Virus record (IMG/VR): IMGVR_UViG_2534681774_000020
Span: 1-11,326 of that record
Source: a virus
Lineage: Duplodnaviria > Heunggongvirae > Uroviricota > Caudoviricetes
Reading direction: 5' to 3' (one strand)
DNA: 11,326 bases
Shown: positions 1-11,326 of the stretch, piece by piece
How positions within the stretch are numbered: the first letter of the stretch is position 1
How the letters are laid out: the number at the start of each line of letters is the position of its first letter
Program-made: the position numbers and the translations under genes
Notes under the pieces: model-generated
Databases searched by the model: none
The model's input: the letters and a program-made list of their open reading frames with translations, nothing else
What the model was told of the DNA's origin: nothing

Positions 1-445
1 CTTCAAAGAAGCGCTGTTCTTCTTCAAGATCACCTACGATTTGAGAAAAAACCCTATTTTTAAGGCTTTTCTTTATGATTTTGTCGTATTTTTTTAGCAA
101 TTGTTCACGTGTAAATGTACGTGTTGTTGTAGCGCTTTGCACAACGACATGCGTGCTTTGATTGGTGTCCTCAATGATGAATGGGATCGGAGAATATACA
201 GACTCAACAATGTTCGACGCTTTGCCGTCGGCATCGCGGCACATGTCAACGAAGGCTTTCCATTCAGCAAGACATTTTTCAGCTTCTTCTAATATGTTTT
301 GGTCATGCGTTAATGCAACATGGCGGAATTCCTCGCCAGCATAACTGGTATCATGGAAAACAGAGTTTGCGACCACCAGCTCTTTCCACCGTTCAGCGGT
401 TTGCAGGAACCGTTTGTACTCTTTCTCGATCGACTTCTTACTCAT
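1..445 (-). CDS. Partial CDS running off the window start (at least 148 aa in window, C-terminus missing); hypothetical protein, divergent from dre. N-terminus MSKKSIEKEYKRFLQTAERWKELVVANSVFHDTSYAGEEF...
   Basis: Manual translation of the minus strand from ATG (rc of cat at 443-445) is stop-free to position 1 with balanced composition. AGGA lies just upstream of the ATG. Absent from the ORF track, presumably because no in-window stop. Function not recognised. Confidence 0.6.
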   Translation of the reverse strand, partial: MSKKSIEKEYKRFLQTAERWKELVVANSVFHDTSYAGEEFRHVALTHDQNILEEAEKCLAEWKAFVDMCRDADGKASNIVESVYSPIPFIIEDTNQSTHVVVQSATTTRTFTREQLLKKYDKIIKKSLKNRVFSQIVGDLEEEQRFFE

Positions 446-654
446 TATTCCTACTCGATTTAGTTTTCTAACATAAAATTACTATGACAAATTTATGTCG
501 AATAACAGAGTGAGTAAAGGATCGAACTGTGATTTTTTGTCATCAATTTTAGAAAACCAACCGTAGAAACCACACTTCGCAAATTAAAGACCATGAAGGC
601 AACGTGTTACTGGTCATCATCAATCTATGATGGATTAAAAAAATCGGCATTTTA

Positions 655-686
655 TAACTTTAAATAATTGGCATTATTTAAAGTTA
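655..686. other. rox: rox-type site-specific recombination target: 14-bp perfect inverted arms around a 4-bp core, TAACTTTAAATAAT-TGGC-ATTATTTAAAGTTA
   Basis: Perfect inverted repeat seen directly. It is the reverse complement of the rox site of phage D6 as I recall it (TAACTTTAAATAATGCCAATTATTTAAAGTTA). Lies about 150 bp upstream of the Cre-family recombinase gene, the same arrangement as loxP and cre in P1. Confidence 0.85.
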
Positions 687-695
687 GGCTATAAT
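668..695 (+). promoter_or_regulatory. Putative sigma70 promoter for dre: -35 TTGGCA (668-673) inside the rox site, 16-bp spacer, -10 TATAAT (690-695)
   Basis: Hexamers read directly; perfect -10 and 5/6 -35 with 16-bp spacing. The overlap with the recombination site suggests autoregulation. Not experimentally anchored. Confidence 0.35.
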
Positions 696-838
696 CATGG
701 GTAGATGATCAGTATTGACATCACTCAAAATACGCGCCTCGAATCAAAGGCTTGAATCTTGAAAATTAACTTATAGCTACCCTGTCATTTTTATATTTTT
801 CGCGTAGCGTCATCTGTATATAGAGGTTAAATAGTTTC

Positions 839-1867
839 ATGAGTGAATTAATTATCTCTGGCAGTTCCGGTGGTTTTCTGCGCAACATTGGCAAAGAGTA
901 CCAGGAAGCCGCAGAAAACTTTATGCGGTTCATGAATGACCAGGGAGCTTATGCGCCGAATACTCTGCGCGACCTCCGTTTGGTGTTTCATTCCTGGGCG
1001 CGCTGGTGTCACGCTCGCCAGCTTGCCTGGTTTCCGATCTCACCAGAAATGGCCCGCGAGTATTTTCTTCAGCTGCATGATGCCGATCTGGCTTCGACCA
1101 CCATTGATAAGCACTACGCCATGCTGAACATGCTGCTTTCGCATTGTGGCCTTCCGCCACTTTCGGATGATAAAAGTGTTTCTCTGGCTATGCGGCGCAT
1201 CCGGCGCGAAGCGGCAACTGAAAAAGGCGAACGAACAGGCCAGGCTATACCGCTGCGGTGGGACGATCTGAAACTGCTCGACGTCCTGTTGTCCAGGTCA
1301 GAACGGCTGGTGGACCTGCGCAACCGGGCTTTTCTCTTTGTTGCATACAATACGCTGATGCGTATGTCGGAAATCTCGCGTATTCGTGTAGGAGATCTGG
1401 ACCAAACAGGTGACACTGTCACGCTACATATTTCACACACGAAGACAATAACGACCGCCGCCGGGCTTGATAAGGTGCTTTCCCGTCGCACTACCGCTGT
1501 GCTGAATGACTGGCTGGATGTTTCCGGGCTTCGCGAACATCCTGACGCAGTGCTGTTCCCGCCGATACACCGTAGCAATAAGGCCAGGATCACGACAACG
1601 CCCCTTACTGCACCTGCAATGGAGAAAATATTCAGCGACGCCTGGGTGTTGCTGAATAAAAGAGATGCTACGCCAAACAAAGGAAGATACCGGACGTGGA
1701 CCGGGCATAGTGCACGCGTCGGGGCCGCTATTGATATGGCTGAAAAGCAGGTGTCTATGGTGGAGATCATGCAGGAAGGAACCTGGAAGAAACCGGAAAC
1801 ACTTATGCGGTATCTTCGCCGTGGCGGCGTGTCTGTGGGGGCTAATAGCCGCCTGATGGATTCGTAA
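839..1867 (+). CDS. dre: Cre-family tyrosine site-specific recombinase, recognised as Dre (D6-type, rox-specific)
   Basis: 342-aa ORF whose N-terminus (MSELIISGSSGGFLRNIGKEYQEAAENFMRFMNDQGAYAPNTL) matches Dre as I remember it. Alignable to P1 Cre along its length (e.g. LAFLFVAYNTLMRMSEISRIRVGDL vs Cre LAFLGIAYNTLLRIAEIARIRVKDI; WTGHSARVGAAIDMA vs WSGHSARVGAARDMA). Exact rox site upstream. Confidence 0.95.
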   Translation: MSELIISGSSGGFLRNIGKEYQEAAENFMRFMNDQGAYAPNTLRDLRLVFHSWARWCHARQLAWFPISPEMAREYFLQLHDADLASTTIDKHYAMLNMLLSHCGLPPLSDDKSVSLAMRRIRREAATEKGERTGQAIPLRWDDLKLLDVLLSRSERLVDLRNRAFLFVAYNTLMRMSEISRIRVGDLDQTGDTVTLHISHTKTITTAAGLDKVLSRRTTAVLNDWLDVSGLREHPDAVLFPPIHRSNKARITTTPLTAPAMEKIFSDAWVLLNKRDATPNKGRYRTWTGHSARVGAAIDMAEKQVSMVEIMQEGTWKKPETLMRYLRRGGVSVGANSRLMDS

Positions 1868-1940
1868 ATTAAATTTCTAACACATCTTTTTAGATTAACG
1901 CCTTTGCTGTAAAGTACCCTCGCCTATTTAGGAGGGTGCT

Positions 1941-2285
1941 TTGCAGAGTAAAATCACGGAATCAAGACGCTTCAAGGTGGATGGTTACACCGTAACCTTC
2001 GCCGCTGGTGTTAAGAACAGTCATGCTGTCGTTGTGTTCGGCATCATGACCGGGCTTGAGGCCGTCCCTGTGTTTACCCTCGAAAAAAACTGGCGAAATC
2101 TGGAGGAAGCAGAAAGCTACGTCCGGAAAGTAACCATCATTGCCGCCGAAAAACTCCTGGCCCACTATCAGGAAAATTATCGCACTATGGTCGAGAAGAT
2201 TAATCTCGCTTTCACTCGCCCCACTACCGGCTTTATTGCACCGGATACTAATGCAGGTCGCTATCCTGCAAGGGGGCGTCGGTGA
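1941..2285 (+). CDS. Hypothetical protein, 114 aa, TTG start
   Basis: ORF with a strong Shine-Dalgarno GGAGGG at 1931-1936, 4 nt before the TTG start. First gene of the operon after dre. No recognisable motifs. Confidence 0.55.
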   Translation: MQSKITESRRFKVDGYTVTFAAGVKNSHAVVVFGIMTGLEAVPVFTLEKNWRNLEEAESYVRKVTIIAAEKLLAHYQENYRTMVEKINLAFTRPTTGFIAPDTNAGRYPARGRR

Positions 2286-2758
2286 AGACTTATTACACAT
2301 CTCTGAATTGTTACCCGTCTTCCTATCCAGAATTGTCCGGGAAGCTGTTAGCTCTATTAGCTAAAGCACCTACGGAATGGTTTAAGCCAGTCATTATCAA
2401 TCCACACTTCCTGGATTACGGATCTGTTCGCACTCGTAACGAACTCAAAAACCTACTGGCGCATGGATTCATTCGACACCGTGCCGGGAAAGGCTATCAG
2501 TTAGCGATTGCGCCAGAAGAGGCCGTGCGGCTATTCGCATATCGTGACAGCCAGACAAAAGCTCGGGTAATAGCTCAAATACTTCATAACGGCAGCACCT
2601 ATGCCCGCCAGTTTGGTGGCGACACGTCGCAGTTCTTGCGGGCGGTGCGATCGCTGGAGGAGCAAGGAGTTATTGAAAGTTCCTGTCTTCCTGTTCCTAC
2701 CGTTCCACATATCAAACGTCGGGTTTACACCTTCACGCAGAGAGCTAAAAAACAATGA
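2282..2758 (+). CDS. Hypothetical protein, 158 aa, possible winged-helix DNA-binding fold (inference)
   Basis: GTG start overlaps the upstream stop (GTGA at 2282-2285), with AGGGGG Shine-Dalgarno 5 nt upstream. The C-terminal segment ...SQFLRAVRSLEEQGVIES resembles a recognition helix plus wing. Function inferred only. Confidence 0.6.
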   Translation: MKTYYTSLNCYPSSYPELSGKLLALLAKAPTEWFKPVIINPHFLDYGSVRTRNELKNLLAHGFIRHRAGKGYQLAIAPEEAVRLFAYRDSQTKARVIAQILHNGSTYARQFGGDTSQFLRAVRSLEEQGVIESSCLPVPTVPHIKRRVYTFTQRAKKQ

Positions 2759-3249
2759 TTTACGTAAAAGTGAAACGCCTACATCCGGCAGCAAAACTTC
2801 CAGCTTATGCCACCTCCGGATCGGCGGCGATGGATTTTGAGGCTGTTGAAATAAAACCATGTGTCGATAGCAATGGTGCAATTTCCTCAAGCTGGTGGGT
2901 GTACACCGGACTGGCTATGGAGATCCCGCCCGGCTGGTGTCTAAAACTCTATCCGCGTTCCGGATTGGGCTGCAAAAAACATACTCGCCTGGCTAACTGC
3001 GTAGGAATTATCGACTCCGATTATCGCGGTGAAATCATGGCAAAACTGATTACTGATCCCGGCGGGGAAGGCGTTTGTCTCAAGCCTGGAATGGCTGTCA
3101 TGCAAGGAATTTTTGAGCGTGTTGAACAAGTCTCACTAGTCGAGGTTGAGGAACTCAACGAAACGGAACGTGGTGCCGGTGGCTTTGGTAGCACATCGGA
3201 AGACCGCGTTGAAATCAAGCGTACACCGCTTCAGTACGCAAAGTTTTAA
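2755..3249 (+). CDS. dut: dUTP diphosphatase (trimeric dUTPase)
   Basis: ATGA start/stop overlap with the upstream gene. Canonical dUTPase motifs are present: PRSGLG (motif II), GIIDSDYRGE (motif III), RGAGGFGSTS (motif V), and an AAMDFEA motif-I-like segment. Confidence 0.9.
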   Translation: MIYVKVKRLHPAAKLPAYATSGSAAMDFEAVEIKPCVDSNGAISSSWWVYTGLAMEIPPGWCLKLYPRSGLGCKKHTRLANCVGIIDSDYRGEIMAKLITDPGGEGVCLKPGMAVMQGIFERVEQVSLVEVEELNETERGAGGFGSTSEDRVEIKRTPLQYAKF

Positions 3250-3263
3250 GTAGAGGAAGGATT

Positions 3264-3926
3264 ATGGTCAGCACTTTTCAGGTGTTCCCCAAATACAAAT
3301 GCCACAGCATCATTCGGGCATCGAAAATCAAAGATATTGTTATTGTCGGCAAAGCTTATGCGCCCATTTTTGGCAGTATCGAAGTCGTTGAGCCAAAAGG
3401 AATGACGCTTCGTGTTGATGGTGTGTTCTTGGAAAAATTCCGACCGCAAATAGGAGGATATCTCGTCACTGCTGAAAATGGCTATCTGGTCTATGTGCCA
3501 GAGAAAGCATTTGAAAAATGCTATAGCCGGGTTAACGACGCCTCCGAAAATGGGGTATCGCTCAGCATTGAAGGTCACAATGGGGTGACATTCATTACAG
3601 CCAGGGACGTAACTATTTCTGCTGGCGGTATCGCTACTCTACAAGAAGAAATCGACCTTGAAGCAGCCGACTTTTCTGACGCGCTGATGTGGCTGAAGGA
3701 TGGCAAGAAAGTTGCCCGGCGCGGGTGGAACGGCGAAAACCAATTCTGCTGGCTGGTTCCTGAAGGACAGTACCCGGCACGAATGGAAGCCATTAAGGGA
3801 TATTTCCCCGGCGATCTCGTTCCGTATGGTGCTTATTTCGCCTTAAAAAATGCACAAGGTGTAGTTGTTCCGTGGTTGCCTTCTGTAGGCGACTTACTGG
3901 CATGTGACTGGTTTGTAGTGGAGTGA
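3264..3926 (+). CDS. Two-domain protein, 220 aa: unknown N-terminal domain (about 135 aa) fused to a C-terminal DUF2829 (Tad2-like) domain
   Basis: Strong Shine-Dalgarno (GAGGAAGGA) before the ATG. The C-terminal 85 aa (ALMWLKDGKKVARRGWNGENQFCWLVPEG...VPWLPSVGDLLACDWFVVE) carries the DUF2829 hallmarks as I recall them (GKK..RRGWNG, VPW, DLLA.DW..VE). Domain assignment is from memory. Confidence 0.75.
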   Translation: MVSTFQVFPKYKCHSIIRASKIKDIVIVGKAYAPIFGSIEVVEPKGMTLRVDGVFLEKFRPQIGGYLVTAENGYLVYVPEKAFEKCYSRVNDASENGVSLSIEGHNGVTFITARDVTISAGGIATLQEEIDLEAADFSDALMWLKDGKKVARRGWNGENQFCWLVPEGQYPARMEAIKGYFPGDLVPYGAYFALKNAQGVVVPWLPSVGDLLACDWFVVE

Positions 3927-3932
3927 TTTAAC

Positions 3933-4733
3933 GTGGAAAATACTAAAGCAATTCAATACCGCTTGCGTAATGGCCTGCTGGTGGCTGTTAACGCCGACAT
4001 GTCACTGCCGTTTGACACGATTGAACGTACTATCATGACGTATCTCGGCTTTAATGAAGAGCTGAATGAAGAGCATGGCGTAGCTATATGGAGTGATGCA
4101 GAAAGCGGCGTTCATCGTTACATCACCGCCAGGGGCAAAGACTACTCTCTGGAAGAACTGTTTACCCTTGCACAGTCTTTCGAATGTGTAGCATTAGACA
4201 TGTTTAATGATCCTGCTATAGCGCAACGACTTATACGCGAGCTTGGGCTATCCGTTACACCAATTATCTTTAAGAATGGCAGCCTGACTGGCACATGGCG
4301 CGTAGAACGCATCTCAAACTACCTTCCATATAACCGACAGTTAAATGGAGTAATCTCCGGCGTTAATCAGCCCGTAGCGTGTGAAAATGTAAACCTGGTT
4401 GCCGCTGTTTTGGCAACCGCATGTCGTGTTATCGGTTTGGCTAAACAGGCATTTATTCATTTCCCAAATGGTGCAGAAGGTAGCGCAGAGATTATCGCGT
4501 GTGATTTCGAATTTACCTGGATGCTACGCGAATATCTGGACCAAACAGTATTCCGTGCCGAAGAACTGGATATGTATATCACGTCAACGATTCCAGACGA
4601 TGTGCGAGCTGAAGCAATCGCTACAGCCAGGGCGAAATGCCGTGCGGCGATTGCAGAGCAGGCCAAAGAAGAACCGTCCGATGAAGCCGTGGCTGATGTT
4701 GAAGCAGAGGTAGCGGAGGATGCTGACGCCTAA
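3933..4733 (+). CDS. Hypothetical protein, 266 aa, with a poly-acidic C-terminal tail (EEPSDEAVADVEAEVAEDADA)
   Basis: GTG start 7 nt after the upstream stop, with GGAG 9 nt upstream. Last gene of the plus-strand cargo operon, followed by an intrinsic terminator. No recognisable catalytic motifs. Confidence 0.7.
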   Translation: MENTKAIQYRLRNGLLVAVNADMSLPFDTIERTIMTYLGFNEELNEEHGVAIWSDAESGVHRYITARGKDYSLEELFTLAQSFECVALDMFNDPAIAQRLIRELGLSVTPIIFKNGSLTGTWRVERISNYLPYNRQLNGVISGVNQPVACENVNLVAAVLATACRVIGLAKQAFIHFPNGAEGSAEIIACDFEFTWMLREYLDQTVFRAEELDMYITSTIPDDVRAEAIATARAKCRAAIAEQAKEEPSDEAVADVEAEVAEDADA

Positions 4734-4788
4734 AAACATCACCGAATTAGCTGGCTGACAGCAGAAAAAATCATTGAGTGATAGTAGG

Positions 4789-4818
4789 AAGCCCGCCTGG
4801 TTGAGCGGGCTTCTTTTC
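4789..4818. terminator. Rho-independent terminator (8-bp GC-rich stem AAGCCCGC/GCGGGCTT, 8-nt loop, then CTTTTC) between the convergent cargo operon and doc
   Basis: Hairpin and T-tract read directly. Positioned 56 bp after the stop of the 266-aa gene and overlapping the doc stop codon. The T-run is short, so it is probably stronger for the plus-strand transcript. Confidence 0.55.
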
Positions 4819-5197
4819 AAATATTGGAACCAAATAATTCACGTAGTTTTTCCGCTACTGAAGATACGGGGATTTCACCAGTTGCGGCCCCCACCGCAAG
4901 TTCCACCAGCACGGGAGAATCATATACCTGTATACCGTTACGGCGTAGAAATAGCAGCGCACTGTTTAGCGCGGTACGCTTATTGGCATCATTGAATATA
5001 TGCCCTCTCGCAGTAGCCACCAGGTAGGTTGCGGAGACTTCGAAAAGGTCGGTAATCTCTTCGTACACAACTCTGGCCTGGACTCTCCCGATAATGGCCT
5101 CTGCCCTGCCCGGATCTGACATGCCAGGCAGGCCGCCGTAGCGGTTTATATTCGCATCATGAAGCGCAATAAGTTCTTCCGGTGATATATGCCTCAT
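4817..5197 (-). CDS. doc: Doc toxin (death on curing; Fic-family protein) of the P1-type phd-doc addiction module
   Basis: 126-aa ORF that matches P1 Doc as I recall it ([22 protein letters not shown]...). Its ATG overlaps the phd stop by 1 nt (TAATG), as in P1. Confidence 0.95.
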
Positions 5198-5418
5198 TAT
5201 CGGTTAACCAGTTCCTTGTTGGTGGAGTCCAGGGTGTCAAACAGGGATGCAAATTCAGCATCCAGCGCCGCTTTTTTGTAGGCTTCGAAAGTAGCCTTGC
5301 TGACAATTACTGCTGGCTCACGGCCTCTGCGGGTGATTTCAACCTCTTCCCCGGCTTCAACATTGTTGAGCACTTCAGAAAGGTTGCCACGCGCGGTACG
5401 GAAGTTAATGGATTGCAT
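5197..5418 (-). CDS. phd: Phd antitoxin (prevent host death), 73 aa
   Basis: Sequence [73 protein letters not shown] matches P1 Phd from memory. The true start is the ATG at 5416-5418 (GAGG 6 nt upstream), not the GTG used in the ORF track. Confidence 0.95.
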
Positions 5419-5426
5419 AAACACCT

Positions 5427-5450
5427 CGTGTACTCGTTATGTGTACACAA
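5427..5450. promoter_or_regulatory. phd-doc operator: two Phd-binding palindromes (GTGTACTC imperfect at 5428-5435, TGTGTACACA perfect at 5440-5449) just upstream of phd
   Basis: Palindromes read directly. They match the GTGTACAC-type subsites described for the P1 phd-doc autoregulated promoter (established knowledge, recalled from the literature). Confidence 0.6.
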
Positions 5451-5490
5451 CTATAAACTTCACAGGCATAAAGCACCAGCACTTTGCAGC

Positions 5491-5880
5491 TTAAATAACC
5501 GGACAATCATCAAATTCCCCACTTCGGGCATCATTGATGACATGAGTGATCACACCAAAAACAGCATTACTGCCCGTGTATCCATCGTCATCTACTGGTA
5601 ACGCCTCTTTCTTCCCGGTGCTTAAATCCTCCAGGTGCTGGCGCGGATACTTCCTGTATCTCTTTATGCGATATTCACCCTCCATAGCGCACACAAGCAG
5701 AGAACCCTCAACCGGAGTAAGCGAGGAATCAACCACCAGCAAAGCACCCTGCAATATTCCCTCACGGTGATGGCTATCAGCTGCCCGCATGAAGTAGGTT
5801 GCTGATGGATGCCTGATTAGTTGCTGATCAAGAGAAATTCGGCTTTCAACATAATCCGCCGCAGGAGAAGGGAAGCCCAT
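5491..5880 (-). CDS. humD: HumD, UmuD'-like translesion-synthesis accessory protein (S24 peptidase fold, pre-processed form)
   Basis: 129-aa ORF beginning [12 protein letters not shown]...HPSATYF, which aligns with E. coli UmuD from the Cys24-Gly25 cleavage site onward (UmuD: [29 protein letters not shown]). Same humD-phd-doc neighbourhood as in P1. Confidence 0.9.
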   Translation of the reverse strand: [129 protein letters not shown]

Positions 5881-5898
5881 AGCGTTTTACCTCAATGA

Positions 5899-5918
5899 TA
5901 CTGTTTATTCATACAGCA
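5899..5918. promoter_or_regulatory. LexA (SOS) box TACTGTTTATTCATACAGCA upstream of humD
   Basis: CTGT-N8-ACAG architecture, 16/20 match to the consensus TACTGTATATATATACAGTA. Lies 19-38 bp upstream of the humD start codon. Confidence 0.6.
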
Positions 5919-6003
5919 TACATTGAAAAGGCATAGTTTGTGAAAGCGGGGTTTGTAGGCGCGCCACGCTGGGGGCTAATCACATTTCTCCCCCATCTTG
6001 CCG

Positions 6004-6255
6004 TTATTTTTTTGGTGCATCCTCGTTCTGATACACCGGATCGCTCCCTTTTGGCAACTGGAGGCTTAACTGCCGGTAGTGCCGTAGCCGTTCCATGAAA
6101 TAGGCGCGCAGGTTTTCCGGTTGCTCACGGGCCACCTGCTCTGCAATCACAGGTATATTCAGCCGTTCTTTGTAAGCAACGCCGCTGGCGGCAAGGTCTA
6201 CGTTCACCTTGTCTCGCTCTTCCTGGCTTTTAGCTGCTATATTTCGATCTGACAC
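6004..6255 (-). CDS. Hypothetical protein, 83 aa (GTG start), function unknown
   Basis: ORF with a GGAGG Shine-Dalgarno 6 nt upstream of the GTG start. Hydrophilic, protein-like composition. Sits immediately upstream of the humD promoter region. Not recognised. Confidence 0.55.
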
Positions 6256-6287
6256 AAGAAACCTCCAGGAGTTAGTGGATCAGGCAC

Positions 6288-6638
6288 ATGCACAATAACG
6301 TTCTCAATGTTAGCCGTTCAATTCAGACAATCAGAGACTGCACCAGTGTGGTGGCATCAATCCCATTGCGAAACAGCATAGACGAACTGCAAATTCGTGT
6401 ATTGAATCCGAATCAGGCTAATAAGCAATTGCGCTTTATTTTGACGCTGAAAAGTGAAACAGAGGGGATAAAGCACAGCGTAAAAGTGTTTTCTGAGGCC
6501 ATTCTGCTTAATGGGAAGCTCCGGCATCTGATAAGGCCAGAACGTCAATATCCTGACGTCCTGGCGCGTGAAAAAGACCTTCTTTCTGAAGTTCAGGATA
6601 GGGTGATCGATTTCGTCAAATGCTATCCCCTGCATTGA
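6288..6638 (+). CDS. Hypothetical protein, 116 aa; coding strand uncertain
   Basis: The plus-strand ORF has a purine-rich sense strand and a balanced charged composition. The antisense ORF 6357-6635 is Phe/Tyr/Gln-rich and looks like a shadow frame. Weak Shine-Dalgarno; overlaps the 3' end of the convergent gene at 6623-6907 by 16 bp. Confidence 0.4.
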   Translation: MHNNVLNVSRSIQTIRDCTSVVASIPLRNSIDELQIRVLNPNQANKQLRFILTLKSETEGIKHSVKVFSEAILLNGKLRHLIRPERQYPDVLAREKDLLSEVQDRVIDFVKCYPLH

Positions 6639-6907
6639 GGGCAGGTGTTCCCTTCCGCAAAGTAGGGAAAACTGCTATCAAGTTCATCACACCATCTGCG
6701 ATGGTCGTAGCACCAAAACGCCTCCCACGGTGCACGGAAATACTTCATCCACCAGGACACTCGATCAGGTATATCTGCTGGTGGCAGTTCTTCTGGCAAT
6801 AATTTGCCTGATAATTCCCTTTCCGCCCGCGACAGCATTTTTTTGAGGCTCGCGTTCTCTTTTTCAAGCTCATCTACGCGCACCTGTAATTCAGCTTTCG
6901 TTGGCAT
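6623..6907 (-). CDS. Hypothetical protein, about 94 aa: N-terminal coiled-coil-like segment and C-terminal Cys/His cluster (CYDHRRWC...CPQC)
   Basis: Internal ATG at 6905-6907 preceded by GAGG (5 nt); overlaps the end of the 538-aa gene by 17 nt, consistent with coupling. The longer ORF-track version (from 6988) would lie entirely inside the upstream gene in another frame. Confidence 0.5.
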   Translation of the reverse strand: MPTKAELQVRVDELEKENASLKKMLSRAERELSGKLLPEELPPADIPDRVSWWMKYFRAPWEAFWCYDHRRWCDELDSSFPYFAEGNTCPQCRG

Positions 6908-8507
6908 GGTCCGCCTCATGCTTTTCAGCCACCAGCGGCAATAAAGCCCTGGCCATCTTATGAACCAATAGTGCATCAATAATGCCAAGCGTATGCCCCG
7001 GCTTAATGTTTAATGCCGCCTCAAGGTGACACCTTTCCAGGCCACTTTTCTCGGCTTGTTTATGATGATCTGGTGTAATAACGTCGCCCAAAACACGGCT
7101 AATTCTTTCTCGTAATTGCTGGGTGCCAGCACACTTGATCGCTGTATCGTGGAGACGGTTAACCAGTTCGCGATAAACATGCGGCTTAATTCGGATACGT
7201 TCACCGGTGACGCCCTTTCCTGGTGCTGGCACCGAACTATCCGGAATATCCGGATAGTTGCCTGCCAGTCTACGCAAAACGGCCTTAACAGCCTCAATAC
7301 GGTCATCATCGCAATTTTCCAGCGTATCTATGCGATCGAGCATGATGATGGCGTTATCAATATCAGGATTGCCGGTCCACTCATTACCGCGATTGGATTC
7401 GGCAGCCTGGTTGCCGCGTACTGGTTGATTATCGGCTTTACCCAGTCTGTCGTTGCTGCATGAATGCCCTTCCAGCAAGGCCAATGCTTGTCGCATGAAA
7501 TACGCAATATGTTTGCCGTGGTAATCGTCTTCATCGATGTGAAAAGCGATACTGCGGATGTATTCAATTGCGTTTTCAATGGCCTCCGGCGTTATCGGCG
7601 CTGACATATTTTGATTTTGGAGTGCCAAGACGCGACTGGCATCCTCAACGTTCTTCACTGCATCTGCGCAGTAGTTATAGCGATTGCATTCCACTAACTT
7701 CTGCTTGAGATTTTCAATTGCTTGCGCGACATCAGCCTGTATTTCCGGAACTGGCGGAACGGCTGTCTGCTGCTCTCGAACGTCATTAGTCGCTATCGGT
7801 TCTGCTGCCAACTGACTGGCATATTTGTTAATGGTAACGATAAGCTCTTGCTCGGCCTCATCCAGACAATCACCGATACCTCGCCTGTCACCGTCAAAAT
7901 CATCGAAATCGGCACGAATCTTGGCAACCTTCTGGATTGCGGACAACACCTCACTAGGAATTACCGGATAGTTGGTTGACGTTTCCGCGATTTCCCGAAA
8001 ATTATTGGTTGACGAATTCTTGTTTTCCCGAAAGTTTCCGGACTGAAGCATGGCGGCGCGGCAGGCGTTCCATATTTCGGCAGCAATATCGCGCTCGCTA
8101 TCGGTTAATTTGTACGTGGAAACATAGCCAGAGAGCATTTCTACGTTTTCCGGAGTTGCTTCTTCCGGCACTACCGGCGCTGGCGGGGCGATGCGTCCAA
8201 GCAACTTATTTACCTCTTTCGCCATCGCGTCATATTTATCTAAATGGCGATTAGCTTCTAAGCAGACTCGGCGCATCTGATCTGAGTTAACTCGTTTAAC
8301 TGGATCTGCTCCCAGTGATGCCAGTGCAATTCGTGCCAGCTCACGCACAACTTCAGGGGGCGCGTGACGGTCATTCAGGTCATCCCACAGACGTAGCATG
8401 TTATCGCTATCAGGGTTAACATCCTCATTAGTTCCGGTCAGCGCACTAATAACCTCATCGGCTGCTTCAATAATTTTCTGCGCCTGTTCTCTGGTAATAG
8501 TGGTCAT
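6891..8507 (-). CDS. Large acidic hypothetical protein, 538 aa, no recognisable catalytic motifs
   Basis: Long clean ORF starting 10 nt after the stop of the 87-aa gene, with GGAG 8 nt before the ATG. Asp/Glu-rich; no Walker A, DEAD/helicase, nuclease or reverse transcriptase motifs seen by eye. Confidence 0.8.
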   Translation of the reverse strand: MTTITREQAQKIIEAADEVISALTGTNEDVNPDSDNMLRLWDDLNDRHAPPEVVRELARIALASLGADPVKRVNSDQMRRVCLEANRHLDKYDAMAKEVNKLLGRIAPPAPVVPEEATPENVEMLSGYVSTYKLTDSERDIAAEIWNACRAAMLQSGNFRENKNSSTNNFREIAETSTNYPVIPSEVLSAIQKVAKIRADFDDFDGDRRGIGDCLDEAEQELIVTINKYASQLAAEPIATNDVREQQTAVPPVPEIQADVAQAIENLKQKLVECNRYNYCADAVKNVEDASRVLALQNQNMSAPITPEAIENAIEYIRSIAFHIDEDDYHGKHIAYFMRQALALLEGHSCSNDRLGKADNQPVRGNQAAESNRGNEWTGNPDIDNAIIMLDRIDTLENCDDDRIEAVKAVLRRLAGNYPDIPDSSVPAPGKGVTGERIRIKPHVYRELVNRLHDTAIKCAGTQQLRERISRVLGDVITPDHHKQAEKSGLERCHLEAALNIKPGHTLGIIDALLVHKMARALLPLVAEKHEADHANES

Positions 8508-8517
8508 GTGTTACTCC

Positions 8518-8781
8518 TTAACCCGCAGTGCTTTCAACTGATGAGGGGAACAAAATCCTTTCATCAAATCCGGCATTCATATCATGGACAGCAACACACC
8601 AATCCATCGACGAACGATTATCAAGAGCCTCCATGATTTCATCCATGCGGCGCAGGTCATACAGGTAAATGCTTTTATCGCCAATGGTGTAAAAACCAAT
8701 TTTTTTCGGTGATGGGCAGCGATCAAGAACGTCCTGTAATTCGTTCAACCATGCCTGTTCTTTTTTTGTCAAAGTTGCCAT
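8518..8781 (-). CDS. Hypothetical protein, 87 aa (MATLTKKEQAWLNELQDVLDRCPSPKK...)
   Basis: ATG at 8779-8781 preceded by AAGGA (7 nt spacer). The ORF-track version extends to a GTG at 8916 with no Shine-Dalgarno and would overlap a better-supported small ORF in another frame. Confidence 0.55.
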   Translation of the reverse strand: MATLTKKEQAWLNELQDVLDRCPSPKKIGFYTIGDKSIYLYDLRRMDEIMEALDNRSSMDWCVAVHDMNAGFDERILFPSSVESTAG

Positions 8782-8795
8782 ATCAGTTTTCCTTA

Positions 8796-8975
8796 TTAAT
8801 GCGACAGTGGTTTTTCCAGCGGTTTTTGCGCCGCGCTGGGCTTTTTGCAAAAACCACAATCCATCATCCCGTAATATTTCATCAACCCCATCCGTCGGTT
8901 GCTGAGTCTCACCCACTGCCAGACGCCAGGAGCGTTTCTACGAACTAACAGAATCTTTGCTTTACGGTTTTTCAT
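8796..8975 (-). CDS. Unannotated small basic protein, 59 aa (MKNRKAKILLVRRNAPGVWQWVRLSNRRMGLMKYYGMMDCGFCKKPSAAQKPLEKPLSH); paralog of the ORF immediately upstream
   Basis: Manual translation. Its ATG overlaps the stop of the upstream 59-aa ORF (ATGA at 8972-8975). It stops 14 nt before the Shine-Dalgarno/ATG of the 87-aa gene. N-terminus is conserved with its neighbour. One residue below the ORF-track cutoff. Confidence 0.35.
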   Translation of the reverse strand: MKNRKAKILLVRRNAPGVWQWVRLSNRRMGLMKYYGMMDCGFCKKPSAAQKPLEKPLSH

Positions 8976-9151
8976 CTTACTGCGTACCCTTTCTTCCGCC
9001 TGTTCTGTGACGCAGTAGGCTTACGCTTTGCGGCAAAAGCCACCTGACCAAATAATGGATGGATTACCGCTATCTTATGGTTGCTAATAACCAGCTCCAC
9101 CACACGCACAGGCCGCTGTAAAAAAAGTCGTTTTGCCTTACGGTTTTTCAT
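8972..9151 (-). CDS. Unannotated small basic protein, 59 aa (MKNRKAKRLFLQRPVRVVELVISNHKIAVIHPLFGQVAFAAKRKPTASQNRRKKGYAVR)
   Basis: Manual translation. AGGAGA Shine-Dalgarno 8 nt upstream of the ATG. Shares the MKNRKAK-[RI]-L-[FL]-[LV]-[QR]-R N-terminus with the downstream paralog; the nucleotide repeat TTACGGTTTTTCATC marks both starts (8961-8975 and 9139-9153). Confidence 0.35.
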   Translation of the reverse strand: MKNRKAKRLFLQRPVRVVELVISNHKIAVIHPLFGQVAFAAKRKPTASQNRRKKGYAVR

Positions 9152-9243
9152 CGCTTTGCTCTCCTGCGTCTCTTTGCTGCTCGTCGTGCCGCTGCAATAC
9201 CGGTATGGCGGCGCTTTGGTGCCGGGATGATGTTGTCAGCCAT
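9148..9243 (-). CDS. Possible arginine-rich micro-ORF, 31 aa (MADNIIPAPKRRHTGIAAARRAAKRRRRAKR)
   Basis: Its stop overlaps the start of the next ORF (ATGA at 9148-9151). No convincing Shine-Dalgarno. Could instead be untranslated leader sequence. Confidence 0.2.
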   Translation of the reverse strand: MADNIIPAPKRRHTGIAAARRAAKRRRRAKR

Positions 9244-9323
9244 CAGGACATGTGGCTTTGCAATTAGCGCAGAAGCCCAAAAACGAGTCGGGTACGGTAA
9301 CAAGCCGATACATGCCACACGCA

Positions 9324-9812
9324 TTACTCACCTCCTTTGATGCGAATGCCTGTTGCAATGCTGTTTATGATGCTGTCAGTGCATGGGGTAGAAAGCTGGG
9401 CATCTCCAGCAATTTTCATGACCTCAACATCTGCATATCGAATACCGAGGTGTATCAGACCGGCTATGCCTGACTTAAGCCGAGCATTTTCCATAAATAG
9501 AACTTTTGCCCGCTGTTTTTCTGCTTCAAGCTCAACGCGCAGCTTCCCTACCGTTAGCGCAATATCCTCGTTCTCCTGATCGCGGCTTTTGATGTATTGC
9601 AGGTTTCTTTCCCGTTCATCCAGCAGTGCCAGCACGGTTTCTGGTCCGGTCAGAAATTTGAAGGCGTTGAGCGCATCAATATCCACACCGTAATCTTTAA
9701 GTTCCTGTTCACTTAACAAGTCATCATCAGCTGGCAACATTAACAGGCGTTCCATTGCTGGAATTGCACGTTCCGCCACCTCACGCAGTGCCTGGTAATT
9801 AATTTCGCTCAC
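9324..9812 (-). CDS. Hypothetical protein, 162 aa, reminiscent of Ead/Ea22-like early-region proteins of lambdoid phages
   Basis: GTG start overlapping the upstream stop (GTGA at 9809-9812). N-terminus MSEINYQALREVAERA... and an ALLDERE coiled-coil segment resemble Ea22-like proteins from memory. Low-confidence family call. Confidence 0.65.
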   Translation of the reverse strand: MSEINYQALREVAERAIPAMERLLMLPADDDLLSEQELKDYGVDIDALNAFKFLTGPETVLALLDERERNLQYIKSRDQENEDIALTVGKLRVELEAEKQRAKVLFMENARLKSGIAGLIHLGIRYADVEVMKIAGDAQLSTPCTDSIINSIATGIRIKGGE

Positions 9813-10315
9813 TGGTTGCCTCCTTTGCGAAGCTGGGCAGCAAAGTCAACTAACCACTCAGTCATTTCAACCTTCCCTACCAGGTCTGAACCAGGGTACA
9901 TACAGCAATCACTCTGCGCCGCTTTGAAATCCTTATACTCATATTCTTGGGCCACCAGATTTTTTGCAGCTTCTATAGCAGCATCCACCCCCTGCGCCCG
10001 GACTTCAGCCAGGAAAGCATCAGTGGTTGGCGTTTCAGGTATCTGTCTCCTCATCCGTTCTATTGCATGATTGAACCCGAAGTCTTCCGCGAGAGATACG
10101 TCATCCATATTGTCATTGTCATCTTCAATATCCCGTGATTCTGGAATTGCAGACTTTATTCCCGCATTCTCCGCTGCCAGCGCCGCGCACTTGGCCTCAA
10201 GAGCGGCAACCACTTCCTGATGGTCTTTGTACTTAACGTATGAGCCGGAGATGTCATCACCTTCGGTGTTTAGCCATGCGTCATTGCAATTCACTGCGTA
10301 GGTTCTGATGCTCAT
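9809..10315 (-). CDS. Hypothetical protein, 168 aa (MSIRTYAVNCNDAWLNTEGDD...), first gene of the coupled minus-strand operon
   Basis: ATG at 10313-10315 preceded by GGGAGAG (7 nt spacer). The ORF-track extension to 10372 reads through into the IS21-family end and lacks a Shine-Dalgarno. Confidence 0.7.
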   Translation of the reverse strand: MSIRTYAVNCNDAWLNTEGDDISGSYVKYKDHQEVVAALEAKCAALAAENAGIKSAIPESRDIEDDNDNMDDVSLAEDFGFNHAIERMRRQIPETPTTDAFLAEVRAQGVDAAIEAAKNLVAQEYEYKDFKAAQSDCCMYPGSDLVGKVEMTEWLVDFAAQLRKGGNQ

Positions 10316-10384
10316 GTTGATGCTCTCCCGCCCCTGACAGACGCCAGGCCAGTCAATAAAGTATCCGCACAATGCCTACCCTCA

Positions 10385-11326
<942 letters not shown>

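What the first reader, a model, noticed from the sequence alone, without database searches (positions are those of the whole stretch)
654..695. Exact rox-type recombination site with a promoter inside it, directly upstream of a Dre-type recombinase
A perfect 14-4-14 inverted repeat (TAACTTTAAATAAT TGGC ATTATTTAAAGTTA) lies about 150 bp upstream of a Cre-family recombinase. It is heterospecific to loxP: the arms share only ATAACTT and ATA with loxP arms. A -35-like TTGGCA sits in the core and inner arm, and a perfect TATAAT lies 16 bp downstream, so recombinase binding should occlude its own promoter. This is a complete recombinase-plus-target module, probably used for plasmid dimer resolution or cyclisation in a phage-plasmid.
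Basis: partly seen in the sequence, partly recalled or inferred. Interest (0 to 1): 0.5.

Follow-up and report, generated by a model that had tools for sequence, protein, structure and literature searches.

The report
Known Dre/rox module of D6-like phage-plasmid
This is the already characterised Dre recombinase and its 32-bp rox target from a phage D6-type plasmid prophage of E. coli; the only part not in the annotation or the papers I could read is a conserved promoter-like signal that overlaps the site.

Summary
Window 655-686 is a perfect 14-4-14 inverted repeat and is the exact reverse complement of the published rox site. It lies 152 bp upstream of ORF 839-1867, whose product is 100% identical (342/342 aa) to Dre of phage D6. 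The window is a D6-like P1-family phage-plasmid: c1 repressor, rox, dre, orf2, orf3, dut, then phd/doc and humD. It is 98% identical to the D6 immC record over 1-3063. The module occurs in 124 of 5,426 complete E. coli genomes, almost always on plasmids. The core finding is therefore already known (Sauer and McDermott 2004), and Dre/rox is a standard genome-engineering tool.

The promoter-like signal is real as sequence: TTGGCA (668-673), 16 bp, TATAAT (690-695), 11 of 12 matches. It is the only match of at least 10/12 in the window on either strand. The TATAAT is invariant 3 bp from rox in 24 distinct relatives (70-100% aa identity) although its flanks vary. The -35 changes with natural spacer variants, and a second conserved block sits nearer dre. 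P1 annotates no cre promoter inside lox. Self-repression of dre by Dre bound at rox is plausible but untested.

The parts
655..686 (.). rox, the 32-bp crossover site of Dre. Left arm 655-668, asymmetric spacer TGGC 669-672, right arm 673-686. It is in the opposite orientation to the form usually printed (spacer GCCA).
   Evidence: Perfect inverted repeat; single copy in the window; identical to published rox; annotated as the rox site at the same relative position in AY753669 and MF356679.
668..695 (+). Candidate sigma-70 promoter pointing at dre: -35 TTGGCA 668-673 (last base of the left arm, the spacer, first base of the right arm), 16-bp spacer that includes the rest of the right arm (674-686), -10 TATAAT 690-695. 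The predicted start is near 701-703.
   Evidence: 11/12 consensus match; unique in the window at 10/12 or better, and 1.3% chance in the intergenic region; TATAAT is the only invariant run of 4 nt or more between 687 and 780 in 24 distinct Dre-clade sequences. No transcript evidence.
839..1867 (+). dre, a Cre-like tyrosine recombinase of 342 aa.
   Evidence: 100% identical to D6 Dre; E 5e-69 to Cre crystal-structure chains; 42% identity to Cre; Pfam Phage_integrase 62.6 bits against a cut-off of 27.1; catalytic R175 K202 H290 R293 W316 Y325 present.
782..810 (+). Conserved proximal block: CTGTCA (782-787), 17 nt, TAGCGT (805-810). It is a weak-consensus candidate second promoter or a protein-binding site. 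A GAGG ribosome-binding site follows at 824-827.
   Evidence: Invariant runs CCTGTCA, TTTTTC, CGTAGC and TATAGA across 24 Dre-clade sequences. The ATTTCGCGTAGCG block is shared with P1 upstream of cra. The 56%-identity clade has TAGAAT at the -10 position. Only 7/12 to consensus (my count).
714..719 (+). Perfect TTGACA hexamer with no convincing -10 partner. The best is TCGAAT 18 nt downstream, which lacks the A at position 2.
   Evidence: Conserved with variable flanks in the clades at 89-100% identity and also in L109/L110, but not in L107. It was not reported by the promoter scan.
1..445 (-). 5' part of c1 (phage repressor), transcribed away from rox; context only.
   Evidence: Collinear with c1 (3661-4698, minus strand) of AY753669.

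Best explanation
The window carries the Dre/rox site-specific recombination module of a phage D6-type plasmid prophage, a P1 relative, of E. coli. Dre is a Cre-like tyrosine recombinase. By analogy with Cre on loxP, two monomers would bind the two 14-bp arms of rox, two occupied sites would synapse, and strands would be exchanged within the asymmetric 4-bp spacer. No accessory protein is needed. Published work on these identical sequences shows the recombination and its independence from Cre/loxP. By analogy with Cre/lox in P1, the natural roles would be circularising the terminally redundant infecting DNA and resolving plasmid dimers before partition; this is inferred. In addition, rox overlaps a near-consensus promoter reading into dre. 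With a start near 702, rox spans roughly -47 to -16. Dre bound to rox should therefore exclude RNA polymerase and hold its own synthesis low. This last step is inferred from geometry and conservation only.
For: Identity: the site is identical to rox and the protein is identical to Dre. The c1-rox-dre-orf2-orf3-dut order matches the D6 immC record, which annotates the site as the crossover site for Dre. The full D6 genome record is numbered from the centre of rox. The catalytic residues are present, and homology to Cre structures is strong. The module is found in 124 of 5,426 complete E. coli genomes, with 124 of 127 places on plasmids.

Activity and heterospecificity: reported for these sequences in papers citing Sauer and McDermott 2004 (PMC4777119; PMC4957104).

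Natural use of the site: sequences left and right of the rox centre reassort among related contigs, and a left-arm variant travels with one left-flank type.

Promoter: an 11/12 match that is unique in the window. TATAAT is invariant 3 bp from rox in 24 distinct relatives down to 70% protein identity, while the 3 bp between and the 16 bp after it vary. In the distant Pantoea-type clade, a promoter-like signal also sits at a fixed position against the right arm of the site.
Against: There are no transcription, footprint or recombination data for this window. The -35 is not conserved where the rox spacer varies naturally: GGGG in L093, TGGA in L103, TAGC in L107. The clade at 56% identity has a rox-like site but no TATAAT. 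A second conserved block close to dre (782-810) could be the working promoter. P1 annotates four cre promoters and none has a hexamer inside lox, so the arrangement is not a family rule. The biological roles (cyclisation, dimer resolution) are carried over from P1 and, as far as I could check, have not been shown for D6.
Confidence: 0.97

Rival explanations
1. This is rox/Dre, but the promoter-like signal is not the dre promoter. In this view dre is transcribed from the conserved proximal block (782-810) or from upstream read-through, as with P4cre in P1. The TATAAT next to rox would be conserved for another reason, such as DNA flexibility or an unrecognised protein contact during recombination.
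For: The proximal blocks CCTGTCA and CGTAGC are as invariant as TATAAT and are partly shared with P1. The -35 of the rox promoter is lost in natural spacer variants. The 56%-identity clade lacks the TATAAT but has TAGAAT at the proximal -10 position. P1 places its cre promoters outside lox.
Against: The proximal block matches the consensus poorly (7/12, my count) and was not found by the scan. The rox-overlapping signal scores 11/12 with a perfect -10, and it is the only conserved hexamer in the otherwise variable 687-780 stretch. Cre-type enzymes are not known to need bases 4-9 bp outside the arm (my knowledge of Cre-loxP structures).
Confidence: 0.35
2. The promoter is active but is not meaningfully controlled by Dre, for example because Dre occupancy of a single rox site is too transient or too low. 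It would then be a constitutive promoter that happens to abut the site.
For: There is no evidence of repression. The natural spacer variants change the -35, which suggests that promoter strength is not tightly tuned to the site.
Against: The whole right arm lies between the -35 and the -10, so simultaneous binding of Dre and RNA polymerase is sterically implausible (geometry). In the Pantoea-type clade, too, the best promoter-like match has its -35 at the outer end of the right arm in 27 of 51 distinct loci.
Confidence: 0.2
3. The palindrome is an operator for a transcription factor, such as the C1 repressor, rather than a recombination site.
For: It is a perfect palindrome in an immunity-region intergenic space next to c1.
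Against: The sequence is identical to the experimentally defined Dre target. The window contains no match to the P1 C1-operator consensus.
Confidence: 0.01

Closest known systems
Dre/rox of Escherichia phage D6 (Sauer and McDermott 2004; GenBank AY753669, MF356679)
   Same: The 32-bp site is identical and the 342-aa recombinase is identical. The spacing (152 bp) and the gene order c1-rox-dre-orf2-orf3-dut are the same.
   Different: The window is not D6 itself. It is 98% identical at the DNA level over 1-3063, with 13 substitutions and one 1-nt indel in the aligned 430-850 stretch. It is mosaic further right and carries an IS21-family element at its right end.
Cre/loxP of phage P1
   Same: Same enzyme family and fold-level homology (E 5e-69, 42% identity). 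Both have a simple inverted-repeat site, and 10 of 13 arm positions are shared. Both sit beside the c1 immunity region. A short regulatory block (ATTTCGCGTAGCG plus the ribosome-binding site) is shared.
   Different: The site is 14-4-14 rather than 13-8-13, and no loxP is present in the window. The two systems are heterospecific (literature). P1 has cra and 434 bp between lox and cre, a LexA-controlled leftward promoter next to lox, and four annotated cre promoters, none with a hexamer inside lox.
Panto/pox (Pantoea sp. aB; Karimova et al. 2016, PMC4957104)
   Same: Cre-like enzyme with a rox-like site, and Panto and Dre each recombine both pox and rox. The Pantoea-type loci retrieved here, which I did not compare with Panto itself, have 14-4-14 sites close to rox upstream of the gene.
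   Different: Only 41-47% identity to Dre. The promoter-like signal lies about 21 bp further right, with the -35 at the outer end of the right arm, among GGATCC Dam sites.
Recombinases that repress their own promoter through their recombination site (Tn3/gamma-delta resolvase at res; TnpI of Tn5401) - recalled from my own knowledge, not checked here
   Same: The recombinase binding site overlaps the core promoter of the recombinase gene, giving negative autoregulation. This is the mechanism proposed here for the rox promoter.
   Different: Those systems have multi-subsite accessory architecture and experimentally shown repression. Here the site is a minimal two-arm site and repression is untested.

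Membership tests
Dre/rox system of phage D6 | 32-bp rox sequence (14-bp inverted arms, 4-bp spacer GCCA/TGGC) | tested here: met
   Window 655-686 is the exact reverse complement of published rox and is identical to the annotated site in AY753669.
Dre/rox system of phage D6 | Recombinase sequence is Dre | tested here: met
   342/342 identical to AY753669 dre.
Dre/rox system of phage D6 | Genomic setting: next to c1 in a P1-like plasmid prophage | tested here: met
   c1 (minus strand) - rox - dre - orf2 - orf3 - dut order. Best matches are E. coli plasmids of about 90 kb.
Dre/rox system of phage D6 | Dre recombines rox x rox and not loxP | not testable with these tools
   Taken from the literature for identical sequences (PMC4777119; PMC4957104). 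The primary paper (PMC534624) is not held.
Cre-like tyrosine recombinases | Catalytic R-K-H-R-W-Y set | tested here: met
   R175, K202, H290, R293, W316 and Y325 are present. The positions agree with those given for Dre in PMC4777119.
Cre-like tyrosine recombinases | Full-length homology to Cre; Pfam Phage_integrase domain | tested here: met
   E 5e-69 over residues 22-341 to Cre chains; PF00589 62.6 bits against a cut-off of 27.1.
Cre/loxP of P1 (as a member, not just a relative) | loxP 13-8-13 site | tested here: not met
   No loxP in the window with up to 3 mismatches. Only 42% identity to Cre.
Sigma-70 promoter | -35 and -10 hexamers with 16-18 bp spacing | tested here: met
   TTGGCA-16-TATAAT, 11/12; unique in the window.
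Sigma-70 promoter | Mapped transcription start or reporter activity | not testable with these tools
   No data. No paper in the searchable library links rox to promoter activity.
Sigma-70 promoter | Conservation of the hexamers among relatives | tested here: inconclusive
   The -10 is invariant in 24 of 24 Dre-clade sequences with variable flanks. The -35 is degraded in three natural spacer variants, and both hexamers are absent in the 56%-identity clade.
Self-repressing recombinase (site overlaps own promoter) | Binding site overlaps the core promoter | tested here: met
   All but the first base (673, in the -35) of the right arm 673-686 lies between the -35 and -10, and the spacer lies within the -35.
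Self-repressing recombinase (site overlaps own promoter) | Recombinase lowers transcription of its own gene | not testable with these tools
   Needs a reporter assay with and without Dre.

The most novel reading that the evidence does not exclude
The natural rox site doubles as the core of the dre promoter. The -35 straddles the crossover spacer, the right arm fills the promoter spacer, and a conserved TATAAT lies 3 bp outside. Dre would then repress its own synthesis whenever rox is occupied. This is a minimal two-arm version of the res/resolvase logic and is not annotated for Cre/lox in P1. A related placement of the promoter against the site in Pantoea-type relatives would make coupling of site and promoter a recurring feature of this branch of Cre-like systems. 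I could not read the 2004 primary paper, so it may already mention the promoter.
Probability: 0.4. Interest if true: 0.3.

Novelty: already known. Interest (0 to 1): 0.15.

Why it matters
The module itself adds nothing new. Dre/rox has been characterised since 2004 and is widely used alongside Cre/loxP in mice, zebrafish, cell lines and bacteria. There are two modest points of value. First, a bacterial promoter that overlaps rox would matter to people who place rox sites in constructs propagated or expressed in bacteria, because a rox site followed by a -10-like sequence could drive unintended transcription. It would also explain how the phage keeps a potentially genotoxic recombinase at a low level. 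Second, the natural rox variants (spacer and arm) and the reassorted flanks seen in related contigs are a small catalogue of sites that function in nature.

Tried and rejected
I tried to read the primary paper (Sauer and McDermott 2004: DOI, then PMC534624), the P1 genome paper (PMC523184) and the D6 genome paper (my guess PMC5800970). None is held. I therefore could not check whether the promoter was already noted.

Literature searches for promoter activity of rox or loxP in bacteria gave nothing relevant.

I looked for the P1 C1-operator consensus near rox to test C1 control of dre. There is none in the window with up to 3 mismatches. The repeated GTTTTCTAACAT motif upstream of c1 is no more frequent than chance.

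I tested for a structured leader RNA between the predicted start and dre. The fold is no better than shuffles (z = 0.36), and Rfam gives no hit in the window.

The hairpin at 736-751, terminator-like on the minus strand, is not conserved in D6, so I treated it as chance.

I considered the conserved TTGACA at 714-719 as a second promoter. I set it aside because no acceptable -10 follows at 16-18 bp.

The operator-only reading of the palindrome was rejected because of its identity to the defined Dre target.

Full report
**Observation**

Window 655-686 reads TAACTTTAAATAAT TGGC ATTATTTAAAGTTA. The two 14-nt arms are 100% complementary, with 4 nt between them. The 32-mer occurs once in the window, and none of 200 shuffles contains it even with three mismatches allowed. 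TTGGCA lies at 668-673 and TATAAT at 690-695, 16 nt apart. The ATG of the 342-codon ORF 839-1867 is 152 bp from the end of the repeat.

**Identity**

- The site is the exact reverse complement of the rox sequence printed in the literature, TAACTTTAAATAATGCCAATTATTTAAAGTTA (PMC4777119; checked).
- A megablast of the window against phage records finds Escherichia phage D6. The 7.6-kb D6 immC record AY753669 matches window 1-3063 at 98.0%.
- That record annotates a "region of crossover (rox) site for Dre recombinase" and the dre gene in the same relative positions. It is flanked by c1 on the opposite strand and by orf2, orf3 and dut downstream.
- An alignment of the c1-dre intergenic region shows rox and its surroundings unchanged. 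There are 13 substitutions and one 1-nt indel over the aligned 430-850 stretch.
- The ORF product is 342/342 identical to Dre.
- It matches Cre crystal-structure chains at E = 5e-69 over residues 22-341 and is 42% identical to Cre.
- It carries R175, K202, H290, R293, W316 and Y325. These include the active-site positions listed for Dre in PMC4777119.
- It passes the Pfam Phage_integrase cut-off.
- The complete D6 genome record is numbered from the centre of rox, as P1 is numbered from lox.

**Setting**

The window is not D6 itself but a D6-like plasmid prophage.

- The best plasmid matches are E. coli replicons of about 90 kb, at 95-98% identity, with mosaic coverage.
- The rox-dre segment occurs in 124 of 5,426 complete E. 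coli genomes, and 124 of its 127 places are on plasmids.
- Downstream of dre on the + strand lie two unknown ORFs, a dUTPase, a protein with a Tad2-like domain, and a 266-aa ORF.
- Then, on the - strand, come doc/phd, an S24 peptidase (humD), a Pol III theta homologue, a 538-aa ORF, two Ead/Ea22-like genes and an IS21-family IstB.

**Mechanism: what is shown and what is inferred**

Published work on sequences identical to these reports three things:
- Dre recombines rox sites without other phage or host factors.
- Dre shows no cross-reaction with Cre/loxP (PMC4777119).
- Dre cross-reacts with the related pox site (PMC4957104).

I could not read the 2004 primary paper. The natural roles, circularisation of infecting DNA and resolution of plasmid dimers, are carried over from P1 Cre/lox. 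This rests on homology and synteny and is an inference.

Some natural evidence suggests that exchange happens at rox. Among 35 related viral contigs, the 400 bp left and the 400 bp right of the rox centre reassort:
- L081 is 82% identical to the window on the left and 100% on the right.
- L085-L089 are 100% identical on the left and 94% on the right.
- The left-arm variant TAACTTTAGATAAT travels with one left-flank type.

General mosaicism could produce the same pattern.

**The promoter-like signal**

TTGGCA-16-TATAAT scores 11/12. It is the only match of at least 10/12 in the whole window on either strand. A match of at least 11/12 appears on the + strand in 1.3% of 5000 shuffles of the intergenic region.

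Comparative evidence favours the -10. I compared 24 distinct upstream sequences from Dre relatives of 70-100% protein identity. In these, TATAAT is invariant at 3 bp from rox. The three bases between rox and the hexamer vary (GGC, AGC, GTA, TCA, GGT), and so do the following 16 bases. TATAAT is the only invariant run of four or more bases between 687 and 780.

The -35 is less secure because it is built from the recombination spacer. Natural spacer variants reduce it to 3-4 of 6 matches: GGGG in L093, TGGA in L103 and TAGC in L107. The clade at 56% identity has a rox-like site (TAACTTTATATAAT GTCA GTTATATAAAGTTA) but no TATAAT.

If transcription starts near 702, rox spans about -47 to -16, and the bulk of the right arm (674-686) lies between the two hexamers. 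Dre and RNA polymerase should then exclude each other. This is an argument from geometry, not a result.

**Other candidate signals upstream of dre**

- A perfect TTGACA at 714-719 is conserved in most clades but has no acceptable -10.
- A proximal block (CCTGTCA 781-787, CGTAGC 803-808, TATAGA 819-824) is as invariant as TATAAT.
- Part of that proximal block, ATTTCGCGTAGCG plus the AGAGGT.AAA ribosome-binding region, is shared with P1 upstream of cra.
- Read as a promoter (CTGTCA-17-TAGCGT), the block is weak: 7/12 by my count.
- The predicted 137-nt leader has no unusual structure (z = 0.36), and no Rfam family matches anywhere in the window.

**Comparison with P1**

The P1 record annotates P1cre, P2cre and P3cre between lox and cre. 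It also annotates P4cre just left of lox, under the C1 operator Oc1e, and a LexA-controlled leftward promoter (P2coi) just right of lox. No annotated hexamer lies inside lox.

The D6 type lacks cra and the P2coi/LexA segment. It has no P1-type C1 operator in the window. The overlap of site and promoter is therefore a D6-type feature rather than a family rule.

**Comparison with distant relatives**

A scan of one genome per species found 74 loci at 41-47% identity, mostly in Pantoea, Mixta, Rahnella and Erwinia.

- Fifty-two of these loci have a symmetric 14-4-14 site within 450 bp upstream.
- In 27 of the 51 distinct sequences, the best promoter-like match begins at site positions 29-32. This puts the -35 on the outer end of the right arm. 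The -10 (TATCAT, TATGAT or TAAGAT) lies about 22 bp right of the site, often among GGATCC Dam sites.
- The scores are modest (8-10 of 12).
- The fixed position nevertheless suggests that placing the recombinase promoter against its site recurs in this branch, at a different register from the D6 type.

**Verdict**

The finding is a correct recognition of a known system, Dre/rox of a D6-like phage-plasmid. Novelty is "already known" and interest is low. The residual open point is whether the rox-overlapping promoter is functional and self-repressed. It is not annotated in either D6 record. It is absent from the searchable literature. I could not check the primary paper. I put the probability that the promoter is active and repressed by Dre at about 0.4. 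If true, it would be a tidy but minor addition.

Noticed in passing
window 3264-3926 (+): A 220-aa protein with a Pfam Tad2-like (Thoeris anti-defence 2-like) domain, E 2.1e-22, sits in the rightward gene string after dre-orf2-orf3-dut. It is a possible anti-defence gene on the phage-plasmid.
   Followed up: no
window 10385-11326; IstB ORF 10444-11226 (-): An IS21-family IstB ATPase (E 7.7e-112). Homology to D6-like plasmids stops near 10388, and a 99.9% match to Yersinia phage records begins at 10385. An insertion-sequence end therefore lies at about 10385-10388.
   Followed up: partly
L076-L107 (IMG/VR contigs), 400 bp either side of the rox centre: Left and right flanks of rox reassort among relatives: L081 is 82% left and 100% right to the window, and L085-L089 are 100% left and 94% right. 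The left-arm variant TAACTTTAGATAAT co-occurs with the left-flank type TTCCTAAATTTC. This is consistent with natural exchange at or near rox.
   Followed up: partly
L093, L103, L107, L109, L110 (site about 152 bp upstream of the recombinase gene): Natural rox variants occur: spacer GGGG (L093), spacer TGGA with a G at the first base of the right arm (L103), and spacer TAGC (L107, 70% identity enzyme). The 56%-identity enzymes have a distinct site, TAACTTTATATAAT GTCA GTTATATAAAGTTA.
   Followed up: no
L064, L010, L026, L038, L041, L050, L063, L071 (Pantoea and relatives), upstream of the recombinase gene: These have 14-4-14 sites whose arms contain the loxP arm core AACTTCGTATA, for example TAACTTCGTATAAT TATA CTTATACGAAGTTA in L064. 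Of these, the four enzymes I compared (L064, L010, L026, L038) are only 43-47% identical to both Cre and Dre. Whether Cre acts on such sites was not examined.
   Followed up: no
L021, L022, L029-L031, L036, L046, L048, L057 and others, 1-60 bp right of the pox-like site: Two or three GGATCC (Dam) sites bracket the promoter-like signal next to the site in many Pantoea-type loci. This recalls the Dam sites annotated in the P1 cre regulatory region. The window has a single GATC in 600-840, at 707-710.
   Followed up: no
window 797-830 and L111 (P1) 163-206: The block ATTTCGCGTAGCG and the AGAGGT.AAA ribosome-binding region are shared between the dre leader and the region upstream of P1 cra. The D6 type has no cra gene and lacks the P2coi/LexA-box segment next to lox.
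   Followed up: partly
window 460-474 and 546-560: An imperfect inverted repeat (TTAGTTTTCTAACAT / ATTTTAGAAAACCAA, 87%) lies upstream of c1. It may be an operator pair for the D6-type repressor, but the motif count is no higher than chance, and the P1 C1-operator consensus is absent from the window.
   Followed up: partly
window 4817-6255 (-): A P1-type accessory set is present: doc toxin (Fic/DOC), phd antitoxin, the S24 peptidase humD, and a DNA polymerase III theta homologue.
   Followed up: no

Follow-up and report, generated by a model that had tools for sequence, protein, structure and literature searches.

The question raised by this locus is why the gene of a site-specific recombinase, dre, and the addiction and DNA-repair genes doc, phd and humD should lie so close together. 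The stretch of DNA analysed (the window) was 11,326 nucleotides long, corresponding to positions 1 to 11,326 of IMG/VR record IMGVR_UViG_2534681774_000020, and its layout was rox, dre and five + strand genes, beyond which doc, phd, humD and hot occupy the - strand. The original prediction placed the recombinase and the humD-phd-doc cluster about 3 kb apart and convergent, which was confirmed (the stop codons of dre and doc are 2,950 nt apart), and read this as a sign of a rearranged or mosaic element distinct from canonical P1 or D6. That reading was not upheld, because the D6 reference genome shows this order, the outcome that the prediction itself had named as its refutation. We conclude with high confidence that the window stems from a D6-lineage phage-plasmid, a relative of P1 with Dre/rox in place of Cre/lox, in which the closeness of dre to doc-phd-humD is the inherited order of the lineage and not a rearrangement specific to this replicon. 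The convergent genes lie some 3 kb apart because the DNA is that of a D6-type phage-plasmid, and the layout is the normal, already deposited arrangement of such elements; its status as already known rests on deposited annotation and on papers citing that annotation.

The window carried Dre, a rox site beside dre, a divergent c1 gene of D6 type and the D6 gene order. The gene upstream of rox, correctly predicted to be divergent, was the D6-type c1 repressor gene (2-445, - strand). Its first 148 codons are present, the gene continuing past the left end, and 147 of these 148 residues matched D6 C1 (AAV84948.1), with position and strand the same in D6 and in plasmid pEC213_2 (NZ_CP061103.1). The 32-bp Dre recombination site rox (655-686; TAACTTTAAATAATTGGCATTATTTAAAGTTA) is made up of 14-bp inverted arms and a 4-bp spacer, TGGC. 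It was identical to the misc_recomb feature 'rox' in the record of the D6 immC region (AY753669, 4909-4940) and had the same orientation relative to dre as in that record. The dre gene (839-1867, + strand) encodes a Cre-family tyrosine recombinase (Pfam Phage_integrase, 5.3e-17) identical to D6 Dre at 342 of 342 residues. The organisation is therefore not that of canonical P1, as Dre is only 41% identical to P1 Cre in amino acid sequence, the site is rox and not loxP, and humD-phd-doc come after dre and run in the opposite direction, instead of preceding lox in the same direction as cre.

The interval between dre and doc contained five closely packed genes on the + strand. The first two were homologues of D6 orf117 (1941-2285; phrog_1968, 8.4e-48) and D6 orf116 (2282-2758; phrog_6669, 8.7e-98), in the positions of D6_117 and D6_116, and neither product had a match in Pfam, NCBIfam or PDB; the second gene overlaps each neighbour by 4 nt. 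The third (2755-3249) was dut, equivalent to D6_115 and encoding a dUTP diphosphatase (NCBIfam NF001862, 2e-35, above cut-off; Pfam dUTPase, 1.7e-14). The fourth (3264-3926) encodes a 220-aa Tad2-like (DUF2829) protein, a longer form of the D6 orf114 product, whose match to Pfam PF11195 (2.1e-22) reached 79.9 bits (cut-off, 25). Its C-terminal Tad2-like domain (residues 132-220) matched the solved Tad2 chains 9eib and 8v3e with E values of about 1e-19, and an extra domain of about 110 aa is present at the N-terminus; window positions 3267-3603 had no counterpart in the alignment to D6. The full-length form was found in pEC213_2 at 99.8% identity and in SJ46 at 81% amino acid identity, there encoded by a gene beside isaA. 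The protein can thus be assigned to the Tad2/DUF2829 domain family, and binding of gcADPR or a block of Thoeris is at most a prediction. The last gene of the dre-led operon (3933-4733) was isaA-like, a homologue of D6 orf113 (phrog_2326, 1e-135), and its product was 99% identical to that of D6, 47% to P1 IsaA and 48.5% to SJ46 IsaA. The predicted non-P1 cargo operon after dre is thus not wholly non-P1, as its last two genes have P1-type homologues that are adjacent there, elsewhere on the map; in SJ46 the Tad2-like gene precedes isaA and the pair lies about 25 kb from cre. Between the convergent gene sets, the terminator scan returned a GC-rich hairpin followed by TTTT (4788-4817, + strand; -19.8 kcal/mol, z = -3.3 relative to shuffles), which reaches just into the doc stop codon, ending at its first base, and probably serves the dre-led operon as an intrinsic terminator.

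On the - strand, doc (4817-5197) encodes the toxin of the phd-doc addiction module (TIGR01550 DOC_P1, 6.7e-35; 90% amino acid identity to P1 Doc), and phd (5197-5418) encodes the antitoxin (TIGR01552, 5.9e-13). The phd stop overlaps the doc start at the shared base 5197, and phd probably starts at the ATG at 5418 rather than at the GTG at 5424 selected by the ORF finder. Both TIGR01550 and TIGR01552 scores were above their cut-offs, as for a type II toxin-antitoxin pair, with toxicity and rescue predicted from these matches. The humD gene (5491-5880) encodes a UmuD'-like translesion polymerase subunit, detected with the NCBIfam HumD equivalog NF051876 (2.6e-65; 218 bits against a cut-off of 120) and identical to P1 HumD at 127 of 129 residues. 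A LexA box (CTGTATGAATAAACAG; 5901-5916, - strand) is situated 20 nt upstream of humD, where it overlaps a promoter-like site (5915-5944), and was the sole CTGT-N8-ACAG in the window (0.10 expected by chance). A LexA site is annotated at the corresponding position in P1, and the equivalog sequence together with the upstream box identifies the gene as a humD of the UmuD'-like, SOS-regulated type. The next gene, hot (6004-6255, - strand), encodes a protein homologous to the theta subunit of DNA polymerase III (Pfam PF06440, 2.8e-33), and its position matched those of D6_107 and of the theta gene of pEC213_2.

The genome of phage D6 (MF356679.1 / NC_050154.1), reportedly described by Gilcrease and Casjens in 2018, shows the same order and strands as the window: c1 (-), rox, dre-orf117-orf116-dut-orf114-orf113 (+) and pdcA-like-doc-phd-orf109-humD-hot (-). 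The two sequences were colinear over window positions 671-7758, in five blocks of 91.7-98.2% nucleotide identity, and the shared - strand order continues past hot into a pmgU-like gene. Two D6 genes are missing from the window: a pdcA-like gene that follows doc, and orf109, which separates phd from humD. The DUF2829 gene product is 146 aa in D6 and 220 aa in the window, and hot is truncated to 147 nt in D6 and full-length (252 nt) in the window. The window's variant, with the 220-aa Tad2-like protein, no pdcA-like gene, no orf109 and full-length hot, was found in the E. coli D6-type plasmids NZ_CP142945.1 and pEC213_2. The gene set of pEC213_2 was identical; lpa-pacA-pacB lie left of c1 there, and ref comes farther along on the right. 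A more distant Dre-type plasmid, pEF-4 of Escherichia fergusonii (NZ_CP137859.1; about 68-86% nucleotide identity, about 80% in the recombinase, and a rox variant with A to G at position 9), carries lpa-pacA-pacB, c1 (-), the recombinase, two unknown genes, dut, the DUF2829 gene and the isaA-like gene (+), then humD and hot (-); phd-doc is missing and humD directly follows the isaA-like gene. The genes for packaging, virion, lytic replication and plasmid maintenance of the D6 type are carried by the close relatives; outside the window, the element itself could depart from D6.

The P1 map, which had been given correctly in the original prediction (humD-phd-doc-pdcA-pdcB-lpa-pacA-pacB-c1-coi-imcBA-lox-cre), runs hot, lxr, humD, phd, doc, pdcA, pdcB, lpa, pacA, pacB (+), then c1, coi, imcB, imcA (-), lox, and cra, cre, c8, ref, mat (+). 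In both P1 and SJ46, humD-phd-doc precede lox and have the orientation of cre; pdcA, pdcB, lpa, pacA, pacB, c1 and coi lie in between, as does imcBA in P1. Downstream of cre are ref and mat, which in P1 come immediately after c8, and in P1 lxr intervenes between hot and humD. The genomes of P1 and of its close relatives P7, SJ46 and RCS47 share with the window humD, phd, doc, hot, a LexA box before humD, a c1 gene divergent from the recombination site, and an isaA homologue. Nucleotide matches between the window and P1 were limited to doc-phd-humD, hot and part of pmgU, all oppositely oriented relative to the recombinase; dre and the genes after it had none.

These comparisons suggest that the humD-phd-doc cassette, and not the gene order, may be the mosaic part. 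On this proposal, which is compatible with inherited D6 order and to which we give even chances, a D6-type backbone recently exchanged its cassette with P1-type phage-plasmids. The humD gene was 97.4% identical to that of P1, 99.7% to SJ46 and 93.0% to D6, and phd was 99.5%, 100% and 98.2% identical, respectively, although backbone proteins of the P1-type and D6-type lineages are just 41-48% identical. The doc-phd-humD segment aligned to P1 as one uninterrupted piece of 1,108 bp, whereas D6 has the orf109 insertion. The absence of phd-doc from pEF-4, and likewise from five closely related IMG/VR Dre loci in which humD-hot is retained (L016, L017, L030, L037 and L040) is also consistent with exchange, as are the two doc allele classes among Dre loci (about 89-90% and 96-100% amino acid identity to the window). 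However, for doc the identity was only about 88% whichever allele was compared (D6, P1 or SJ46), and therefore the cassette was not taken whole from any of the three; strong purifying selection on short genes could also explain part of the similarity. The prediction was right that the order is not that of P1 and that P1-type humD and phd alleles sit in a non-P1 backbone, but not that the arrangement is non-canonical relative to D6. Mosaicism is real but lineage-wide, as seen in the P1/SJ46-like humD and phd, the phd-doc gaps and the displaced Tad2-like/isaA-like pair.

A recent rearrangement of this replicon, or an ordinary plasmid with captured P1-type modules, could in principle have joined dre and doc-phd-humD secondarily. 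The order unlike that of P1, the humD and phd identities of 97-100% to P1/SJ46 next to a dre region without a P1 nucleotide match, and an IS21-family element in the window would fit such an event. Surveys of Dre and Cre loci make it very improbable. The junctions seen here recur in the D6 reference and in complete plasmids, since at least 80% of 655-5880 was found in one place in 110 PLSDB plasmids (rox-dre was present in 144 PLSDB records), and in most IMG/VR Dre loci. Among IMG/VR Dre loci with enough flank, doc was downstream on the opposite strand in 21 of 29, at 2,861-4,036 nt after dre, and humD was there in 25 of 29; doc was upstream in none of 25. Among the Cre loci, doc was upstream on the same strand, as in P1, in 58 of 59, and downstream, as in D6, in 0 of 60. 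No sign of recent reshuffling was thus seen, the D6 order being absent from the Cre loci and the P1 order from the Dre loci. Divergent lineages keep c1 (-), a rox-like site and the recombinase-orf117-orf116 to isaA-like series (+), then - strand genes of the humD-hot set; humD is still there where Dre identity has fallen to 70% (L042), and hot where it is about 55% (L044, L045). The suggestion of a plasmid with captured modules is contradicted by the immunity gene c1 inside the window and by lpa, pacA and pacB directly left of c1 in pEC213_2, pEF-4 and D6, pac and lpa being adjacent in all close relatives examined.

A chimeric contig fusing a dre fragment to a P1-type doc-phd-humD fragment is scarcely credible: it was raised only since no record in the three collections matched the whole window (best match, 81% coverage at 95.9% identity), no supporting evidence was found, and 655-5880 aligned in a single ungapped piece (98.6% identity) with the complete circular plasmid NZ_CP142945.1, and 1-7603 aligned in one piece (98.1%) with pEC213_2.

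Relative to P1, the early or accessory block of ppp, pdcB, pmgU, hot, humD, phd, doc and pdcA is inverted in the D6 lineage and sits across the pac-c1-rox-dre module, between dre and ref, with the five genes from orf117 to the isaA-like gene between dre and the inverted block; either of the two orders may be the ancestral one. By homology to P1, Dre would act on rox to cyclise incoming DNA and resolve plasmid multimers. The genes after dre are probably co-transcribed up to the hairpin at 4788-4817, and humD would be transcribed from the other side, from a LexA-controlled promoter. As in P1, phd-doc would form an autoregulated addiction module that kills plasmid-losing cells.

A sigma-70 promoter-like site pointing to dre (668-695, + strand; 11 of 12 consensus positions, identified by consensus match only) has its -35 element, TTGGCA, within rox (spacer and right arm) and its -10 element, TATAAT, beginning 4 nt past rox. 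The TATAAT after the rox-like site is kept down to 70% Dre identity, and the bases around it vary. From these motifs we tentatively propose, as a doubtful possibility, that a near-consensus promoter straddles rox, so that rox-bound Dre would, given a functional promoter, silence its own operon, dut and the Tad2-like anti-defence gene included; expression of entry-phase genes would then depend on recombination-site occupancy. Separately, and as tentatively, the convergent junction behind this operon would be a lineage-wide site of phd-doc swapping with P1-type elements.

The discovery value of the arrangement is small, as it is the deposited organisation of phage D6 and of more than 100 sequenced D6-type plasmids. 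Its use lies in annotation: Dre/rox elements should be compared with D6 and not with P1, and by the D6 standard the window is typical. For fragmentary assemblies, the position of doc provides a pair of lineage markers, doc upstream of the recombinase on the same strand indicating the P1 type, and doc about 3-4 kb downstream on the opposite strand indicating the D6 type.

Right of about 7.8 kb, the window fitted no single relative well. The Ea22-like region there was not alike in D6, which has no IS at that place, and from about 7.6 kb rightwards NZ_CP142945.1 and pEC213_2 carried other mosaics of the pmgU-like and Ea22-like genes and lacked the IS21-family insertion. That insertion lies at the right end of the window.

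ORFs in the window were listed and scanned for family matches. A c1 repressor gene, truncated by the window edge to its first 148 codons (2-445, minus strand), lies to the left of a 32-bp inverted-repeat site, rox (655-686), and of dre, encoding a tyrosine recombinase (839-1867, plus strand). Five tightly packed plus-strand genes follow dre, namely an orf117-like gene (1941-2285), an orf116-like gene (2282-2758), dut for a dUTPase (2755-3249), a gene with a C-terminal Tad2-like/DUF2829 domain (3264-3926) and an isaA-like gene (3933-4733). The minus strand carries doc (4817-5197), phd (5197-5418), humD (5491-5880), hot (6004-6255), a pmgU-like ORF (6891-8507) and, to the right of the latter, several small genes together with Ea22-like genes. 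From approximately 10385, an IS21-family element extends past the right edge of the window; it includes istB, encoding the IstB helper ATPase (10444-11226). Dre was identical to the Dre of phage D6 at 342 of 342 positions and 41% identical to P1 Cre, the rox site matched the annotated D6 rox over all 32 bp and in orientation, and the C1 fragment was identical to D6 C1 at 147 of 148 residues. Doc, Phd and HumD all exceeded the NCBIfam curated cut-offs, and HumD and Doc were 98% and 90% identical to their P1 counterparts, respectively. The orf117-like, orf116-like and isaA-like proteins had no Pfam or NCBIfam match, and none to Protein Data Bank sequences at E values up to 1. Searches of collections of phage, plasmid and E. 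coli genomes gave no record spanning the whole window; the closest covered 81% of it at 95.9% identity.

Gene order was compared by alignment of the window with D6 and with P1, and from the annotation maps of both phages. As proposed in the original prediction, the recombinase and the humD-phd-doc cluster are convergent and about 3 kb apart (2,950 nt from the dre stop at 1867 to the doc stop at 4817), and upstream of rox lies a divergent gene, which is c1. The P1 order given there was also correct. In NC_005856 the genes run hot, lxr (minus strand), humD, phd, doc, pdcA, pdcB, lpa, pacA, pacB, then c1, coi, imcB and imcA (minus strand) and lox, with cra, cre, c8, ref and mat to the right of lox; the P1-type phage SJ46 has the same order. 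The claim that the replicon was neither a canonical P1 nor a canonical D6 held for P1 but failed for D6. The prediction had allowed that D6-like reference genomes might share the order, and this was found on inspection of the D6 record, MF356679.1. In window orientation, this record presents lpa, pacA and pacB (plus), c1 (minus), rox, then dre, orf117, orf116, dut, orf114 and orf113/isaA-like (plus), followed by pdcA-like, doc, phd, orf109, humD and hot (minus); beyond hot lie orf106, pmgU-like, Ea22-type genes, pdcB and ppp (mostly minus), and then ref (plus). The arrangement of dre and doc-phd-humD is already known.

BLASTN against D6 gave five colinear blocks of 91.7-98.2% identity spanning 671-7758. 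Matches to P1 were confined to doc-phd-humD, hot and part of pmgU, which are oriented oppositely with respect to the recombinase, and dre and the genes following it had no nucleotide match. In P1, a single block of ppp, pmgT/pmgU, hot, humD, phd, doc, pdcA and pdcB sits left of lpa; D6 carries the same block in inverted orientation between dre and ref, while pmgM, pmgR and pmgS, then tRNA genes and tciA/tciB, are still found left of lpa. The window differs from the D6 reference by the absence of the pdcA-like gene and orf109, and from P1 by the absence of lxr between hot and humD.

In PLSDB, rox-dre was carried by 144 plasmids, and at least 80% of 655-5880 was found in one colinear place in 110 plasmids. 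The D6-type plasmid NZ_CP142945.1 matched 655-5880 as a single ungapped piece (98.6% identity), and pEC213_2, also D6-type, matched window 1-7603 in one piece (98.1%) with exactly the same gene set. An assembly chimera was rejected, as single-piece alignments to complete plasmids cross the junction. Window proteins were placed by tblastn in 35 IMG/VR loci carrying Dre, with flanks of up to 10 kb per side, and 80 IMG/VR Cre loci served as the control set. Among the 29 Dre loci with at least 6 kb of right flank, doc was downstream on the opposite strand in 21 (2,861-4,036 nt after dre) and humD in 25; of the 25 loci whose left flank reached 9 kb or more, none had doc upstream of dre. For the Cre loci, doc was upstream on the cre strand in 58 of 59 with enough left flank and downstream in 0 of 60 with enough right flank, and in none did any of the orf117, orf116, dut, Tad2-like or isaA-like genes follow cre. 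The Dre and Cre lineages therefore keep to separate, fixed orders, with no hybrids among the loci scored, and the window follows that of D6.

The D6 order was also present in the more distant phage-plasmid pEF-4 (recombinase of approximately 80% nucleotide identity). IMG/VR elements with 55-70% Dre identity keep c1, a rox-like site, the recombinase and orf117/orf116 through to the isaA-like gene, with humD (locus L042) or hot (L044 and L045) further right on the opposite strand. A Dre search of genome contigs returned only recombinases of 41-47% identity, mostly from Pantoea, Mixta, Rahnella and Erwinia and some of them plasmid-borne, and was uninformative on the D6-type order.

The mosaicism is real, but it is lineage-wide. 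Nucleotide identity to P1, SJ46 and D6 was 97.4%, 99.7% and 93.0% for humD and 99.5%, 100% and 98.2% for phd, while doc was approximately 88% identical to all three and 97.4% identical to pEC213_2. These differing histories of doc and of humD/phd suggest recombination inside the 1.1-kb doc-phd-humD cassette (4817-5880). pEF-4 retains humD-hot without phd-doc, as do five closely related Dre loci of IMG/VR (L016, L017, L030, L037 and L040), and in other Dre loci doc is separated from the isaA-like gene by about 1 kb of additional DNA. The stretches concerned in this optionality of phd-doc were window 4733-5491, 13104-13154 of L009 and those five loci. On the allele identities and the presence or absence of phd-doc, the dre operon is followed by a variable junction, and exchange of the cassette with P1-type elements is probable. 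Such exchange fits published recombination among phage-plasmids and does not make the replicon unusual. By homology, phd-doc would correspond to the P1 addiction module. A perfect LexA box (CTGTATGAATAAACAG, 5901-5916, minus strand) lies 20 nt upstream of humD and overlaps a promoter-like site, as in P1; it was the only CTGT-N8-ACAG in the window (0.10 expected by chance).

Segments of at least three PHROG families (phrog_60, 14306 and 21459) are joined in the pmgU-like ORF, whose product is 538 aa long, compared with 360 aa in D6 and 317 aa in pEC213_2. Because D6 and pEC213_2 match its 3' part only (6891 to approximately 7600-7760), the ORF is, on these alignments, a local mosaic. No single phage-plasmid matched well over 8500-10384, which holds the small genes and Ea22-like genes; parts of it shared 96-98% identity with lambdoid prophages, Stx prophages and Salmonella phage VSe13, which suggests early-gene exchange between the phage-plasmid and integrated prophages. 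The Ea22-like gene at 9809-10372 appears to have lost its 5' end to the IS21-family element, of which one end lies within 10385-11326 and whose istB region shared 99.9% identity with IS100-type copies from records of Yersinia and E. coli.

By analogy, Dre/rox would be the counterpart of Cre/lox, acting in cyclisation and in the resolution of multimers. The five genes downstream of dre overlap or are spaced 6-14 nt apart, and the gap between dre and the first of them is 73 nt, so dre and the five following genes are likely to share one transcript. Dre may control its own operon via a predicted promoter overlapping rox. A hairpin followed by a T-run was found exactly between the convergent gene sets (4788-4817; -19.8 kcal/mol, z = -3.3).

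The sigma-70 promoter-like site (668-695, plus strand) had 11 of 12 consensus matches, with its -35 inside rox and its TATAAT -10 beginning 4 nt past rox. In the loci compared upstream of the recombinase (L009, L033, L037, L038 and L042), TATAAT beside the rox-like site was kept down to 70% Dre identity while flanking bases varied; it was missing in the lineage of 55% identity (L044 and L045). Dre relatives were accompanied by variant rox-like sites, which lay some 150-190 nt before the recombinase start (~9815-9850 in locus coordinates) in L037, L038, L042, L044 and L045, and at ~9000-9030 in L009. The changes were A-to-G at position 9 (L037 and pEF-4), a TGGA spacer with a changed right arm (L038), a TAGC spacer (L042, 70% Dre identity) and TAACTTTATATAATGTCAGTTATATAAAGTTA (L044 and L045, approximately 55% identity). 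With their Dre relatives, these sites could be candidate orthogonal recombinase/site pairs.

The Tad2-like protein (220 aa) matched the solved Tad2 anti-Thoeris structures 9eib and 8v3e over its last 89 residues (E ~1e-19), and AcrIIA7 more weakly. About 110 aa at its N terminus form a further domain (phrog_11049, no assigned function) that the D6 reference lacks. A 2025 preprint (10.1101/2025.09.12.675607) already describes Tad2 in 93% of D6-like and 56% of P1-like phage-plasmids, so the gene was rejected as a new finding. D6-type elements have the Tad2-like/isaA-like pair directly after dut. SJ46 (KU760857.1) likewise has an isaA homologue next to its Tad2-like gene, the pair occupying 42987-44336 and lying about 25 kb from cre; P1 has isaA at 21746-22441, and in the P1-type relative RCS47 an insertion splits the Tad2-like gene. 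The Tad2-like/isaA pairing is common to both lineages, at different map positions.

Follow-up and report, generated by a model that had tools for sequence, protein, structure and literature searches.

The operon downstream of dre in D6-type phage-plasmids is a composite of backbone genes and cargo that includes a predicted Tad2 sponge

The window analyzed here is a stretch of 11,326 nucleotides from IMG/VR record IMGVR_UViG_2534681774_000020. The five-gene block that it carries after dre is the already-annotated operon that follows the Dre recombinase gene in D6-type phage-plasmids. This operon is a composite of backbone and cargo rather than a single new five-gene system. We consider it fairly probable that it has two layers, namely a backbone of ORF1 (a c8 homolog), ORF2, and isaA, and a cargo of dut and a Tad2 fusion gene (ORF4), which act by the mechanism proposed in the sections below. 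The observations concern gene identities, conservation, the partition between core and cargo, the mosaic structure of the Tad2 alleles, and an operator-like motif, for which enrichment and location were determined. Overall, the operon is mostly known, with moderately interesting detail.

Pathogenic E. coli, Shigella, and Salmonella commonly harbor phage-plasmids of the D6 and P1 types, whose establishment in new hosts is probably aided by a Thoeris sponge. The analysis sets the real counter-defense gene apart from the backbone genes, places the first gene in the c8 family, and localizes the variation to the Tad2 gene and the surroundings of isaA. The whole operon should not be treated as one system.

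Operon organization and regulation

The five same-strand ORFs listed in the initial annotation are all present on the + strand of the window. These are ORF1 (1941–2285; TTG start, 114 aa), ORF2 (2282–2758; GTG start, 158 aa), dut (2755–3249; 164 aa), ORF4 (3264–3926; 220 aa), and ORF5, or isaA (3933–4733; GTG start, 266 aa). The GTGA and ATGA overlaps were seen in the sequence at 2282–2285 and 2755–2758, respectively, whereas the two gaps measure 14 and 6 nt and not the "4 to 14" given earlier. The intrinsic terminator that was said to end the operon was found at 4787–4818 (+ strand), in the interval that separates the isaA stop from the convergent doc gene. It consists of a hairpin (4787–4814; z = -2.9 against shuffles) and a U-run, and lies just ahead of the doc stop at 4817. 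Rfam gave no match anywhere in the window.

The RefSeq entry of Escherichia phage D6 (NC_050154; annotation of Gilcrease and Casjens, 2018) has identical gene calls running from orf117 to orf113, in which ORF1, ORF2, dut, and isaA are orf117, orf116, orf115, and orf113, respectively. The same five genes occur in the same order after dre, converging on doc/phd, and the shared part is 97.6% identical at the nucleotide level. However, phage D6 has a short ORF4 (146 aa, with aa 17–90 deleted) in place of the 220-aa form, and a pdcA-like gene that is missing from the window lies between its isaA and doc. The description of the unit as "not a described system" is therefore accurate insofar as the genes form no single system, but all five already have annotations in D6, and Tad2 in D6 and P1 phage-plasmids has already been reported, including its occurrence in 93% of D6-like elements (bioRxiv 10.1101/2025.09.12.675607).

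An operator-like motif, AAATTAAATTTCTAACACATCTTTT (1866–1890, + strand), lies in the interval from the dre stop (1867) to the start of ORF1. Its core, TTTCTAA[AC]A, together with the conserved flanks has 14 copies in the D6 genome compared with 1.8 expected from shuffles, an enrichment of about 8-fold. This D6-specific motif spans 17–19 nt, and its copies are mostly located in intergenic regions ahead of c1, ref, hrdC, pdcB, and pmgS. Two further copies in the window (457–481 and 539–563) lie between c1 and dre, and elements from Shigella, E. marmotae, and Klebsiella retain one immediately upstream of their ORF1 homolog. Judging from motif statistics and position, the 1866–1890 site is a candidate operator of the D6 C1 repressor, and its location upstream of ORF1 suggests repressor-controlled early expression. 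Such an operator would keep the operon silent in the plasmid prophage and allow its expression early upon infection or induction. No match to the consensus of the P1 C1 operator was present, even when three mismatches were allowed, and a scan for promoters detected no sigma-70 site between dre or the operator-like motif and ORF1.

Conservation and gene content among related elements

At least 80% of the block is carried by 112 of the 116 dre-positive plasmids in PLSDB (~97%), and it is kept even in the most divergent of these, in which dre is just 80.6% identical. Among 33 D6-type loci in IMG/VR, ORF1, ORF2, and Dut are constant, whereas the Tad2 gene is missing from two and occurs in at least eight length or allele variants. 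The ORF1-ORF2-dut arrangement is invariant within the D6-like elements of E. coli, Salmonella, and Shigella.

More distant relatives differ in gene content. In a very distant one (L017), with a recombinase 45% identical to Dre, the c8-like, winged-helix-like, and isaA genes stand together after the recombinase gene without dut or Tad2. Instead of dut, an Enterobacter element has a gene for an N6/N4 DNA methyltransferase (PF01555, 1.3e-32). It also carries an HNH-like gene, and another gene separates its Tad2 fusion from isaA. A Klebsiella element has an additional gene ahead of its c8-like gene. Downstream of cre-c8, Cronobacter phage JK004 carries Lar, Ref, and a different Tad2 fusion. Differing content between conserved flanks is seen at two slots beside isaA and across genera. 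The ancient backbone is ORF1, ORF2, and isaA, with dut and the Tad2 fusion as cargo inserted between ORF2 and isaA.

The comparison with P1 made in the initial annotation requires correction, as cra precedes cre in P1 and the gene directly after cre is c8. The P1 C8 protein and ORF1 share phrog_1968 and the place right after the recombinase. However, P1 has neither ORF2 nor the Tad2 fusion, its c8 is followed by ref, mat, and res/mod, and its isaA lies after ssb and not near cre. The view of this locus as a variable hotspot finds support across the P1/D6 supergroup, as seen from res/mod and ref in P1, Lar, Ref, and Tad2 in JK004, and the Enterobacter methyltransferase. It does not apply to the five genes together within the D6 lineage, in which nearly all dre-positive PLSDB plasmids carry the block.

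These patterns bear on the proposal that all five genes are one dedicated anti-defense island in a hypervariable cargo slot after the recombinase. The Tad2 domain of ORF4 is consistent with such an island, as are the methyltransferase and HNH-like genes of the corresponding Enterobacter operon, the presence of Lar and a Tad2 fusion after cre-c8 in JK004, res/mod in that region of P1, and the dar/ddr anti-restriction genes that adjoin the Tad2-isaA pair in P1-type phages. However, ORF1 is a c8 homolog, the first three genes are invariant in all 33 D6-type IMG/VR loci and in ~97% of dre-positive plasmids, the distant relative has its three genes without Tad2 or dut, and isaA occurs without Tad2 in P1 itself and in about half of the P1-type loci. 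In addition, the four proteins other than ORF4 have no PADLOC match or other anti-defense signature. PADLOC, which had no match for any of the five proteins, models defense rather than anti-defense and is hence little informative. We regard the single-island proposal as very unlikely and favor the two-layer composite.

ORF1 and ORF2

ORF1 begins 73 nt past the dre stop and directly follows the gene of the Cre-family recombinase, as c8 does in P1. It matches phrog_1968 at 8.4e-48, and P1 C8 matches the same family at 6.4e-53. Profile comparisons by hhalign aligned ORF1 with the C8 homolog of JK004 (probability 96%, E 1.8e-9) and with P1 C8 (79%, 1.7e-5). ORF1 is a member of the P1 C8 family, annotated as "putative lysogeny establishment". 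This label of c8 is putative even in P1.

ORF2 matches phrog_6669 at 8.7e-98 and has no match in Pfam or NCBIfam. Its matches to PDB profiles have E-values of 0.3 or worse, and its relatives form only nine clusters among 5.8 billion proteins. A distant homolog was found in L017 (hhalign 90.6%, 1.3e-6), and this homolog matches Pfam MarR_2 at 2.3e-5 with 24.9 bits, under the family threshold of 27. ORF2 is a lineage-restricted protein that probably has two winged-helix-like repeats and is a candidate DNA binder; the winged-helix call rests on the sub-threshold match of the distant homolog. The initial annotation counted both genes as cargo, but with ORF1 homologous to P1 c8 and ORF2 a conserved gene of the lineage, the 5' half of the operon is backbone. 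In the two-layer composite, c8 and ORF2 would serve the lysis-lysogeny decision, not counter-defense.

dUTPase

The dut product passes the NCBIfam equivalog model NF001862 (121.6 bits, cut-off 103, 2e-35), which bears out the earlier dUTPase call. It also matches TIGR00576 (119.1 bits, threshold 102.55), PF00692, and dUTPases in the PDB (down to 2e-25). The sequence contains motifs I (AAMDF), II (PRSG), III (GIIDSDYRGE), and V (RGAGGFGST). Motif IV reads GMAVMQ instead of GERIAQ, with Ala replacing the Arg of the aligned PDB enzymes, a form that is invariant in the lineage. The protein is a predicted dUTPase of the homotrimeric type, and it would hold dUTP low during replication. A literature search did not link phage dUTPases to anti-defense.

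The Tad2 fusion protein

ORF4 differs from typical stand-alone Tad2 proteins of ~90 aa in that it has 220 aa, including a 130-aa N-terminal extension. This N-terminal domain and linker (aa 1–130; 3264–3653, + strand) are beta-rich and fused to a C-terminal Tad2-like (DUF2829) domain (aa 131–220; 3654–3926, + strand). The N-domain occurs solely in fusion with PF11195, in Enterobacteriaceae phage-plasmids. Residues 57–97 locally resemble the Dec decoration protein of phage L (E 9e-4; profile 4e-4). An AlphaFold2 model of the N-domain from a 25-sequence alignment had a pLDDT of 41 and was unusable. The atypical extension could interfere with oligomerization.

The DUF2829 call of the initial annotation stands, given that aa 136–219 match Pfam PF11195 (79.9 bits, gathering score 25, E 2.1e-22). 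Among Tad2 structures in the PDB, matches range from 8e-21 to 3e-9 and include AcrIIA7/HgmTad2, SptTad2, and SPO1 Tad2. The closest characterized relative by far is ModTad2 (PDB 8V3E/9EIB; 8e-21; 77 bits, compared with 49 or fewer for the others), with 45% identity over the whole 88-aa domain. ORF4 shares with ModTad2 the GWNG and W-x2-S-x2-D motifs and the segment after beta2 that separates ModTad2 from SPO1 Tad2. However, ModTad2 is a stand-alone protein of 88 aa, whereas the domain makes up the C-terminal 40% of the 220-aa fusion in ORF4. SPO1 Tad2 (gp34.65, PDB 8SME), a gcADPR sponge against type I Thoeris, has the same Pfam domain but is more distant (40 bits) and lacks the longer ModTad2-like insert. 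Its five checked residues W25, N26, W73, S76, and D79 are kept as W155, N156, W204, S207, and D210 in ORF4 (W25, N26, W74, S77, and D80 in domain numbering, with a one-residue offset relative to SPO1). A sister allele in other plasmids has EWKG instead of GWNG.

The Tad2 domain is the sole solid evidence of anti-defense in the operon, and its product is a predicted sponge. The earlier suggestion of anti-defense content is accordingly supported for the Tad2-family domain of ORF4, which is genuine, but not for the dUTPase or for IsaA with its acidic tail, since no result of this analysis ties the enzyme or the tail to counter-defense. The domain would form its usual oligomer and sequester the signal made by the TIR protein of Thoeris, and the ThsA effector would never be triggered once this signal is sequestered. 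Ligand specificity is unreadable from sequence, given that the conserved pocket residues are common to Tad2 proteins with different ligands. Nevertheless, His-ADPR of type II Thoeris is the most likely ligand because ModTad2, the closest characterized relative, is a sponge for this molecule (bioRxiv 10.1101/2024.01.03.573942).

Alternatively, the DUF2829 domain may not be a Thoeris sponge here, but may, for example, inhibit CRISPR in the manner of AcrIIA7, sequester the cyclic nucleotides of CBASS, or have a non-defense role. Some PDB relatives were deposited as AcrIIA7 or "Inhibitor of Type II CRISPR-Cas system", Tad2 homologs can bind cyclic dinucleotides (a separate study, according to bioRxiv 10.1101/2024.01.03.573942), and a paralog that these plasmids carry is listed by NCBI as "MW1434 family type I TA system toxin". 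However, the wide margin by which ModTad2 is closest points to Thoeris, and the paper that described the discovery of Tad2 makes the case that DUF2829 proteins counter Thoeris and not CRISPR. A role outside Thoeris appears quite improbable, and a Thoeris sponge remains our preferred assignment.

isaA and its flanking slots

ORF5 is a member of the P1 IsaA family, with 47% identity to P1 IsaA over 262 aa (E 2e-87) and a match to phrog_2326 at 1e-135. Its tail (about aa 245–266) is disordered and acidic. The predicted fold is confident, has no known relative, and gives no functional clue. The family is tiny and restricted to P1- and D6-type elements.

The Tad2 fusion is located directly upstream of isaA, with a gap of 6–10 nt, in 20 of 45 P1-type and 31 of 33 D6-type loci. 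In P1-type phages the pair resides in the ssb operon with an annotated C1 operator. For example, gp048 of Salmonella phage SJ46 is a Tad2 fusion (81% identity) with isaA immediately next to it, but this pair is in the ssb operon by hxr/ddr/dar and not after the recombinase gene. Such an arrangement raises the possibility that the Tad2 fusion and IsaA form a two-gene module that moves between the ssb and dre operons, with IsaA as a partner or second anti-defense protein. The consistent adjacency, the accessory nature of both genes, and the small and confined IsaA family are compatible with a module, as is the dispensability of isaA, which like c8 is not needed for lytic growth of P1 (PMC10695390). 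However, the Enterobacter element has a gene between the two, the IsaA fold does not point to such a role, and isaA often occurs without Tad2, in L017 also without dut. This frequent occurrence alone indicates an anchor gene beside an insertion slot rather than an obligate partner. A two-gene module therefore seems unlikely, and we retain isaA in the backbone.

Variation clusters around isaA in the D6 and P1 lineages alike: some loci have Tad2, some lack it, and some have a mosaic form, and an additional downstream gene comes and goes. We rejected the derivation of P1 isaB, as a remnant, from the 364-aa gene that follows isaA, and likewise the assignment of JK004 gene_49, 3' of the JK004 Tad2 fusion, as an IsaA homolog. 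As a speculation to which we give little credence, isaA may mark an anti-defense insertion hotspot common to both lineages, with mosaic Tad2 fusions in the upstream slot and other cargo, such as the PacB-like 364-aa gene, in the downstream slot. The N-domain and ligand-pocket segments would then recombine independently to give different signal specificities, and IsaA and/or the Dec-like N-domain may be new counter-defense components that aid the sponge, e.g., by capsid targeting for Dar-like co-injection. A scan of genome contigs recovered just two P1-type loci.

Layout and identity of the operon

By sequence comparison, the window is assigned to a D6-type phage-plasmid. Escherichia phage D6 (NC_050154) is 96.9% identical to it over 57% of the window length, and ~90-kb non-mobilizable E. 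coli plasmids are 99.3% identical to the region of interest (1941–4733). The limited alignment to D6 is partly explained by a differing pmgU-like ORF (6891–8507, minus strand; 538 aa in the window vs. 360 aa in D6). The region follows the Dre recombinase gene (839–1867) and its rox site (655–686, a perfect inverted repeat), and is followed by doc (4817–5197), phd, and humD in convergent orientation. The window's right end (10385–11326) bears the mark of an IS insertion adjoining Ea22-like genes: an ORF (10444–11226, minus strand) for IstB, the IS21-family helper ATPase of IS100, which is 99.9% identical to copies from Yersinia pestis phages and plasmids.

All five ORFs proposed in the initial annotation were found at 1941–4733, and the unit ends, as proposed, in an intrinsic terminator (a stable hairpin at 4787–4814 followed by a U-run). 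The GTGA and ATGA overlaps are also present, although the gaps measure 14 and 6 nt rather than 4 to 14 bp. The block itself is already on record. The same genes are annotated in D6 as orf117, orf116, orf115 (dut), orf114 (DUF2829), and orf113 ("similar to P1 isaA"), and the immC record of 2004 already includes orf2, orf3, and dut. Moreover, a 2025 preprint screening phage-plasmids reported "Tad2 AcrIIA7 (anti-Thoeris)" for 93% of the D6-like elements and 56% of the P1-like ones (10.1101/2025.09.12.675607), and our Tad2 counts agree with these percentages. The anti-defence component, a predicted function, has therefore already been noted in the literature. Within the sources searchable, the features that appear to be new are the c8 assignment of ORF1, the partition into backbone and cargo, the methyltransferase in exchange for dut, the mosaic Tad2 alleles with variable slots on either side of isaA, and the candidate D6 operator. 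The reading of the unit as counter-defence cargo is only partly supported: this is a composite operon rather than a five-gene system, and among the five genes real counter-defence evidence exists for ORF4 only.

Backbone and cargo genes

The position after dre had been proposed as a variable accessory hotspot. Inside the D6 lineage, the slot does not appear to be hypervariable. In PLSDB, 116 plasmids are dre-positive and 112 carry the block (defined as at least 80% of the five-gene block present). In a Shigella dysenteriae plasmid whose dre is just 80.6% identical, the five genes are all retained in the same order, and a Klebsiella element has all five plus one extra before the c8-like gene. 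The Enterobacter order is c8-like, ORF2-like, an N6/N4 DNA methyltransferase replacing dut, Tad2 fusion, an HNH-like gene, and IsaA, whereas an element with a recombinase 45% identical to Dre has c8-like, ORF2-like, and IsaA-like genes only. Comparison of these Klebsiella, Enterobacter, and distant elements thus shows a backbone of c8-like, ORF2, and isaA genes, with an enzyme slot and Tad2 as cargo inserted between ORF2 and isaA. In the Enterobacter hormaechei element (L012, 2711–3868 and 4495–5004), the methyltransferase is an orphan and the HNH-like gene encodes 169 aa (phrog_374, 2e-13).

ORF1 (114 aa) is assigned to the P1 C8 family based on profile matches. It matches phrog_1968 at 8.4e-48, as does P1 C8 at 6.4e-53. 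With a five-sequence ORF1 profile, hhalign gave a probability of 96% (E 1.8e-9) against the C8 homolog of Cronobacter phage JK004, which is 51% identical to P1 C8, and 79% against P1 C8 itself. In both lineages, this gene is the first 3' of a Cre-family recombinase. P1 c8 is annotated only as "establishment of lysogeny, putative" and is unnecessary for lytic growth (PMC10695390).

ORF2 (158 aa) has no match in Pfam or NCBIfam, and its family comprises just nine clusters among 5.8 billion proteins. It is plausibly a winged-helix protein, having two similar helix-plus-wing-like stretches and a distant homolog (hhalign 90.6%) that matches Pfam MarR_2 at 2.3e-5, below threshold. ORF3 (2755–3249) scores above the NCBIfam equivalog cut-off and is predicted to be a trimeric-type dUTPase. 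Its motif IV reads GMAVMQ rather than the usual G-x-R-I-A-Q, and this arginine-to-alanine change is invariant across the D6-type Duts of E. coli, Shigella, and Klebsiella. The Klebsiella Dut also has a 17-aa insert in the interval between motifs I and II.

ORF5 is identified by homology as IsaA (47% identity to P1 IsaA), a tiny family with 31 representatives among 1.84 billion proteins. The gene is non-essential in P1. The AF2 model of IsaA is confident (pLDDT 88) except for the acidic tail, and a structural-neighbour search with it returned nothing informative. P1 IsaA (L005, 570–1532) and gp048 of SJ46 (L004, 7794–8639) share an in-frame leader of ~55 codons after ssb (FHEKNTPRYC.RWWENIPD...). 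Both annotated 5' ends are probably over-extended, because homologs begin at a later Met.

Tad2 fusion and variation around isaA

The C-terminal domain of ORF4 (220 aa) is Tad2-like (PF11195, E 2.1e-22). Its closest solved structure is ModTad2 (8V3E/9EIB; 8e-21, 45% identity), and AcrIIA7/HgmTad2, SptTad2, and SPO1 Tad2 score lower. The gcADPR contacts of SPO1 Tad2 (W25, N26, W73, S76, and D79) are conserved. The central segment of the domain occurs as three alleles; that of the window is the most ModTad2-like (77 bits vs. 51 and 41), and the third has EWKG for GWNG. This pattern may reflect diversification of ligand specificity. The N-terminal part (130 aa) is seen only as a Tad2 fusion and only in Enterobacteriaceae phage-plasmids. 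AF2 gave no usable model for it, and a local match over 41 residues to Dec, the decoration protein of phage L (E 9e-4), is the sole lead.

Other Tad2 architectures occur in related elements. JK004, a P1 relative, has genes for Lar (restriction alleviation) and Ref 3' of cre-c8 (record 41045–46529), together with a protein that has an N-terminal Tad2 and a C-terminal crAss001_48 domain, unlike ORF4 with its C-terminal Tad2. D6-type elements have a second fusion upstream of lpa/pacA, outside the window (L015, 5054–5629, D6 orf6; L006, 147–722). This 191-aa protein, named "MW1434 family type I TA system toxin" by NCBI, has PF11195 at aa 103–190 (E 1e-9 to 7e-11).

Local tblastn was used to scan 80 IMG/VR loci encoding IsaA. 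All 33 D6-type loci have ORF1, ORF2, and Dut. The Tad2 gene is absent in two, where Dut and IsaA are 26 nt apart, and occurs in at least eight length variants in the others. The N-domain alleles (50–100% identity) sort independently of the Tad2-domain alleles (63, 74, and 99–100%). Three spacings occur 3' of isaA: ~90 nt, which the window shares; ~250 nt, where pdcA intervenes as it does in D6; and ~1100 nt, with an additional gene of 364 aa. The 45 P1-type loci have isaA after ssb: 20 of them carry a Tad2 fusion, 23 lack one, and two show atypical spacing; here too, the 364-aa gene frequently lies downstream. Given the variation in Tad2 presence and length and the changing space 3' of isaA, the variable part is the isaA neighbourhood in both lineages. 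The 364-aa gene (phrog_5902; e.g., L007, 9853–10947, and many IMG/VR loci including L027, L031, and L033) lies directly after isaA in ~11 of 33 D6-type and ~14 of 45 P1-type loci. Its product resembles a portion of the terminase subunit PacB (~37% identity). P1 isaB, considered as a possible remnant of the gene, is unrelated to it.

Putative regulation

The P1-type C1 operator is absent. The motif AAATTAGTTTTCTAACACA occurs in 14 copies in D6 (vs. 1.8 expected), including copies upstream of c1, ref, hrdC, pdcB, pmgS, and orf52. The copy immediately before ORF1 (1866–1890) is a candidate D6 operator and is kept in Shigella, E. marmotae, and Klebsiella, lying after the extra gene in the last. 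By analogy with the dispersed C1 operators of P1, the operon would be under repressor control and expressed early. The Tad2-isaA pair of P1-type phages is part of the ssb operon, which carries an annotated C1 operator. A promoter scan for the operon yielded no convincing promoter. The only strong sigma-70-like site in 600–5500 is TTGGCA-16-TATAAT (11/12 matches, 655–695), which overlaps the rox inverted repeat (655–686) 5' of dre.

Follow-up and report, generated by a model that had tools for sequence, protein, structure and literature searches.

Why does a phage-plasmid encode a protein in which a Tad2 (DUF2829) domain is preceded by some 135 residues of other sequence, and what does each half contribute? 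Sponges that sequester immune signals are a main phage route against Thoeris, CBASS, and Pycsar, and the families recognized as of April 2026 number only about seven (Tad1, Tad2, Acb2, Acb4, Sequestin, Lockin, and TadIV-1), with no OB-fold among them; nor did we find an OB-fold sponge in the literature searched. An answer would bear on how P1/D6 phage-plasmids, which pathogenic E. coli, Shigella, and Salmonella commonly carry, persist in defended hosts. The gene lies in the window, by which we mean the whole stretch of 11,326 nucleotides analyzed here. The original prediction had drawn its reading frame (3264–3926, plus strand, 220 residues) exactly as we find it and had proposed an immune-signal sponge. 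We posit that the gene encodes a MoTad2-like signal sponge that carries, in the window copy, a Dec-type barrel as an accessory, a reading that we consider probable. The features concerned are the following.

3253–3260, plus strand: SD-like sequence GAGGAAGG, read from the sequence, 3 nt 5' of the ATG and right behind the stop codon of the dUTPase gene (3247–3249)
3264–3926, plus strand: complete coding sequence of 220 residues, comprising a Dec-type barrel, a linker, and a Tad2 domain
3282–3548, plus strand: N-module, residues 7–95, a Dec-type OB-fold small β-barrel of a divergent, D6-type variant
3549–3668, plus strand: β-rich linker, residues 96–135, which ends in the conserved junction EEIDLEAA and sits at the position of the C-terminal spike of Dec
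3669–3923, plus strand: Tad2/DUF2829 domain, residues 136–220, MoTad2-like, identified by PF11195, AF2, Foldseek, and pocket residues

Genetic context of the gene

The phage-plasmid setting originally proposed is borne out, and the element can be named: the window belongs to a D6-like (P1-family) E. coli phage-plasmid, sharing 97.8% identity with phage D6 and 99.3% with many E. coli plasmids of ~90 kb. On these plasmids the gene is labeled "DUF2829 domain-containing protein", the label also borne by near-identical 220-residue proteins that group into clusters as large as 197 members. The genes follow one another in the order cre-like recombinase, two unknown ORFs, dut, the Tad2 gene, and an isaA-like gene, and then doc/phd, humD, and hot (opposite strand); the flanking hypothetical genes have no match in Pfam (E ≤ 10) or NCBIfam. 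The upstream gene does encode a dUTPase (dut; PF00692, E = 1.7e-14), as predicted, and its adjacency to the Tad2 gene shows no sign of functional linkage. No σ70-like promoter for the 220-residue gene was found within 1800–5000, which is consistent with co-transcription of the Tad2 gene with upstream genes. Its context is early/accessory rather than structural: P1-like phages have the gene directly after ssb, which in P1 bears a C1 operator, and before isaA, and in Lastaviruses the fusion gene comes after divergent regulator genes.

Phage P1 (NC_005856) lacks a Tad2 gene, and its IsaA is a homolog of the product encoded downstream of that gene in the window; the Tad2 gene has the look of a cassette that was gained or lost at the junction of ssb and isaA. 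P1 served as the Pycsar-sensitive tester phage in a sponge study (10.1101/2025.08.24.671296, Fig. S2 legend), and this sensitivity fits its absent Tad2 gene. Residues 60–320 of P1 IsaA (L004, 4570–5532) share 47% identity with the product of the window's downstream gene (3933–4733). The annotated P1 IsaA and SJ46 J46_0048 (L002, 3791–4636) begin with the same leader of ~55 residues, FHEKNTPRYC.RWWENIPDPPEGAIHQ, so their annotated starts are probably too far upstream.

Compared with phage D6, the window apparently lacks the pdcA-like orf112 (isaA-like/doc gap, 4734–4816) and orf109 (phd/humD gap, 5425–5490). Its hot gene (6004–6255, minus strand), which encodes a homolog of DNA polymerase III θ (PF06440, E = 3e-33), has a product of 83 residues versus 48 in the D6 record. 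The right end of the window holds a 260-residue ORF (10444–11226, minus strand) that resembles an IS21-family IstB ATPase helper by a Walker-type sequence recognized by eye, which points to an IS insertion in the phage-plasmid.

The Tad2 domain and its predicted ligands

The assignment of the C-terminal 85 residues to DUF2829 holds by profile, sequence, and structure, with scores that chance would not produce. PF11195 (Tad2-like) covers residues 136–219 with E = 2.1e-22 (79.9 bits versus a Pfam cut-off of 25). The best PDB sequence matches, which run end to end with one 1-residue gap, are ModTad2/MoTad2 entries 9EIB (8e-20/8e-21) and 8V3E (E ~1e-20), followed by HgmTad2/AcrIIA7 (8KBI, 9KZR), SptTad2, and SPO1 Tad2. 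AF2 models the domain, a helix α1 and an antiparallel sheet with α2/α3 loops, at a pLDDT of 93–96, and all 24 Foldseek matches at E ≤ 1e-3 are Tad2 structures, with 9EIB (ModTad2 bound to His-ADPR) on top (46% identity, TMt 0.79, E = 2e-9). An N-terminal extension is accommodated in the solved AcrIIA7 structure 9KZR, where the Tad2 part spans residues 46–150.

To assess the pocket, the contacts that HgmTad2 makes with gcADPR (W21, N22, G23, M76, A78, V84, W87, L88, S90, T92, and D93; 10.1101/2023.11.15.567273) were transferred via the PDB sequence alignment. Eight of the 11 are identical in the window protein (W155, N156, G157, V202, W204, L205, S207, and D210, equivalent to HgmTad2 W21, N22, G23, V84, W87, L88, S90, and D93), one is conservatively replaced (M76 by L194), and two are changed (A78 to N196 and T92 to G209). 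The β2–β5 insertion (residues 166–190) has ~25 residues versus 41 in HgmTad2 and 35–41 in the subclass that binds cyclic dinucleotides. Among the cyclic-dinucleotide contacts of HgmTad2, R31 and D34 are replaced by V165 and G168, K46, S47, and N85 have no counterpart, and F70 alone finds a similar residue, Y188. With an insertion that is too short and key residues absent, HgmTad2-type binding of cyclic dinucleotides (cGG/cGAMP) appears unlikely. The sponge proposal thus stands in part: a genuine Tad2 domain with a largely preserved ADPR-type pocket makes the protein a reasonable candidate for sequestering signals of that type.

Phage-plasmids carry three types of allele of the central insertion (window 3759–3833, residues ~166–190), namely EGQYPARMEAIKGYFPGD, AGSVNLHGI, and DKQGASRLTPIKHAANGELEINFDSP. 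The same region forms a second (CDN/cNMP) pocket in other Tad2 proteins, and the three alleles suggest a diversification of specificity. We found no match to experimentally tested Tad2 homologs: an exact-pattern genome scan came back empty, and the Tatumella homolog is absent among the best 80 Tad2-profile loci.

The MoTad2 clade blocks type II Thoeris through binding of His-ADPR; cUMP and cCMP are further ligands of MoTad2, which thereby inhibits Pycsar but does not inhibit type I Thoeris. Specificities vary greatly across the Tad2 family, so that any ligand named for the window protein is uncertain. From homology, we infer an anti-defense protein of a D6-like phage-plasmid whose activity would be located in the C-terminal MoTad2-like domain; this domain would form a tetramer that sequesters TIR-derived ADP-ribose-type signals (His-ADPR or cADPR isomers) and may sequester cyclic mononucleotides (cCMP/cUMP) too. 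Upon entry or induction of the element, Thoeris-type and perhaps Pycsar-type abortive-infection signaling would be blunted.

An AcrIIA7-like anti-CRISPR function, or another non-sponge activity of the DUF2829 domain, strikes us as extremely improbable: AcrIIA7 belongs to the DUF2829 proteins and is one of the PDB matches (8KBI, 9KZR), but the nearest solved homolog is MoTad2. Type II-A CRISPR-Cas is not known from E. coli, which also counts against this function. DUF2829 proteins have, moreover, been reinterpreted in the literature as signal sponges.

The N-terminal module and its partners

The N-terminal ~135 residues, in which no motif could originally be placed, consist of a Dec-type OB-fold module and a β-rich linker. 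Pfam (E ≤ 10) and NCBIfam return nothing for the module. A single-sequence phmmer search aligns residues 57–98 with phage L Dec (PDB 6E3C, E ~1e-3), and when the module profile is compared with all PDB sequences, Dec is the sole match; residues 7–95 contain an OB-fold homologous to that of Dec. The module matches phrog_11049 at E = 6.5e-37 and belongs to a family (PHROG 11049/872) that comprises 1031 clusters (50% identity) at E ≤ 1e-3 in a deep HMMER search with residues 1–100 as the query. Members mostly have 85–320 residues with the module at the N terminus; those that stand alone are phage proteins of 85–110 residues.

Two other identities for the module were considered and rejected. Lockin, TadIV-1, or another solved sponge is at odds with a profile that matches only Dec in the PDB; Lockin is a hexameric cog reported absent from INPHARED phages, and TadIV-1 is an unrelated two-helix protein. 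The module is not the capsid cement protein of GP4 either, which is gp1 (157 residues, Ig-like); the module protein of this phage is a separate 91-residue ORF beside a CsrA-like gene. Two giant Ig/cadherin-repeat proteins, P0058 (2543 residues) and P0071 (1177 residues), each show 9–10 partial matches to the module, which may come from a common GGY..Y.DGY-like strand motif and not from genuine homology. In BFVD, A0A384WK77 of Vibrio phage vB_VpaS_KF6 (394 residues), labeled "putative MazG pyrophosphatase", has an N-module-like fold (Foldseek E = 3e-4), and in related Vibrio phages a Tad2-like sequence is misannotated as methionyl-tRNA synthetase.

The family is defined by the motif LPxYxCHKxVxAxKI...KHxPxxGGYxVxYEDGYxSYSPAxAFExGY. 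In an alignment of 142 members to which the window copy, further copies, and Dec were added, the window copy retains 20 of the 29 positions conserved at ≥75% in the family, and its D6-type module is changed at seven near-invariant ones (K15S, H59F, Y70A, D72N, S76V, S78V, and G86C). Dec deviates likewise at these positions from 59 onward, position 15 not being comparable since the N terminus of Dec is not aligned; the SJ46-type, SopranoGao, LASTA, and GP4 copies keep K15, H59, Y70, D72, S76, S78, and G86. Judging from conservation, the residues common to the family and Dec (P61, GGY, G73, AFE, and Y87) look structural, and the family-specific polar/aromatic set looks functional. This set overlaps capsid-contact site 2 of Dec, whose Y71 and E73 align with D72 and Y74 of the family. 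In the D6-type copy, the conserved polar/aromatic face carries hydrophobic replacements.

The kinship with Dec invites the idea that the N-module and linker trimerize on the D6 capsid, as phage L Dec does on its own, and display DUF2829 on the virion surface. Dec is the only solved relative of the module; the N-module and linker together (135 residues) are co-linear with Dec (134 residues, OB-fold and C-terminal spike) and equal to it in length; and the window copy shares the departures of Dec from the family, F59 for example. The linker is β-rich with a pLDDT of <50 when modeled by AF2 as a monomer, and the Dec spike, a three-stranded β-helix in the trimer, is unfolded in the monomer too. Yet the resemblance of the linker to the LSTARTITLTG repeat/spike of Dec is weak and suggestive at most, the Dec site-1 residues map to a stretch that varies across the family, and the capsid cement of GP4 is another protein. 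The gene, moreover, lies in early/accessory regions away from head genes, the recurrent partners of the module are cytoplasmic sponges, and both P1 and D6 are viable phages that lack the module. We therefore regard capsid decoration as very improbable and retain the MoTad2-like sponge with an accessory barrel as the preferred reading.

Those partners were counted in 147 module representatives picked without reference to Tad2, of which 68 are standalone and 79 have an extension of at least 45 residues. Only Sequestin/PF21825 (8) and Tad2 (7–8) recur, always C-terminal of the module; 64 other extensions are singletons, and one representative bears an Acb2/Tad1 hairpin domain. With 7,492 Tad2 homologs reported among ~32 million phage proteins, the enrichment amounts to roughly two orders of magnitude, a rough figure because the datasets differ. 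Sister Lastaviruses have swapped partners at one shared early locus (SopranoGao gp55, module+Tad2; LASTA gp52, module+X+Sequestin). A compact relative of ~65 residues, with the motif YIGTKxVxAxPM...GYLVxYxDGYxSWSPKxVFExAY and a weak Pfam similarity to Tudor_5, lies directly before Tad2 in 15 of the best 80 loci from a Tad2-profile scan of species genomes; it is homologous to the long form across the β4-β5-α2 core (hhalign, 98% probability, E = 7e-14). Neighboring genes of a Eubacterium locus (L127; 1196–1864 and 2282–2755) encode compact-module+Sequestin and compact-module+Tad2, and a single reading frame in a Verrucomicrobia MAG (L148; 1910–2791) encodes compact-module+Acb4(PF13876)+Tad2. By these domain assignments, the module superfamily is joined to four unrelated sponge families (Tad2, Sequestin, Acb4, and Acb2/Tad1). 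Near module genes themselves, neither capsid nor anti-defense families are enriched (50 deduplicated viral loci, 149 neighboring ORFs), so that these neighborhoods are uninformative.

Such partnerships raise the possibility of a bifunctional sponge in which the N-module binds a second immune signal, so that one protein blocks two pathways, as in Tad2-Acb4 and Tad2-Sequestin. The original prediction had offered a second ligand-binding module or a targeting domain as alternatives for the N terminus, and at the level of the family the recurrent fusion to four sponge families strengthens the notion that it could be either. The restriction of recurrent partners to Sequestin and Tad2 in an unbiased sample, the Acb2/Tad1-hairpin fusion, the compact-form fusions to Tad2, Sequestin, and Acb4+Tad2, and the partner swap between SopranoGao and LASTA all speak for bifunctionality. 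So do the standalone members, which resemble known sponges in size, and the invariant face, which is rich in Tyr, His, Lys, Ser, and Asp and overlaps the binding face of Dec. The same fusion logic underlies the discovery of Sequestin, which was found via its fusion to known sponges in a screen of Pfam families only (Tal et al., 10.1101/2025.07.12.664507) and hence one to which the Pfam-less N-module was invisible. Against bifunctionality, the window copy lacks seven near-invariant residues, the module is deleted in phage D6, and the loci around standalone members show no anti-defense enrichment. For the window copy we judge a second signal-binding site unlikely; for canonical copies, its chances are higher.

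Natural alleles, the role of the module, and related systems

Natural variation within the gene bears on what the module does in the proposed sponge. The phage D6 reference protein (L001, 2594–3034) has 146 residues; an in-frame deletion of ~79 residues removes the N-module core and leaves the linker and Tad2 intact. Other truncated module variants are P0036, P0052, and P0054. Around a conserved EIDLEAADFSDALMWLK junction, the alleles are assorted from no fewer than two types of module, two of linker, and three of the Tad2 central loop, and a comparison of the window with SJ46 gives ~99% identity for the linker and Tad2 versus ~60% for the module. Sister phage-plasmids of ~90 kb have Tad2-Sequestin alleles whose Tad2 part is ~82–84% identical to that of the window.

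In a 90.7-kb Logan contig from SRR7894888 (L005, 5001–5576), a Tad2-Sequestin fusion of 191 residues is encoded downstream of the cre-like gene, surrounded by wholly different accessory genes (NinX, RecA-dependent nuclease, and HigB/HTH). The RCS47 copy (L003, 3962–4427) is broken by IS26 at approximately residue 147, at the start of the Tad2 domain, and is annotated as a pseudogene.

The replacement of the polar/aromatic face by hydrophobic residues and the natural in-frame deletions lead us to infer that the module of the window copy would act as an accessory (in tethering, oligomerization, or partner binding) that is not needed for sponge activity, and to regard it as probably dispensable. 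In this architecture, a Dec-type OB-fold barrel on a β-rich tether of ~40 residues, from a module family that phages appear to have repeatedly put N-terminal to sponges, would precede the Tad2 domain. N+linker+Tad2 is, in turn, the dominant architecture in Enterobacterales phage-plasmids (clusters with 197, 453, and 389 members), which argues for selection on the module and not mere decay. A Dec-like stalk may be trimeric, and its fit with a tetrameric Tad2 may weigh against the preferred reading.

How new is this arrangement? The fused sponge had been singled out as unusual, a view that we do not share: a 2025 survey reports Tad2 in 93% of phage-plasmids of the D6-like type and 56% of those of the P1-like type, Tad2-Acb4 and Tad2-Sequestin are published, and Sorek-lab methods mention sponge proteins with a "6E3C" (Dec) domain, which shows that Dec-like fusions have been noticed and not reported on. 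The occurrence of Tad2 in such phage-plasmids and the theme of fused sponges are thus already known; the identity of the N-module, its breadth, and its sponge-restricted partnerships are undescribed as far as the searched literature shows. We raise tentatively, as a possible if doubtful extension, that the Dec-type barrel and its compact ~65-residue relative form a family, as yet unnamed and absent from Pfam, whose domains bind immune signals or potentiate sponges; phages would use its members on their own or on the N-terminal side of Tad2, Sequestin, Acb4, and Acb2/Tad1, and phage L Dec may be a capsid-binding offshoot of the fold. The module possibly is an overlooked piece of the phage counter-defense toolkit: it shows the discovery signature of Sequestin more broadly (four partner families, a partner swap at one locus, and plentiful standalone forms), it is without a database model, and its sole solved relative is a capsid-decoration protein. 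Work on it could reveal (i) a new anti-defense module or (ii) how sponges are scaffolded; if the module is inert, the gene is one more Tad2 homolog.

Among known systems, the closest to the window protein is MoTad2/ModTad2 from a Myroides odoratus prophage (8V3E, 9EIB), which has the same Tad2 fold, 46% identity over the whole domain, an insertion whose length agrees within one residue, and the GWNG and P-S-V-x-D pocket motifs in common. MoTad2, however, is a standalone protein of 89 residues, whereas the window protein adds an N-terminal extension of 135 residues and its ligand is predicted only. HgmTad2/AcrIIA7 and SptTad2 (8KBI-8KBM, 8WJD) share the gcADPR pocket (8/11 residues identical, one conservative) and differ in the insertion (41 residues, as opposed to ~25 in the window protein) and in the R31, D34, K46, S47, and N85 contacts, which in the window protein are absent or replaced. 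Phage L Dec (6E3C), the relative of the N-terminal half, is a late virion-surface trimer without a Tad2 domain and lacks the invariant H-K...K-H...Y-x-D-G-Y-x-S-x-S-P set of the canonical N-module family. Tad2-Acb4 and Tad2-Sequestin (Tal et al., 10.1101/2025.07.12.664507) resemble the window protein in that a single polypeptide unites Tad2 with another small phage domain; the partner in the window is, in contrast to theirs, a Pfam-less Dec-type barrel and not a verified sponge, and whereas the Tad2-Sequestin alleles of phage-plasmids put Tad2 first, in the window protein the partner domain lies N-terminal to Tad2.

Follow-up and report, generated by a model that had tools for sequence, protein, structure and literature searches.

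An IS100-truncated accessory operon with lambdoid cargo upstream of hot on a D6-type phage-plasmid

The eight-gene block described here is the promoter-distal part of a variable accessory operon on a D6-type phage-plasmid, and its cargo is lambdoid. The window (the whole stretch of DNA that was analysed) is 11,326 nucleotides long. We modestly favour the reading that the block is the remnant of a dispensable early accessory operon upstream of hot, with a role in host interaction or tuning. The block type is already known as a variable region of P1/D6-type elements, and its large protein is a further relative of PmgU. An earlier note had described coupled lambdoid early-region-like genes on a P1-type backbone. 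The gene type and the dense coupling were borne out, and the backbone is related to P1, but it is of the D6 type and not P1 itself. The features of the region are as follows.

10389..11326, minus strand: 3' part of IS100 (IS21 family; Pfam IstB_IS21, E=8e-112)
10444-11226, minus strand: istB, in IS100 (istA extends beyond the window)
10312..10388, minus strand: remnant of an Ead/Ea22 N-terminal ORF, last 24 codons and stop of a 60-aa ORF truncated by IS100
9809-10315, minus strand: 168-aa gene, ATG start
9324-9812, minus strand: 162-aa gene, GTG start
9148-9324, minus strand: 58-aa gene
8972-9151, minus strand: 59-aa gene, paralog A
8796-8975, minus strand: 59-aa gene, paralog B
8518-8781, minus strand: 87-aa gene
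6891-8507, minus strand: 538-aa gene
6623-6907, minus strand: 94-aa gene
6288..6638, plus strand: convergent 116-aa gene, far border of the block (phrog_2594, E=1.6e-46)

The eight minus-strand genes are tightly packed from 10315 to 6623, which confirms the chain of up to eight genes, joined by overlaps or short gaps, that had been proposed. The junctions from the 168-aa gene to the 94-aa gene are, in order, -4, -1, -4, -4, +14, +10 and -17 nt, where negative values are overlaps (1-17 nt) and the gaps are 10-14 nt. A Shine-Dalgarno-like sequence is located 5' of most starts, such as AAAGGAGG ahead of the 162-aa gene and AAGGAG ahead of the 538-aa gene. PHROG profile matches were obtained for all eight products (E 7e-24 to 3e-101), and PGAP places the same starts in related plasmids. 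Promoter-like and terminator-like sites are no more frequent within the block than in shuffled sequence, which is in line with transcription as one unit. These results, together with the dN/dS of the 538-aa gene given below, indicate that the eight ORFs are real and not due to chance. At the far border, the 116-aa gene and the 3' end of the 94-aa gene share 16 nt, and the 116-aa gene is annotated in RCS47 (gp049), D6 (orf106) and plasmids with 98-99% identity. No enzyme-type domain was found in the eight products using Pfam, NCBIfam and PADLOC; with the PHROG searches, this agrees with the reported absence of enzymatic motifs.

The block occupies the slot upstream of hot, which in P1-type genomes lies between pap and hot, and the synteny of the slot is seen in P1, P7, RCS47, D6 and plasmids. 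The slot has been published as "variable region 8", and P1-like phage-plasmids have eight hypervariable regions, of which pmgT-humD is one (PMC9603915). The slot holds pmgT-upfO behind the operator Op88 in P1 and the "hea" operon in P7, and D6 orf104 carries the annotation "similar to pmgU". C1 operators are annotated ahead of the P1 and P7 slot operons. A P1-like contig with the same triad of 87-, 576- and 94-aa proteins carries a C1 operator, with one mismatch, directly after pap. Operators directly ahead of the operon in these genomes imply early, repressor-controlled expression; the evidence for C1 control covers P1, P7 and this one P1-like triad carrier, and the backbone here is D6-type. 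An accessory role in host interaction fits a coupled, C1-controlled operon without enzymes, and host-takeover or anti-defence is a plausible, putative class for the block.

At the upstream end, the similarity to related plasmids stops precisely at 10388, and the IS100 junction is 10388/10389. The IS100 sequence matches annotated IS100 copies with 100% identity, has the same orientation as the operon and stands in place of its upstream part. With this element, the operon lost its 5' half and the native promoter. Since the upstream part is cut off at 10389, the count of eight genes is a lower bound. In plasmid NZ_CP058619, which is 100% identical to the window at 10201-10388, the 60-aa ORF is intact and shares 4 nt with the start of the 168-aa gene. 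Upstream of the block, neither a C1 operator nor a P1 late promoter nor any convincing sigma-70 promoter was found in the window, and thus the expression in this element is uncertain.

These features might also be those of silent or decaying cargo, a recombination leftover that IS100 has separated from its promoter and that has no current function. IS100 stands in place of the upstream half, the adjacent ORF is truncated, and the stretch from the IS to the first gene has no minus-strand promoter-like site. In the nearest relatives the large gene and neighbouring genes occur in broken versions (PGAP pseudogenes), and frameshifts affect part of the homologues of the 94-aa protein. However, none of the eight ORFs is disrupted here, and ribosome-binding sites are present. 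The dN/dS of the 538-aa gene is 0.06-0.57, below 1 throughout, and the PmgU-type module is its most constrained part (0.06-0.20). The DNA flanking the IS is 100% identical to that of an uninterrupted relative, which indicates that the insertion is recent. Transcription from istAB could read through into the operon, as both run in the same direction. We regard decay as improbable.

The two proteins nearest to IS100 resemble Ea22. The 162-aa protein, previously called Ea22-like, matches the full Pfam Ead_Ea22 profile with 108.8 bits and also phrog_368 and phrog_250. Its residues 1-94 are 94% identical to RCS47 gp058, and its gene start has 4 nt in common with the stop of the 168-aa gene. The 168-aa protein is acidic (pI 4.4) and has a 100% identical counterpart in NZ_CP058619. 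It matches Ead_Ea22 (PF13935; cut-off, 27 bits) with 43.3 bits over profile positions 48-138, the central and C-terminal part, and phrog_368 with E=5.5e-51. According to these profile matches, the 168-aa protein belongs to the Ea22 family as well, beyond the 162-aa protein flagged earlier.

The next three products are tiny and basic. The 58-aa protein is very basic (pI 12) with an Arg-rich tail, matches phrog_13831 over its full length (E=8.6e-42), and is 97-98% identical to its ORF counterparts in RCS47 and D6-type plasmids. The 59-aa proteins are diverged paralogs, as had been noted, with 33% identity; both match phrog_1380 (A, E=6.9e-24; B, E=4e-33), and B also matches phrog_12350. The 87-aa protein is acidic and is a conserved stand-alone protein in Enterobacterales prophages. 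A small alpha/beta fold is predicted for it with confidence, without a known structural relative. The 94-aa protein has a leucine-zipper-like coiled coil at its N-terminus, followed by a Pro-rich linker (LPPADIPD) and a C-x3-H...C-x2-C cluster, whose Cys and His residues are conserved in the alignment. It matches phrog_3797 (E=8e-60), and its family comprises 33 clusters, most of them on contigs of about 60-100 kb. The 17-nt overlap of its start with the 538-aa gene is kept in six related loci.

The 538-aa protein had been described as strongly acidic. This is overstated; it is mildly acidic, with a pI of 5.06 (88 D+E versus 62 K+R). The parts of its gene are as follows.

7266..8507, minus strand: residues 1-414, about seven helical modules, with several PHROGs on different sub-ranges
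6894..7265, minus strand: residues 415-538, PmgU-type C-terminal module (phrog_21459, E=2.6e-101)
7957..8036, unstranded: linker-coding repeats (repeat search, families D1, D5, I1 and I2)

The protein is predicted to be all-helical, with about eight modules on conserved proline-rich linkers. The AlphaFold2 model has 19 helices at low confidence (pLDDT 44), and the module boundaries are set by secondary structure and homology breakpoints only. The linkers of residues 1-414 include PVVPEE, PVIPSE, PPVPEI and PITPEA. The modules of this part are found piecemeal in EaA/DUF551 and other lambdoid early proteins, and homologues align in pieces. Residues 415-526 match P1 PmgU in frame with 95.5% identity, and P7 Upf89.5 and RCS47 gp050 end in sequences that are 98% identical to the C-terminal module. 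At least one module of the 538-aa protein occurs in 1,629 cluster representatives, in shuffled combinations. Fusion partners among 148 of these representatives are DUF551 (50), Ead_Ea22 (6), a dATP/dGTP pyrophosphohydrolase domain (2) and Lar (1).

The homology breakpoints fall in predicted linkers in 56% of cases versus a background of 35%, and the linker share of unique breakpoint positions is 48% (binomial p=5.5e-4). A 33-nt tandem duplication at 7972-8036 encodes NFRENKNSSTN/NFREIAETSTN. The 18-mer at 7957-7974 (NYPVIP) is found again at 7243-7260 (NYPDIP), and the two sites coincide with the main homology breakpoints (residues 175-185 and 415-426). These patterns suggest that the linkers are the places where recombination shuffles modules between phages. 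The 538-aa protein thus appears to be a non-enzymatic, long mosaic member of the PmgU/Upf89.5/EaA-N family, with the PmgU-type module as a cap.

About ten NCBI homologues of the 538-aa protein bear the name "dTDP-6-deoxy-L-hexose 3-O-methyltransferase". A reading as a sugar methyltransferase was rejected, and we give it almost no credence. The protein has no methyltransferase or other Pfam/NCBIfam domain, in accordance with the enzyme signature reported to be absent, and no PDB sequence match was obtained using the single sequence or the profile. The prediction is all-helical and linker-rich, and the name looks like a propagated mis-annotation.

The catalytic domains are absent, and this, with the Ea22 analogy, points to protein binding as the mechanism. 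In the favoured reading of the block as an accessory operon remnant, the cargo genes would have been imported from the early-left (exo-xis/ea) region of lambdoid prophages. Once repression is lost, the genes would be transcribed as one polycistronic mRNA and translated in a coupled fashion. By analogy, the products may bind host or phage proteins and act stoichiometrically. The model is lambda Ea22, tetrameric and acidic-headed, which is believed to act in this manner when it biases infection towards lysogeny and host survival. Such a binding role would make the block a dispensable tuning or host-interaction cassette and not a core function.

The analogy of the 538-aa protein to the P1 Dar antirestriction proteins, drawn in the earlier note, did not hold. 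No similarity to dar genes was detected by tblastn, P7 and D6 match only at this slot, and the P1 counterpart is PmgU. In P1, pmgT, pmgU and pmgV were deleted in-frame, and none of them belongs to the five essential genes; no plaquing defect and no change in antirestriction were seen with the other 24 knockouts, and only PmgC and PmgG were found in the virion among previously uncharacterised proteins (PMC9024508). By CRISPRi, pmgT/U/V are also non-essential (PMC10695390). As these genes are dispensable, leave antirestriction unaffected and are not reported in the virion, the Dar analogy fails. The likeness to the Dar system (DarA, DarB, Hdf, DdrA, DdrB and Ulx) is generic only, that of large proteins without obvious function by eye. 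The 538-aa protein has no sequence similarity to it, and locus and regulation differ. Dar proteins are head-packaged, whereas the reported virion proteins do not include the P1 homologue of the 538-aa protein, and its deletion leaves antirestriction unaltered. A function in virion morphogenesis, or as Dar-like head-packaged proteins, is very improbable on the same results, since the knockouts plate normally and the P1/P7 operon is under C1 and not an Lpa late promoter. In its favour are inherited names only ("Pmg", putative morphogenetic function; RCS47 "putative morphogenetic protein").

It is possible, if unlikely, that the block is an anti-defence cassette, in which at least one product, including the 538-aa protein, neutralises host immunity early, for example as a decoy or sponge. 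The slot is hypervariable, early, repressor-controlled and accessory, the fast shuffling of modules suggests an arms race, and several products are acidic. A protein with a Tad2-like anti-Thoeris domain is encoded 3 kb away on the other strand of the same element. Occasional fusions link modules of this family to the Lar restriction-alleviation or dATP/dGTP pyrophosphohydrolase domain; however, they are rare (3 of the 148 representatives). Homology to Dar or to any Pfam anti-defence domain is absent, and the pmgT/pmgU/pmgV deletions changed neither antirestriction nor plaquing in the laboratory hosts and with the restriction systems of that study (PMC9024508).

Among known systems, the closest are the phrog_21459 proteins of the same slot, namely P1 PmgU, P7 Upf89.5, D6 orf104 and RCS47 gp050, whose C-terminal 112-124 residues are 95-98% identical to those of the 538-aa protein. 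Upf89.5 is also shared over residues 50-306 with 67% identity. All of these slot proteins are uncharacterised, and the P1 member is dispensable. PmgU (111 aa) consists of the C-terminal module only, and Upf89.5 and orf104 reach 432 aa and 360 aa, whereas the 538-aa protein has more modules and is close to the upper limit of the family's size range (107-582 aa). A 12-residue extension forms its end, and the next gene is the 94-aa gene and not a PmgV-type gene.

The second relative is lambda Ea22, an early, non-essential, pro-lysogenic, tetrameric mosaic protein (PMC10834534; PMC7093339), with the 162-aa and 168-aa proteins as members of Pfam Ead_Ea22. The C-terminal domains of these two differ from the solved lambda Ea22 CTD and have no PDB sequence match. 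The lambda ea-type blocks and the block in the window both consist of early, non-essential, mosaic genes with many tiny ORFs. However, the block lies on a plasmid prophage with a P1-type repressor system, in contrast to the lambda pL operon for Ea22, and the pro-lysogenic phenotype is that of lambda and Stx phages only, which are integrating lambdoid phages and not plasmid prophages (PMC7093339). Ea22 has a conserved helical/coiled-coil front and swappable C-terminal domains, including DUF551 (PMC10834534), and the 538-aa protein is built on the same principle. In the EaA/DUF551 (PF04448) proteins of P22-like, Stx and other lambdoid prophages, the parts outside DUF551 align with residues 1-426 of the 538-aa protein (57-76% identity), and 50 of the 148 representatives sharing its modules carry DUF551. 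The 538-aa protein lacks DUF551 and has the PmgU-type module in its place.

The block consists of eight consecutive minus-strand ORFs running from 10315 down to 6623 and encoding proteins of 168, 162, 58, 59, 59, 87, 538 and 94 aa. The junctions are, in order, -4, -1, -4, -4, +14, +10 and -17 nt, negative values being overlaps, and a Shine-Dalgarno-like sequence precedes most of the start codons. All eight products match PHROG profiles with E values from 7e-24 to 3e-101, and the same genes are called by PGAP on related plasmids. In a generic scan, promoter- and terminator-like sites within the block were no commoner than in shuffled sequence. These results indicate that the genes are real and that the earlier note, which had described a minus-strand chain of up to eight genes joined by overlaps or very short gaps, was correct. 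Stop and start codons overlap or are separated by very short gaps, and the ribosome-binding sites lie in the upstream gene. According to this gene geometry, the block is a putative translationally coupled operon. The large gene overlaps the 94-aa gene by the same 17 nt in six related loci, on D6-type and P1-type backbones alike, and an 87-aa or 69-aa gene lies directly upstream of the large gene in these loci. NCBIfam and PADLOC scans of all eight block proteins gave zero matches (PADLOC covers defence systems, not anti-defence), and Rfam at gathering thresholds gave nothing within the window.

The window comes from a phage-plasmid related to P1. The following features were located.

839-1867: gene of a Cre-like tyrosine recombinase
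4817-5197: doc
5197-5424: phd, the genuine phd of the element
5491-5880: humD
6004-6255: hot, downstream of the block
10389-11326, minus strand: 3' part of IS100, with istB complete (10444-11226) and istA extending beyond the window end

The backbone is D6-type (rep_cluster_1704, with the cre-like gene near doc). Thus, the P1-type backbone proposed from the sequence holds in the sense of P1-related, but not of P1 proper. No phage or plasmid record covers at least 80% of the interval, and the relatives match in patches only. The block is located upstream of hot, and the same order is observed in P1, P7, RCS47, D6 and plasmids; in P1-type genomes this slot lies between pap and hot. What fills the slot differs among RCS47, P7, P1 variants, D6 and many E. 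coli plasmids of 86-100 kb: Ea22-like, Eaa, DUF551, ASCH, DUF4014, XF1762 and many hypothetical genes are present there. In this respect the block is ordinary, a further occupant of a hypervariable accessory slot that is known from P1-like phage-plasmids. It is built from already catalogued, functionally uncharacterised gene families.

Between hot and the 94-aa gene (the 6256-6622 region), a conserved, convergent 116-aa gene is present at 6288-6638 (phrog_2594). In P1, the late promoter LPhot is directly upstream of hot; the window has the 116-aa gene at that position instead, and no match to LPhot was found in the window. A dUTPase is also encoded in the window. It is adjoined, in a divergent plus-strand operon, by the gene of a 220-aa protein (3264-3926, plus strand) whose C-terminal domain is Tad2-like (Thoeris anti-defence 2; PF11195, E=2e-22, 79.9 bits); the protein is annotated as DUF2829 in relatives. 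From its domain match, this protein is a candidate anti-defence gene product of the element, outside the block.

In the P1 reference record, the C1 operator OpmgT (formerly Op88) and two predicted promoters stand at the start of the operon that follows pap. The P7 record places "Op(hea)" at the same position, predicted to regulate the "hea operon". In a P1-like contig carrying an 87-aa/576-aa/94-aa triad, a C1 operator that deviates by one mismatch follows pap directly, ahead of the operon. Operators of the P1 Op88/OpmgT or P7 Op(hea) type are thus found in the relatives and not in the window, where a C1 operator (ATTGCTCTAATAAATTT-like) is absent anywhere at up to three mismatches. The generic promoter and terminator scan of the window performed no better than chance. 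Relatives without the interruption match at 100% as far as 10388, where the homology ends, and IS100 (IS21 family) begins at 10389 in the same orientation as the operon. The insertion is located 73 bp upstream of the 168-aa gene. Of the Ead/Ea22 N-terminal ORF (60 aa) that it interrupts, just the final 24 codons remain. Seven or more co-oriented genes, among them those of DUF968, metallophosphoesterase and DUF4752 proteins, stand ahead of this ORF in relatives. IS100 separates the block from the rest of the operon and from its promoter. The eight genes of the chain stand as described, but the 5' end is truncated by IS100 and the upstream part is gone. Because of IS100, the block genes are possibly poorly expressed or silent in this element. 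We regard this as quite improbable; it is compatible with the other readings considered below.

The 162-aa protein matches Pfam PF13935 (Ead_Ea22) with 108.8 bits over profile positions 1-139 (gathering score 27 bits), as expected from its earlier description as Ea22-like. The 168-aa protein also belongs to the Ea22 family, which goes beyond that description; it matches PF13935 with 43.3 bits over positions 48-138, above the same gathering score. The three smallest proteins, of 58, 59 and 59 aa, match conserved PHROGs and are extremely basic, with pI values of 10.8-12. The two 59-aa proteins, taken for paralogs by eye, are 33% identical. The 87-aa protein has a confidently predicted fold without a known structural relative, which is worth noting; it is an easy target for structural and functional work.

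The 94-aa protein is composed of a leucine-zipper-like N-terminus, a Pro-rich linker and a conserved C-x3-H...C-x2-C cluster. Its weak bZIP matches are explained by the leucine-zipper-like N-terminus. The PDB matches of the 162-aa and 94-aa proteins are at chance level only (E 0.14-0.39). The 94-aa family comprises just 33 clusters, and members of known context are mostly on contigs of ~60-100 kb. The name "antitoxin PHD" (Phd/YefM antitoxin) given to some 94-aa homologues was rejected, with no match to the Pfam family PhdYeFM_antitox. Several members of the family are frameshifted. A 39-aa alternative-frame ORF (…FGATTIADGVMNLIAVFPTLRKGTPALNAGDSI) is present inside the 94-aa gene (6616-6735, minus strand) and matches the C-terminal sequence of several 94-aa homologues, which indicates that frameshifted variants without the Cys/His cluster circulate. 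In RCS47 (NC_042128), a 99%-identical copy of the 94-aa protein is located at locus positions 4127-4408 (minus strand); it is unannotated in RefSeq, and it overlaps both gp049, which is convergent, and the terminal part of gp050. In plasmid NZ_CP117014, a second, 44%-identical paralog (2690-2995, minus strand) is directly downstream of the first and is followed by a toprim-domain protein that replaces hot.

The 538-aa protein had been called strongly acidic. With a pI of 5.06 and 88 D+E versus 62 K+R, it is only mildly acidic. The reported lack of an enzymatic signature was confirmed, as no Pfam or NCBIfam domain above chance and no PDB match were obtained. The Pfam matches are sub-threshold chance matches, and NCBIfam and PADLOC gave none. 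PDB sequence searches with the 538-aa and 87-aa proteins found nothing at E<=1, nor did a PDB search with a profile of the 538-aa family. Several PHROGs match separate sub-ranges of the protein (1-160, 144-298 and 389-538), as well as a short shared motif at residues 440-480. The 120 best database homologues align piecewise, with recurrent breakpoints near residues 50-56, 115, 146, 177-185, 241-254, 288-306, 389 and 415-426. An exhaustive search of 1.84 billion cluster representatives yielded 1,629 proteins (107 to ~460 aa) with at least one stretch in common with the 538-aa protein. In 148 of these, the fusion partners are DUF551 (50), Ead_Ea22 (6) and DUF5490 (3), and more rarely a dATP/dGTP pyrophosphohydrolase domain (2) and Lar (1).

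The AlphaFold2 model of the 538-aa protein, from a 51-sequence alignment, is poor (pLDDT 44, pTM 0.23). The protein is predicted to be all-helical, with 19 helices and long unstructured linkers. Putative module boundaries are placed near residues 50, 116, 166, 250, 303, 370 and 415. Five linkers have a common proline-rich motif: PVVPEE (109), PVIPSE (181), PPVPEI (251), PITPEA (304) and PDIPDS (419). According to the comparison with the homologues, 56% of 469 breakpoints fall within predicted linkers versus a background of 35%; when each breakpoint position is counted once, 48% do so (binomial p=5.5e-4). In the DNA, an 18-mer that codes for NYP(V/D)IP is present at both main junctions of the gene, and a 33-nt tandem duplication codes for part of one linker. 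A simple tandem-repeat protein was rejected, because self-BLAST found no internal repeats and hhalign between modules linked only modules M3 and M5 (95% probability over 35 columns, to which the alignment of mosaic sequences may contribute partly).

The 538-aa protein is under selection, strongest at the C-terminus: dN/dS against relatives is 0.06-0.20 in the PmgU module (residues 415-538) and ~0.5 in the middle modules. A 516-aa homologue, 90% identical over the full length, is already in public records, where it lies among the same neighbours on D6-type contigs; thus, the 538-aa protein is of a known, uncharacterised kind. In the closest plasmids, NZ_CP117014 (3266-4702) and NZ_CP076307 (3895-4977), the large gene appears as a ~300-aa gene plus pseudogene fragments. 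In the former, residues 56-538 are covered by one unbroken reading frame according to tblastn. Some of the large-gene "pseudogenes" may be start-site or annotation artefacts arising from mosaic N-termini.

Among 5,426 complete E. coli genomes, 2,061 have DNA matching the 87/538/94 segment, and the matches are mostly in prophages of the chromosome. The block families are common yet unexplored. The noteworthy feature is the scale of linker-bounded module shuffling, with modules of the large protein in more than 1,600 protein clusters, and this shuffling offers a concrete handle on what early accessory proteins bind. It is conceivable, at a low probability in our estimation, that the PmgU/EaA-N family is a combinatorial library of small helical target-binding modules, whose conserved proline-rich linkers double as recombination joints. 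The 538-aa protein would then be a multi-target adaptor or sponge, with the tightly coupled 87-aa and 94-aa proteins as partners. If so, phages would have in this family their counterpart of the polymorphic, modular effectors, and the eight-module 538-aa protein would engage several host factors or immune sensors at once.

For the block as a whole, we lean slightly towards an early, coupled polycistronic unit of binding, non-virion proteins. Upon loss of repression, the block would be transcribed early as one polycistronic unit and translated in a coupled manner. The products, presumably non-enzymatic, would bind host or phage proteins and tune the lytic/lysogenic outcome or host physiology; they would neither build virions nor serve as antirestriction proteins packaged in them. 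The main alternative is a role in anti-defence. The variable early location, the module shuffling and the rare Lar and pyrophosphohydrolase fusions speak for it; we consider it unlikely.

The packaged Dar antirestriction proteins of P1 had been offered as an analogy for the 538-aa protein. By tblastn, the 538-aa protein aligns with a single place in P7 and a single place in D6, both within the slot ahead of hot, and nowhere with the dar genes, and the analogy did not hold. No Dar homology (DarA, DarB, Hdf, DdrA, DdrB, Ulx) was detected by tblastn in 50,697 phage records. In P1, pmgT, pmgU and pmgV were deleted in-frame and are not among the five essential pmg genes (PMC9024508). The other 24 P1 knockouts showed no plaquing defect and unchanged antirestriction, and of the previously uncharacterised proteins PmgC and PmgG alone were found in the P1 virion, the products of pmgT, pmgU and pmgV not being reported (PMC9024508). 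By CRISPRi, these three genes are likewise non-essential, and among the three, relative plating was lowest when pmgU was knocked down (0.21 and 0.064; PMC10695390).

The tetrameric, pro-lysogenic function of the Ea22 type is known only for lambda and Stx-phage Ea22 (PMC10834534, PMC7093339). Lambda Ea22 is among the earliest transcribed genes. The helical front of this non-essential, mosaic protein is conserved, its acidic C-terminal domains can be swapped, and DUF551 is carried by one variant (PMC10834534, PMC7093339). DUF551 (PF04448) has no match in the 538-aa protein at E<=0.1, and EaA/DUF551 proteins have only non-DUF551 modules in common with it.

Public records mislabel some members of the block families as methyltransferase, antitoxin or morphogenetic protein. 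The closest NCBI homologues of the 538-aa protein bear a methyltransferase name, dTDP-6-deoxy-L-hexose 3-O-methyltransferase, which was rejected, with no Pfam or NCBIfam domain and no PDB sequence or profile match. Over residues 415-526, the 538-aa protein shares 95.5% identity with P1 PmgU, in frame with pmgU, and the PmgU module matches phrog_21459 (E=2.6e-101). The C-termini of P7 Upf89.5 and RCS47 gp050 (labelled "putative morphogenetic protein") are 98% identical to residues 415-526, and the D6 orf104 record is annotated as "similar to P1 gene pmgU". Judging from the C-terminal homology and the slot position, the 538-aa protein is a member of the PmgU/Upf89.5 family. P1 and P7 differ from the block in a shorter PmgU ending, followed by the unrelated PmgV/Upf90.8 in place of the 94-aa gene; PmgV has no similarity to the 94-aa protein. 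The closest known entities are P1 PmgU, P7 Upf89.5 and D6 orf104, together with the lambda Ea22/exo-xis region and the EaA/DUF551 proteins.
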